DNA of 64,000 nucleotides, taken from an uncultured bacterium. Its GTDB lineage: Bacteria > Chlamydiota > Chlamydiia > Chlamydiales > FEN-1388. Shown here in pieces: positions 1-64,000 of this stretch. The translations under genes were made by a program, and so were the position numbers. The number at the start of each line of letters is the position of its first letter. Position 1 is the first letter of the stretch. Location of the stretch: assembly GCA_964514655.1 (NCBI GenBank), contig CAZEQY010000008.1, positions 2,631 to 66,630 of the forward strand, given 5' to 3'. The notes under the pieces are model-generated. The model made no database searches. It had not been told where the DNA came from and saw nothing but the letters and a program-made list of their open reading frames with translations.

Positions 1-1041
1 GAAGCGAAGATCTTCCGGAAGCCTATAGAGGTCGATGTCGACATACTCGTTGAGGTGATGGTAAAAGTCTTTATAGCTTGATGTATCTACAAGAATAGAA
101 TCTGCATTTTCAAAGAAAAGCGTTCTAAAAAGGAGAATATCTTTTGCCACCTTAACGGCGCGAGATTGGTCCATACCTAAACGTCGAAGCTGTTCCTGAA
201 AAAAGTCGCCGGGATTTGTTGCGGATACGAGACCGCGCGCTGATGCTTCGCGAAAGGCATCTTCTGATGAGCGATAGAGCGAAGCTACTGCTTCTTCTTT
301 TGTAATTTCATAACCTTTTGACTCTGCAAGCTTTGCACTGTTGATGATAAACTGTGCAGCAAGCTCTATAAACTGCCTTCCAAACCAGTCTTGAGCATTG
401 TGATAGCCAAAGAGGCTCAGGTCTTGGTACTGCAGATTTGGATCTTGCGGCAGCCACTTGTGAGAAGCTTCTTGATAACGCAAAAACTGTTTGAGGTATG
501 GTGAAGGAAAGCGACGCTCTGCTACATAAAGGTTTACGCGTGCTAAAAAGGCATCTTCACTTACGGCATTATCTGAGCTACGTAAGACATCGTAGTTACT
601 CTTAATATCTGGTGCATAGTAGCTCCATATCTGCTCTGACGTGAGAAATGGCGCTCTAGGATGCACATAGGTCTTATAGCGTTTTTCGCGCTCTAGACGA
701 GTTTTAAGGTCTTGTCCCAGTTCTGTGAGGTATGGAGTTGCAATAATCTGAGCAAGGCCACTTTCGAGAATATCATTAGCAAGCGCTCCATCGTTTAGAG
801 GATTACCTGAACCAAACATAAGATAGTCATGAGAATCAGCACTTAAAAAAGCAACCATGTCTTGCACGTCTGATGAGCGCACTTTTGTGCCGTCAAGAGC
901 CGTAAAGACCACTTTGTCATCTTGTTCCCTACCTGAAAAGGTCTGGAACGTGCCAAAAAATGAAAAGGAAATCACGATCACTACAGTGATAACGATAAAC
1001 AAACCGCGTTGATATCTACGAAAAAATTCTAGCATAGTCAT
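1..1041 (-). CDS. membrane-anchored PpiD/SurA-N-like periplasmic chaperone, partial (C-terminus beyond window start)
   Basis: The minus-strand frame is open from the ATG at 1041 (cat 1039-1041) to position 1. It is absent from the ORF track because the window edge truncates it. My translation starts MTMLEFFRRYQRGLFIVITVVIVISFSFFGTFQ..., a short N-terminus plus one TM helix followed by a soluble domain, as in PpiD-type chaperones. The call rests on architecture only. Confidence 0.4.
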   Translation of the reverse strand, partial: MTMLEFFRRYQRGLFIVITVVIVISFSFFGTFQTFSGREQDDKVVFTALDGTKVRSSDVQDMVAFLSADSHDYLMFGSGNPLNDGALANDILESGLAQIIATPYLTELGQDLKTRLEREKRYKTYVHPRAPFLTSEQIWSYYAPDIKSNYDVLRSSDNAVSEDAFLARVNLYVAERRFPSPYLKQFLRYQEASHKWLPQDPNLQYQDLSLFGYHNAQDWFGRQFIELAAQFIINSAKLAESKGYEITKEEAVASLYRSSEDAFREASARGLVSATNPGDFFQEQLRRLGMDQSRAVKVAKDILLFRTLFFENADSILVDTSSYKDFYHHLNEYVDIDLYRLPEDLRF

Positions 1042-1140
1042 TCATCCTCGTTTAAGAGGAGAAATCTTATCAATTTTTGTGGTTTAATCAAAGAAAATTC
1101 GATAGCAAAAAACCCGAGACCGAGACCGAATGTTTTGAGG

Positions 1141-1187
1141 GTAAAAAACAAAGGGCAGACAGCCACTTAGGCTGCCTGCCCTTTGTT
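1141..1187 (-). terminator. rho-independent terminator downstream of the collagen-like gene
   Basis: The minus strand reads AACAAAGGGCAGGCAGCC-TAAGT-GGCTGTCTGCCCTTTGTT (18-bp stem, one mismatch) followed directly by TTTTTTAC. It lies about 20 nt after the stop at 1209. Confidence 0.7.
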
Positions 1188-1208
1188 GTTATAAGGATTT
1201 ATTCTTCC

Positions 1209-3473
1209 TTAGCTTAGGCCAGTTGGACATGCTGGGCATGGTCCTGTTGCACCAGGTGTGCAGGAAGTTACTGTTCCAGCAGCCGTGTTTTCAAAACCAG
1301 GGCACGGTGTGAAGCAGTAATTTACAAGCGGACATGCTGTTGAATTCAGCGTTCCACCGTTGTTCACAAATGAACATCCTGTTACAGGATCAAATGTGAA
1401 GCAGGAACCCTCTGGGCCTGTAAAGTCACCACAGAAGAATGTGTTAAAGAATCCTGTCAGGAACAGGCTGTTACACTGAGGTCCGGATCCTTCAATACCA
1501 TTGTCGTAATCCCAAAGCTGTGTACCAGATACTGTTACACCGTTAAGGATTTCTGAGTATGATACAAATCCATAGTAATGAATATTTACAGTGCTGTCAA
1601 AGCGGGTTCTTTCAGCAACAACGAGGTCACTATTTTGTGCGTTGACAAAGCCATGGATACGTGACTTATACATGTAGAGCATTGCTATACCTGTAACGTT
1701 TACGTTTCCAAATACTTCACCGTTAAGGTGGAGTTCTGCTGGCAAGCATGTTGCGCCATTAAACTGAACCTGAGATGCAATGCATAGGTCGCAGTTGTTA
1801 AGAGCACATGATGGATCTTGTACAAGTGGGCTAAATTCAAGTTCAGTATTCATCTGTTCTTGATTTTTCTTGCGTATGCCAAGGAAGTCCCAAATGCCTT
1901 TTTTGACATTTTTCTTACCTTTGACTTTAAGATTAGCATTTTTCTTATTATGGGCTTTCGCCTTTTTGCCTTTTGCTTTTTTCGCATTGTTAGCGTGGTT
2001 GTACTTGTGATGGTGTCTTACTTTTCCAGCAACGCTGCTAGAAGAGCTTACATCACTTGGTAGATCACTTCTATCAAAGTGTGATGTGCCAGATGAATGG
2101 CTGTATCTTTCGTGACCTGAAGAGTCGCGATAGAGGCTATTATCTGAACGGCGCATTGTTCCGCTGTCTTTATTGAGGTGCAGCTTGACAGAGCTATCGC
2201 TTGCCCAGGTGCTGCCTGAATCTGTGCGCAAAATGCGGCTTCCTGAATGCTTTCTGTACGTGCTATCTCCACGATTCTTTTTCACATCGCTAGAGTATGA
2301 ACGCTTTGAGAATGAGCTGTTAGAAGCTTTATTTGTCGATGAATGCCATCTTGTCATATCGCCATCGCTATGGATGCGAACGCCACCACTTGCATGATGT
2401 CTATAATGAACACCATTTGTTGTTGTAGATGATGAAGATGATGTATGTGTAGATGCTGAGCAAGAATCATCGCCACAAGCATTTGCATTAACTACTACAT
2501 CGCCGCTGATGCGGAACTTGTTCGCATAGCTTTGATATGGAGTAATTGAATCTGCAATTGTGTTTAGTGTTGTGATTGTAAGTGTTGGGCGAACGCCGCT
2601 TGACACATCACATACTGTTGGTGACCATACGATGCTTACGCGTGAATCATCGCCTTCTGGCTGGCATGCGCATGAAGTAAAGTCGCCAAGGCTAACAGGA
2701 CCTAAACCGATAAGGTTTATTTTTGTAGCGCCTGCAATATTGATTGTTGACTGATCATCATCATCGCCAAGGTTATAGCAACCAGCAGCAATTAAAATGT
2801 TGACAGTACGGCAGTTCTTGCAGCTTGTGCAATCTGCAAATTTTGCTTTGTCTACAGCGCGTTGGATGGATGAATATGGAGCCGCGATAGAACCTGTTTG
2901 CTCGTGAGCTGGCACTAGTGTGCAACCATCTACATAGATGTCGCAGCTAAGAGGTTTTAGCTGAGCAAGACGGCCATCACGACCTGCAGGTCCTTGATCG
3001 CCCTTATCACCTTTACAGCCTTTCTGACCACGCTTACCGCGATGTCCGCGATCGCCTTTTTCGCCAGGTTCACCCTGTGGGCCTTGTGGACCTTGAGGAC
3101 CTTGTGGGCCTTGTGGACCTTGTGGGCCAATGTCGCCTCTTGGACCTTGTGGGCCTGTATCACCTTGAGGACCTTGTGGACCTTGAATTCCAGGAATACC
3201 TTGAACGCCCTGTGGACCCATTGGACCAGGCAAGCCTTCTTCGCCAGGTAAACCAGTGCTACCTGTATGACCAGTCGAGCCGTGCTTCCCTTTTTTTCCA
3301 CGATGGCCGCGAGGACCACGTTCGGTACTACTATTATGTCTTCTAGCTTTTTCGATAACATCGCTACCGTCTAACGAAAAGTCGGCAAAATTTAGATCTT
3401 TTGCTTCGACTGTACTTATACTAAACTGCATACATGCAGCCAGCACTCCCAGCGTACAGAACTTCTTTAACAT
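1209..3473 (-). CDS. secreted collagen-like protein (about 39 uninterrupted G-X-Y triplets, Ser/Arg/His-rich and Lys-rich low-complexity middle, Cys-rich C-terminal domain)
   Basis: ORF 1209..3572. The preferred start is the ATG at 3473 ([24 protein letters not shown], signal-peptide-like), preceded by GGAGGA (tcctcc 3479-3484). The collagen run is [16 protein letters not shown]...[53 protein letters not shown]. The C-terminus has many Cys ([14 protein letters not shown]...CPACPTG). Confidence 0.85.
2970..3317. repeat. 9-nt periodic tandem repeat encoding the G-X-Y collagen run
   Basis: Reiterated ggaccttgtgg/ggccttgtgg units are visible on the plus strand. They create long shadow ORFs in the other frames (2957..3361, 2994..3251, 3077..3346). 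Confidence 0.9.
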
Positions 3474-3590
3474 GTTTTCCTCCATTTTGATGAATAAATG
3501 CCTCCGCATCGGAAGCAAATATAAAATACTAATTGCATCCTTCACCGTAAGCTGCCAAAGAATATAGGTCAATAAAAAAAAGAAAAAAAA

Positions 3591-4262
3591 TTAGAAATTA
3601 AATCGCTCAATCATCGCTGCTTTAAGACTTTCGCGAAACCCCTCAACCTCATCTAAAAGAAGGCTGCCGGTATGTGCCTTAAAAAGAGGTAGAACTCGTT
3701 CTGGTTCAAGAAGTTTTTCAGAAATTTCATTCCAACAAGGTGGTGAAATAAAAAGTGAACATTGATGAATAAAGGCACGCTTAGTTTTGCGCTGGCTTGA
3801 GCCACCCACCTTTTTGCCATTGTACATGATGTCATATACTGTAGGATTTGCCATGCATAGCTCATCGATGCCATCAGAAACCTCTACATCGAGCAAGGTG
3901 CAACTCGCTTTTGGAAGTAGCGACTCTATTGCTAAAGCTACCTGGCTATTAATAGCATGATAACGCTCTAGTGCCGGTTTTTGCACAAGGGGATGTTCTA
4001 TAGGTAGGGCTATAGTAAAAGAAAGGTCTGTACCGTGAAAGATAAGTCCCCCACCACTTGGGCGCCTTGCGCTATTAGTTACAGGCTCTTTTAGCCATTT
4101 AGTAGGATCTATAAAGTAGCCATAGGTAATTGCACCCCGCGTAAACTCAAAAAAACGCAAAACGGCGCGCTCCACTCCTTCTAATAAAAGGGCGTCTTGC
4201 TCCATCTGAAAAGCGGCACTTTCTTTGCCGCTATCAACTAGCGTGTAAGGGTTGGATGCCAT
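3591..4262 (-). CDS. lipoate-protein ligase / octanoyltransferase family protein (BPL_LplA_LipB catalytic domain only)
   Basis: 223 aa with RRPSGGGLIFHGTDLSFTIALP (LplA-type GGG-x-x-H motif) and NGKKVGGSSQRKTKRAFIHQCSL (catalytic Lys motif K-x-x-G-S-A/S-Q). It is shorter than full-length LplA, so no C-terminal domain is present. Confidence 0.7.
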   Translation of the reverse strand: MASNPYTLVDSGKESAAFQMEQDALLLEGVERAVLRFFEFTRGAITYGYFIDPTKWLKEPVTNSARRPSGGGLIFHGTDLSFTIALPIEHPLVQKPALERYHAINSQVALAIESLLPKASCTLLDVEVSDGIDELCMANPTVYDIMYNGKKVGGSSQRKTKRAFIHQCSLFISPPCWNEISEKLLEPERVLPLFKAHTGSLLLDEVEGFRESLKAAMIERFNF

Positions 4263-4786
4263 CGTTCTATCAGCCTATCGCCAAAGACATAGCCGCGCTT
4301 TTTAAGCTCGTGCGTGTAGTGATCACTTGGCTGAAATACATAAAGAGCCTTATCTTCTGCCCAGCCAATAACAAAGTATTCCTTTGTAAGATCTAGTGGC
4401 AAAAGCGCAAGATCACAAACAGGATCTGCAAATACGGCGTGAGAAGAATTTTTATCTACACTCAAAAAAAGCACGGCAACAAGCCCGCGGATGCAAACCT
4501 CATTATAGAGGTTCTTTATAGTAACAGGGGGCCGTAAAAGCTGATCAAATCCAAATCTGAGTGGACGTCTATGTGTAAGCTCACTTGCAAGCTTTGCAAG
4601 GCGCGGAAGATGCGAAATAGCCTTTATACCCTCAACAGCATGTGACAGATCGCGTCGCACATTTGCGACTTCACTTATGCCCTCAACAAGCTTTTTATGC
4701 TCATCGGCAGAAAGTAATTCATCAAACTCTATGTAGTGCCTCTCATCAAAAAAGAAGTGCTGCTCGCGGCTAATACTATATTTCAC
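4238..4786 (-). CDS. conserved hypothetical protein (position equivalent to C. trachomatis CT296 next to rnc)
   Basis: 182-aa ORF divergent from rnc that overlaps the downstream lplA-like gene by 25 nt. I recognise no motif. The CT296 equivalence is a synteny inference from memory only. Confidence 0.45.
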   Translation of the reverse strand: MKYSISREQHFFFDERHYIEFDELLSADEHKKLVEGISEVANVRRDLSHAVEGIKAISHLPRLAKLASELTHRRPLRFGFDQLLRPPVTIKNLYNEVCIRGLVAVLFLSVDKNSSHAVFADPVCDLALLPLDLTKEYFVIGWAEDKALYVFQPSDHYTHELKKRGYVFGDRLIERWHPTLTR

Positions 4787-4832
4787 ATTTGCCTCTTGTG
4801 GGTAACAAAGAAGTATTGTACCCTTAATTCAT

Positions 4833-5546
4833 ATGAAGTTCCAAGAGCTTTTTTCACAAGTTCCTGCCATCCAAGAACGCCTGGCCTATACCTTTACTCA
4901 GCCAGAGCTACTTATACGCGCATTTATCCATAGCTCCTTCCTTAATGAACATAGAGATACCGTCTTTCTTGACAATGAAAGACTTGAATTTTTGGGCGAC
5001 TCCATATTAAACTTTCTTGTGGCAGAATATCTGTATAAAAACCTACCCGACGTTACTGAAGGCAAGCTTTCATCCCTTCGCGCCCACGCCGTATCAAGTA
5101 CAGCCTGCGCACGTTATTTTGATGAGCTACACCTGCAGGAATTTATGCTTGTAGGTCGCGGTGAAGTACTCCAGGCAGGACGCGGAGCAAGAAGCTCCAT
5201 CATTGCCGACATGTTTGAGGCGCTTCTTGGAGCCATCTATTTAGATGGCGGGCTTGATCAGGCTAGAAAATTTTTATTAACCCACTTTGAACACGACCTC
5301 AAAGATGTGTTGAATAGTCCCGAACAAAACTATAAAGCCCTTTTACAAGAATTTACTCAAAAAAGCTGGCAAAAAATTCCTTCATATAGAGTTATGCAAG
5401 AATCTGGCCCCGATCACGACCGCCAATTTTGTGTCGGCGTGTTTATTGAACATGAGTGTATTGGACAAGGTCTTGGCCACAATAAAAAAGAGGCAGAGCG
5501 CCTTGCTGCAAAGCAAGCTCTTGACACTTTGAGAGGCCTATCATGA
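4833..5546 (+). CDS. rnc: ribonuclease III
   Basis: 237 aa. Carries the RNase III signature NERLEFLGDSILNF and a C-terminal dsRBD (GPDHDRQFCVGVFI...GHNKKEAERLAAKQAL). Confidence 0.95.
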   Translation: MKFQELFSQVPAIQERLAYTFTQPELLIRAFIHSSFLNEHRDTVFLDNERLEFLGDSILNFLVAEYLYKNLPDVTEGKLSSLRAHAVSSTACARYFDELHLQEFMLVGRGEVLQAGRGARSSIIADMFEALLGAIYLDGGLDQARKFLLTHFEHDLKDVLNSPEQNYKALLQEFTQKSWQKIPSYRVMQESGPDHDRQFCVGVFIEHECIGQGLGHNKKEAERLAAKQALDTLRGLS

Positions 5547-6904
5547 AGGTAAAAAGCGCCTGGTACTGCTCTTCGTGTGGACACAAGCAACTACGCTGGG
5601 CAGGTCAGTGCCCAAGCTGCCATGAATGGAACACGCTGCAAGAAGAAGTAGAAACTCGCGAGCACTCAAGCCGAGTAGCACTTAGCCCAACAAAGCCAAA
5701 AGCAGGACCAATTGCCCTAAAGGATATTGTCGTAGGCAAAACTGCACGAACAACATCCGGCCTTCAGGAATTTGACCGCGCTATTGGTGGAGGCTTAGTA
5801 GCCGGCTCTTTAACCCTAATTGGAGGCGATCCTGGCATAGGAAAGTCTACGCTTAGCCTGCAGATTGCAGCAAGCTTTGCAACTCAGGGCTCACTTGTAC
5901 TCTATGTCTGCGGTGAAGAATCTCTTGAACAGACATCACTACGCGCAAAGCGCCTTGGCATTACGCAAGAAAACATCCTCTTTTTAAACGAAACAGATAC
6001 AAGCGTCATCACACGCGCTATAGACGAAGTACAGCCATCGCTCGTCATCATCGACTCCATCCAGATAATGTACAAGCCGGAAATTCCATCAGCTCCGGGA
6101 ACAGTCTCACAGGTGCGTGAATGTGCATCGCTCTTTATGCAAATAGCCAAAAGCCGCGAAGTGAGTACTATTTTGATTGGCCATGTGACAAAATCCGGCG
6201 ACATTGCAGGACCGCGCGTTTTAGAACACCTTGTGGACACAGTTCTGTATTTTGAAGGAGATAAAGAGCAGCAATTTCGCATGCTGCGCCTTTTTAAAAA
6301 CCGCTTTGGGCCAACTGATGAAATTGCTGTCTTTCAGATGACAGCAAGTGGCCTTCACGAAGTAAAAAACCCCTCCATGCTGCTGCTAGAAGAGCGCATG
6401 CGCGGAGCTTCCGGCTCTTCTATAATACCGACCGTAGAAGGATCTAGGCCCTTTTTAGTAGAAGTGCAGGCATTAGTTACAGACTCTTATTACCAGCAGC
6501 CATCTCGAAGGGCAACAGGCATCGACACAAATCGCCTCGCCCTACTTATAGCCGTGCTTGAAAAGCGCGCGCGCTTTAAGCTGCATGGATCAGATATTTT
6601 TGTGTCGGTAACAGGCGGCATTCGTGTAAATGAACCTGCAATTGATCTTGGCGTTTTACTTTCCATGGCATCATCTTTTTCTAACCGCTCACTCGACCCT
6701 GACACACTTGTGATCGGCGAAGTAGGCCTTGGAGGCGAAGTGCGCGGCGTAAGCCGCATCGATGCCAGGATAAAAGAGGGCATGCAGATGGGCTTTACGC
6801 GCTGCATCTTGCCAAAACGAAATATGACAACAACACTTCCTAGCGGCATGAAGCTTGCCCCTGTAAGCTGGATTGATGAGGCTATCGATGAACTTATGCG
6901 TTAA
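5543..6904 (+). CDS. radA: DNA repair protein RadA/Sms
   Basis: 453 aa. N-terminal Zn finger CSSCGHKQLRWAGQCPSCHEWNT, Walker A GGDPGIGKSTL, the KNRFG motif (LFKNRFGPTDE) and a Lon-like C-terminal domain. The 4-nt ATGA overlap with rnc suggests translational coupling. Confidence 0.95.
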   Translation: MKVKSAWYCSSCGHKQLRWAGQCPSCHEWNTLQEEVETREHSSRVALSPTKPKAGPIALKDIVVGKTARTTSGLQEFDRAIGGGLVAGSLTLIGGDPGIGKSTLSLQIAASFATQGSLVLYVCGEESLEQTSLRAKRLGITQENILFLNETDTSVITRAIDEVQPSLVIIDSIQIMYKPEIPSAPGTVSQVRECASLFMQIAKSREVSTILIGHVTKSGDIAGPRVLEHLVDTVLYFEGDKEQQFRMLRLFKNRFGPTDEIAVFQMTASGLHEVKNPSMLLLEERMRGASGSSIIPTVEGSRPFLVEVQALVTDSYYQQPSRRATGIDTNRLALLIAVLEKRARFKLHGSDIFVSVTGGIRVNEPAIDLGVLLSMASSFSNRSLDPDTLVIGEVGLGGEVRGVSRIDARIKEGMQMGFTRCILPKRNMTTTLPSGMKLAPVSWIDEAIDELMR

Positions 6905-7526
6905 AGTAGGTGCAAGAGGCTCAAACCTCTCCAAAATACAGGTGTCAGAAGTTCTTAAAGAACTTAATGCCTTTTATCCTGATGTTACGTTTGATCCGGA
7001 ATGGATAAAAACATCGGGCGATCGCGACCTAAAAACCTCCTTACGCTATATGGAAAGCAGTGATTTCTTCACAAAAGAAATAGATGAGCTTTTACTTACT
7101 CACAAAGTACGTTTGGGTATACATTCTGCAAAAGACCTTCCAAACCCACTTCCGGAAGGCCTAAGTCGAATATGCCTTACAAAGGGATTAGACCCCTCAG
7201 ACTCGCTTGTAATGGCAAAAAACTTTACGGGAAAAGGCAAAATTGCAACGTCAAGTCTACGGCGCGAAGAGATCGTAAAATCGCTTTATCCACATGCCGA
7301 GATTGTAGATATCCGTGGCACAATAGAACAGCGCCTTGCCTATATTGAGCGCGGTGAAATTGAAGGCCTTGTCGTTGCCGAATGCGCACTTATTCGCCTG
7401 GGACTTACTTCATGGCATAGAATGCGCCTTCCGGGGGAAGTTGCACGCCATCAAGGCCAGCTTGCTGTTATTGCAAGAAGTGATGATGCTGAGATGAAAC
7501 AGCTTTTTGCCTGCATAGACTCATGA
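6888..7526 (+). CDS. hemC: porphobilinogen deaminase, short form lacking C-terminal domain 3
   Basis: ORF 6873..7526. The ATG at 6888 has GAGG 6 nt upstream. VKVGARGSNLSKIQ, GIHSAKDLP, ATSSLRREEI and RGTIEQRL align with E. coli HemC residues ~5-218. The protein ends at ...[24 protein letters not shown]. Confidence 0.85.
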   Translation: MNLCVKVGARGSNLSKIQVSEVLKELNAFYPDVTFDPEWIKTSGDRDLKTSLRYMESSDFFTKEIDELLLTHKVRLGIHSAKDLPNPLPEGLSRICLTKGLDPSDSLVMAKNFTGKGKIATSSLRREEIVKSLYPHAEIVDIRGTIEQRLAYIERGEIEGLVVAECALIRLGLTSWHRMRLPGEVARHQGQLAVIARSDDAEMKQLFACIDS

Positions 7527-8116
7527 AAAAAACACTCTATGTAGGACTATCTGCCCCAAAAGGCTCTATCCACCTGCCTCTTATTCAGACTCTACCCCGA
7601 AACGACTGCACCTTTGAAGATCTAGAAAAAGCATCACACATCATTGTAACAAGTAAAACTACATGCCACTACGCCAAAGAGCATTTTCAAGGCTGCCAAA
7701 AGCCATTTATTTCGGTGGGTGCATCAACGACTAATGCCCTACAGCAGCTTGGAGCAAAAACCATCTTAACAGCTAAAGATGAATGCCAAGAGGGCATTAT
7801 CGAACTTATAAAAGACTTAGACCTCAAAAGCCCCTTCTTTTTTTGGCCGCACTCAAACCTGTCGCGCCCCATCCTAAAAACCTATTTTGAAACCCAAAAC
7901 ATACGCTACAGCGACTGCATCCTCTATGACACTTTGTATCAACCACCTCGTGAACCAATTGATTTTCACTCCATCGACGAAATCCACTTTTCAAGCCCCT
8001 CCTGTGTAGACGCCTTTTTCCATTTCTTTGGCCCCCCTCTCCAACACATTACCCTCCGTTGCAAAGGCCGCATCACCGAAAATCACCTCCAAATTCGTCT
8101 TGAATGTTTCACGTAA
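7523..8116 (+). CDS. hemD: uroporphyrinogen-III synthase-like protein
   Basis: 197 aa with a 4-nt ATGA overlap with hemC. HEM4-like pattern: [60 protein letters not shown]. The match is weak and the call leans partly on position. Confidence 0.55.
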
Positions 8117-8156
8117 TAGATCTACTATCAGAGGCACGAATAAGGAGATAATTGTT

Positions 8157-8768
8157 ATGGTACTACAAGAAAAATTGCCGGCGTTGCCCTATGAATTTGC
8201 TGATCTTGAGCCCTTTATTGCGAGCGAGATCATGATGCTGCACTACACAAAGCACCATCAAGCCTATGTAAATAACCTCAATAAAGCACTTGAACAGTAT
8301 GCAGAAGCAGAAGCTAAAAATGATGTCGCTCAGATGATTGCCTTGCAGGCTGCTATTAAATTCAATGGTGGTGGCCATGTTAACCACTCTATCTTCTGGA
8401 CAAACCTTGCTCCACAAAAAAGTGGTGGCGGCACGCTCGCTAAGGGCCCTTTAGAAGATGCTATCAACAAAGAGTTTGGCTCTAGCGCTACTTTTATCGA
8501 GCAGATAAGCCAAAAGGCAGTAGCTATACAAGGTTCTGGCTGGGCATGGCTTGGCTACAATAAGGCAAAGAATAGACTTGAAATTGCCACCTGCGACAAT
8601 CAAGATCCATTAAGCACAAAAGGGCTTATTCCCCTGCTTGGTATTGACGTATGGGAACACGCCTACTATATCCAGTACAAAAACGTCCGCGCCGACTACG
8701 TAAAGGCTATATGGAACGTCATAAACTGGAAAAATGTTGAAGAACGCCTCTTAGCCGCTCAAAAATAA
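8157..8768 (+). CDS. sodA: Fe/Mn superoxide dismutase
   Basis: The ATG at 8157 is preceded by AAGGAGA (8142-8148). [36 protein letters not shown] and [18 protein letters not shown] are the canonical Mn/Fe-SOD signatures. The upstream 43 codons of ORF 8028.. are treated as non-coding. Confidence 0.93.
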
Positions 8769-8773
8769 ACAAT

Positions 8774-8822
8774 GCAACCGCGAAGAGGTCTTCGCGGTTG
8801 CATCTGGCACTGCTTTTTTTGG
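8774..8822 (+). terminator. hairpin terminator after sodA
   Basis: GCAACCGCGAAG-aggt-CTTCGCGGTTGC (12-bp perfect stem, 8774-8801), then a T7 run at 8814-8820. The T-run is 12 nt from the stem, so it is not a textbook intrinsic terminator. Confidence 0.5.
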
Positions 8823-8910
8823 TTGAATAAAATATTGAATTTATAGATAGAAGGGTTAAGCCCCATATGTGGGCCTAAACAACCAAAAAAATAAATTTAA
8901 AGGAAAGTAT

Positions 8911-9063
8911 ATGCCAAGCTTCAACAATCCAAACCGTAACCCAAACCAAGAACAGAACCCAAATCAGAACCAACCACAAAATCCAAACCAAAAGCAAAAT
9001 CCAAGCCAAAAGCCATCTCAAAATCCAGCTAAGCCTGGACAACAAAAGCAAAAAAATTGGTAA
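8911..9063 (+). CDS. small Asn/Gln/Pro-rich low-complexity protein (50 aa)
   Basis: ATG at 8911 with AAAGGAAAG upstream. Product: MPSFNNPNRNPNQEQNPNQNQPQNPNQKQNPSQKPSQNPAKPGQQKQKNW. A strong bidirectional hairpin follows. Coding status is uncertain because of the compositional bias. Confidence 0.4.
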   Translation: MPSFNNPNRNPNQEQNPNQNQPQNPNQKQNPSQKPSQNPAKPGQQKQKNW

Positions 9064-9087
9064 TTAATTACTAATTGATGCAAAGAA

Positions 9088-9114
9088 GGCCGGAATCTAT
9101 ATAAGATTCCGGCC
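9088..9114. terminator. bidirectional hairpin terminator between convergent genes
   Basis: GGCCGGAATCT-atata-AGATTCCGGCC (11-bp perfect stem), flanked by A-rich sequence on one side and T-rich on the other. It sits between the stops at 9063 (+) and 9124 (-). Confidence 0.6.
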
Positions 9115-9123
9115 CTCTTTATT

Positions 9124-9630
9124 TTATATCTTGATAAAGCCTTGAGCTGGACCTTGACGTCCTTGTGCAGGGGGCATCGCAGCAGGAGCTGGTCCTTTTG
9201 CACCGTCATCGCGTCCTTCGACAACTTCTTGACAAGTCTTGCGCCATTTTTCGACCATTTCAACAAATATTGGTGCATAGGCTCTTAGTGCTGATGTCAC
9301 TGCGTGCTCCATATCAAGCGTTGAGTGCACTAAAATGAGTTCTTCAGCAACAGCTACTCCTACACCACCGCCGGCCATCTGACCGCCAAGTAATGAGCCT
9401 TCAAGCAGTTTTTCGTACAGCCTGAGGCGAGTCTTATCATCTTTTGGAAGGCCATCTAATAGCGGCGAATAGATGTACATCTTACGTGAATTGGGTTCAT
9501 AGGTGATGTGCAGTGAGTACTCATCATCAATTCCCAAGATACACGTATTATTTTCATCGAATTCAAGGTCCTCTAAGCCGAGTTCCTTTCCGAATTCTTT
9601 GAGATTTTCCTTTGCATTTTCCAGTGACAT
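9124..9630 (-). CDS. type III secretion chaperone, SycE/CesT class I (Slc1/CT043-like)
   Basis: ATG at 9630 with GGAGG 8 nt upstream. MSLENAKENLKEFGKELGLEDLEFDENNTCILGIDDEYSLHITYE...YIYSPLLDGLP...LYEKLLEGSLLGGQMAGGGVGV closely resembles what I recall of chlamydial Slc1. It has a Pro/Gly/Ala-rich C-terminal tail. Confidence 0.6.
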   Translation of the reverse strand: MSLENAKENLKEFGKELGLEDLEFDENNTCILGIDDEYSLHITYEPNSRKMYIYSPLLDGLPKDDKTRLRLYEKLLEGSLLGGQMAGGGVGVAVAEELILVHSTLDMEHAVTSALRAYAPIFVEMVEKWRKTCQEVVEGRDDGAKGPAPAAMPPAQGRQGPAQGFIKI

Positions 9631-9871
9631 ATACGACACCTCCACTTTGTTCGTCAGGGCAGGCTATTCACCCTATTGCTTCCCTTACTCATATTTTGAA
9701 CTATTTTATATATACTTTGCTAGATATTTTTTCAAAAATAGTCTATGAAAGCATAAGTATCTCTTTATTAGTGTGTTACATAATTTCTTGAAAGCGATCC
9801 CAAAATTCTGTCTTGATATAATCTAGAGTCAACGCGTACAATTTATGATTACAAAACTTTATATGGTGAAT

Positions 9872-10729
9872 ATGGGATTATTTTCTCGCAAAAAACCGAA
9901 GATTAAAATTACCTCTACTAAAAAAGATGGTTTTAGTGGCTGGCTTAAATGTACACATTGCAGCGAGCTCATTCATGCAAATGAACTCGAGAGCAACCTA
10001 AACTGCTGCCCAAAGTGTAGCTATCACTACAGGCTAAGCGCAGAAGACCGCATCGCAAGCCTTGCTGATCCTGATAGCTTCAAAGAGCTTTTTCAGGGAC
10101 TAGAAGCTGTAGATGCCCTTGGCTTTCGCGACTCGCAAAGCTATGCTGAACGTTTGGAAAGCGCTAAATCAAAGTCTGGCCAAGAAGATGCCTGCATAGT
10201 AGGCACCTGTCAAATTCGGTCAATTCCTGTTGCCCTTGGGGTAATGGATTTTGGCTTTATGGGCGGTTCAATGGGTTCGGTCGTTGGAGAAAAACTCACT
10301 CGCCTTATCGAGCATGCAACAGCTAAGCGCCTTCCCCTTATTATCGTCTCTATCTCAGGTGGTGCAAGGATGCAAGAATCTACATTCTCCCTCATGCAGA
10401 TGGCAAAGACAAGCGCAGCACTTGGCCGGCTCCAAGAGCGAAAGTGCCCTTATATATCAATTCTTACAAACCCGACTACAGGCGGCGTAACAGCCTCTTT
10501 TGCTTCGCTTGGTGATATCATTATCGCAGAGCCTAATGCCCTTATTTGCTTTGCGGGACCTCGCGTTATTGAGCAGATTCTAGGCAAGCCCCTGCCACCT
10601 GGAGCCCAACAGTCTGAATTTTTGCTAAAACATGGCCTAATCGATATTATTGCATCGCGTCACCAGCTTAAGGATACATTAGGAAAGATCCTCGATTATA
10701 CAGCCTGCGAATGGAGAAAGAGCGCATGA
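9872..10729 (+). CDS. accD: acetyl-CoA carboxylase carboxyltransferase beta subunit
   Basis: ORF 9845..10729. The start at 9872 (MGLFSRKKPKIK) best matches the E. coli AccD N-terminal length. Zn ribbon CTHCSELIHANELESNLNCCPKCSYH and carboxyltransferase core MDFGFMGGSMGSVVGEK...ISGGARMQE. Confidence 0.92.
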   Translation: MGLFSRKKPKIKITSTKKDGFSGWLKCTHCSELIHANELESNLNCCPKCSYHYRLSAEDRIASLADPDSFKELFQGLEAVDALGFRDSQSYAERLESAKSKSGQEDACIVGTCQIRSIPVALGVMDFGFMGGSMGSVVGEKLTRLIEHATAKRLPLIIVSISGGARMQESTFSLMQMAKTSAALGRLQERKCPYISILTNPTTGGVTASFASLGDIIIAEPNALICFAGPRVIEQILGKPLPPGAQQSEFLLKHGLIDIIASRHQLKDTLGKILDYTACEWRKSA

Positions 10730-11196
10730 CACATCCTGAGAACTACTTCGTGATCAAAAAAATTCCTGTAAAGTGCCTAGCAGAACGTAAAGAGCTTATC
10801 CCTCAATACGCTACCCTCCAAGCAGCAGGAGCAGACCTTAGAGCAAACCTCAAAGAGGCTATAAGTATCCCTGCACATACTGCCATGCTTATTCCCACGG
10901 GCCTTTTTTTAGAAATTCCCCCAGGCTACGAAGTGCAAGTACGCCCTAGAAGTGGTCTTGCGCTTAAAAACCAGGTAACAGTGCTCAACTCTCCTGGCAC
11001 AATTGACAGCGACTATCGCGGAGAAATCCAGGTGATTTTGATGAATCACTCGAATGTAGATTTTATAGTAACAAATGGCATGAGAATTGCCCAAATGGTA
11101 ATCGCCCCCTGCATTCAGGCGGAATTTATTGAAGCTAAAGAGCTTACAACAACAGAGCGCGCAGCTGGCGGCTTTGGTCATACGGGTACACAGTAA
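10726..11196 (+). CDS. dut: dUTP pyrophosphatase
   Basis: dUTPase motifs AGADLRA, RPRSGLALK, GTIDSDYRGE, RIAQMV and GGFGHTG. The ATG at 10726 has GGAGA 8 nt upstream; the alternative ATG at 10711 has none. Confidence 0.93.
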   Translation: MTHPENYFVIKKIPVKCLAERKELIPQYATLQAAGADLRANLKEAISIPAHTAMLIPTGLFLEIPPGYEVQVRPRSGLALKNQVTVLNSPGTIDSDYRGEIQVILMNHSNVDFIVTNGMRIAQMVIAPCIQAEFIEAKELTTTERAAGGFGHTGTQ

Positions 11197-11257
11197 AAAT
11201 CCCTTGCAGGCAAAACCAAAACACCGTATTCATTAACCTTATCCTTTTGTGAGGAAG

Positions 11258-11704
11258 ATGAAATTATACAACTATCTAACCGATAAACTCGTCTTTTTCT
11301 TAGATGTCTCATCAAAAGAAGAAGCACTCAACGAGATCGTAAAAGTAACGATCGATGCTATTGACTTGCCAGAGCCGGAGCGCTTTTGCAAAGCCATATT
11401 TGATCGCGAAAAAATCGTCTCCACAGGCATAGGGATGGGTGTTGCTATTCCCCACGCAAAGCTTGAGTGCTACGATGACTTTTTTATTGCTGTAGCCGTA
11501 CTTAAATCAGGCATAGACTGGAACGCCCTTGACGGCGCCCCTGTCAGGCTCATATTTTTAATCGGCGGACCTGACGACAAGCAAACTGAATACCTGAAAA
11601 TTCTCTCAAGCCTCACGGGTGTCTTGCGAGATGAAGAGCTTAGAAAGCACCTTATAGCTTCTAGCTCTGCAAAAGAAGTAATGAATCTCTTCGAAATATT
11701 GTGA
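11258..11704 (+). CDS. ptsN: PTS EIIA(Ntr)-type regulatory protein
   Basis: EIIA-2 domain with the active-site context GIGMGVAIPHAK. An alternative GTG start lies at 11249. Confidence 0.8.
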   Translation: MKLYNYLTDKLVFFLDVSSKEEALNEIVKVTIDAIDLPEPERFCKAIFDREKIVSTGIGMGVAIPHAKLECYDDFFIAVAVLKSGIDWNALDGAPVRLIFLIGGPDDKQTEYLKILSSLTGVLRDEELRKHLIASSSAKEVMNLFEIL

Positions 11705-11717
11705 CTAAAGGTGAACT

Positions 11718-12404
11718 ATGGATCTAGAATTGCAAGAAGTGGCAGGACTACTCAACGTACCGGAGACAGTGCTTTTAAAGTTGGTTTCAGAGGGCAAAGT
11801 CCCTTCATATAACATCAACGGCTCATACCGCTTTAGCCGTCAAGAAATTGAAACCTGGGTGCTGCAGGAAAAGACCTCTAAAGAACCAGGCTACGAAGAA
11901 CTAGAAAGCCTTAAGCCCTCAAGCGGCTCCATGCGCTATAACCTCTTTCGCGCAATCAATAATGGCGATGTCTTTTGCGATATAGACGCCGACAACAAAC
12001 AGTCGCTCATTCGCCAGACGATGAAGCGCCTAGCTCCCCTTCTTCGCCTTGATGCAGATGTACTTTATGAGCTATTTATGGATCGAGAAAACCTCGTACC
12101 TACAGCTGTAGGACATGGCTTTGCAATTCCTCACGCTCGCGACTTTTTGATGGAAGGCCATAGAGACGCCGTTGCCGTTGTGTTTTTACAAACACCAATC
12201 GCATATGGTGCACTGGACGGCAAACCCGTACACACTCTCTTTTTTCTTTTGGCATCTGATGACAAGCGTCACCTTGCCCTGCTTTCAAAAATCGCTCACC
12301 TTGCAAGCACACCTTCACTAATTGAAGAGCTTGCAAAGAAGCCTCAAAAAGCAGAACTTCTTGAACTTGTAAAATCCTGGGAAACAAAGCTCGCTCACGC
12401 CTAA
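11718..12404 (+). CDS. excisionase/MerR-type HTH fused to a PTS EIIA(Ntr) domain
   Basis: The N-terminus LNVPETVLLKLVSEGKVPSYNINGSYRFSRQEIETWV is an excisionase-family HTH. The C-terminal EIIA-2 domain carries GHGFAIPHAR. It is the second of a tandem ptsN-like pair, as I recall for CT290/CT291. Confidence 0.75.
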   Translation: MDLELQEVAGLLNVPETVLLKLVSEGKVPSYNINGSYRFSRQEIETWVLQEKTSKEPGYEELESLKPSSGSMRYNLFRAINNGDVFCDIDADNKQSLIRQTMKRLAPLLRLDADVLYELFMDRENLVPTAVGHGFAIPHARDFLMEGHRDAVAVVFLQTPIAYGALDGKPVHTLFFLLASDDKRHLALLSKIAHLASTPSLIEELAKKPQKAELLELVKSWETKLAHA

Positions 12405-12419
12405 ACTATTCGTGCCGCT

Positions 12420-13679
12420 TTACGCGCAAAAAAGAGGCTCTTGGGTTGCCTTGTAATGCATGATTGCATTGTGGGCTTCTAGGCTCATCTCTTCAAAGGG
12501 AATATGGCGAGATGCATGTAAAAAGTAGGCTAAACTGCCCTCACGTGAAAGGCGTGACATAAGATAGAGTTTTAGCATGGTAGCAAAGGGATGTTTGCCA
12601 CTATGTTGAAAGGCTTCTTCCAGCACTGCTGCTTCTTCCATATATTTTTTTTGCTCGTGCAAAACAAGCGCCTTTCCTAAATAGCCAAGAGGAGCTGCAT
12701 CCACTATAAAGAGCTTTTCAAACTCTAGCATACACTCAGCAAACGCCTTTTTACTGCGCGATTTTTTAGCTTTTTCTAATAAAGAAAGCCCCGCATAAAA
12801 AAGTGCCCTCTTGCCCACTTCCTGGCCATGATAGCTATAGGCCTGCTCTAGGTAGCTTCCATAGGCTTTTATATACTGCTTTTCAGCAAGTATGTGATCG
12901 CTTACTGCAAGAGGATTAGGTCTAAAGTTTTTGCCGCTCGTAAAAACAGAAAAATCCTCTATGCTAGTCTCTGTATCTTCGAGCATCAACCCTATCTGAG
13001 CGCCATTTTTGGGAAGAAAAGAACATGATGCTTCAAAAAGCCGTTCATCAACATATACAAAAAGAGCATTATCTCTACATTCGATGGCAATCTTATGAAA
13101 GACCCCCTTTTCAAACTTTTTGGAAGAAATCCAAATAGCCTCTCCAAGTGAAGTTTTGTCTGCGTAGAGAAAAAAGCCGATGCACCCTTCTGCATTCCAT
13201 CGCACCTTAGCTTGTATTTTTATATCGCCGTTAAATGAAGCATGTGTAAGCCACTTTCCAAGCTTGCACTGCTCCCAATGCTCCCCATCTCGCATGTCGA
13301 GGCGCTGAACCTGTATCCAGTCTGGACGTGCTTCTAGATAGGTTACAAGGTCGTGTAGCATTTCTTCAACACTCTCATATTCTCTTGTGGCTATAGAAGA
13401 CAAAATAGAAGGCACATACTCGTATGGATGGACAAGCGTAAGCATCTTATGAAATAGCTGCTGCAGCCCCGAGCAGCTGCAAGATCCTTCCACAGCTGAC
13501 ACTTCACCGTAGCGACCAAACTTGATGTCAGATGGATGTATTTCAGTTTTAGATTGCGTATAGCAAACTTTCTGACAAATCTGTCTAAAGATATGGCAGA
13601 GGCTTGACAGTGTGGCAAGAGGCTTTTCACTATTTTGAGAAGCAAGAAAAAGATCGTGTAATGTAGCTAGTTGACGCAT
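12420..13679 (-). CDS. hypothetical protein (possible degenerate kinase-like N-terminus, beta-sandwich middle, helical-repeat C-terminus)
   Basis: 419-aa ORF. HPSDIKFGRYGEV resembles a decayed kinase catalytic loop. IKIQAKVRWNAEGCIGFFLYADK...HKIAIECRDNALFVYVDERL looks LamG/ConA-like. No confident family assignment. Confidence 0.5.
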   Translation of the reverse strand: MRQLATLHDLFLASQNSEKPLATLSSLCHIFRQICQKVCYTQSKTEIHPSDIKFGRYGEVSAVEGSCSCSGLQQLFHKMLTLVHPYEYVPSILSSIATREYESVEEMLHDLVTYLEARPDWIQVQRLDMRDGEHWEQCKLGKWLTHASFNGDIKIQAKVRWNAEGCIGFFLYADKTSLGEAIWISSKKFEKGVFHKIAIECRDNALFVYVDERLFEASCSFLPKNGAQIGLMLEDTETSIEDFSVFTSGKNFRPNPLAVSDHILAEKQYIKAYGSYLEQAYSYHGQEVGKRALFYAGLSLLEKAKKSRSKKAFAECMLEFEKLFIVDAAPLGYLGKALVLHEQKKYMEEAAVLEEAFQHSGKHPFATMLKLYLMSRLSREGSLAYFLHASRHIPFEEMSLEAHNAIMHYKATQEPLFCA

Positions 13680-13737
13680 GAAGGTAGAGATTCCTGCCTT
13701 AGGGTTTTTTCTCTCTTACCTGTTCTTAAGATATTAA

Positions 13738-14214
13738 TCAATAATGGACATTATTAGAAAGGCTTGCGTATTCTTTCCACACCTTAACTGCTTCATCTTG
13801 CAGAGTTTGCGTTGCCTTTATACGGCGATCTGAAGAGTCTTTTCGAATTTCAGAAAGAAAGTCCACATCTTCAAAACGGCCATACTGTAGGGCATCTTGC
13901 ATGGTGGAGGCATAGTAAATATGCCTGATATGTGCCCAGTAAGCACCTGCAAGGCACATTGGGCAGCATTCAGCACTTGTGTAGAGGTCACAGCCATCAA
14001 GATGAAAGGTCCCAAGATTTTTACACGCATCGCGTATGGCATGCATCTCAGCGTGCCATGTAGGGTCATTATTCTTTACAACTTGATTGTAGCCTTCGCC
14101 TATGATCTTGCCATCTTTTACGATGACAGCGCCAAAGGCGCCGCCTGTCTTTTCGATGATTGAAGCGCGCCTACTAAGTTCTATGGCGCGCTTCATAAAG
14201 GGTTCGTGATTCAT
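13738..14214 (-). CDS. CDA-fold zinc deaminase, guanine deaminase (GuaD)-like
   Basis: The ATG at 14214 lies 1 nt after the clpC stop (14216-14218). HAEMHAIRDA and LYTSAECCPMCLAGAYWA (H-A-E ... C-P-x-C) match B. subtilis-type guanine deaminase. The longer ORF to 14388 overlaps clpC and is rejected. Confidence 0.75.
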   Translation of the reverse strand: MNHEPFMKRAIELSRRASIIEKTGGAFGAVIVKDGKIIGEGYNQVVKNNDPTWHAEMHAIRDACKNLGTFHLDGCDLYTSAECCPMCLAGAYWAHIRHIYYASTMQDALQYGRFEDVDFLSEIRKDSSDRRIKATQTLQDEAVKVWKEYASLSNNVHY

Positions 14215-14215
14215 G

Positions 14216-16807
14216 CTACTCTTCTTTTTGAGCAGCTGATTTAGCAGCTTTTTTGGATGCCCGCTCTTTTGCTGGCGGCTTAGTAGCAGGGGTTGCTTGA
14301 TCTTTTTGCACAAAGACGATCTTTTCACCTTCTGCCACAAGCTCTGCATTCCAGCTTTCATCTGGATGCATGAGCAACTGCTCTGCAAGCTGATCTTCTA
14401 CATACTGCTCGATAGTGCGGCGAAGCGGCCTTGCGCCCATTTCTGGTTGAAATCCTTTTTCCACCAAAAATTCTTTGGCACTTGGTGTAAGCGAAATCGT
14501 GACATCCTTTTTGACAAGACGGTTTTGGATCTTCTTCATTTCTAAGTCCAGAATATGACGTAGAGCCTCTTTTGAAAGCGGCTGGAAGATCACAATGTCA
14601 GTCAAGCGGTTCAAGAACTCAGGCTTAAAGTGCTTTTTCACGGCGCCATCGATCTTTTCTTTCATCACGCCATATTCCATCATGCCCTCTTTTGTGCTAA
14701 AGCCAATCTCCGTGCTCTTACGGATAAGGTCGGCACCGAGGTTTGAGGTCATGATGATAATAGTGTTGCGAAAATCTACTTTTCGGCCAAAGGCATCTGT
14801 AAGGCGTCCTTCTTCAAGTATCTGAAGGAGGATATCCATAACGTCAGGGTGCGCTTTTTCAACTTCATCAAAGAGCACTACAGAATAGGGGCGCTGTCTT
14901 ATACGCTCTGTAAGCTGGCCACCTTCTTCGTAGCCAACATAGCCTGGAGGCGATCCCATAATGCGCGAGACGGCAAATTTTTCCATATACTCAGACATGT
15001 CTATCTGAATGAGGGCATCTTCACCGCCAAACATGTTGATTGCAAGCTGTCTGCCAAGAAGCGTCTTTCCAACCCCTGTAGGGCCTAAGAACAAAAAGGC
15101 ACCAATTGGGCGGTTTGGATCTTTAATGTCTGCGCGGCTACGACGTATTGCCCGCGAGACAATAGTTACAGCTTCATCTTGACCGATGATGCTTCCTTTA
15201 AGCACTTCTTCAAGCTTAAGGACCTTTTGCATCTCCCCTTCTGTAAGGCGATAGATTGGAATACCTGTCTGCTTAGCAACAACAGCGGCTACATCTTCAT
15301 CGTCTACAGCAACTTCATGCTCTTCTCGGTTTGTCTCCCACTCGCTACGAATCTGCTGCAGCTTTTCTCTAAGTGATTTTTCTTTATCGCGAAGCTTTGC
15401 AGCCTTTTCATACTCTTGCTTGCTGATAGCTTCTTCTTTTGCAAGGCGAGACTCTTCTATCTCAGCTTCAAACTTGCTGATGTCAAGTGGCTGGTTCATC
15501 ATAGAAATGCGCATCATAGCGCCGGCTTCGTCAAGTAAGTCTATAGCCTTATCTGGCAAGAAACGTCCATACACGTAGCGATCAGAAAGAACAGCAGCGG
15601 CATTTATTGCCTCTTCAGTATACTGGCACTTGTGGTGTTCTTCATATTTTTGCTTAAGACCTGACAAGATCTGGATGGTATCCGGCACGCTCGGAGGTGC
15701 TACAAAAATTTTCTGGAAGCGTCTTTCTAGGGCCGGGTCTTTTTCGATATGCTTGCGGTATTCATCAATTGTCGTAGCGCCAATACACTGCACCTCGCCG
15801 CGAGATAGAGCCGGCTTTAAGATGTTTGATGCATCGATTGCACCTTCTGCAGCGCCTGCTCCCACAATAGTGTGAAGCTCATCGATAAAGAGGATGATGT
15901 TGCCGTTTTTGCGAATTTCATCCATTGCCGCTTTGATGCGCTCTTCAAACTGACCGCGATACTTTGTACCTGCGATCATGAGGGCAAGATCAAGACTTAT
16001 AAGTTTTTTCTTGCGCAAGATATCCGGCACTTCCCCATTCACAATAGCATGTGCAAGGCCTTCAACAATCGCAGTCTTACCAACACCCGCTTCACCCACT
16101 AGTACAGGGTTATTTTTGCGGCGCCGGCATAGTATCAGGATTAGGCGCTCTACTTCGTCTTTTCTTCCGATAACAGGATCAAGCTTACCTTCGCGGCAGA
16201 GCTCTGTAAGGTCAAGCCCATAAGCTCTAAGCGCTGGCAGTTTATCACTTGGGGGCTGCGATGGAGAATTATAGCCCTTCTCAAACGACTGCTTGCCTTC
16301 GCGACGCTCTTGTCCGGGCACTGTGCCTGTTCCTGTACCTGCTCCTGCTGTTGGCGGAAGCTGGAGGTTAAATGACTCTAGCTCTTTTAGTATTTCCTTA
16401 CGCACCTCTTTGAGGTTTACGTTGAGGTTTTCAAGCACTTGCGCGGCAACTCCATCGGTCTGGCGAAGCAGGCCCAGCAAGAGATGCTCAGTACCTACGT
16501 AGTTGTGATTTAAATTTGTTGCCTCTTCGTTTGCGTACTCGATAACTTTTTTCACTTTGCCGGTAAGTGCCGGATCGCCATACAGCTGTATCTCAGGCCC
16601 AAAGCCAACGAGTTTTTCAACCTCTATACGCACTGTGTCGTAGTCGATATTCATATTGCGAAGGACGTTCACAGCTATTCCTTGACCAAGCTTGAGCAGC
16701 CCTAAAAGGATGTGCTCAGTGCCAAGGTAGTTGTGGTTCATGCGCTGCGCCTCTTTTTTGGCGAGCTTTATGACCTGTTTTGCGCGATTTGTGAATTTAT
16801 CAAACAT
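14216..16807 (-). CDS. clpC: ATP-dependent Clp protease ATP-binding subunit ClpC
   Basis: 863 aa. Two Clp_N repeats, two AAA+ modules ([30 protein letters not shown]), a UVR-like linker ([19 protein letters not shown]) and an extra Gly/Thr/Pro-rich insertion after the N domain. Confidence 0.95.
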
Positions 16808-16908
16808 CGTTAATTACCTATGTAAAGTGAAGAGTATACCTAAAAGCTGACATTAGAGGGAGTGTGGTTTTTTTGTAAACACCCAAAAAAAAGAGAGAGA
16901 ACGCAACC

Positions 16909-17005
16909 CTAATCTTAATCTTGATCTTGATCTTGATCTTGATCTCTCTTCTTCACGGAGATGACAAAGATTAAGATTAAGATTAAGATTAAGATCAAGA
17001 TTAAG
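16909..17005. repeat. inverted repeat built from hexanucleotide tandem repeats (TAATCT/TGATCT x6 ... AGATTA/AGATCA x6)
   Basis: Left arm 16909-16946 (ctaatcttaatcttgatcttgatcttgatcttgatctc), 21-nt loop, right arm 16968-17005 (agattaagattaagattaagattaagatcaagattaag). The right arm includes the hemY stop codon. Confidence 0.85.
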
Positions 17006-18326
17006 AACCGTATTGATGTGCAACATTGTACGCCGAAGTCACACTATCTCCCACACTTACACCATAAAGGCCGCTGCCGAGTAACGTGATGGGGCCGCCA
17101 TTCGCATGCAGCTCCCTTACCGTTCTATAATGACCCACAGGATAGCGGCTGATAGCGTTTGGAGCTCGTGTAATATGTTGGTAATCAGGAGCTTTTGTGA
17201 TATTAAGGTATTTTTGTAAGCTAGCTTGCATTAATGCAGTGAGCACTTCGTCACTGAAAGCCACTAGCTCCTTACATCTAGAGCCCCCCATCATGAGAGA
17301 TAGACGCGTTGCATAGGGTCCATTTTGCTCAGGAAAAAGCGATGAGTCAAAGACGATACCAAGTAGCATGCTATCTTCATGCTCAGGACACAAAAAGCCA
17401 AATGCCGGAGGAATGGCAACGGCCTCTTTGTATGCAACCGATATCGTAACAAGTGAAGTAGTGGGTATTTCTAAAAGAGGTTTAATGGAACTAGAATCCG
17501 GCAACATACGTGCAAAGACTGCCGGAGTGATTGTTGAAAAAAGATGGTCAAACTCATATATAGTATCTGCCTCAACAAGAACTTTAGAGCCTGCTGGTTT
17601 GACAAGACGCACCTCTTTATTCACAAAAATTGTGGCCTTAATTTTCTGAAGAAGCCTTTTTGGCAACACCTCAATACCCTCTTTAAACGTAAAGGAACGT
17701 GCCTTTTTTTGTTTTTTAGAAAAAAAGCTCGCCTTCACTAAGGAGCCATACTTTTGTTCATCCTCCCAGAGGCTTGCAAAACACGATCTCATAGAAAGTA
17801 GGTGTGGGCTTGAACCATAAATACCGGCACATAAGGCAGACAAAAAGGTGTCTGCCCCCTCCTTGCCAATACGCCTATGAAAAAAACTATAAACGCTTTC
17901 ATCATCGTCGCTACTTTTTTGACTAAATGGCTCTTTTACAAGGCAGTAAAGAAGCTTTCTTCCAAGCTTAGAAAATAGTAGCGACGAAAGGCTGTGGGGA
18001 ATAGCTTCTAGTCTACCTTCGTGAACGATATAGCGCTTTTTGGCATCATCTGCTGTTATAAGCATCTGGCTATCGAGGCCAAGTTCTTGAATAAGCTGAA
18101 AAAGTTCATTTGATGTCTCTCGGAGCGTTCTTGGCCCACATTCAAAAAGAGCACCTTCATGACTATGCGTCCTAAGCCAGCCACCAAGGCGATCTTGTGC
18201 CTCAAAGATGGTTATGTCGCATGAATGCTTTTGTAAATAATAGGCAAGGGCAAGGCCGCAGATTCCACCACCTAGTATGGCAACCTTTTTAGGAGCGTCC
18301 GTGCGTTTGTTGACCTGCTGCTTCAC
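17001..18326 (-). CDS. hemY: protoporphyrinogen oxidase, FAD-dependent (HemY type)
   Basis: 441 aa. N-terminal dinucleotide fold KKVAILGGGICGLALAYYL...FEAQDRLGGW. Length and overall pattern are typical of PPOX. Confidence 0.82.
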   Translation of the reverse strand: MKQQVNKRTDAPKKVAILGGGICGLALAYYLQKHSCDITIFEAQDRLGGWLRTHSHEGALFECGPRTLRETSNELFQLIQELGLDSQMLITADDAKKRYIVHEGRLEAIPHSLSSLLFSKLGRKLLYCLVKEPFSQKSSDDDESVYSFFHRRIGKEGADTFLSALCAGIYGSSPHLLSMRSCFASLWEDEQKYGSLVKASFFSKKQKKARSFTFKEGIEVLPKRLLQKIKATIFVNKEVRLVKPAGSKVLVEADTIYEFDHLFSTITPAVFARMLPDSSSIKPLLEIPTTSLVTISVAYKEAVAIPPAFGFLCPEHEDSMLLGIVFDSSLFPEQNGPYATRLSLMMGGSRCKELVAFSDEVLTALMQASLQKYLNITKAPDYQHITRAPNAISRYPVGHYRTVRELHANGGPITLLGSGLYGVSVGDSVTSAYNVAHQYGS

Positions 18327-18606
18327 TTTTTGAGACTTTTACCTTTTCTAGCATCTTGCGTCTATTTCGCTCTTCGCGATCTAGGCTGGTATTACGCGCT
18401 GTTGGCACCATGCTTCTTTCGACCATACGCACTACAAGGGGTGAAAATGTGGAGTTAAAGATAGCTCGTGCAAGCATTGCCGTAAGCTCTATTGAGCGTG
18501 GCACCGAAAGAGAGGAACTTGTATTTGGCTGTGTGGTAGCAAGATCTTTTGCTCCAGAAACAGCCTGAGTGGAAGAAACACTTGAAGCACCAAATGATAA
18601 ATCCAT
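18289..18606 (-). CDS. small Ser/Thr-rich hypothetical protein (possible T3S substrate)
   Basis: 105 aa. ATG at 18606 with GGGGAGAGAG upstream. The N-terminus MDLSFGASSVSSTQAV resembles that of ORF 19983..20294. It overlaps the hemY start by 38 nt. Confidence 0.35.
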   Translation of the reverse strand: MDLSFGASSVSSTQAVSGAKDLATTQPNTSSSLSVPRSIELTAMLARAIFNSTFSPLVVRMVERSMVPTARNTSLDREERNRRKMLEKVKVSKSEAAGQQTHGRS

Positions 18607-18690
18607 AAAAACTCTCTCCCCTTTTACTCCTTACCCTCCTTGTAAATTATTATTATAATTAATTCAAGTGAATTTTAAATGAAAGAGAGA

Positions 18691-19233
18691 TTATTGAACA
18701 GGATCCACTGGCTGAGAAAGGTTAGAATTTTGTACGGGTTGAGCCGCCTGCAGTGCTTGTCGCCTTCTTCTTTCTTCTTCAGTTTCTTGCAATGGCACCG
18801 AACTTGCTGAATTTTGAGCCTGAGACGGTGCAAAGAGCTTTTCTAGCTCTTTATCGCGCGTTGTGCCCTGGCGAGCATACTGTAAGTCCTCTACCTGGCG
18901 AAGTATCGGAGCAAAACATTCAGCAGCTTCATATGCAAAAGCCTGGCTTGCAGAGTAGTGTGAGCCATAGCCTAAACGATAGCCAAGAAGGTGCGCACCA
19001 ATAAGAGGTAAAGCCGGCAAATAGGCAATAACCATCAAAACAATCAATGCCTTACGAAGTGCAGCTTCTGACTTTGGAATACCGGTAAACGCATTAGGAT
19101 TTGCCTGCTGAATAGTCAAGCCAGGATCTATAGGGGGTGCAGGCTGTGGATTAGGAGGGTTTGGCTGTGGTGGCGGTTGTGGTGGGGCGGGACTATGCAG
19201 CTGAGGCTGTGCGGCTGGTAATACAGGTTCCAT
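18691..19233 (-). CDS. Pro-rich protein with a central hydrophobic hairpin (Inc- or translocator-like)
   Basis: 180 aa. N-terminus PAAQPQLHSPAPPQPPPQPNPPNPQPAPP, hydrophobic ALIVLMVIAYLPALPLIGAHLLGY, charged C-terminus. It lies directly downstream of the TPR chaperone gene. Confidence 0.5.
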   Translation of the reverse strand: MEPVLPAAQPQLHSPAPPQPPPQPNPPNPQPAPPIDPGLTIQQANPNAFTGIPKSEAALRKALIVLMVIAYLPALPLIGAHLLGYRLGYGSHYSASQAFAYEAAECFAPILRQVEDLQYARQGTTRDKELEKLFAPSQAQNSASSVPLQETEEERRRRQALQAAQPVQNSNLSQPVDPVQ

Positions 19234-19248
19234 AACACTTTCTCCCTT

Positions 19249-19926
19249 TTACGATAATTTTGATAGTAGTTCTTCTGCCCATGGCTCGTGCTTATGCTCT
19301 AGAGCATACTCTATGCCAAGTTGACATGCTTTTGAGGCGCTCTCTTCATTTGCAAGCTTTAAATAGGCATCCTTAATGCAAAGATAGGCATCGGCCTTTG
19401 TGGGGTCTAAGTCTAAAGCACTTGCGTAAGCTTCAATGCCTGAGAGATAGTCAGAAAGCTCACAGCAGGTAAAGCCAAAGTTTAGCCAAGCTTCCCGAAA
19501 ATGGGGCGCAATTGTCACAATAAACAAATAGGCTTCATAGCCATCTTCTATATGGCCACGCTCCACTATCGTGTGAGCGGCATTATAAAGCGCAATAAGT
19601 TCCTTAGGCGTATAGCCAAAAAGCTCATAGAGCTCTCTTCCTTCAGACCAGTACTGAACAAGCTTTTCGACACTATCTACCTCAGAAAGCTTGCGAAAAT
19701 CAAAAACAAATGGGGTCATATCGACCTTTGATTTTTCAAGCTCACTTAGTAACAGCTCATAGCCGTGCAAAAAGTGCTCTTTAGTGGAGTGAAGATACTC
19801 TGAGAGCTTTTTGCGAAATTTTTCGGCATATGCATCAAATGACTCTAGCTGAGAGGAATAAGTAGCCTTTTCACTCTCTAGAGCAAGGTCAATATAGTGG
19901 TTTATTGCCTGGTCAAACTCTTGCAT
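19249..19926 (-). CDS. type III secretion class II (LcrH/SycD/Scc2-like) TPR chaperone
   Basis: 225 aa. The C-terminal half LIALYNAAHTIVERGHIEDGYEAYLFIVTIAPHFREAWLNFGFTCCELSDYLSGIEAYASALDLDPTKADAYL aligns by eye to the SycD/LcrH TPR core. The N-terminal ~100-aa extension is as in chlamydial Scc2/Scc3. Confidence 0.62.
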   Translation of the reverse strand: MQEFDQAINHYIDLALESEKATYSSQLESFDAYAEKFRKKLSEYLHSTKEHFLHGYELLLSELEKSKVDMTPFVFDFRKLSEVDSVEKLVQYWSEGRELYELFGYTPKELIALYNAAHTIVERGHIEDGYEAYLFIVTIAPHFREAWLNFGFTCCELSDYLSGIEAYASALDLDPTKADAYLCIKDAYLKLANEESASKACQLGIEYALEHKHEPWAEELLSKLS

Positions 19927-19982
19927 AAAGCAACCTCCCGGCTCACCATCATTATACTAATTAATTTAATTTATGGGAAGAA

Positions 19983-20294
19983 CTAGCGAGGCCTTTGGTC
20001 GTTAGAGGGCTCTGTACGCTCTGTTTTGAGCTTGCGTATGATGTTTTTGGCACGTTTTTTATCAAAAGTATCATCATCTCGGCCATTAGAAGGAAGAATA
20101 GCCACTCGAGAGACGTAGTAGCGATTAACATTAATTTCACGAAAGAAGGCTGATCCCCCACCAATCTGCGAAGCTAAAGCTGCAGTACGGGCAAATAGCT
20201 CACTCTGAGGTTTGACACTTGGCGGCTCGATATTCTCCTTAAAAGCCATCATCGCCTGAACGGCTTGAGCGCCTGAAGAAAAACTCATTGTCAT
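19983..20294 (-). CDS. small hypothetical protein (possible T3S substrate)
   Basis: The ATG at 20294 is 8 nt downstream of GGAGG (cctcc 20303-20307). N-terminus MTMSFSSGAQAVQAMMAF. It is the first gene of the minus-strand cluster with the TPR chaperone. Confidence 0.42.
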   Translation of the reverse strand: MTMSFSSGAQAVQAMMAFKENIEPPSVKPQSELFARTAALASQIGGGSAFFREINVNRYYVSRVAILPSNGRDDDTFDKKRAKNIIRKLKTERTEPSNDQRPR

Positions 20295-20352
20295 ACTATC
20301 CACCTCCTTTCTTATCTTTTAGAAAAAGTATTATATACCACTTGCCATATTG

Positions 20353-20381
20353 TTGTCAATATATAACCATATGCGTACAAT
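20353..20381 (+). promoter_or_regulatory. sigma-70-like promoter upstream of nagB
   Basis: TTGTCA (20353-20358), a 17-nt spacer, then TACAAT (20376-20381), about 30 nt upstream of the nagB start. Confidence 0.45.
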
Positions 20382-20409
20382 GCAGCCTCATTTAAACTAG
20401 GAGATGTTT

Positions 20410-21339
20410 ATGATGCGCTCTATTCTTGTAGCAATTGTGTTTATGTGCAGTGCCCCCCTGTTTGCGGCTGAGCACCCCATTTGTATATCCCTATTTTCTG
20501 ATGCCGAAGTCTTGGGAAATAATGCAGCCGAGCGCATTGTAGAAGTTATTAAAGAAAAGCAGCAAGCAGGCCAAACTTCTATCGTCTTAGGGCTCGCTAC
20601 CGGAAACTCACCTATCCCCACCTATAGAGCACTACGAAAGATCTTTAAAGAGACACTACTTGATCTTTCTTCAGTCACCACTATAAACCTCGACGAATAT
20701 ATCGGCCTTGCAACAGAACATCCACAATCGTATCACACCTTTATGTTTAACGAGCTATTTAATGAACTCGTTGCAACCCCTGAAAACCCTCGCGGAATTA
20801 AACGCGAAAACATTCACATCCCAAAAGGTGCCCTACAAACAGAACGAGACCTTTCACAAGATGAGCGCGCACTACTCAATGCACAGTTTCCTGGACCGAC
20901 AGGCAACCTTACTAAGCAAGAACAAATACTCGTTGCAGAGCATCGCGCAAACGCCTATGAAGCCCTTATAAAGCAAGTTGGCCCTATCGACTTACAGATA
21001 CTAGGCATAGGCAGAAATGGCCATATTGGCTTTAGCGAACCAGGAACCCCCTTTGACTCAACGACCATGGTAGCAAAACTCACTGACAATACAAGAAGCG
21101 TAAATGCCGCCTTTTTTGATGGCAATATACAAGAAGTTCCTGAATTTGCCATCACGATGGGCATTCATACTATCTTGCAGGCAAAAGAAATTCTCTTAAT
21201 TGCTACCGGACAAAGTAAAGCAGAGATCATCAGCAAAACGCTAACAAGCCCACTAGATCCCAGTATTCCTTGCACAAGTTTACGCCTACACCCACGTGTG
21301 TCATTTTATTTAGATAACGAAGCTGCAAGCAAGTTATGA
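20410..21339 (+). CDS. nagB: glucosamine-6-phosphate deaminase with an N-terminal signal-peptide-like extension
   Basis: NagB pattern LGLATGNSPIPTY, NLDEY, GIGRNGHIGFSEPG. AGGAG (20399-20403) is 6 nt before the ATG at 20410, giving MMRSILVAIVFMCSAPLFAAEHP... Confidence 0.88.
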   Translation: MMRSILVAIVFMCSAPLFAAEHPICISLFSDAEVLGNNAAERIVEVIKEKQQAGQTSIVLGLATGNSPIPTYRALRKIFKETLLDLSSVTTINLDEYIGLATEHPQSYHTFMFNELFNELVATPENPRGIKRENIHIPKGALQTERDLSQDERALLNAQFPGPTGNLTKQEQILVAEHRANAYEALIKQVGPIDLQILGIGRNGHIGFSEPGTPFDSTTMVAKLTDNTRSVNAAFFDGNIQEVPEFAITMGIHTILQAKEILLIATGQSKAEIISKTLTSPLDPSIPCTSLRLHPRVSFYLDNEAASKL

Positions 21340-22523
21340 ACTGCCTTATTTGGGCCTGTATCACCTTATTGTGCACTACTCTACAAGTGGATGCAAAGAT
21401 CTACCAGTTTATCAATGGTCGCATAGTTACCAATCACAGCATTGTTTGGGGCGATCTATGGATAAATGAAGGCAAGATCATTGCACCCTGTCAAGAAGCT
21501 GACGTTGTAGTAGATGTTGCAGGGCTCATAATAGCACCTGGGCTTATCGACTTACAGATTAACGGCGGCTTTGGCATTGACTTTACAGAAGAGCCTGAAC
21601 GAGTAGCTGAAGTAGCAAAGATACTTCCACAGTATGGTGTCACCTCTTTTCTTCCTACATGCATCACATCATCAAAAGAACAGTATCACTATTGCCTTAA
21701 GGCAATTCGCTCTACAATGCACGCTGTCCAAAAAGGCTCGCATATACTTGGGATTCATCTTGAAGGTCCATTTTTTAATCCTAAGCAAAAAGGAGCACAT
21801 AACGAAGCTCTTTTACAATCTTGCGACTGTGTAAAGATGCCCGATGAACTGTATGGACCACTTGATGAAGTAAAAATTGTAACACTAGCTCCGGAGCTTC
21901 CCGGAGCTGAAAATATTATCTCTCAGCTACATAAAAAAGGGATTGTGGTCTCTTGTGGCCATTCTTCAGCCACCTATGACGAGATGCAAAAGGCAATGAA
22001 CTGGGGCGTATGCTTTGCAACTCACCTTTTTAATGCTATGCGCCCCCTGCATCATCGCGAACCAGGAATTATTGGAGCCGTGCTAAGCAACAGGCAATTT
22101 ATGTATTCGGTTATTGGCGATCCCCACCATCTTCACCCAAAAGCACTTGATTTTGCCTATCGCCTAAATCCTGACGGCCTCGTTCTTGTAAGCGACGCTA
22201 TATCAGCTCTTGGCCTTCCACCCGGAAACTACCACTTAGGCACGATGCAGGTTGAAGTGCATGATGGCAAGGCAACCATCCTTGGCACAAACACCTTGGC
22301 AGGTAGCATCATTGCCCTAGATAGCGCCATGCGTTATCTTGTAGCCGCAACAGGCTGCTCAATAGTCGAAGCAATTGATGCTGCAACAATAAAGCCTGCC
22401 ACACTTCTTAACATCCAGCATCAAAAAGGAACACTTCAAGTAGGCAGAGATGCCGATTTTATCTTGCTTGATGACAATCTTCATGTCCATGCCACATATA
22501 TTGGTGGCCATCAGTTTAAATAG
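21336..22523 (+). CDS. nagA: N-acetylglucosamine-6-phosphate deacetylase
   Basis: 395 aa. Amidohydrolase pattern GLIDLQINGGFG, HLEGPF, GHSSATY, THLFNAM, GTLQVGRDADF. ATGA overlap with the nagB stop. The N-terminus MNCLIWACITLLCTTLQVDA is hydrophobic. Confidence 0.88.
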   Translation: MNCLIWACITLLCTTLQVDAKIYQFINGRIVTNHSIVWGDLWINEGKIIAPCQEADVVVDVAGLIIAPGLIDLQINGGFGIDFTEEPERVAEVAKILPQYGVTSFLPTCITSSKEQYHYCLKAIRSTMHAVQKGSHILGIHLEGPFFNPKQKGAHNEALLQSCDCVKMPDELYGPLDEVKIVTLAPELPGAENIISQLHKKGIVVSCGHSSATYDEMQKAMNWGVCFATHLFNAMRPLHHREPGIIGAVLSNRQFMYSVIGDPHHLHPKALDFAYRLNPDGLVLVSDAISALGLPPGNYHLGTMQVEVHDGKATILGTNTLAGSIIALDSAMRYLVAATGCSIVEAIDAATIKPATLLNIQHQKGTLQVGRDADFILLDDNLHVHATYIGGHQFK

Positions 22524-23886
22524 CTTTAGAAAAGGCTTTATGGCCGGATGGCTCATGTAGGTAAAAGTCAAAACACGAGGTGATGTTGCGGATAAATGGC
22601 TCTCCTTGCATGGTGGCATAGATCGCATGTTCTTCATCATGTACAAGGCCAAGAGCAATAAGAGGCTCTAAGCGTTTCCTTTCAAGCGTAAAGTAGGTGT
22701 CAAAAGGTGTTAGATAGCGGGCAAAAAACTGCTCTTTATCCACTCTAAAGTCGCACATCAAGCGCTCGACCACCCAGCGACGGATGCAATCATCTTGATG
22801 CAGCATTTTGCCGCGAAAGATAGGCAGTATGTCCTGATCTAACAAGCTATAATACTCACTAAGCTCCTTTACATTCTGAAAATAGCCATTTTGACTATAG
22901 CCAATAGCTGTAATGCCAAAGCTTAACAAGTCATCTGTGCCAAGCACCGTATACCCCTGAAAGTTTCTTCTCAGAGTCTTATTTTTGTAGGCTAGATACA
23001 TATCGTCTGTTGGTAAGGCAAAATGGTCCATGCCAATTGCCTTATACCCAGCTTCTACAAGGGCTTTTCTTGCCATGAGGTAGATGCGAAATTTTTCTTC
23101 TGTCGATGGGAGTGTATCTTCAGGTATTGCCTTTTGGTGCTCTTTTAGCCAGGGAATTTTCGCATAAGAAAAGAGCGACACTCGATCAGGATGAAGGTCT
23201 ATAATATCCTGTATTGTCTTTTGAAATGTACTAAGTGTCTGGTAAGGTAGTCCATAGATAAGATCAAGGCTTATGCCGGCAAACTGCAGGCTCCTTGCAA
23301 GGTCAAAGGTATATTTTGTCATCTCATAGCTTTGCCTTCTACGAACTGCTTCTTGCACCTTTTCGTTTGTATCTTGAACACCAAAGCTTACTCGGTTAAA
23401 ACCAAGATCATGTAAAAGATGCAGCTTTTCTCCCCTATCTTCAAAAACTGTTCTTGGGTCTATTTCGATGGCAATTTCAGCGGCATCAGTACATATAAAA
23501 TGTTCCTGTATAGTTGCTACAAGCTTTTTTAGTAGCTCACAAGATAGCTTGGTGGGAGTGCCTCCCCCAAAATGTAGCTGCAAAATGCGCTTTTTTTTGC
23601 CAATATGCTTAGCTACTAGGGCTATTTCCTTACTTAAGTATTCGACATAGCGCTCCTCATTTTCCGGCCTTCTATTGAGCACAACAGAGCAGCCACAAAA
23701 GAGGCACATCGTACGGCAAAATGGAATGTGAAAATAAAGTGCTATCGGAGTATCACGTTCAGCGAGTGTCTGAAGAGCTTTTGCATAATCTTCTGGCTGA
23801 AGCGGACCCCAACTTGGTGCTGTCGGATAGCTTGTATAGCGAGGAATCGGCTTATCAAGGCTACGTAAAAGCTCTACATTATCCAT
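22516..23886 (-). CDS. hemN: oxygen-independent coproporphyrinogen III oxidase (radical SAM)
   Basis: PRYTSYPTAP near the N-terminus and the radical-SAM motif YFHIPFCRTMCLFCGC. The ATG at 23886 is preferred over the TTG at 23904. It overlaps the hemE 3' end by 8 nt. Confidence 0.92.
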   Translation of the reverse strand: MDNVELLRSLDKPIPRYTSYPTAPSWGPLQPEDYAKALQTLAERDTPIALYFHIPFCRTMCLFCGCSVVLNRRPENEERYVEYLSKEIALVAKHIGKKKRILQLHFGGGTPTKLSCELLKKLVATIQEHFICTDAAEIAIEIDPRTVFEDRGEKLHLLHDLGFNRVSFGVQDTNEKVQEAVRRRQSYEMTKYTFDLARSLQFAGISLDLIYGLPYQTLSTFQKTIQDIIDLHPDRVSLFSYAKIPWLKEHQKAIPEDTLPSTEEKFRIYLMARKALVEAGYKAIGMDHFALPTDDMYLAYKNKTLRRNFQGYTVLGTDDLLSFGITAIGYSQNGYFQNVKELSEYYSLLDQDILPIFRGKMLHQDDCIRRWVVERLMCDFRVDKEQFFARYLTPFDTYFTLERKRLEPLIALGLVHDEEHAIYATMQGEPFIRNITSCFDFYLHEPSGHKAFSKAI

Positions 23887-24868
23887 AGGACTTAACCGCA
23901 GCAACTAGCGCCTCTACAGCCTCTCGCGGAGTGTTTTTAAGCACGCCATGACCTAAGTTACAGATGTAGGCTGGATCGTACTTCATAGAATCAAGTAGCT
24001 CTTTAGTCTTCGTTTCTACAACGCCCCGAGTCGTAAGCAAAAGTTCCGGATCTAAGTTGCCTTGTAGCACTAATGTAGGATGTTGCTTACGAAGTTCTTG
24101 TATATTCATCGTCCAGTCTACTGAAAGTACGTGAGGATGAATTGCAGATAGCTTTTCGATAGAGCTTCCGCGGCAAAAAAGGATGACAGGACATGGTTTT
24201 AGTCCTTTAAGGATTTTATCTAAGGGCCTTTTCACAAATCGCTCAAACTCATTTTCCCCAAGATAAATCGCCCAGCTATCAAAGATCTGAATAGCATCAA
24301 CTCCCCTATCAATCTGGGCGTTAAGATAGTCTATCGTACAATCTGCAAGCACATCAAGCAACTTGTCAAAAGATGCAGGGTCTTCTAAAAGCCATTTTTT
24401 TGTACGAGCTAAATCGCGATTTGACTTTCCTTCGATAAGGTAGCTTGCAAGTGTAAACGGAGCTCCTGCAAAGCCAATAAGAGGTACAGTCAGGCTCTTC
24501 TTTAAAAGCGATATTCCCTCAAGCACATACTCAAGCTTTGGCACTACTTCACTATAGGCTAAAGCTCTCCCTTGAGGCAGTGGATTGTCAATAATAGGCC
24601 CTTGAGCATCTTCAAAGCGAAGTGAAAACCCAAGTGCCTCTAAGATGAGTAAGATATCAGAAAAGACAATAGCCGCATCAAAGCCAAAGGCAGTAATTGG
24701 CTGATGCGTCACCTCACATATAAGCTCCGGCGTGTGGCAAATTGTCAAAAAGTCATAGCGCTTTCTCACAGCTTGGTATTCATGCATATAGCGCCCTGCC
24801 TGCCTCATCAGCCAAACAGGGGGCCTTTTTGCATAATTTTTGCCTGTAAGTGCATCTAAAAATAACAT
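23879..24868 (-). CDS. hemE: uroporphyrinogen decarboxylase
   Basis: 329 aa. URO-D signature PPVWLMRQAGRYMHEY. The gene begins 1 nt after the tkt stop. Confidence 0.95.
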   Translation of the reverse strand: MLFLDALTGKNYAKRPPVWLMRQAGRYMHEYQAVRKRYDFLTICHTPELICEVTHQPITAFGFDAAIVFSDILLILEALGFSLRFEDAQGPIIDNPLPQGRALAYSEVVPKLEYVLEGISLLKKSLTVPLIGFAGAPFTLASYLIEGKSNRDLARTKKWLLEDPASFDKLLDVLADCTIDYLNAQIDRGVDAIQIFDSWAIYLGENEFERFVKRPLDKILKGLKPCPVILFCRGSSIEKLSAIHPHVLSVDWTMNIQELRKQHPTLVLQGNLDPELLLTTRGVVETKTKELLDSMKYDPAYICNLGHGVLKNTPREAVEALVAAVKSYG

Positions 24869-24869
24869 C

Positions 24870-26894
24870 CTACAATAGCCGCTCTAAAATTGCATCCACA
24901 GTAAAGCCAAATTCTTTGGCTAAAACGCCTGCCGGTGCAGACGCACCAAAGCCTTCCATGCAAATTGGAATGCCGTCAAGGCCGATGTACTTATACCATG
25001 ACATATCGCCTGCTGCTTCTATACTTACGCGCTTGCCGATATCGCCGCCAAGAACTGAGTTTCTGTACTCTTCTGGTTGAAGGTCAAATAGCTCTGTGCA
25101 AGGCATTGAAACAACGCGCGTTGGCTTGCCAAGCTTTTCAAGCTCAACGGCAACTTCCATAGCAAGCGGAAGCTCTGATCCTGTTGCAATGAGGGTGAAG
25201 TTTGCTTTTGCACTTTCTTTCTTTACAATATAACCACCGCGACCTACGCCCTTGTCATAAGGAACCACAGTTTCTGCAAGGTCGGCCACATTTTGTCTTG
25301 AAAGGATGATGCATGTTGGGCCGTGGTATCTAAGCGCTGCTATCCATGCCATCTTTACTTCGTGAATGCCGCTTGGACGTATGACGTGAAGGTGTGGAAT
25401 AGCGCGAAGCGATGAAAGCTGCTCTATAGGCTGGTGTGTGGGGCCGTCTTCTCCCAAAAATATAGAGTCGTGAGTAAATTGATAAATCACCTTTCGCTTC
25501 ATAAGTGCTGCAAGGCGTATCGCGTTACGCATATAGTCTGAAAAGGTCAAAAAGGTGCCAATGTAGGGAACAATCATGTGCGTCTGACGAAGCCCTGTTG
25601 CCATTGTCGCCATGCCAAACTCGCGAACGCCAAACTTGATGTTTCGCCCTTTAAAGTTTGATGGGGAGATAATTGGAAACTTCTTGAGCATTGTATAGTC
25701 TGAAGATGAAAGGTCTGCAGAACCGCTATAAATTTGCGGCATAAAGTCTGCTAAGAAGTTGGTAACATCTTGTGATGCCTTTCTTCCTGACGTTGGTCCT
25801 TTGATGGCAAGGGCATTGAGCTGTTCTTCAAGATCGCTCGGGGCCACATCTTGTCTCATCACGTCATACTCTTTTCGCTTTTCAGGATAGGTTCTTGACC
25901 AGCTTTCAAAATCCTTCTTCCATCGCTCTTCTTGGGCGATGTCTTCAGGTATTTTAGCTGCAAAAAAGTCTGTCACTGCTTGTGGAATATAAAAATCTTC
26001 TAGCGGTATTCCAAGAGCTTGTTTTGATGCTTTTACTTCGTCTTCACCAAGTGGTGAGCCGTGAGCTTTTGCACTTCCTGCTTTATGCGGTGAGCCTTTT
26101 CCGATAACTGTATGGCAGATGATCATCGTTGGGCGCGTTTGGTTTTGTTTCACATAGCTCAAGGTATTGTGAAGCTCATCAAAGCTATGGCCGTTTACTT
26201 CGTGCACATCCCAGCCATAAGAGATATATCGCATTTTTGTGTCTTCTGTGCAAGCATCTGAGAGTGGTCCGTCAAGAGAGATCTGGTTTGAGTCGTAAAG
26301 AACGATTAGGTTATCAATTTTAAGGTGACCTGCAATAGAAGAGACTTCTGATGTGCAGCCTTCCATGATGCAGCCATCTGACACAAGCACGTAAACCTTG
26401 TTATCAAAAATTTTATACTCAGGGGTATTAAATTTTTCTGCCAAAATCTTATAGGCAAGGGCCATGCCCACGCCGTTGCCGAGGCCTTGTCCAAGAGGAC
26501 CTGTTGTGGTCTCGACACCATCTGTCTCCAAAGATTCTGGGTGGCCGGGTGTTACCGAATGCAGCTGGCGAAAGTTTTTGATATCTTCTAACGAAACGTT
26601 AAAACCGGCAAGGTGCAAGCAGGAATAGAGCAGCATAGAGCCATGGCCTGCTGATAAAATAAAGATATCACGATTTGCCCAGTGCGAATTTTTTGGATTA
26701 TAGCGCATGGCATACCCATACAAGTAGGCCCCCATTTCTGCGCAGCCCATAGGAAGTCCCGGGTGGCCAGAATCTGCCTTCTGCACGGCGTCCATGGACA
26801 AGCCGCGTATAGTGTTTGCAACCTTAGCAAGCATCTCTTTAGATGCCTCATCAAGAGGTTTTTCCAATTTAAAATCTTCTACATGGTGTGCCAT
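24870..26894 (-). CDS. tkt: transketolase
   Basis: Start at ATG 26894 (MAHHVEDFKLEKPL...). SGHPGLPMG, the TPP motif GDGCIMEG-like (VSDGCIMEGCTSE), and FGVREFGMA. The 89 upstream codons of ORF ..27161 are rejected. Confidence 0.95.
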   Translation of the reverse strand: MAHHVEDFKLEKPLDEASKEMLAKVANTIRGLSMDAVQKADSGHPGLPMGCAEMGAYLYGYAMRYNPKNSHWANRDIFILSAGHGSMLLYSCLHLAGFNVSLEDIKNFRQLHSVTPGHPESLETDGVETTTGPLGQGLGNGVGMALAYKILAEKFNTPEYKIFDNKVYVLVSDGCIMEGCTSEVSSIAGHLKIDNLIVLYDSNQISLDGPLSDACTEDTKMRYISYGWDVHEVNGHSFDELHNTLSYVKQNQTRPTMIICHTVIGKGSPHKAGSAKAHGSPLGEDEVKASKQALGIPLEDFYIPQAVTDFFAAKIPEDIAQEERWKKDFESWSRTYPEKRKEYDVMRQDVAPSDLEEQLNALAIKGPTSGRKASQDVTNFLADFMPQIYSGSADLSSSDYTMLKKFPIISPSNFKGRNIKFGVREFGMATMATGLRQTHMIVPYIGTFLTFSDYMRNAIRLAALMKRKVIYQFTHDSIFLGEDGPTHQPIEQLSSLRAIPHLHVIRPSGIHEVKMAWIAALRYHGPTCIILSRQNVADLAETVVPYDKGVGRGGYIVKKESAKANFTLIATGSELPLAMEVAVELEKLGKPTRVVSMPCTELFDLQPEEYRNSVLGGDIGKRVSIEAAGDMSWYKYIGLDGIPICMEGFGASAPAGVLAKEFGFTVDAILERLL

Positions 26895-26987
26895 AGGTAT
26901 ATTTCCAGTTGAAATGTAACTTGTTAATAGAGTAAGAAAATAGTAATCTCGTGCCGAGAATGGTGCAACCAAAAAAAAGAGGTGGCT

Positions 26988-27830
26988 GTGTATCCAAGCG
27001 TTGTAGCTAACTTGCATACTGTTGTTTTGGCATCTTCTAAAGTAACCCAGGCAGTACAACTGCCAACTGCTACAATAGGCGGAGCTCTTACCCAAATCGC
27101 TTTTGGCAATAACCCCTTTGTTATCGTTGCGGCCTATGCAGTATGTGTGGTTCGCGCTCAATTAAAGTTATATCGACATGCACACAATATCAGACAATCT
27201 GTCCAACAGCTACAGAGATATTATAGAGATGAGTTACCACTTGCAACAGCGCTACTTATGCAAGAAACAGCGGCTAAAAAGGGCCTGCGTGGGAGCCTGT
27301 TGGCAACTGCTCCAAGCACCTTTTGCCAAAAATACCTCAAGGTAGAGCGCTTTATAGGACAACTTGGCACCCTTCTTGATTCAGGTGGCAGGTACGTTTT
27401 TGCACTTGTAGAAGTTGCCTGTGTGGCAAATCGCAATCCCTGGAGTAGAAAATTTACAGTCTCTTCAATAAGCCCGAACATTGCAGAGATTATTCAAGAG
27501 CTAAAACAAAAAGAGACTTTAGAATTTATTGCCTCTAACGAAGAAAGGGTCGATGCATTTTTACAAAAATGCCACCTTGGCATTAAAACAAAAGATTTAC
27601 TTGAAGCAATAAAGCCTCCTGCAGAACATGACCAACCCCCTCCACAAGCTGCAACTAGGCTCGTGGACCATGTGAAACATGCCTTTCACACAACCTTAGG
27701 ACTTGTGGGAATTCACTTACCATCATCTGGACGCCAAGAGGAGATACGAAATGACGATTCTAGCAATACTTGTCCGCCACGCCAAGGTACAGCTAACCCC
27801 CACGGAACCAGATTCTACTCCGCGGATTAG
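26988..27830 (+). CDS. hypothetical membrane protein with an N-terminal bilobed hydrophobic region (Inc-like)
   Basis: GTG at 26988, 5 nt after AGAGG. ATIGGALTQIAFGNNPFVIVAAYAVCVV is a hydrophobic hairpin. The rest is predicted helical with a Pro/Gln-rich tail. The last 80 nt overlap the next gene. Confidence 0.4.
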   Translation: MYPSVVANLHTVVLASSKVTQAVQLPTATIGGALTQIAFGNNPFVIVAAYAVCVVRAQLKLYRHAHNIRQSVQQLQRYYRDELPLATALLMQETAAKKGLRGSLLATAPSTFCQKYLKVERFIGQLGTLLDSGGRYVFALVEVACVANRNPWSRKFTVSSISPNIAEIIQELKQKETLEFIASNEERVDAFLQKCHLGIKTKDLLEAIKPPAEHDQPPPQAATRLVDHVKHAFHTTLGLVGIHLPSSGRQEEIRNDDSSNTCPPRQGTANPHGTRFYSAD

Positions 27831-28230
27831 CGAAAGCGGCCGCAAGATGCAGGCCTACATCATCGATGTTCTTAAAGATTTTGGTGTACAACCAACTGAA
27901 ATCTGGACCTCTCCCGTTGTTCGCGCTGTTGAAACTGCAGAACTCATCGGCAACGCCTTTGCCATCACCCCTCAGCAAGAAGTTGCCCTAGGAGAGCTAG
28001 AGATGTTTGACGAGCTTGAAGTAACAAACCACCTAGCTACAGTTGCTGATGGAAGCACGATCATTTTGGTAAGCCACGCCCCACAAATCGTACGCCTAAC
28101 AAGCTACTGGCTAGGCGGCAGGGCCTACAGCTCCTCTCCCCCAACAAGTTCCGCCACCCTCATCGAATTTCCCAACTCCGTCGCCCCCGGCAAAGGCCAA
28201 TTCGTCCGCCTTATTTCGTATTCGGGATAA
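27751..28230 (+). CDS. histidine phosphatase superfamily protein (SixA-like)
   Basis: ATG at 27751 after AAGAGGAGA. MTILAILVRHAK (R-H-x catalytic motif), SPVVRAVETAE and VSHAPQI fit SixA-type phosphohistidine phosphatases. Confidence 0.55.
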   Translation: MTILAILVRHAKVQLTPTEPDSTPRISESGRKMQAYIIDVLKDFGVQPTEIWTSPVVRAVETAELIGNAFAITPQQEVALGELEMFDELEVTNHLATVADGSTIILVSHAPQIVRLTSYWLGGRAYSSSPPTSSATLIEFPNSVAPGKGQFVRLISYSG

Positions 28231-28410
28231 ACTATACTGACCCCCTCGAGACGGAATGTTCTAGTTGACGTACAGTGAGGCCATGCATCCGGTCTCGGGC
28301 TCGGTCACGGTCTCGATAAAACAAAAAACGTACAAAGTCGAGGTGTTAAGTAATCTCCCGATCTCGTATAATTCTTCTCTTTATTATGATTATGATAGGA
28401 GTATAAAGGG

Positions 28411-31026
28411 ATGCAGAAAACTCACGACGTTCGTAAAGGCTTTTTGGACTATTTTAAAAAGCATGACCATGCACAAATTGCCTCATCTTCTGTTGTGCCA
28501 CATGATGACCCTACACTCCTTTTTATCAACGCAGGCATGAACCAGTTTAAAGATGTGTTCTTAGGCAAAACTACGCGCGACTACAGCCGAGCAACAACAT
28601 CACAAAAGTGCATTCGCGTAGGCGGCAAACACAACGACCTTGAAAACGTCGGTCACACAAGGCGCCACCTCACCTTCTTTGAGATGCTTGGAAACTTCTC
28701 ATTTGGCGACTACTTTAAAGACAAAGCCATTCAATTCGCCTGGGAAGTAGCCACCCAAGTGTTTAAATTTGACACCGAAAAAGTATGGGCCTCCGTATTT
28801 CGCGACGATGATGAAGCCTATGAACTATGGAAAAAACACCTTCCAGAAAGCCGCATCGTGCGCCTTGATGAAAAGTCAAATTTTTGGGCTATGGGCGATA
28901 CCGGCCCTTGTGGGCCATGCTCTGAGCTTTTATACGATAGAGGAAGCCACTACGGCTCTAGCACAAGCCCTGCTAACGATGAGTCTGGAGAGCGCTTTTT
29001 AGAGTTTTGGAACCTCGTCTTCATGCAGTACAATAGAAAAGCTGACGGCACGCTACTCGCACTACCAAAGCCATCGATAGACACTGGAGCTGGCCTTGAG
29101 CGCGTGATGAGCCTTATCCAAGGCAAAGAAAGCGTTTTTGAAACAGATATCTTTTTAGAGCTCATAAGCGCCATCGAAGAGATCTCACTTGTTACCTACG
29201 ACCCACAAGATCAGGCAAAAGCAGCCGCCTTTCGCGTTATTGCCGATCACCTTCGCTGCCTTGCCTTTGCTATTAGCGATGGCGCCCAGCCTTCTAACGT
29301 AGAGCGCGGCTATGTATTACGCAAGGTGCTTCGTAGAGCAGTGCGCTACGGCAAGATGCTTGGCCTTGAAAAGCCCTTTTTAGCAAAGCTTATGCCAAAG
29401 CTTATCTCCGTAATGGGTTCAGACTATAAAGAGCTTGTCATCGCAAAAGATAAGATTAGCGAAATACTCACGCTCGAAGAAGAATCATTTTTCCGCACGC
29501 TTCGTCGCGGCGGCAATATCCTCAACCAAATCATCGAGACATCTAAGCAGCACGCAAAAGAAATTTCAGGTAGCGATGCCTTTAAACTTAAAGACACCTA
29601 CGGCCTTCCTATCGAAGAGGTGCAGCTTATCGCAAAAGACTATGGCCTACATGTAGATATGGACGGCTTTACGAAGCTTGAAAAAGAAGCAAAAGAAAAG
29701 TCAAAGCTTGCCCAAAAAGTGGTCCAGCAAGAAGTAAAGGAAAATGTCTTTCAAGACTTTGTACAAGAAAATGGCGAGTGCTCGTTTGTTCGTGAAACAA
29801 CATGCTCCGGCAAAGTTAAAGCAATCATCGCAAATGGCCACTTTGTTGACAGCATCTCTGAAGGCGACGACGCACAAGTTATACTAGATAAAACAACCTT
29901 CTACGCTGAGATGGGCGGTCAAGTTGGCGACTCTGGGGAACTTTGCCACGAAACATCATGTTTTTCTGTTCACACAACAAATAGCCCCTACAAAGGCGTG
30001 ATCGCACACCATGGCAAACTTACAGCAGGCAACCTAAAGCTTGGCGACGTTGTAGAAACACGCGTTGATAGCTCTAGACGCCAAAAGATTGCAAACAACC
30101 ACACCGCTACACACCTTCTACACTGGGCCTTGCACCAAGTACTTGGCGAGCATGTCAAGCAGGCAGGTTCTGTTGTAGAACCAGGCCGCCTACGCTTTGA
30201 CTTTAGCCACCATAAAGCTCTTACAAACGATGAAATGCGCGCTATTGAGCAGATGGTAAACGAAAAAATTCGCACCAACACTGCCGTAAAAGCCTATGAG
30301 CTTGCTTATGACGACGCCCAAAAGCGCCATGACATCATCCAGTTTTTTGGCGAAAAATATGGCAAAGTCGTACGCGTTATAGACATAGACTACTCAAAAG
30401 AACTCTGTGGCGGCACGCACACGCAGTCTACAGGTACTATCGGCTATTTTCGCATCGTAAAAGAAAGCAGCATCGCAAGCGGCGTTCGCAGGATCGAAGC
30501 TGTTACCGGTATAGAAGCTGAAAGCTTTGTCTACGACCTACAAAACACCTTGCACCAGGTAGCAGAGCACCTTAAGACTCCGCAAAATAAAATTTTAGAG
30601 CGCGTAGAAAAGCTCAACCAAGAGATGAAAGAGCTTGAAGAGCGCCTACAAGCAGTGCAGCAAGAGCGCCTGAGCCAGATTGCAACTACCTTGAACTTTA
30701 AGACAACAAAAACCGGCATAAGCTACTGCGTGCATGCTGTAGATATAGGCCCATCGGATCTTAAAGGGCTTATGGATGTGCTTTCAGAGAAAAACCCCCA
30801 AGGCCTTGTCGCAATAGCCTGCAAAGAACCAAGCAAGGTGCACCTTGCCGTACGCGTGCCACAGCCACTTGTAACGCAAGGCATAAAGGCAAATGAGCTT
30901 ATAAAGCCTGCCCTTACTACACTAGAAGGTAGCGGCGGCGGTAAAGCTGAACATGCACAAGGTGCCGGAAAGGCCGTTGGCAATATCCAGCAGGCACTTG
31001 ACCAGATTGAAAAAAGCCTTACATGA
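28411..31026 (+). CDS. alaS: alanine--tRNA ligase
   Basis: 871 aa. [43 protein letters not shown], editing-domain [11 protein letters not shown]...CGGTH and a C-terminal DHHA1-like domain. Confidence 0.97.
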
Positions 31027-34000
31027 GCATACTGGAACCACTAAAGAAAAGTAGCTTCTTAGAACGGCTTGACTCTGATGTCCGTAGTGGATCGTCACTT
31101 CTTATAGAAGAACTTACGCCCCCCACAAAGGCGCTTGTTTTGTCGCACCTTATAGAGACGTCAAACAAGCCGCTATTGGTCCTTACGGGAGCCGGCGTTG
31201 AGGAGTTTAAGCTCTATAACGACCTCCCCTACTTTTCAAAACACCCTATAGTAGAGCTTGCTGCCTGGGAGATGCTCCCCTCAGAAAACGTTGCTCCAAG
31301 CCCTGACATTGTAGGCTCTCGCTTTAAGGCACTACACACCCTGCAAGAGACAAAAGAACCCACGATAGTGCTGAGCACATTGCAGGGAGTACTCCAAAAG
31401 GTATTAAATCCCCAGTCCTTTAAGGGACTTTTTTTAACGTTAAAGCGAGGCGACAAGGTACGCTTTGATGAGATGCTCTTTCGTTTAGAGCGCCTTGGAT
31501 ACGAAAGAAGACCTGTTGTCTCTGATAAGGGAGAATATGCCTATCGCGGCGGCATTATAGACATCTTTCCTGTCACTTCACTTGAGCCTTATAGAATAGA
31601 ATTTTGGGAAAATGAAATTGAATCAATCCGCGCCTTTGATGCCTCAAGCCAAAAAAGCACGCGCCTCCTTGATGAAATAGAGCTTACAGGCGCAAAGGAA
31701 CTTGAATTTGAGCAGAAGGAAGAAACCCTTTCTACCATCTTTGACTATATCAATGACTGCATCGTTGTCTTTGATGACCTAGAAGCTCTTGAAGACCGCT
31801 ACGCCTCGCTAACATCACTTGGAGGAACCGTCTCAAAGACATTTTTGGGCATCGAAGAGCTACTAGACCTCACACAAAAAAGGCAATGCGTCTACTTTAC
31901 ATCAAAGCCAATAGAGACGCTCTCTTGCGTACAGACAGACAAAAAGGTGCGGTTTTATTCCCACACGGCAGGTGATGCCCCAATTCAGTTTGAAATGTTT
32001 TTGCGCTCTCTTTCCGCAAAGCGACTCATGCACACCTTTCAGCCTCTTGGCCTCTTTTTTGAAGAAAGCTGCGCACTTGAGTTTGAACCCTCTGGCGATG
32101 AGCTTTTTGATGCACTGCATCAGCTACAGCAGGTTGATCCTTACGAAGTCTACTTTCTTACTCAAACTGACAGCGAACGCTCTAGCCTAGAACAAAAACT
32201 TGCTGATAAAGGGCTTCAGGGAAGTCCCCACATGCACTTTTTGACAGGCTATCTGTCGCAAGGATTTGCTCTAAGAGATGCCAAAACCATCGTCTTTGCT
32301 ATGACAGAGCTTACGGGCCGAATAAAAATTAGGCGCGAGCGCCAGCGCACCTACTACCAGTACGCAAGCTGGGATGCTTTTGATACCACTGCCGGAGAAA
32401 GTGTCGTACACTTTAACCACGGTATCGGCAAATTTTTAGGGATAGAAAAAAGACCCAACAACCAAGGCATCGAAGAAGAGTATTTTCTTATAGAGTATGC
32501 TGAAAAAGCAAAACTCTATGTCCCTCTCACACAAGCTCACCTTATCAGCAAGTATGTGGGAGCAGGAGAAGAGAGCCCCAAACTACATGGCCTTGGCAAT
32601 AACCGCTGGAAAAAAAGTCGCGAACAGACTGAAAAAGCTATTATAGGCTACGCCTCAGAGCTATTAAAGTTTTATGCGGAGCGCGAGATGCAGGGCGGCT
32701 ATAGCTTTGCAACTGACAGCCTGGATACAGCACAATTTGAAGAAGAGTTCCCCTACATCGAAACTGAAGACCAGCTTCAGGCAATACGAGATGTAAAAAA
32801 TGACATGATGTCAAAAAAGGCCATGGACCGCTTAATCTGCGGCGATGTTGGCTACGGCAAAACAGAAGTTGCCATGCGCGCTGCCTTTAAAGCTGTTGTC
32901 GACGGCAAAAAACAGGTTGCAGTCTTAGTTCCTACAACAGTTTTAGCCCTTCAACACTACGAAACCTTTCGCGACCGCATGCAAAGCTTTGGCGTACGTG
33001 TAGAGGTGCTTTCGCGCTTTCGAACAGCTGCCGAAAATAAAAAAATTGTCTCTCTCATCGAAAAGGGCGCTGTAGACATTATCGTTGGCACCCATAGGCT
33101 TATTCAAAAAGACATTACCTTTAAAGACCTTGGCCTTATCATCATCGACGAAGAGCAGCGGTTTGGCGTAAAAGCAAAAGAGCACCTCAAGATGGTAAAG
33201 GTGGGCGTAGACTGCGTCACACTATCTGCAACGCCGATACCAAGAACGCTGTATATGTCTTTAGTTGGAGCGCGCGATCTCTCTGTTATCAGCACCCCTC
33301 CAATAGATCGCCTGCCTATAAAGACTATTATTGCAGACCCTGATGATCAACTAATTCAGACAGCGCTTCTTCGCGAATTAAACCGCGATGGACAAGCTTA
33401 CTTTATCCACAACCGCATTGAGTCTATCTATGAAACGGCTTCATACCTACAAAAGCTTTTGCCTAAGGCAAAGATAGGTGTAGGCCACGGCCAGATGGAT
33501 GGCGACGAGCTTGACCTTGTCTTTCACGCCTTTAAAAAGGGTGAGCTAGATATCCTTGTTGCAACGTCGATCGTAGAAAATGGCATTGACATTCCTAATG
33601 CAAATACTATCATCGTAGATAATGCCGACTACTTTGGCATTTCGGACCTCTACCAACTTCGTGGAAGGGTTGGCCGCTGGAATAGACGCGCCTTTGCCTA
33701 CTTTATTATTCCAAAAAGAAGAAGCCTCTCTGAAGTTGCAAGAAAGCGCCTTGAAGCTATTGCTCAGGCTGGAGGCTATGGCGGAGGCATGCGCGTAGCT
33801 ATGCGCGACCTTGAAATGCGCGGCGCAGGCGACATCATTGGCACTGAACAGTCTGGCCACGTCTCTACTATAGGCTTTCACCTCTACTGTAAGCTGCTTA
33901 AGCGAACGATAGACTCTCTACAAGGAAAGGCACCGAGCTACACCCTGGAAACGCGCGTTGAAATACCCTTTGACGCACGCCTACCAGACTTTTATGTAAA

Positions 34001-34310
34001 CGAAGTGTCACTACGCATGGAAATTTACCAACGCCTTGGTGATTCATTTACTAAGGATGAAGTAGACGCGATATGGGCAGAAGTCATAGACCGCTTTGGA
34101 ACACCACCAGAGCAGGCAAAATGGCTCTATCACCTAAGTCGCCTGCGCGTACATGCAGCCCAAGGCGGCTACACGCACGTAAAAGTAGACAACGTAACGC
34201 TCCTCTACGAGCGCAAAAAAGGAAATTCCGTAACCACAAATAGGGTCATGCTCCCCAAAATCAAAACCCCCGAAGACCTCGAGAAAAAAATATCCGCCCT
34301 ACTGCCCTAA
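31023..34310 (+). CDS. mfd: transcription-repair coupling factor
   Basis: 1095 aa. CarD/RID-like segment ([16 protein letters not shown]), SF2 helicase motifs ([34 protein letters not shown]) and a TRG region. ATGA overlap with alaS. Confidence 0.97.
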
Positions 34311-34431
34311 GACAACCCATATGATACATCTGTCATAGATTGCGCCGCTCCAAATTGTTCAGGCATCTCTACTACCATAAATCTTACATTTCTACTCCAC
34401 AATAGATTAAAGTGCTGATTTATGCAAATTT

Positions 34432-34581
34432 GGCGAAGCTTCTTTTGCGCTTTTGGGTTTTTGCGTTTTTGCGTTGAATTCTTATTTTACTGAAAACACC
34501 TCTAAGCCTCGAGATCATGCATGAAAGGGAAAAAATTAACGCAAAAACGCAAAATCCCAAAAGCGCAAAAGAAGCCTTGCC
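34432..34581. repeat. palindromic element, family A (TTTGCG-rich arms), copy 1
   Basis: Arms 34432-34480 (ggcgaagcttcttttgcgcttttgggtttttgcgtttttgcgttgaatt) and 34534-34581 are near-perfect reverse complements (~48 bp) around a 53-nt spacer. A related copy lies at 59768-59881. Confidence 0.85.
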
Positions 34582-34651
34582 TCCACTTAAATGATACATT
34601 ATAAATTTTTATATTGCGCCACTGTTAGACTTATGGGGAATAGGAATCTCC

Positions 34652-34716
34652 TACCCCGCGTTCCGCTTCGCTTCACACGGGGCTAAAGCAGCACTCCAGC
34701 TACCGCTGGAAAAGCC
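34652..34716. repeat. half-copy of palindromic element family B
   Basis: taccccgcgttccgcttcgcttcacacggggctaaagcagcactccagctaccgctggaaaag matches the inner/right arm of the 340-bp element at 55662-56001 (accccgcgttccacttc...cttcacacggggctaaaagcagtgctccagctaccgccggaaag). Confidence 0.65.
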
Positions 34717-34727
34717 ACTGAGTTACT

Positions 34728-35294
34728 CTAAGGCTGAACCACCTGCTTCACTGCATCGTCATAAGACTCTTCCAGAACAAGCTTTAGGGCCTGTGTTTTT
34801 GGGTCTGCTTCGTAGTAGCGGAACTTACCTTGATAAAAGTCTATTTCTGATAGATATGGCGCCTTAGGCCGCTCCAAGTTCTCATCCCAAAATGCAATCT
34901 TCACGGCAATATTCTTCATGCCAAGCTTGCCAGAATACTTTGTAGGAAACGTTTCACACATGTAGTCATACTTATTCACAGTATCTTTGTTTCTCTGCAC
35001 TTCAGCTAAATAGGCTTTTGTAAAGGCAAGAGCTAAAGCCCTTCCACTTGGTACAGTTTCTTGAGTTTTTGCCGTTACCCAGACTCCAAACATTGCCTCC
35101 ATAGGCAAGTAGAAAAATTTTCCCTGGCTTATGTAAGTAAAACGTCCATCTTGATAATCTTTGACAAAGCCCTTAATAGCAATACCTGTTTGTTTCTCCA
35201 TCTCTGCAGGGTTCAGAGAAGAAGCTGAAAGCTTTGAGGTAATTGCAAACGTGCAACACAGCACTAACTTAACTACTTTTTTTATCGCTTTCAT
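34728..35294 (-). CDS. exported paralog B2 of the Rhs-linked family (candidate immunity protein)
   Basis: 188 aa. Signal-like MKAIKKVVKLVLCCTFAITSKLSASS. The C-terminal ESYDDAVKQVVQP matches B1 (ETYDDAVKKVAQ). Confidence 0.6.
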   Translation of the reverse strand: MKAIKKVVKLVLCCTFAITSKLSASSLNPAEMEKQTGIAIKGFVKDYQDGRFTYISQGKFFYLPMEAMFGVWVTAKTQETVPSGRALALAFTKAYLAEVQRNKDTVNKYDYMCETFPTKYSGKLGMKNIAVKIAFWDENLERPKAPYLSEIDFYQGKFRYYEADPKTQALKLVLEESYDDAVKQVVQP

Positions 35295-35805
35295 TGAGAC
35301 GCTCCTTTGCTTCTTGATATGTTTCCTTAACTACTTCTTCCCCTTTCTCATGCCCAAACACATATCGAATTGTAGGGATCTTTAAAGGCCCGGTTTCATG
35401 AAGAGAAAATACCCGTAAAAACTTTTGATCAGTGCTTTTTGGATGTGAAATTACATAAAAACCCATATCTAACAGCCTTGGTGGAAAAGGAAATTCATCT
35501 AGATAGGGGCGAAGTGCTTTATTTGAATTTATGTTTTTTAGATACTGTTCGACACTTCCTACGAGTATCGCTCTTGCTTCTTCCATCATTACTGGCCTAT
35601 TGATATCAAAAGAAAGAGAAAGAGTATGAACCGCATACATAGTTCCCCCGCCGGTCCCACAGACTGACATGTTATACTTAGACGCTAGCTCTTTTGCCGT
35701 TTTTGATTCAACGCGAGCTACTTCTTGCCGAAAGTCTGACGAAAACATCTTGCTCCCCACACACAGCAATAAAACACAACTGCAATAAAAAAATCTCATT
35801 GACAA
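35269..35805 (-). CDS. exported paralog A2 of the Rhs-linked family (candidate immunity protein)
   Basis: 178 aa. Signal-like MSMRFFYCSCVLLLCVGSKMFSS. The core VCGTGGGTMYAVHTLSLSFDINRPVMMEEARAILVGSVEQYLKNINSNKALRPYLDEFPFPPR is clearly homologous to A1. Confidence 0.65.
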   Translation of the reverse strand: MSMRFFYCSCVLLLCVGSKMFSSDFRQEVARVESKTAKELASKYNMSVCGTGGGTMYAVHTLSLSFDINRPVMMEEARAILVGSVEQYLKNINSNKALRPYLDEFPFPPRLLDMGFYVISHPKSTDQKFLRVFSLHETGPLKIPTIRYVFGHEKGEEVVKETYQEAKERLNESDKKSS

Positions 35806-35928
35806 ATCTTTGTTACTTGATCAGCTATATGCGCATCTAAATGCCCCTGGATTTTACCTCTATAAGTCGGACTTGTAAAGAGATGATCAAAGAAATCTTC
35901 TTCCATCTAACGTTCGAAAACCAGTGAA

Positions 35929-36516
35929 TTACTCTGATGCCGAGCCTTGAGCTACCTTTTTCACTGCATCGTCATAGGTTTCGATGCGAAGCGTGTCTAA
36001 CGTATTGCCATTGGGATTATCTGTTTGATATTTAATATTACCCTCATCTGCAGATGCAATAGTAATTTTGCCTGCAGGTAGCTTGCCATGCTCTTGAGTA
36101 TAAAAATAAATTACAATCTCTATATTTTGTACTGTGAACGGATAGTTGTGAAGATAAGGCCGCACTTTTTCGCTACCATTGATTGCAGCTAGATATTCTT
36201 TAACGCAATAGACCAATAGTTTCCTTGCTGTATCAAAACCCACCTCAGAATAGCAGTTAAACGACATCGCCATCATTTGTATATCGTTCATCATACGTCC
36301 ACCTGTACCGATAAGTATCAGGTTCTTCTCTTTTTTAATCTTTTCTGCAATATCCGCAGTAATCGCATCCGCAATTTTCTCATAACTTGGCTCAAAAAAT
36401 TTGTCCCCAAAAAACGAACAGCAAAGAGAAATTGACGTAACCGCAAAGATACAGCAACATAGCCACTTAAACATCCGATTTTTTACTACCATTAACACGC
36501 TCCTTGGCTTCTTCAA
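35929..36516 (-). CDS. exported paralog B1 of the Rhs-linked family (candidate immunity protein)
   Basis: 195 aa; internal starts at 36492 or 36474 are possible. The Cys-rich hydrophobic leader is MFKWLCCCIFAVTSISLCCS. LIGTGGRMMNDIQMMAMSFNCYSEVGFDTARKLLVYCVKEYLAAINGSEKVRPYLHNYPFT links it to the A subfamily. Confidence 0.6.
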   Translation of the reverse strand: MKKPRSVLMVVKNRMFKWLCCCIFAVTSISLCCSFFGDKFFEPSYEKIADAITADIAEKIKKEKNLILIGTGGRMMNDIQMMAMSFNCYSEVGFDTARKLLVYCVKEYLAAINGSEKVRPYLHNYPFTVQNIEIVIYFYTQEHGKLPAGKITIASADEGNIKYQTDNPNGNTLDTLRIETYDDAVKKVAQGSASE

Positions 36517-37000
36517 ATGTTTCGACTAACACATCTTTCATCTTATCTTGCTCATCCCTACTCTCGTAAAAAACCGTAGGAATTTTATTAGTTCCTACAC
36601 AGTATACCGAAAAGCCATCTATATGCTCTTTATCTCCCTTTTCCCTAGATGAGCGCACGTAGAAATGAAGAGTAACCCCTCTAGGAGTAAATGGATACTC
36701 AACAAGATAAGGACGAATCGTTTTACTTGCATTTATATTTTCGAGATACTGCTGGACGCTAGCAACAAGAATTACCCTGGCCTCTTCAATCGTAATTAAC
36801 CTTTTTATCTCGAACGATAAAGCAACCATATCAATACCAAACATTGCCCCTCCGCCAGATCCACATAACTTCATCTTATATGTTGATTCAAGTGTTTTAG
36901 CTGTGTTGGACTCAATTTGATGCAAAGCATCTGCATACTTGTTGTCTGCAAAAGAGCTATTCATAAATAGACATATGATACATACAAGACACCAATTCAT
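36467..37000 (-). CDS. exported paralog A1 of the Rhs-linked family (candidate cognate immunity protein)
   Basis: 177 aa. ATGA overlap with the Rhs stop (36997-37000). Signal-like MNWCLVCIICLFMNSSFA. Core LCGSGGGAMFGIDMVALSFEIKRLITIEEARVILVASVQQYLENINASKTIRPYLVEYPFTPR. Confidence 0.65.
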   Translation of the reverse strand: MNWCLVCIICLFMNSSFADNKYADALHQIESNTAKTLESTYKMKLCGSGGGAMFGIDMVALSFEIKRLITIEEARVILVASVQQYLENINASKTIRPYLVEYPFTPRGVTLHFYVRSSREKGDKEHIDGFSVYCVGTNKIPTVFYESRDEQDKMKDVLVETFEEAKERVNGSKKSDV

Positions 37001-40000
37001 TGATTTCCATCCTTACTATATTGCCTCATAAACTGTTTATAATGCCTTTCCATTGGCTCCTTATACGTGGGGCTTTGAAACCCGTGATCAAAAAATCCCA
37101 CGTCAGGATGTGGGTCAAGATAATAGACGCTTTTTCGATTTAAAAATAGTCCCAATGGATCGGCCAAACGTGGTATGACATCCCAGTTGCTCACATAGTT
37201 ATAACTTTCTCTACATAGCTCTGGAGGAATGGTAGTGGCCGGTCCTATTGTAACAGACACAATACGGCTACGAACTTCCACCGGAGAAAGCTCTAGAGCT
37301 CCATGCACAATTGCAGCACCCTGGCTATGAGAATAGACTAACCCTATAGAATTTTTTGGCATTTCTAACCAAGAATCCCGTAACATTCGTGAAGTTACAG
37401 AATACATTCCACCTTGGGTCTGTGCAGCAGCTTCAAGCAAATCAAAAGGACCATGGGTTGCATTATACAATCCATTAATTTTGCTCCCTCCGCACAATCC
37501 AGACAAGTACTCAAAATTCTTTTCTGCTCCAGCCTCTGAATTCCAGATTCCATTCACAACATTAATGAAAATGTCAGAATGACTCTCCTTACCAACGGGC
37601 TTCCATTTTGATTTGACTCCAAAACGTTTTGATCCAGAACTGGATGTTGTCGTCGTGGCAGCACCACTATACCCAGATTCATAATATGACTCACTTGTAA
37701 CATGTCTACCCTCTCTTGTGTATACCCTGTCACAAAGCTCTCGCTGGGTTTCGGTGGAGAGGCCATAGAGGTCGAAGTGGGTGAGGGGGTTGTTGTGGAC
37801 GTAGGCGTAGAGGTTGGGGCCGTCGGAGAAGCCTGAGGGGTCGGGGGTGAGCCAGCGACCTTGGGTGGGGGTGTAGTAGCGGTGGCTAAAGTAGATGAAG
37901 CCGGTTTCGGGGTCGTGGCGTTTGCTTGCAAAGCGCCAAGGGTTCATTATGAGGGTGCTGGATGAGGTGCACTCGCCAAAGGCTGTGTACTGATACGATT
38001 CAGCGATAGTTTTTGTTTGGGCATCTACTAAGCATACTATGCTTCCGCGATAGTCGTGGATGGGGCAGTAGGTTTTACAGCCAAGTTCTATAGCTACACT
38101 TGCGCCAAGCTCAGCGCCCTTTCCAAGGCCTAAGACGCGAAGTTCAGTGATGGCACCATTTTTATAGGTTCCAATCTCGCGCATACCTTGGTAGATAAAT
38201 GTTTCGTCATTGCGCTTGATGCGTCTATTAAAGCTATCATAGAGATAGCGAGTTGTCATTTGGCCATCAGACACTTCTATAAGGCGATCTAAAGCATCGT
38301 AAGAAAGGGTTTTATCTTCATAACGTATCGGATTGCCATTTTTGTCATATACAATGTCATCGCTTGTAATTTTGTTATGGCTGTCTAGGGTGTAGACTTT
38401 ATCATCTTTTTTTAACCGATTTCCTAGCGAGTCGTGCTTATAGGTGTGTGTGAGCGGCCCCTCTTCTTTTATCAACTGATAGAGGCTATCGTAGCGATTG
38501 GTTGTAGTAACGTTATCAGAAGTATAACTCACAACGTTACCTACAGCATCAAAGCTATCGATATACTGGCTGTAGTAATCGGTTTTTATGCTTGTATTGC
38601 GACCTTTTTTATCCCAAACAAAATGAGCCTTGCCTAAGTTATGGATAAGTTTTGCCTCTTTTGGGCGCCCCTTTCTATCAAAGTCTAGGTATTTATGCTC
38701 ATACTGCAACTCCTCATCTTTTGAGTAGCGCTGAACACTCTTCAAGTGATTATATTGGTACTTATACCGCACTGAGGAGGCATCTGGCAGTGTGAGACTT
38801 AACGGGCGACCAAGTGCGTCGTAGGTGTAGCTAACGGCGCCATCTTTAGTCACTCGGTTCCAGGCATCGTATGAACGTCTTGTAAGATAGCCAGAAATTT
38901 TATCTCGTATCTTCAGAGGATTGTTGTTACGGTCGTAGGTATATCTATAATCAATAGTAGCATCAGTTGACTTTAGGCGAATGAGCCTGCCAAGACCATC
39001 ATAGGTGTGATGAAGTTCAACATCATCTGGCTTTTTTATGACAAGTAGCCTATCGCATGCGTCGTATGAATAGCTTGTCACCTTCTTATCAGCGCTATCT
39101 GGCTGCTCACGAAGCTGTATGAGGCGATCTAACCTATCATACTGCCAGCGAATCACATAATCGCGATGTGCCCTGCCATGCGAGATAACAAGCTGCTTTT
39201 CGCGCTTTTTATGGCCTGTAGCATTGTACGATAACACTGTTTCTCGAGTGCGCTTGCCCTTTTTATTTTTCTGAATGACTTTTACTTCGCGGCCAAGGGT
39301 GTCGTAATACACTTCTATCGTATTTTTAAGAGCATCGCGAGTAGTTTTCAGAAGTACCTTTTTGCCATCACCGCCTACGTATGCGTGGTTATAGGTAATA
39401 GTTGTAGTGACACCTGCCTCGTCCGTTTGTTCTACAAGCTCATTTTTTGAATTAAAACGGCTATGGATCTCGGCATCTTCTTCATCATGGCCTGTACGCT
39501 TGAGGATACAATTTCCCCTCGCATCATATTTATAGTGGGTCCAGCTTGTGCAGTAGCCTGTTGCATCGACTGTCTTTTCCATGACAATACGGTTAAGATT
39601 GTCATATTTTAGGTGCGTGGCAACTGAGCGGGTATCATAAAAATTTCGCGTGCATGCTAGTCTGCCAAGAGAGTCATATTCATAGGTAGTTTTGCTAAAG
39701 TTATCATCTGAGCTCGAATATTCTTCTACCTTACGCCCTGCCCCGTCGTAGCGTATCTCCGTAGTGTGGCCCATCGCATCTGTTGTAGAAACAAGATGAA
39801 ATGAATTATAGGTGTTAGATGTCCTAGAGAGTACTTTTCCGGAAGAGTCCGAGATAGAAGTAGAAAGCAGTCTTCCCAATATGTCGTAGGTATATGATGT
39901 TCGTATGCCAGCTCTATCCCACTGATGTGCAAGGCGGCCATTTTTGTGATAGCGATAGCGCTCTTCTGTAGCATCAGCATAGGTTATGCAATATGGAGCA

Positions 40001-47484: not shown

Positions 47485-48876
47485 ATGAATATACTACTTA
47501 TCCTTAGCTGCCTGGCAGCTTGCCTCACTTGCGAAGCAAAAAGCTTTTATCCAGATGCTCCAAGCGTCTATATCCCCTATTCTAACCAGGCAAGCAATAA
47601 ATCACCGCGAGTATACGTTGGCTTTGATGGCTCTAGCAACTATGTAGAGCTTATCATGGATACAGGCTCTGTAGGGCTTATTGTCTCAAAAGACATTTTC
47701 ACACCAAAATCTGATGCCAAAAATTTGGGCCCCGGGCGCCAGGTCTACACAAGTAGCGGTATTATTGAAGAGGGCACTTGGTGGACAGCTACTCAGCAGT
47801 TTTATGATAAAAATGGCACTCTTGTTGCAACAGCAGAAGTACCCGTATTGCAGGTAACCTCCATAAAATGTACAGCAGATGCCCGATCATGCACACCTAC
47901 AGATAACCCCAAAGGCGTTACTGTTATGGGTATTGGCTTTGCAAGAGAAAGCGCTGAGCAGCCTCTTGGCACGCCGGCATACAATGCCTTTTTAAACGTT
48001 ACAGGCATCGTGATAGATAACAAGCTTGAAAAACGCCCTGCAAACTGGTGTAACGGCTATGTCATATCACCAAATGGCGTACATCTTGGCCTCAATGCTG
48101 ATAACACTGGCAATGCCGGCTTTGTAAAGCTTGAGCCATGGCAAGAATTTTCTTCGACAGACCTTCCTGAATGGCATGCTGCCCCTATGACTCTTATACT
48201 TAATGGCACAGGCCAAGCGGGTAACATCCTGATGGATACCGGCGTTGATACAGCATTTGTATCACCCCCAAGTGGCTCAAATGTAGGCACGCTTGTACCA
48301 TGCCCTGATTCAGCCCGCGTTGAGTGCGCCCCAAACGGCGATCTTTTTGAAATCTACCTGCCGGATCAGGCAAATCCAGTAGCCTACTACCGATTTACGC
48401 TAGGCGACTCTAATAACCCGATGCAGCCAAATGGCGCACATGTCGTAAGTGATACAAATGTCTTTCTTAATACAAGCCGCCATGTACTAGATGGGATGAA
48501 CATCATCTACGACAACAAACATGGCTACATTGGCTATGTCTGGAATGAATTAAGCCCAGGTAGCGTAGGCTATGTAGATCCTGCTCAAGTAACTCCACGA
48601 GTTATCCTCACAGCATCTGAAAAGATCGTAAAGCCAACAGATAACGTGACAGTACTTGCTACTGTGCTTGGAGCTACACAAGATGGCACTCCTACAGGAG
48701 GCATCACCTTTATCATCGATAAAGTGCGAGAATATGTTCCACTCGACAGCAACGGCCAGGCCACACTATCTGTAAACTTCACCCATGACGGGACCTACAA
48801 AGTATGCGCAAGCTATTCTGGAGACTCTACATACACGCGCGCTTGCTCTAATCCGTGCAAGATTAAAGTGAAATAA
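47485..48876 (+). CDS. secreted bilobal pepsin-like (A1-like) aspartic protease with a C-terminal bacterial Ig-like domain
   Basis: 463 aa. Signal peptide MNILLILSCLAACLTCEA. Two catalytic-type motifs, ELIMDTGSVGLIV (D59, nt 47659) and NILMDTGVDTAFV (D251, nt 48235), lie 192 residues apart. VTVMGIGFARE is like pepsin's GILGLGY, and NVFLNTSRHVLDGMNIIYDNKHGYIGYV is like pepsin's VFIRQYYTVFDRANNKVGLA. The C-terminal ASYSGDSTYTRA is typical of Big_3-like Ig domains. Confidence 0.6.
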   Translation: MNILLILSCLAACLTCEAKSFYPDAPSVYIPYSNQASNKSPRVYVGFDGSSNYVELIMDTGSVGLIVSKDIFTPKSDAKNLGPGRQVYTSSGIIEEGTWWTATQQFYDKNGTLVATAEVPVLQVTSIKCTADARSCTPTDNPKGVTVMGIGFARESAEQPLGTPAYNAFLNVTGIVIDNKLEKRPANWCNGYVISPNGVHLGLNADNTGNAGFVKLEPWQEFSSTDLPEWHAAPMTLILNGTGQAGNILMDTGVDTAFVSPPSGSNVGTLVPCPDSARVECAPNGDLFEIYLPDQANPVAYYRFTLGDSNNPMQPNGAHVVSDTNVFLNTSRHVLDGMNIIYDNKHGYIGYVWNELSPGSVGYVDPAQVTPRVILTASEKIVKPTDNVTVLATVLGATQDGTPTGGITFIIDKVREYVPLDSNGQATLSVNFTHDGTYKVCASYSGDSTYTRACSNPCKIKVK

Positions 48877-48920
48877 GTAGGGGTGTTCCACACCTATTTT
48901 GCAAAGCGCCCTGCACGATA

Positions 48921-48992
48921 TATACCCATTCAAGTTCAATCGCGGGACTTTCGCGCAGCAAAAAAACCACCTATTGAACTTGAATGGGTATA
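48921..48992. repeat. perfect 20-bp inverted repeat element, family E
   Basis: tatacccattcaagttcaat (48921-48940) and attgaacttgaatgggtata (48973-48992) flank a 32-nt spacer. The 23-mer gatatatacccattcaagttcaa recurs at 59735-59757. Confidence 0.85.
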
Positions 48993-49088
48993 ACAGCATA
49001 CGAAAAAAATGCCCAAAGTAGCTTTGCAGACTTTGAGCACTGGGTAAGAAGGCTTGTCAAAGACAAACAATCCCTTTTTATCATGTAG

Positions 49089-49655
49089 TTAGACGCGTGA
49101 GACGTATTCGCCGGTGCGTGTGTCAACGCGCACTTTTTCGCCCTGTTCCACGAAAATTGGCACCTGAATTTTTGCGCCAGTTTCGACGATTGCTGGCTTA
49201 AGAACACGGCCAGAAGCTGTGTCACCGCGCACGCCTGGGGATGTTTCTGTGATGATAAGATCTAAGAATGTTGGCGGCTCAACAGTGATTGGCTCGCCCC
49301 TGTAGAAGATGATTTCATAAACGAGGTCTTCTTTTAGCCATTTGTCATTGTCTGCAATTTGAGCATTCATGATTTTGACTTGCTCAAAGCTATTATCGTC
49401 CATAAAGACTACACCATCTGATTCTTTATACAACAGACGCATATCAGACTCTGTAACGTCAGCTACATCGAGCTTGTCGCCAGACTTAAAGGTTCGTTCA
49501 ATAACTCTACCTGTCATAAGGTGTTTGAGCTTTACGCGGTTAAAGGCTTGGCCTTTGCCTGGTTTTACAAACTCGTTGCTTACGATAGTGTAGGGCTGTC
49601 CTTCCATTTCGACTTTGATGCCTGACTTAAATTCGTTGGTGCTAATTTGCGCCAT
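49089..49655 (-). CDS. efp: elongation factor P
   Basis: MAQISTNEFKSGIKVEMEGQPYTIVSNEFVKPGKGQAFNRVKLKHL is the canonical EF-P N-terminus with the KPGKG loop. ATG at 49655; the longer ORF to 49667 begins with GTG. Confidence 0.95.
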   Translation of the reverse strand: MAQISTNEFKSGIKVEMEGQPYTIVSNEFVKPGKGQAFNRVKLKHLMTGRVIERTFKSGDKLDVADVTESDMRLLYKESDGVVFMDDNSFEQVKIMNAQIADNDKWLKEDLVYEIIFYRGEPITVEPPTFLDLIITETSPGVRGDTASGRVLKPAIVETGAKIQVPIFVEQGEKVRVDTRTGEYVSRV

Positions 49656-49774
49656 ATCCATTCCCACGGTTATAAGGTTGAAGCAATACTATACAGCATC
49701 TGCCTATTTTTTCCCCAAAAAAACCCTTGCAAACCATATAGAATTTCGTTTATTGACACATAAAAAGGTGAAGC

Positions 49775-50584
49775 ATGCTTACAAGCGACGAATTTTATCA
49801 TGAAACTGAACAGCGCAGAAGATTTGCGTTAGATACACTAGAGCGCTATTCAGGCTCGAGCATCGACCAATTTCAGCCCTGGATTTTGCTTACAAACTTT
49901 CCCCGCTATGTAGATGCCTTTGCTCATAAGTATAAATGCCCCATCGTCGAAGGATCCATGTTTAAGGTCTGCCACTGCAAAAAAGAGGGCATTACTATGC
50001 TCGACTTTAAAATTGGCTCTCCGGCTGCTGCCTTAGTAATGGACCTTTGCGCATTTTTGCCTTGCTATGCCATGGTACTTCTTGGCATGTGCGGAGGCCT
50101 ACGAGAAGACTATAAAGTTGGCGAATACTTTGTACCTGTTGCTGCAATACGCGGCGATGGCACGTCTGATTTTTACTTTCCCCCAGAAGTTCCTGCCATG
50201 GCCAATTTTACAGTCCAAAAGGAAGTATCGGCCTATTTAGAAAAAAACAAAATACACTACCACATCGGCATCACGCACACGACAAACAAGCGCTTTTGGG
50301 AATTTAACCCAGACTTTAGAAAGCGCCTGCAAGAGACCCGCCCGCAGGTTGTTGAGATGGAATGCGCCACACTATTTGCTGCAAGCTATGCCCACCGTTT
50401 GCCGCTTGGAGCCTTGTTGCTTATTTCTGACCTTCCCGTAAAGCCAAGAGGCTTTAAAACTAAGCGATCGAGCGAAATGGTCTTTTCTAAATTTATGCCT
50501 GAGCATATAGATATTGGAGTGAGTATCCTCAAAAAACTCGATAAAGTGCCAAGACTTAAAGAATACCGCAAACATGTTCACTAG
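49775..50584 (+). CDS. amn: AMP nucleosidase, short catalytic-domain-only form (PNP_UDP_1 fold)
   Basis: 269 aa. ILLTNFPRYVDAF, IGSPAAALVMDL, LLGMCGGLRE and VEMECATLFAASYAHRLPLGALLLISDLP parallel the C-terminal catalytic domain of E. coli Amn. Confidence 0.72.
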   Translation: MLTSDEFYHETEQRRRFALDTLERYSGSSIDQFQPWILLTNFPRYVDAFAHKYKCPIVEGSMFKVCHCKKEGITMLDFKIGSPAAALVMDLCAFLPCYAMVLLGMCGGLREDYKVGEYFVPVAAIRGDGTSDFYFPPEVPAMANFTVQKEVSAYLEKNKIHYHIGITHTTNKRFWEFNPDFRKRLQETRPQVVEMECATLFAASYAHRLPLGALLLISDLPVKPRGFKTKRSSEMVFSKFMPEHIDIGVSILKKLDKVPRLKEYRKHVH

Positions 50585-51389
50585 ATTTGTAGCAATACTA
50601 CTGCTCTATGCATCACTATCTCTAGACGCCAAAATGCCCGGTCAATCGGATTTTGTTGTCGTGATTGCCTCATATAACAACGAAAAATACTGTATCGGCA
50701 ACCTAGAGTCACTTGTCAAGCAGACATACCCCTTCTGGAGAGCTATCTACATTAACGACTGTTCAACGGATAAAACTGGCGAGCTTGTGGAAAAGTTTGT
50801 TCAAGAGCGCAAGATGGGCCATAAAATCAAAGTCGTCCACAACAAAACGAACGTGGGAGCTATGGCAAACTTTTATAAGTGGATCCACACGATAGATCCG
50901 GAGCATATTGTGGTGCATTTAGATGGGGATGATCGCCTCGCACACCCTATGGTTTTAGAAAGACTTGCCTATGTATATGCTGATAAAAACGTGTGGATGA
51001 CCTATGGAAGCTATAGACCAGAGCCTGATGACTATGTACGGGTATGTAAGCCATTTCCGGACTGGGTTATTAAGAAAAACGCCTTTAGAGAGTATGACTG
51101 GACAGCATCTCACCTAAAAACCTACTATGCAAAACTCTTTCATAATGTAAAGAGAAGGCAATTTATTCATGATGGAAGGTTTGTTCCTATGGCGTGCGAC
51201 CTTGCCATCATGTTTCCTATATTAGAGCAGTCTTCAAAAGGCCATATACGCTATATCCCTGAAGAGCTCTACATCTATAATTACACAACACCAATCAATG
51301 ATATTAAGAAAAACCTATCTCTGCTATTAGAACTTGATAAGCAAATACGCAAAAAAAGCCGATACAAACCATTAAATAAATTATTTTAA
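50574..51389 (+). CDS. signal-anchored family 2 glycosyltransferase (paralog 1)
   Basis: 271 aa. Hydrophobic leader MFTRFVAILLLYASLSLDA. GT-A motifs VVVIASYNNEKY...YINDCSTDKTGELV and HLDGDDRL (DxD). Confidence 0.7.
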   Translation: MFTRFVAILLLYASLSLDAKMPGQSDFVVVIASYNNEKYCIGNLESLVKQTYPFWRAIYINDCSTDKTGELVEKFVQERKMGHKIKVVHNKTNVGAMANFYKWIHTIDPEHIVVHLDGDDRLAHPMVLERLAYVYADKNVWMTYGSYRPEPDDYVRVCKPFPDWVIKKNAFREYDWTASHLKTYYAKLFHNVKRRQFIHDGRFVPMACDLAIMFPILEQSSKGHIRYIPEELYIYNYTTPINDIKKNLSLLLELDKQIRKKSRYKPLNKLF

Positions 51390-52222
51390 TGAAAAGCGCC
51401 CTCACTCTCATCTTCCTCTCGCTTGCAAGTTGGCTATCTGCTGCCTTTCACGTGCTGCCCGGCGATATTGATATCGTTGTTGTCATATGCTCCTACAACA
51501 ACGAACGCTTTGCTGAAGAAAACCTAAAGTCTGTGTTTAAACAGGAATATCCCAAATGGCAGCTTATCTACATGAACGATGCCTCTACAGATAAGACAGG
51601 CGCTGTGGTAGAAAGCTTGGTCCACAAATACAAAAAGACAAAGCAGGTAGTAGTCGTTCACAACAAAGAGCGAAAAGGGGCCATGTACAACCTCTATCAT
51701 GCAATCAACGCCGTTCCTGCTCACAAAGTTATTGTGCAGCTAGATGGCGATGACTGGCTAAAAGACAAAAAGGTGCTTGGTAGAATTGCTGAAATCTATC
51801 GCAACAAATCAGTCTGGATGAGCTATGGCAACTATGAATCTTTCCCAAAAAATGCTCCTGGCTGGCATAACGACTCATGTCATGCATTTCCCGAAGAGGT
51901 GATTCAAAATCGCACGTTTAGGGACTATACATGGGTTGCCTACCCGTTACGAACCTTCTACGCCAAGCTTTTTCACAACATCAAAGAAAGTGACCTCAAG
52001 TATAAAGGCCAGTTTTTCCCTGTAGTCTCAGATACAGGCATGATGCACCCTATGTTTGAAATGGCATCAGAAGGTCACATCCACTTTGAAAAAAAGGTCC
52101 TCTACATCTACCGCGTAAATACGGGCCAAAATGACTTTGCCGTGCGAAAACCCCTCATGGATGAGGTGTCGGCACATATTAAATTGTTACCAAAGTATCC
52201 ACCACTTAAACAACTATTTTAA
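51389..52222 (+). CDS. signal-anchored family 2 glycosyltransferase (paralog 2)
   Basis: 277 aa. The start overlaps the previous stop (TAATG). IVVVICSYNNERF...YMNDASTDKTGAVV and QLDGDDWL. Clearly paralogous to the previous gene, including the C-terminal KPLNKLF / PPLKQLF. Confidence 0.7.
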   Translation: MKSALTLIFLSLASWLSAAFHVLPGDIDIVVVICSYNNERFAEENLKSVFKQEYPKWQLIYMNDASTDKTGAVVESLVHKYKKTKQVVVVHNKERKGAMYNLYHAINAVPAHKVIVQLDGDDWLKDKKVLGRIAEIYRNKSVWMSYGNYESFPKNAPGWHNDSCHAFPEEVIQNRTFRDYTWVAYPLRTFYAKLFHNIKESDLKYKGQFFPVVSDTGMMHPMFEMASEGHIHFEKKVLYIYRVNTGQNDFAVRKPLMDEVSAHIKLLPKYPPLKQLF

Positions 52223-52224
52223 TT

Positions 52225-53279
52225 ATGAAGTATATACTTATCTGCCTCTTGGCCCTTATGCTACAGCTAGATGGCCGCGAAATGAAGATCAACTATGAAA
52301 GCTGGAGTAAACAGCAGGTTGATATCGTTGTCTTTTCTTTTGACAGACCAATGCAGCTTTATGCCTTTTTGGAGTCGGTGGAAGCCTATGTTACAAACCC
52401 TCATCTCATTCATGTCATCTACCGCTGCACAGATAAGCGCTTTGAAAAGGGCTATGACATAGTTTTTGAGCGCTTCCCCTACGTACAAGGACATATACAA
52501 GGCAAAAATCCACAAAAGGACTTTAAGCAACTTTGCCTTAAAAGCATCTACACCAGAAAATCAAAGTCCCCCTACATTATGTTTGCAGTAGATGACATCG
52601 TGATGACAGACAAAGTTGACCTTGTAGAATGCACAAAAGCACTTAAGAAATATAACTCATGGTTTTTTTCACTACGTCTTGGCAAAAACATCTCCCACAA
52701 CCCACTCTCAATTGCAACATCGCTAGAGCCTGTATTTGTTGGCGTGCCGGCAGGTAAAGAGTTACGAAACAACATGTTTAGCTGGAAATTTACTGACCCT
52801 ACGGCAAAAGGCAGCTGGAACTACCCTAACTCTACTGACGTTACCATCTACCGCAAAAAAGCCCTAAAGCGCTTTTTCAAAAAGGCAAGCTACACAAACC
52901 CCAACACATTAGAGGCCGAATGGCACTGGAACTGGCAACCTCGCAACAAAAAAGGCCTTTGCTACCAGCATTCAAAGGCAGTAAACATACCCCTAAACGT
53001 AGTAAATCCCTACTGGCAAAGTGCCAACGTCAACATCTCCACGTGGCAGCTACTTGAAAAATTTGTAAATGGCGAAAAAATTGACATCACAAAATTGCAT
53101 AAGCTAGAACACAACGCCACACACATCCCTTTTGAGCCAACATTTGTGCCAATAGATCAAAAGATCTCACATAAAAAGCTGCCAAAAAACTCTGTAGCAC
53201 TACCGCCACCACCTGTTGAAGAGCCCCCTCAAACCAACCCCACAACCCAATGGATTCAAGATCAGCTTAAAACATTGGG

Positions 53280-53283
<4 letters not shown>
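52225..53283 (+). CDS. signal-anchored putative GT-A-fold glycosyltransferase with a Pro-rich C-terminal tail
   Basis: 352 aa. Leader MKYILICLLALMLQLDG. VDIVVFSFDRPMQLYAFLESV and IMFAVDDIVMT (DxD-like). Tail LPPPPVEEPPQTNP. The fold assignment is tentative. Confidence 0.35.
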
Positions 53284-54269
<986 letters not shown>

Positions 54270-54318
54270 GTCTTTTCTCTCATTTTTTGAGAACTATAGC
54301 ACATGCCAAAGGCATTTT

Positions 54319-54549
54319 TCAATAAAGACTAATGCCTGCTTGATGCCAGCGCACTAAGTTTAGGTAGGCATCCTCATAGACGTGGCCTTTAAAGCGCCCC
54401 TCTTCGAACCCCTGCTGCCAAATATAGCTCTGTATTGCCTTTACAATAGGCCCACTTGGCTTGCCAAATGGAGTTGAAATGTCAAGAGTTTCAAGAACAG
54501 TCACTTTATCAAACTTTTCAAAGCCTGAACCGCCGACTATTGCCCACAT
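54319..54549 (-). pseudogene. chimeric remnant: MTAP (mtnP) N-terminus fused to an internal fragment of enolase-phosphatase (mtnC)
   Basis: 76-aa ORF. MWAIVGGSGFEKFDKVTVLETLDISTPFGKPSGPIV matches the MTA phosphorylase N-terminus (IIGGTGL...VDTPFGKPS). IQSYIWQQGFEEGRFKGHVYEDAYLNLVRWHQAGISLY matches the MtnC/E1 segment (LQGxIWxxGYxxGxxKGHVYxDVxxxLxxWxxxGxxxYIYSSGS) and stops before the YSSGS motif. Confidence 0.6.
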
Positions 54550-55595
54550 TGTGCAATTTCCTCTGCTGATAGATTGCCCTGTTCTGTGATGTAGCTTGTA
54601 ACAAGATCGTGGGGCGTTACATCAAATGCCGGGTTATATACAGGGGCATTTTTTGGGGTCCATGTCACATCGCCAAAGCTGCCATGGGCGCCTCGCACCT
54701 CTTCTGCTGATCGCTGTTCAATATGAATAGCATCGCCATTTGGGCAGGCATGGTCAATAGTTGTGTACGGAGCAACAACGTGGAAAGGAACATTGTGAAA
54801 CTTTGCAAGAACAGCAACAGAATAGGTGCCGATTTTATTGGCAAAATCACCATTATGGGCAATGCGATCAGCCCCTAAAAACACTCTTGAGATCTTGCCG
54901 CTTTTCATGAGAGAAGCTGCCATATTGTCGCAAATCAGCGTGTAGGGAATGCCATTTTTTTCTAATTCCCAAGCAGTTAGTCTTCCGCCTTGTAGTAAAG
55001 GGCGAGTCTCGCAGGCATAGACGTGGATCTTTTTTCCTTGCTCATGAGCAGTCTTCAACACGCTAAAAGCTGTACCAATACCCGCTGTTGCAAGAGCGCC
55101 CGTATTGCAATAGGTAAGAATGGCTTCACCTTCGCCCACAAGATCAGCACCTACTTTTCCCATCTGTAGGCACATGGCAACATCTTCTAAAAAGATAGCC
55201 TCCGCTTCTTGAATAATCGCCTGTTGTGGATCTTTACTAGCTCTAGCTGCATTCATAACGCGATCAATACAGGCAGCAAGGTTTACAGCTGTTGGTCTTG
55301 CTAGAGCTAAGAGCTTTGCCTTTTCTTCTATATCAGCAAGAGATGCGCCCTCTTCAGCAATCTGAGCAAGTGCTAAAGCAGCTGATACACCAATAAGAGG
55401 GGCACCACGCACTTTTAGTGCACGAATTATCTCTACCATATGCTCTGGAGATTGAACAGACACCCATTCTTCTTTACCAGGAAGAAGCTGCTGGTCAAGT
55501 ATAGAAAGCTTGCCCTTTTCATATTTAATAGAAGGCGATTCAAGCGCCCCAACTGAAGAAACTACTGCCAGTAATCCAAGTACCATAAATTTCAT
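54537..55595 (-). CDS. mtnA: methylthioribose-1-phosphate isomerase (eIF-2B alpha/beta/delta family) with a signal-peptide-like N-terminal extension
   Basis: 352 aa. KLSILDQQLLPGKEEWV, VRGAPLIGV, TAVNL, LTYCNTGALAT, ETRPLLQGGRLTAWEL and GADRIAHNGDFANKIGTY are MtnA hallmarks. The ATG at 55595 is preceded by AGAGGGA. The leader is MKFMVLGLLAVVSSVGALESP. Confidence 0.88.
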   Translation of the reverse strand: MKFMVLGLLAVVSSVGALESPSIKYEKGKLSILDQQLLPGKEEWVSVQSPEHMVEIIRALKVRGAPLIGVSAALALAQIAEEGASLADIEEKAKLLALARPTAVNLAACIDRVMNAARASKDPQQAIIQEAEAIFLEDVAMCLQMGKVGADLVGEGEAILTYCNTGALATAGIGTAFSVLKTAHEQGKKIHVYACETRPLLQGGRLTAWELEKNGIPYTLICDNMAASLMKSGKISRVFLGADRIAHNGDFANKIGTYSVAVLAKFHNVPFHVVAPYTTIDHACPNGDAIHIEQRSAEEVRGAHGSFGDVTWTPKNAPVYNPAFDVTPHDLVTSYITEQGNLSAEEIAQCGQ

Positions 55596-55661
55596 TTATT
55601 CCCTCTAATAAAAAGGAATTATCTTATAGGTACATAAAAAAGCGGTCAAGAGTATATGGCA

Positions 55662-56001
55662 TTAGCATTACCCATTTTTTCAAAACTTAGCTTTGCCATG
55701 TCTTTCCGGCGGCAGCTGGAGGACAGCTTTAGCCCCGTGTGAAATGAAAGGCCGTTTAGGCGTGTAATGGAACGCGGGGTTTGGCATGCCCCCACATAAA
55801 GAGCTGCGGTGGCAGCGAAACAAAGCCTATATAATTTTTGTTTCGCTGCTGCCGCAGCTCTCTATCATATGACATACCGGTACCCCGCGTTCCACTTCAA
55901 ACCTACCGGCTTTTCGCTTCACACGGGGCTAAAAGCAGTGCTCCAGCTACCGCCGGAAAGACATGGCAAAGCTAAGTTTTGAAAAAAATGGGTAATGCTA
56001 A
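55662..56001. repeat. 340-bp nested palindromic element, family B
   Basis: The outer ~82-bp arms (55662-55743 ttagcattacccattttttcaaaacttagctttgccatgtctttccggcggcagctgga... and 55918-56001) are near-perfect reverse complements. The inner pair is ggaacgcggggt / accccgcgttcc. The central 24-bp pair is gagctgcggtggcagcgaaacaaa / tttgtttcgctgctgccgcagctc (55801-55860). Confidence 0.88.
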
Positions 56002-56172
56002 GGGCAGCGCCCTAGGTGTGCTGTAAAGAGGAATGCCATGCCTTCATCCTAAAAAAACACAAGCCCCTATCAACAACGATGAATTCTTTATATTCTTATC
56101 TCGAAGCGAAGTTGAGTTTCTTTAAAATTGTCTTTTCTGCTAACCTTAAAAATCTAATTTTGAGAGACAAAC

Positions 56173-56583
56173 ATGCCGAGTACAGCAATAAATACACTTC
56201 AGCAGGCCCTTGAGCGCGGCATGGCAAATCGTCCCAAGGTGGGCGGATTTCCCTATCTTGCTGAAGCCCTACGTCAAGCTGGAGTACAATACAATCACTG
56301 GCACCTACCCGCCTGCACAAGCATCTACATTCTCGATAAAGGTACTGTTGTCAACCAAGGCAGTCCATTAATTGATGGAATGACCCAGCTTGCTCCATTT
56401 GATCAAGAGTCGTTGATTAACGCTCTTCGTACCGACCAGGCAGGAAAGAGCACCTTTGCAGAATTTCTTCGTGCCGCCTGGAATGCAGGCGTCACAAGCT
56501 ATACCGTTGACTTCACTAAGCGCACGGTAAGCTATTACGGCATTAACGGCGAATGTTATACTGAAGAATATCCAAAAATCTAA
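56173..56583 (+). CDS. DUF1398-like small protein
   Basis: 136 aa. GGFPYLAEALRQAGVQYNHW...STFAEFLRAAWNAGVTSYTVDFTKRTVSYYG resembles my memory of the DUF1398 (YbcV/YdfO-like) pattern. Tentative. Confidence 0.45.
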   Translation: MPSTAINTLQQALERGMANRPKVGGFPYLAEALRQAGVQYNHWHLPACTSIYILDKGTVVNQGSPLIDGMTQLAPFDQESLINALRTDQAGKSTFAEFLRAAWNAGVTSYTVDFTKRTVSYYGINGECYTEEYPKI

Positions 56584-56624
56584 ACGCTAGCCACCAATTT
56601 TTGCAACGGGCAGACCCTGTACCA

Positions 56625-64000: not shown

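Follow-up and report, generated by a model that had tools for sequence, protein, structure and literature searches.

Near one end of the 64,000-nucleotide stretch of DNA from an uncultured member of the Chlamydiales that was analysed here (the window), the minus strand carries a gene (1209-3473) for a collagen-like protein of 754 aa with 28 cysteines. The enclosing open reading frame is longer (1209-3572, minus strand); the ATG at 3473 is taken as the start, backed by a Shine-Dalgarno sequence, GGAGGA, 4 nt ahead of it (3478-3483, minus strand) and by the aligned N-termini of orthologs. The neighbours are housekeeping genes: an lplA-like gene, rnc, radA and a SurA-like gene. Three other assemblies show the order rnc, lplA-like gene, collagen gene, SurA-like gene around their orthologs, and no phage genes were seen near 1209-3473; about the function of the product, this neighbourhood says nothing. 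Full-length orthologs occur in all eight sampled genomes of the genus.

A sequence-only reading of the window had recognised at this locus an exported prokaryotic collagen-like protein, of unusual architecture for a chlamydia-like genome. Both parts of that description are borne out: the protein has a signal peptide and a match to the Pfam Collagen model (PF01391), its orthologs belong to the Chlamydiales, and the architecture was again judged unusual. The same reading had pointed to a second, unrelated collagen-like gene at 44737-45933. This gene is real (Pfam Collagen, 1.3e-21) and is unrelated to the first outside the collagen region, as the non-collagen head of the 754-aa protein matches a single locus in the genome. 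In the literature searched, no paper describing collagen-like fibres of chlamydiae was found; nine papers mention both terms, none of them in its title or abstract.

Export signal and collagen stalk

The protein opens with a Sec-type signal peptide (residues 1-24; 3402-3473, minus strand), with n-, h- and c-regions that are kept in the orthologs; the predicted export signal ends in VEA, is followed by KD, and is positive in a crude hydropathy test. The sequence LAAC at residues 11-14 might suggest a lipoprotein. This is unlikely: some orthologs have Val or Ile at position -1, one paralog has LAAV and so lacks the Cys, and the hydrophobic region runs on to the VEA-type cleavage site. A short acidic peptide follows (residues 25-52; 3318-3401, minus strand; consensus LDFSLDRxDLVEK), which recurs in orthologs and in paralogs from other genera. 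Motifs for translocation across, or anchoring in, the outer membrane were sought in the 754-aa protein and none was found, neither LPXTG nor a beta-barrel. A T2SS pseudopilin model had no match in the genome, a result that is uninformative because chlamydial pseudopilins are divergent. Exposure at the cell surface would require passage of the outer membrane, for which the genome search disclosed no route.

Residues 53-169 (2967-3317, minus strand) form the collagen-like region. The G-X-Y run is unbroken and comprises exactly 39 triplets, as the first reading had it; it is rich in GPQ (X is Pro in 14 triplets, Y is Gln in 13), and charged triplets of the kinds GKK, GHR, GDR and GEK stand at each end. 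Such a run cannot be chance, given 39 unbroken triplets and a PF01391 match at E = 7.8e-19 (67.6 bits against a cut-off of 27.2). If triple-helical, it would make a stalk about 33 nm long. An assembly artefact of collapsed repeats had been raised as a possible objection; the DNA repeat is, however, imperfect (9-bp period, 70% matches over 114 bp), and independently assembled orthologs carry 35-66 triplets, which argues against the collapse of a perfect repeat.

In Firmicutes and Legionella, fibres of the collagen-like kind are well known as adhesins and as appendages of spores. The present protein, by its repeat score and its export signal, belongs among the exported fibres of PF01391. It resembles Scl1/Scl2, BclA and Lcl in having an export signal, in an unbroken (G-X-Y)n run without hydroxyproline, in the strain-variable number of repeats, and in a non-collagen globular domain that would presumably cap a trimeric fibre. 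It is nonetheless none of these. The NCBIfam models for SclB, Lcl and SclA match only the collagen part, at 73-79 bits against cut-offs of 325-500: Scl1/Scl2 (NF038330, NF038329) at 73.3 and 79.3 bits against 400 and 325, with no LPXTG in our protein, and Legionella Lcl (NF046116) at 78.5 bits against 500, with no Lcl C-terminal domain. Nor is there a head of the BclA/C1q type, as on the BclA fibres of the exosporium; the head comes from a different, unnamed family and is split by a large insert.

A head domain split by a basic insert

Behind the stalk, the sequence-only reading had distinguished a globular region and, at the far end, a Cys-rich C-terminal domain of about 200 aa with about 12 Cys. 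These are instead the two halves of one head. Ortholog and profile matches delimit an N-half (residues 170-339, IYVDG to NKFRISGD; 2457-2966, minus strand) and a C-half (residues 576-719, ending in DPVTGCSF; 1317-1748, minus strand). Relatives number about 90 at 50% clustering among 1.8 billion proteins; in them the N-half corresponds to profile positions 2-165 and the C-half, close behind it, to positions of about 400-545. Because the gap between the two is 0-37 residues in nearly all two-part matches, and mostly 12 or fewer, the halves are taken as a single domain, divided in our protein by an insert. The richness in Cys of the terminal portion stands (14 from residue 556 to the end), but not its status as a domain of its own.

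Mean pairwise identity among orthologs is 76% for the N-half, which has 11 Cys, and 70% for the C-half. The AlphaFold2 (AF2) model of the head, built with 32 sequences, lies mostly at pLDDT 64-96: block means in the N-half are mostly 64-92, with dips to 54-57, and the C-half reaches 84-96 over most of its length but falls to 47-66 around residues 650-670. The chain ends in a variable tail rich in Cys and Pro (residues 720-754; 1212-1316, minus strand), with 35% identity, many indels and AF2 pLDDT mostly below 50.

The insert, of about 235 aa, enters the head after NKFRISGD and ends where an 11-residue segment takes the head up again; it occurs only in a single clade within one uncultured genus of chlamydiae and its close kin. 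Its charge is opposite to that of its surroundings: the head halves carry net charges of -7 and -9, the insert about +23, with 16 His per chain. Three parts can be told apart. The first is a polar module rich in Ser, His, Arg and Asp (residues 340-467; 2073-2456, minus strand), found in this clade only, with a net charge of +8, 11 His, and 34 Ser in 128 residues. The second is a Ser tail with a polybasic Lys/His patch (residues 468-530; 1884-2072, minus strand; net +15) that ends in an invariant VKGKKxVxKGxxDF; most of it is predicted to be disordered, AF2 pLDDT falling below 50 from residue 476. The 28-residue basic patch reported earlier is indeed present here, and residues 486-530 have a pI of 10.8. 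The third is a variable linker (residues 531-575; 1749-1883, minus strand) with 33% mean identity, in which Cys556, Cys561 and Cys564 are invariant and which leads back into the head.

The Ser/Arg/His/Asp-rich segment had been described as low-complexity and about 170 aa long. It is there, at residues 340-485 (Ser makes up 41 of 145 in residues 341-485), but it measures about 146 aa, and it does not behave as an ordinary low-complexity linker: its length is invariant, it is under purifying selection, and it is predicted to be structured. In an alignment of seven orthologs the polar module shows a mean of 0.3 gap columns over 113 residues, against 6-13 in the flanking linkers. Compared with the nearest relative, dN/dS is about 0.11 in the insert and 0.07-0.13 in the head, approximate values, since even that relative has a dS close to saturation (0.7-1.8), and for more distant pairs dS in the insert is undefined. 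The AF2 model gives the module as an eight-strand antiparallel beta-meander, at pLDDT 80-87 over most of its length.

One might suppose instead that the segment is a disordered spacer, that the predicted meander is an artefact of AlphaFold, and that the insert does no more than space or tether the Lys patch. The extreme polarity speaks for this, the module being only about 16% hydrophobic with no obvious core, as does the failure to detect a significant structural neighbour, an internal repeat or a profile relative; moreover, paralogs carry poly-Ser, or nothing, in its place. The sheet could be an artefact, since the modelled chain was a monomer, whereas a trimer is expected, and since an obvious core is lacking. 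On the other side stand the near-absence of gaps, a dN/dS equal to that of the head, the conservation of aromatic and aliphatic positions, and a pLDDT that rose from 70-83 with six sequences to the present range when the alignment was deepened. A mere spacer is thus a possibility of some weight, although an ordered module seems the better account. Two further ideas about the module were dropped: a 17-residue periodicity that had caught the eye is unsupported (hhalign of one half against the other, E 0.2-0.3), and an amphipathic or membrane-barrel meander would need an alternating hydrophobic face, which is absent.

Relatives of the head

A homology search with the non-collagen parts, proposed in the sequence-only reading, was rewarded with relatives, though with neither a Pfam model nor a PDB match. 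In the 754-aa protein Pfam detects Collagen only, and the head family has no Pfam model; by sequence, the PDB holds no match to the 585-aa non-collagen part or to a profile of the C-half of the head alone. Foldseek against the PDB gave nothing significant for either AF2 model (E 0.2 or worse), and the insignificant matches are proteins with long hairpins: the ApoB100 belt, MACPF pores, ORD barrels and avidins. This comparison is hampered by the insert that splits the head; the AF2 head halves show short regular strands. In BFVD the best structural matches are phage tail fibres, at a marginal E of about 3e-3. The result is an unannotated domain family of about 300 aa, now defined by some 90 clusters at 50% identity, with pectinesterase-like motifs at its N-terminus.

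The family reaches beyond chlamydiae into proteins that look like phage fibres. Long relatives (800-1800 aa) bear Phage_fiber_2, BppL_N or K1-lyase_C domains, some of them together with collagen runs, and other relatives lie on IMG/VR viral contigs, adjoining genes for endolysins or transglycosylases. These phage-like relatives are unnamed metagenome proteins. Among deposited phage genomes (50,697 records, tblastn, E <1e-3, two queries) no head was found: query P0033 gave no head match, and for P0053 the matches, to cyanophage structural proteins, all lay outside the head.

In a tree of the family the exported forms fall on one side (SH-aLRT 86). The clade that bears the insert is monophyletic (99) and nested among insert-free forms with a signal peptide and collagen (100). 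Natural paralogs differ at the insert site: some lack an insert, others carry poly-Ser or an acidic sequence there. Cysteine content differs too: orthologs have 28-37, against 0-9 in most complete relatives without the insert, and 18 of the 28 in the 754-aa protein are invariant.

A candidate fibre of the chlamydial envelope

The reading that best accommodates this anatomy, to which a probability of roughly 0.55 may be given, is that three copies of the protein, exported by the Sec route, make up a fibre with a collagen stalk in the cell envelope; its most plausible role would be that of a surface fibre or adhesin. In such a fibre the triple helix of 39 triplets would bear an acidic, beta-rich head, and the head would be the ligand-binding part, by analogy with the tail-fibre-like proteins of phages and viruses. 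One loop of that head appears to have gained, in this genus, its excursion of about 235 aa: a polar beta-module, a disordered Lys/His patch and a return linker presumably stapled by Cys. The excursion might let the fibre bind polyanionic surfaces electrostatically, for instance glycans or membranes of host cells, and this binding may be sensitive to pH. Disulfides among the 28 Cys would stabilise the protein and may tie it by cross-links to the envelope of the extracellular stage, which is oxidised.

The cysteines allow a different placement, in which the protein is a scaffold internal to the envelope: a trimer in the periplasm or at the inner face of the outer membrane, linked by disulfides to the Cys-rich outer-membrane complex in the extracellular stage. 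Disulfide-cross-linked envelope proteins are established in Chlamydiae, and the number of Cys and their invariance would fit such a partner, as would the lack of LPXTG, a beta-barrel or any other outer-membrane motif and the empty result with the pseudopilin model. The head family, however, occurs otherwise in phage fibre proteins of receptor-binding type; the insert site is hypervariable among paralogs, which suits an exposed loop that faces a ligand better than it suits an internal scaffold; and a stalk of 35-66 triplets suits a fibre that projects. A scaffold confined to the envelope is an unlikely arrangement. Within it, the basic insert would bind anionic components of the envelope such as LPS or lipids.

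The exported surface fibre can also be taken further, into speculation. A receptor-binding head of viral type, set on an exported collagen stalk, would amount to a chlamydial 'tail fibre' for eukaryotic hosts, which later gained a core-less polar beta-sheet and a polylysine excursion acting as a pH switch: acidification of the phagosome would protonate the 16 His per chain (48 per trimer) and clamp the bacterium to the anionic host membrane. So specific a scheme is decidedly doubtful. Were it true, the polar module would be a fold with no solved relative; as matters stand, it is flagged as a predicted beta-module with no detectable relative in sequence or structure.

Less likely again is a secreted carbohydrate esterase or depolymerase, in which a pectinesterase-like beta-helix on a collagen stalk degrades polysaccharide of the host or the environment. 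Depolymerase activity is common among phage tailspikes with beta-helix heads, and the resemblance to pectinesterases does recur. Against the head-family profile, solved pectinesterases score E 3e-4 to 3e-3 in the first 50-100 residues, and 11 of 22 family members have matches to Pfam Pectinesterase (PF01095), the best at 3e-6, all below the gathering threshold. What is shared with the right-handed parallel beta-helices of CE8 pectinesterases and DUF1565 proteins is weak and comprises the N-terminal cap and first rungs (GS..PF.TIQ.A...G.Y.E). The similarity ends before the catalytic region. The 754-aa protein itself has no match to PF01095; the CE8 motifs QDT, DFIFG and GRPW, searched as regular expressions, are absent from it and from all 22 family members; and the invariant columns of the head family include no conserved acidic pair. 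With the catalytic motifs missing, identity as a pectinesterase was dropped, and an enzyme of this kind is improbable. Whether the terminal domain might be a beta-helix had been asked in the sequence-only reading; in favour is the recurrent sub-threshold similarity to pectinesterases, DUF1565 and bactofilins, while Foldseek shows no significant match to solved beta-helices.

That the gene encodes part of a phage or prophage tail fibre, a tailocin or a contractile injection system lodged in a chlamydial chromosome is largely refuted and can be given hardly any credence: the head is homologous to phage-fibre-like proteins and to proteins on viral contigs, but the gene does not lie within a phage or prophage structural module, its product has a Sec signal peptide, the housekeeping neighbourhood and the presence of full-length orthologs in all eight sampled genomes of the genus mark vertical conservation, and dN/dS indicates long-term purifying selection in a cellular lineage. 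The likeness to phage tail fibres and tailspikes thus consists in the homologous head, in the collagen segments of some of them and in the logic of a trimeric fibre; the Sec leader, the neighbours and the cellular descent set the 754-aa protein apart.

In this gene a chlamydial lineage joins an exported collagen stalk to a head family known elsewhere from phage-fibre-like proteins, a head since remodelled by the conserved, strongly basic insert and by numerous cysteines. The protein is a candidate for host attachment in environmental chlamydiae. The natural comparison is with OmcB, which binds host cells and heparan-sulfate-like glycans through a basic XBBXBX motif, reported to be lacking from the OmcB of environmental Parachlamydia (PMC2229832). 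Both are Cys-rich chlamydial envelope proteins, predicted in our case to be exported by the Sec route, and both have a polybasic stretch; OmcB lacks a collagen stalk, however, and the sequence of the 754-aa protein is homologous to neither OmcB nor the Pmp proteins (Pfam: Collagen only). The Lys patch of the 754-aa protein contains two XBBXBX motifs, the patches of its orthologs one or none, and basicity of the patch is kept in all orthologs, with net charges from +9 to +16 in a stretch of 60 residues.

The gene and its stalk

A single long ORF runs on the minus strand at 1209-3572. The favoured start is the ATG at 3473, with GGAGGA at 3478-3483, 4 bases 5' of it, and with the N-termini of the orthologs aligning there; the product is then 754 residues long. 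It opens with a Sec-type leader (residues 1-24: MLKK, a hydrophobic core, and VEA followed by KD), and residues 53-169 are exactly 39 G-X-Y triplets without interruption, with Pro at X in 14 triplets, Gln at Y in 13 and charged triplets at both ends. The sole Pfam match of the protein is Collagen (E = 7.8e-19); the NCBIfam models SclB, Lcl and SclA match the collagen part only, at 73-79 bits against cut-offs of 325-500. A Ser/His/Arg-rich stretch (residues 340-485), a Lys patch (486-530) and a Cys-rich C-terminal part follow; 18 of the 28 Cys are invariant across the seven orthologs. The sequence-only reading had picked out the ~39-triplet helix, the Ser/Arg/His-rich stretch, the Lys patch and the Cys-rich C-terminal part, and these are borne out, the Ser-rich stretch proving somewhat shorter than described. 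The stalk would be ~33 nm long (117 residues × 0.286 nm per residue); across species its length ranges from 35 to 66 triplets.

Two further features lie upstream of the stalk. Residues 25-52 (3318-3401) carry the motif F/L-S/T-L/F-D-x-x-D-hydrophobic-I/V-x-K-E/D ... RG.RG. Orthologs share it, as do paralogs of other genera (loci L019-L021) and certain minimal forms, and it could serve to anchor the protein or to nucleate the trimer. A terminator-like hairpin (minus strand, 3499-3517; 8 pairs, then TTTATT) separates the lplA-like gene from the collagen gene, ~15 nt 5' of the latter's Shine-Dalgarno sequence, and suggests that the collagen gene has its own transcription start; a scan found no sigma-70-type promoter for it.

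One head, divided by an insert

The non-collagen part was used as a profile in an exhaustive HMM search of 1.84 billion representative proteins, which returned 90 proteins at E <= 1e-3, 35 of them at <= 1e-10. When re-mapped, the matches cover profile positions 2-165 (ending ...NKFRISGD) and 400-545, separated by 0-37 residues and, in most two-part matches, by <=12; the ~235 intervening residues are matched only in the ortholog group, plus a few fragments. Paralogs from related genomes agree: one of 537 aa has the head halves abutting, and one of 620 aa has a short acidic insert. Minimal forms (364-381 aa) have only a signal peptide, a short run of collagen triplets and a ~250-300-aa head. The 'globular region' and the 'C-terminal Cys-rich domain', which had been taken as separate, are therefore two halves of one domain; the point at which the insert would leave this head is inferred from sequence. 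Other paralogs carry long poly-Ser runs: locus L019 (G019:C23:1-4500) holds two tandem head-family paralogs and L020 (G018:C567), from another genus, holds one, with ~30-40 consecutive Ser at the loop that bears the insert in the window; a His/Lys-rich patch, HKGHEAHKHHGDAKHHKAAKHHKKAKH, comes after one of these runs.

The single-domain view is supported by an unrooted maximum-likelihood tree built from heads trimmed of the insert. Exported forms, which have a signal peptide and in most cases collagen, group on one side (SH-aLRT 86), and forms lacking a signal peptide on the other. Judged from this tree, the insert is a derived state: the proteins that bear it form one monophyletic clade (99), which nests with two proteins that have signal peptide and collagen and lack the insert (100).

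The Ser/His/Arg segment had been regarded as a low-complexity linker, a description that does not fit its conservation. Across seven orthologs, residues 354-466 are 54% identical and average 0.3 gap columns, as against 6-13 gap columns and 33-35% identity in the adjoining linkers. With respect to the nearest relative, the polar segment has a dN/dS of 0.11; the head halves give 0.07 and 0.13, the true linkers 0.20-0.22. All these values are approximate because dS is near saturation. In both AlphaFold2 runs the segment is modelled as seven or eight long antiparallel strands (pLDDT 70-83, then 80-87). Disorder is predicted for the Lys patch, for the return linker (residues 476-563) and for most of the C-terminal tail. 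The leading alternative, that the segment is a disordered linker and its strands an AlphaFold2 artefact, is doubtful on these figures. The segment is very polar: its 128 residues include 34 Ser, 12 Arg and 11 His, only 16% are hydrophobic, there is no amphipathic face or detectable internal repeat, and the 1.84 billion-protein search found no relatives outside the clade.

The net charge is -7 and -9 in the head halves, and +8 and +15 in the insert, which has 16 His. A strict XBBXBX heparin-type motif occurs twice in the Lys patch of the window protein and is not kept in all orthologs; what is conserved is the polybasic character and a VKGKKxVxKG motif. Disulfide stapling of the base of the insert is plausible, since invariant Cys flank it on both sides (C333 and C338; C556, C561, C564 and C576).

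A putative surface fibre and its relatives

The protein is best read as a collagen-stalked fibre that is exported and trimeric. A trimer would be expected from the stalk, collagen being an obligate trimer, and from the trimeric fibre contexts in which the family occurs. By analogy with viral relatives, the head would be the ligand-binding part. From paralog to paralog the insert site is hypervariable, which is what an exposed loop would show; the insert of this genus would present a large cationic, His-rich surface and may mediate electrostatic attachment, possibly pH-sensitive, to anionic host or envelope polymers.

The chlamydial envelope is disulfide-cross-linked, and the cysteines of the orthologs fit such a setting: insert-bearing orthologs have 28-37, against 0-9 in most insert-free complete relatives. 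An envelope-internal scaffold would also accommodate these cysteines; beside the fibre contexts of the family, it is an improbable reading. OmcB of environmental Parachlamydia is reported to lack its basic adhesion motif (PMC2229832), and a separate polybasic adhesin is therefore conceivable.

Neither Pfam nor NCBIfam has a model for the head family. Over its first 50-100 residues only, a head-only profile matches solved pectinesterases (E 3e-4 to 3e-3) and a "putative tail fiber" (E 0.016); PHROG 4577 ("tail protein") matches the same N-terminal motif. Sub-threshold Pfam matches among 22 family members are all to beta-helical folds: Pectinesterase in 11 (best 3e-6), DUF1565 in 3 and Bactofilin in 3. 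The pectinesterase likeness might point to an enzyme, a reading with little to recommend it: neither the window protein nor any of the 22 members has the CE8 catalytic motifs. The C-half has no sequence relatives in the PDB. AlphaFold2 modelled the head poorly from six sequences (mean pLDDT 50); a 32-sequence alignment raised the mean to 71, with block means mostly 64-92 in the N-half and 84-96 in the C-half, both as short regular strands. Foldseek gave no PDB match better than E 0.2 and only marginal matches in a viral library, headed by Caulobacter-phage tail fibre and host-specificity proteins (E ~3e-3). The head is best called beta-helix-like and related to phage-fibre heads, and is placed in no named family.

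Long relatives without a signal peptide (800-1800 aa) carry Phage_fiber_2, BppL_N, K1-lyase_C or laminin-G domains, some with collagen runs. One relative is part of a phage-like array of tightly packed genes, adjoining a virion-structural PHROG match; another belongs to an 8.2-Mb bacterial genome, where it sits in a mobile region directly 3' of a lytic transglycosylase; a third, from an IMG/VR viral contig of 102 kb, directly follows an endolysin-like gene. Every relative looked up is an unnamed metagenome protein, and at the sensitivity tried no deposited phage genome encodes the head. These associations bring a prophage gene to mind, which is very improbable here: the neighbourhood of the collagen gene contains no phage-like genes. 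A 374-aa member is encoded at 8001-9125 of an 81.7-kb ENA contig (L034, Hain_H14...), whose few Pfam matches are to eukaryote-type RING fingers and split ribonucleotide-reductase small-subunit genes; the contig may be of viral origin, from a giant virus or some other large one.

Six full-length orthologs (725-758 aa) came out of a word-indexed search with residues 170-375, all of them from uncultured Chlamydiales, with 71-87% identity over those residues and 55-68% overall. Three retain the window's order (rnc, an unknown ORF, a lipoate-ligase-like gene, the collagen gene, and a SurA-N-type or CHP03076 gene), radA being present also in two of these; two lie elsewhere in their genomes. The window's own genome (2.89 Mb, 94% complete) has a single copy of the head. 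Among 60 relatives, 8/8 sampled genomes of the genus have insert-bearing full-length matches, and four other genera of the family have weaker or partial ones; 39 other families of the order, sampled by one genome each, yielded none. Across the phylum, a head-only profile found the domain in 4/300 sampled genomes, and in none of 24 from one genus with ~1.1-Mb genomes. One clear ortholog (L025, JAFEGT010000084.1; 66-69% identity in the non-collagen part) comes from a MAG labelled 'Verrucomicrobia bacterium SZAS-7'. Within the PVC group the MAG has probably been mislabelled, because the MAG appears to be the same-genus genome G004 of the genome search.

Other collagen-like genes of the genome

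The genome (G000) has ~14 collagen-like ORFs, with up to 164 G-X-Y triplets, most with leader-like N-termini. They carry at least five different C-terminal head types, the studied head occurring in only one, the gene at 1209-3473. The others lie at C1:133332-138231 (three in tandem), C3:60751-62055, C3:69574-70698, C4:142552-143436, C6:83351-85270, C6:95686-97941, C10:67664-69277, C11:53947-55386, C12:53616-54779, C12:58654-59571 and C13:14282-15682, and at 44737-45933 of the window. This last gene (minus strand) has interrupted G-X-Y runs and a ~130-aa C-terminal domain, unrelated to the head encoded at 1209-3473 and with no Pfam match; in N-terminal region and CIxCP motif it is a close paralog of C3:69574-70698. 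In many of the ORFs the collagen run is immediately preceded by a Cys-rich motif of CPxCP type, a possible inter-chain disulfide knot.
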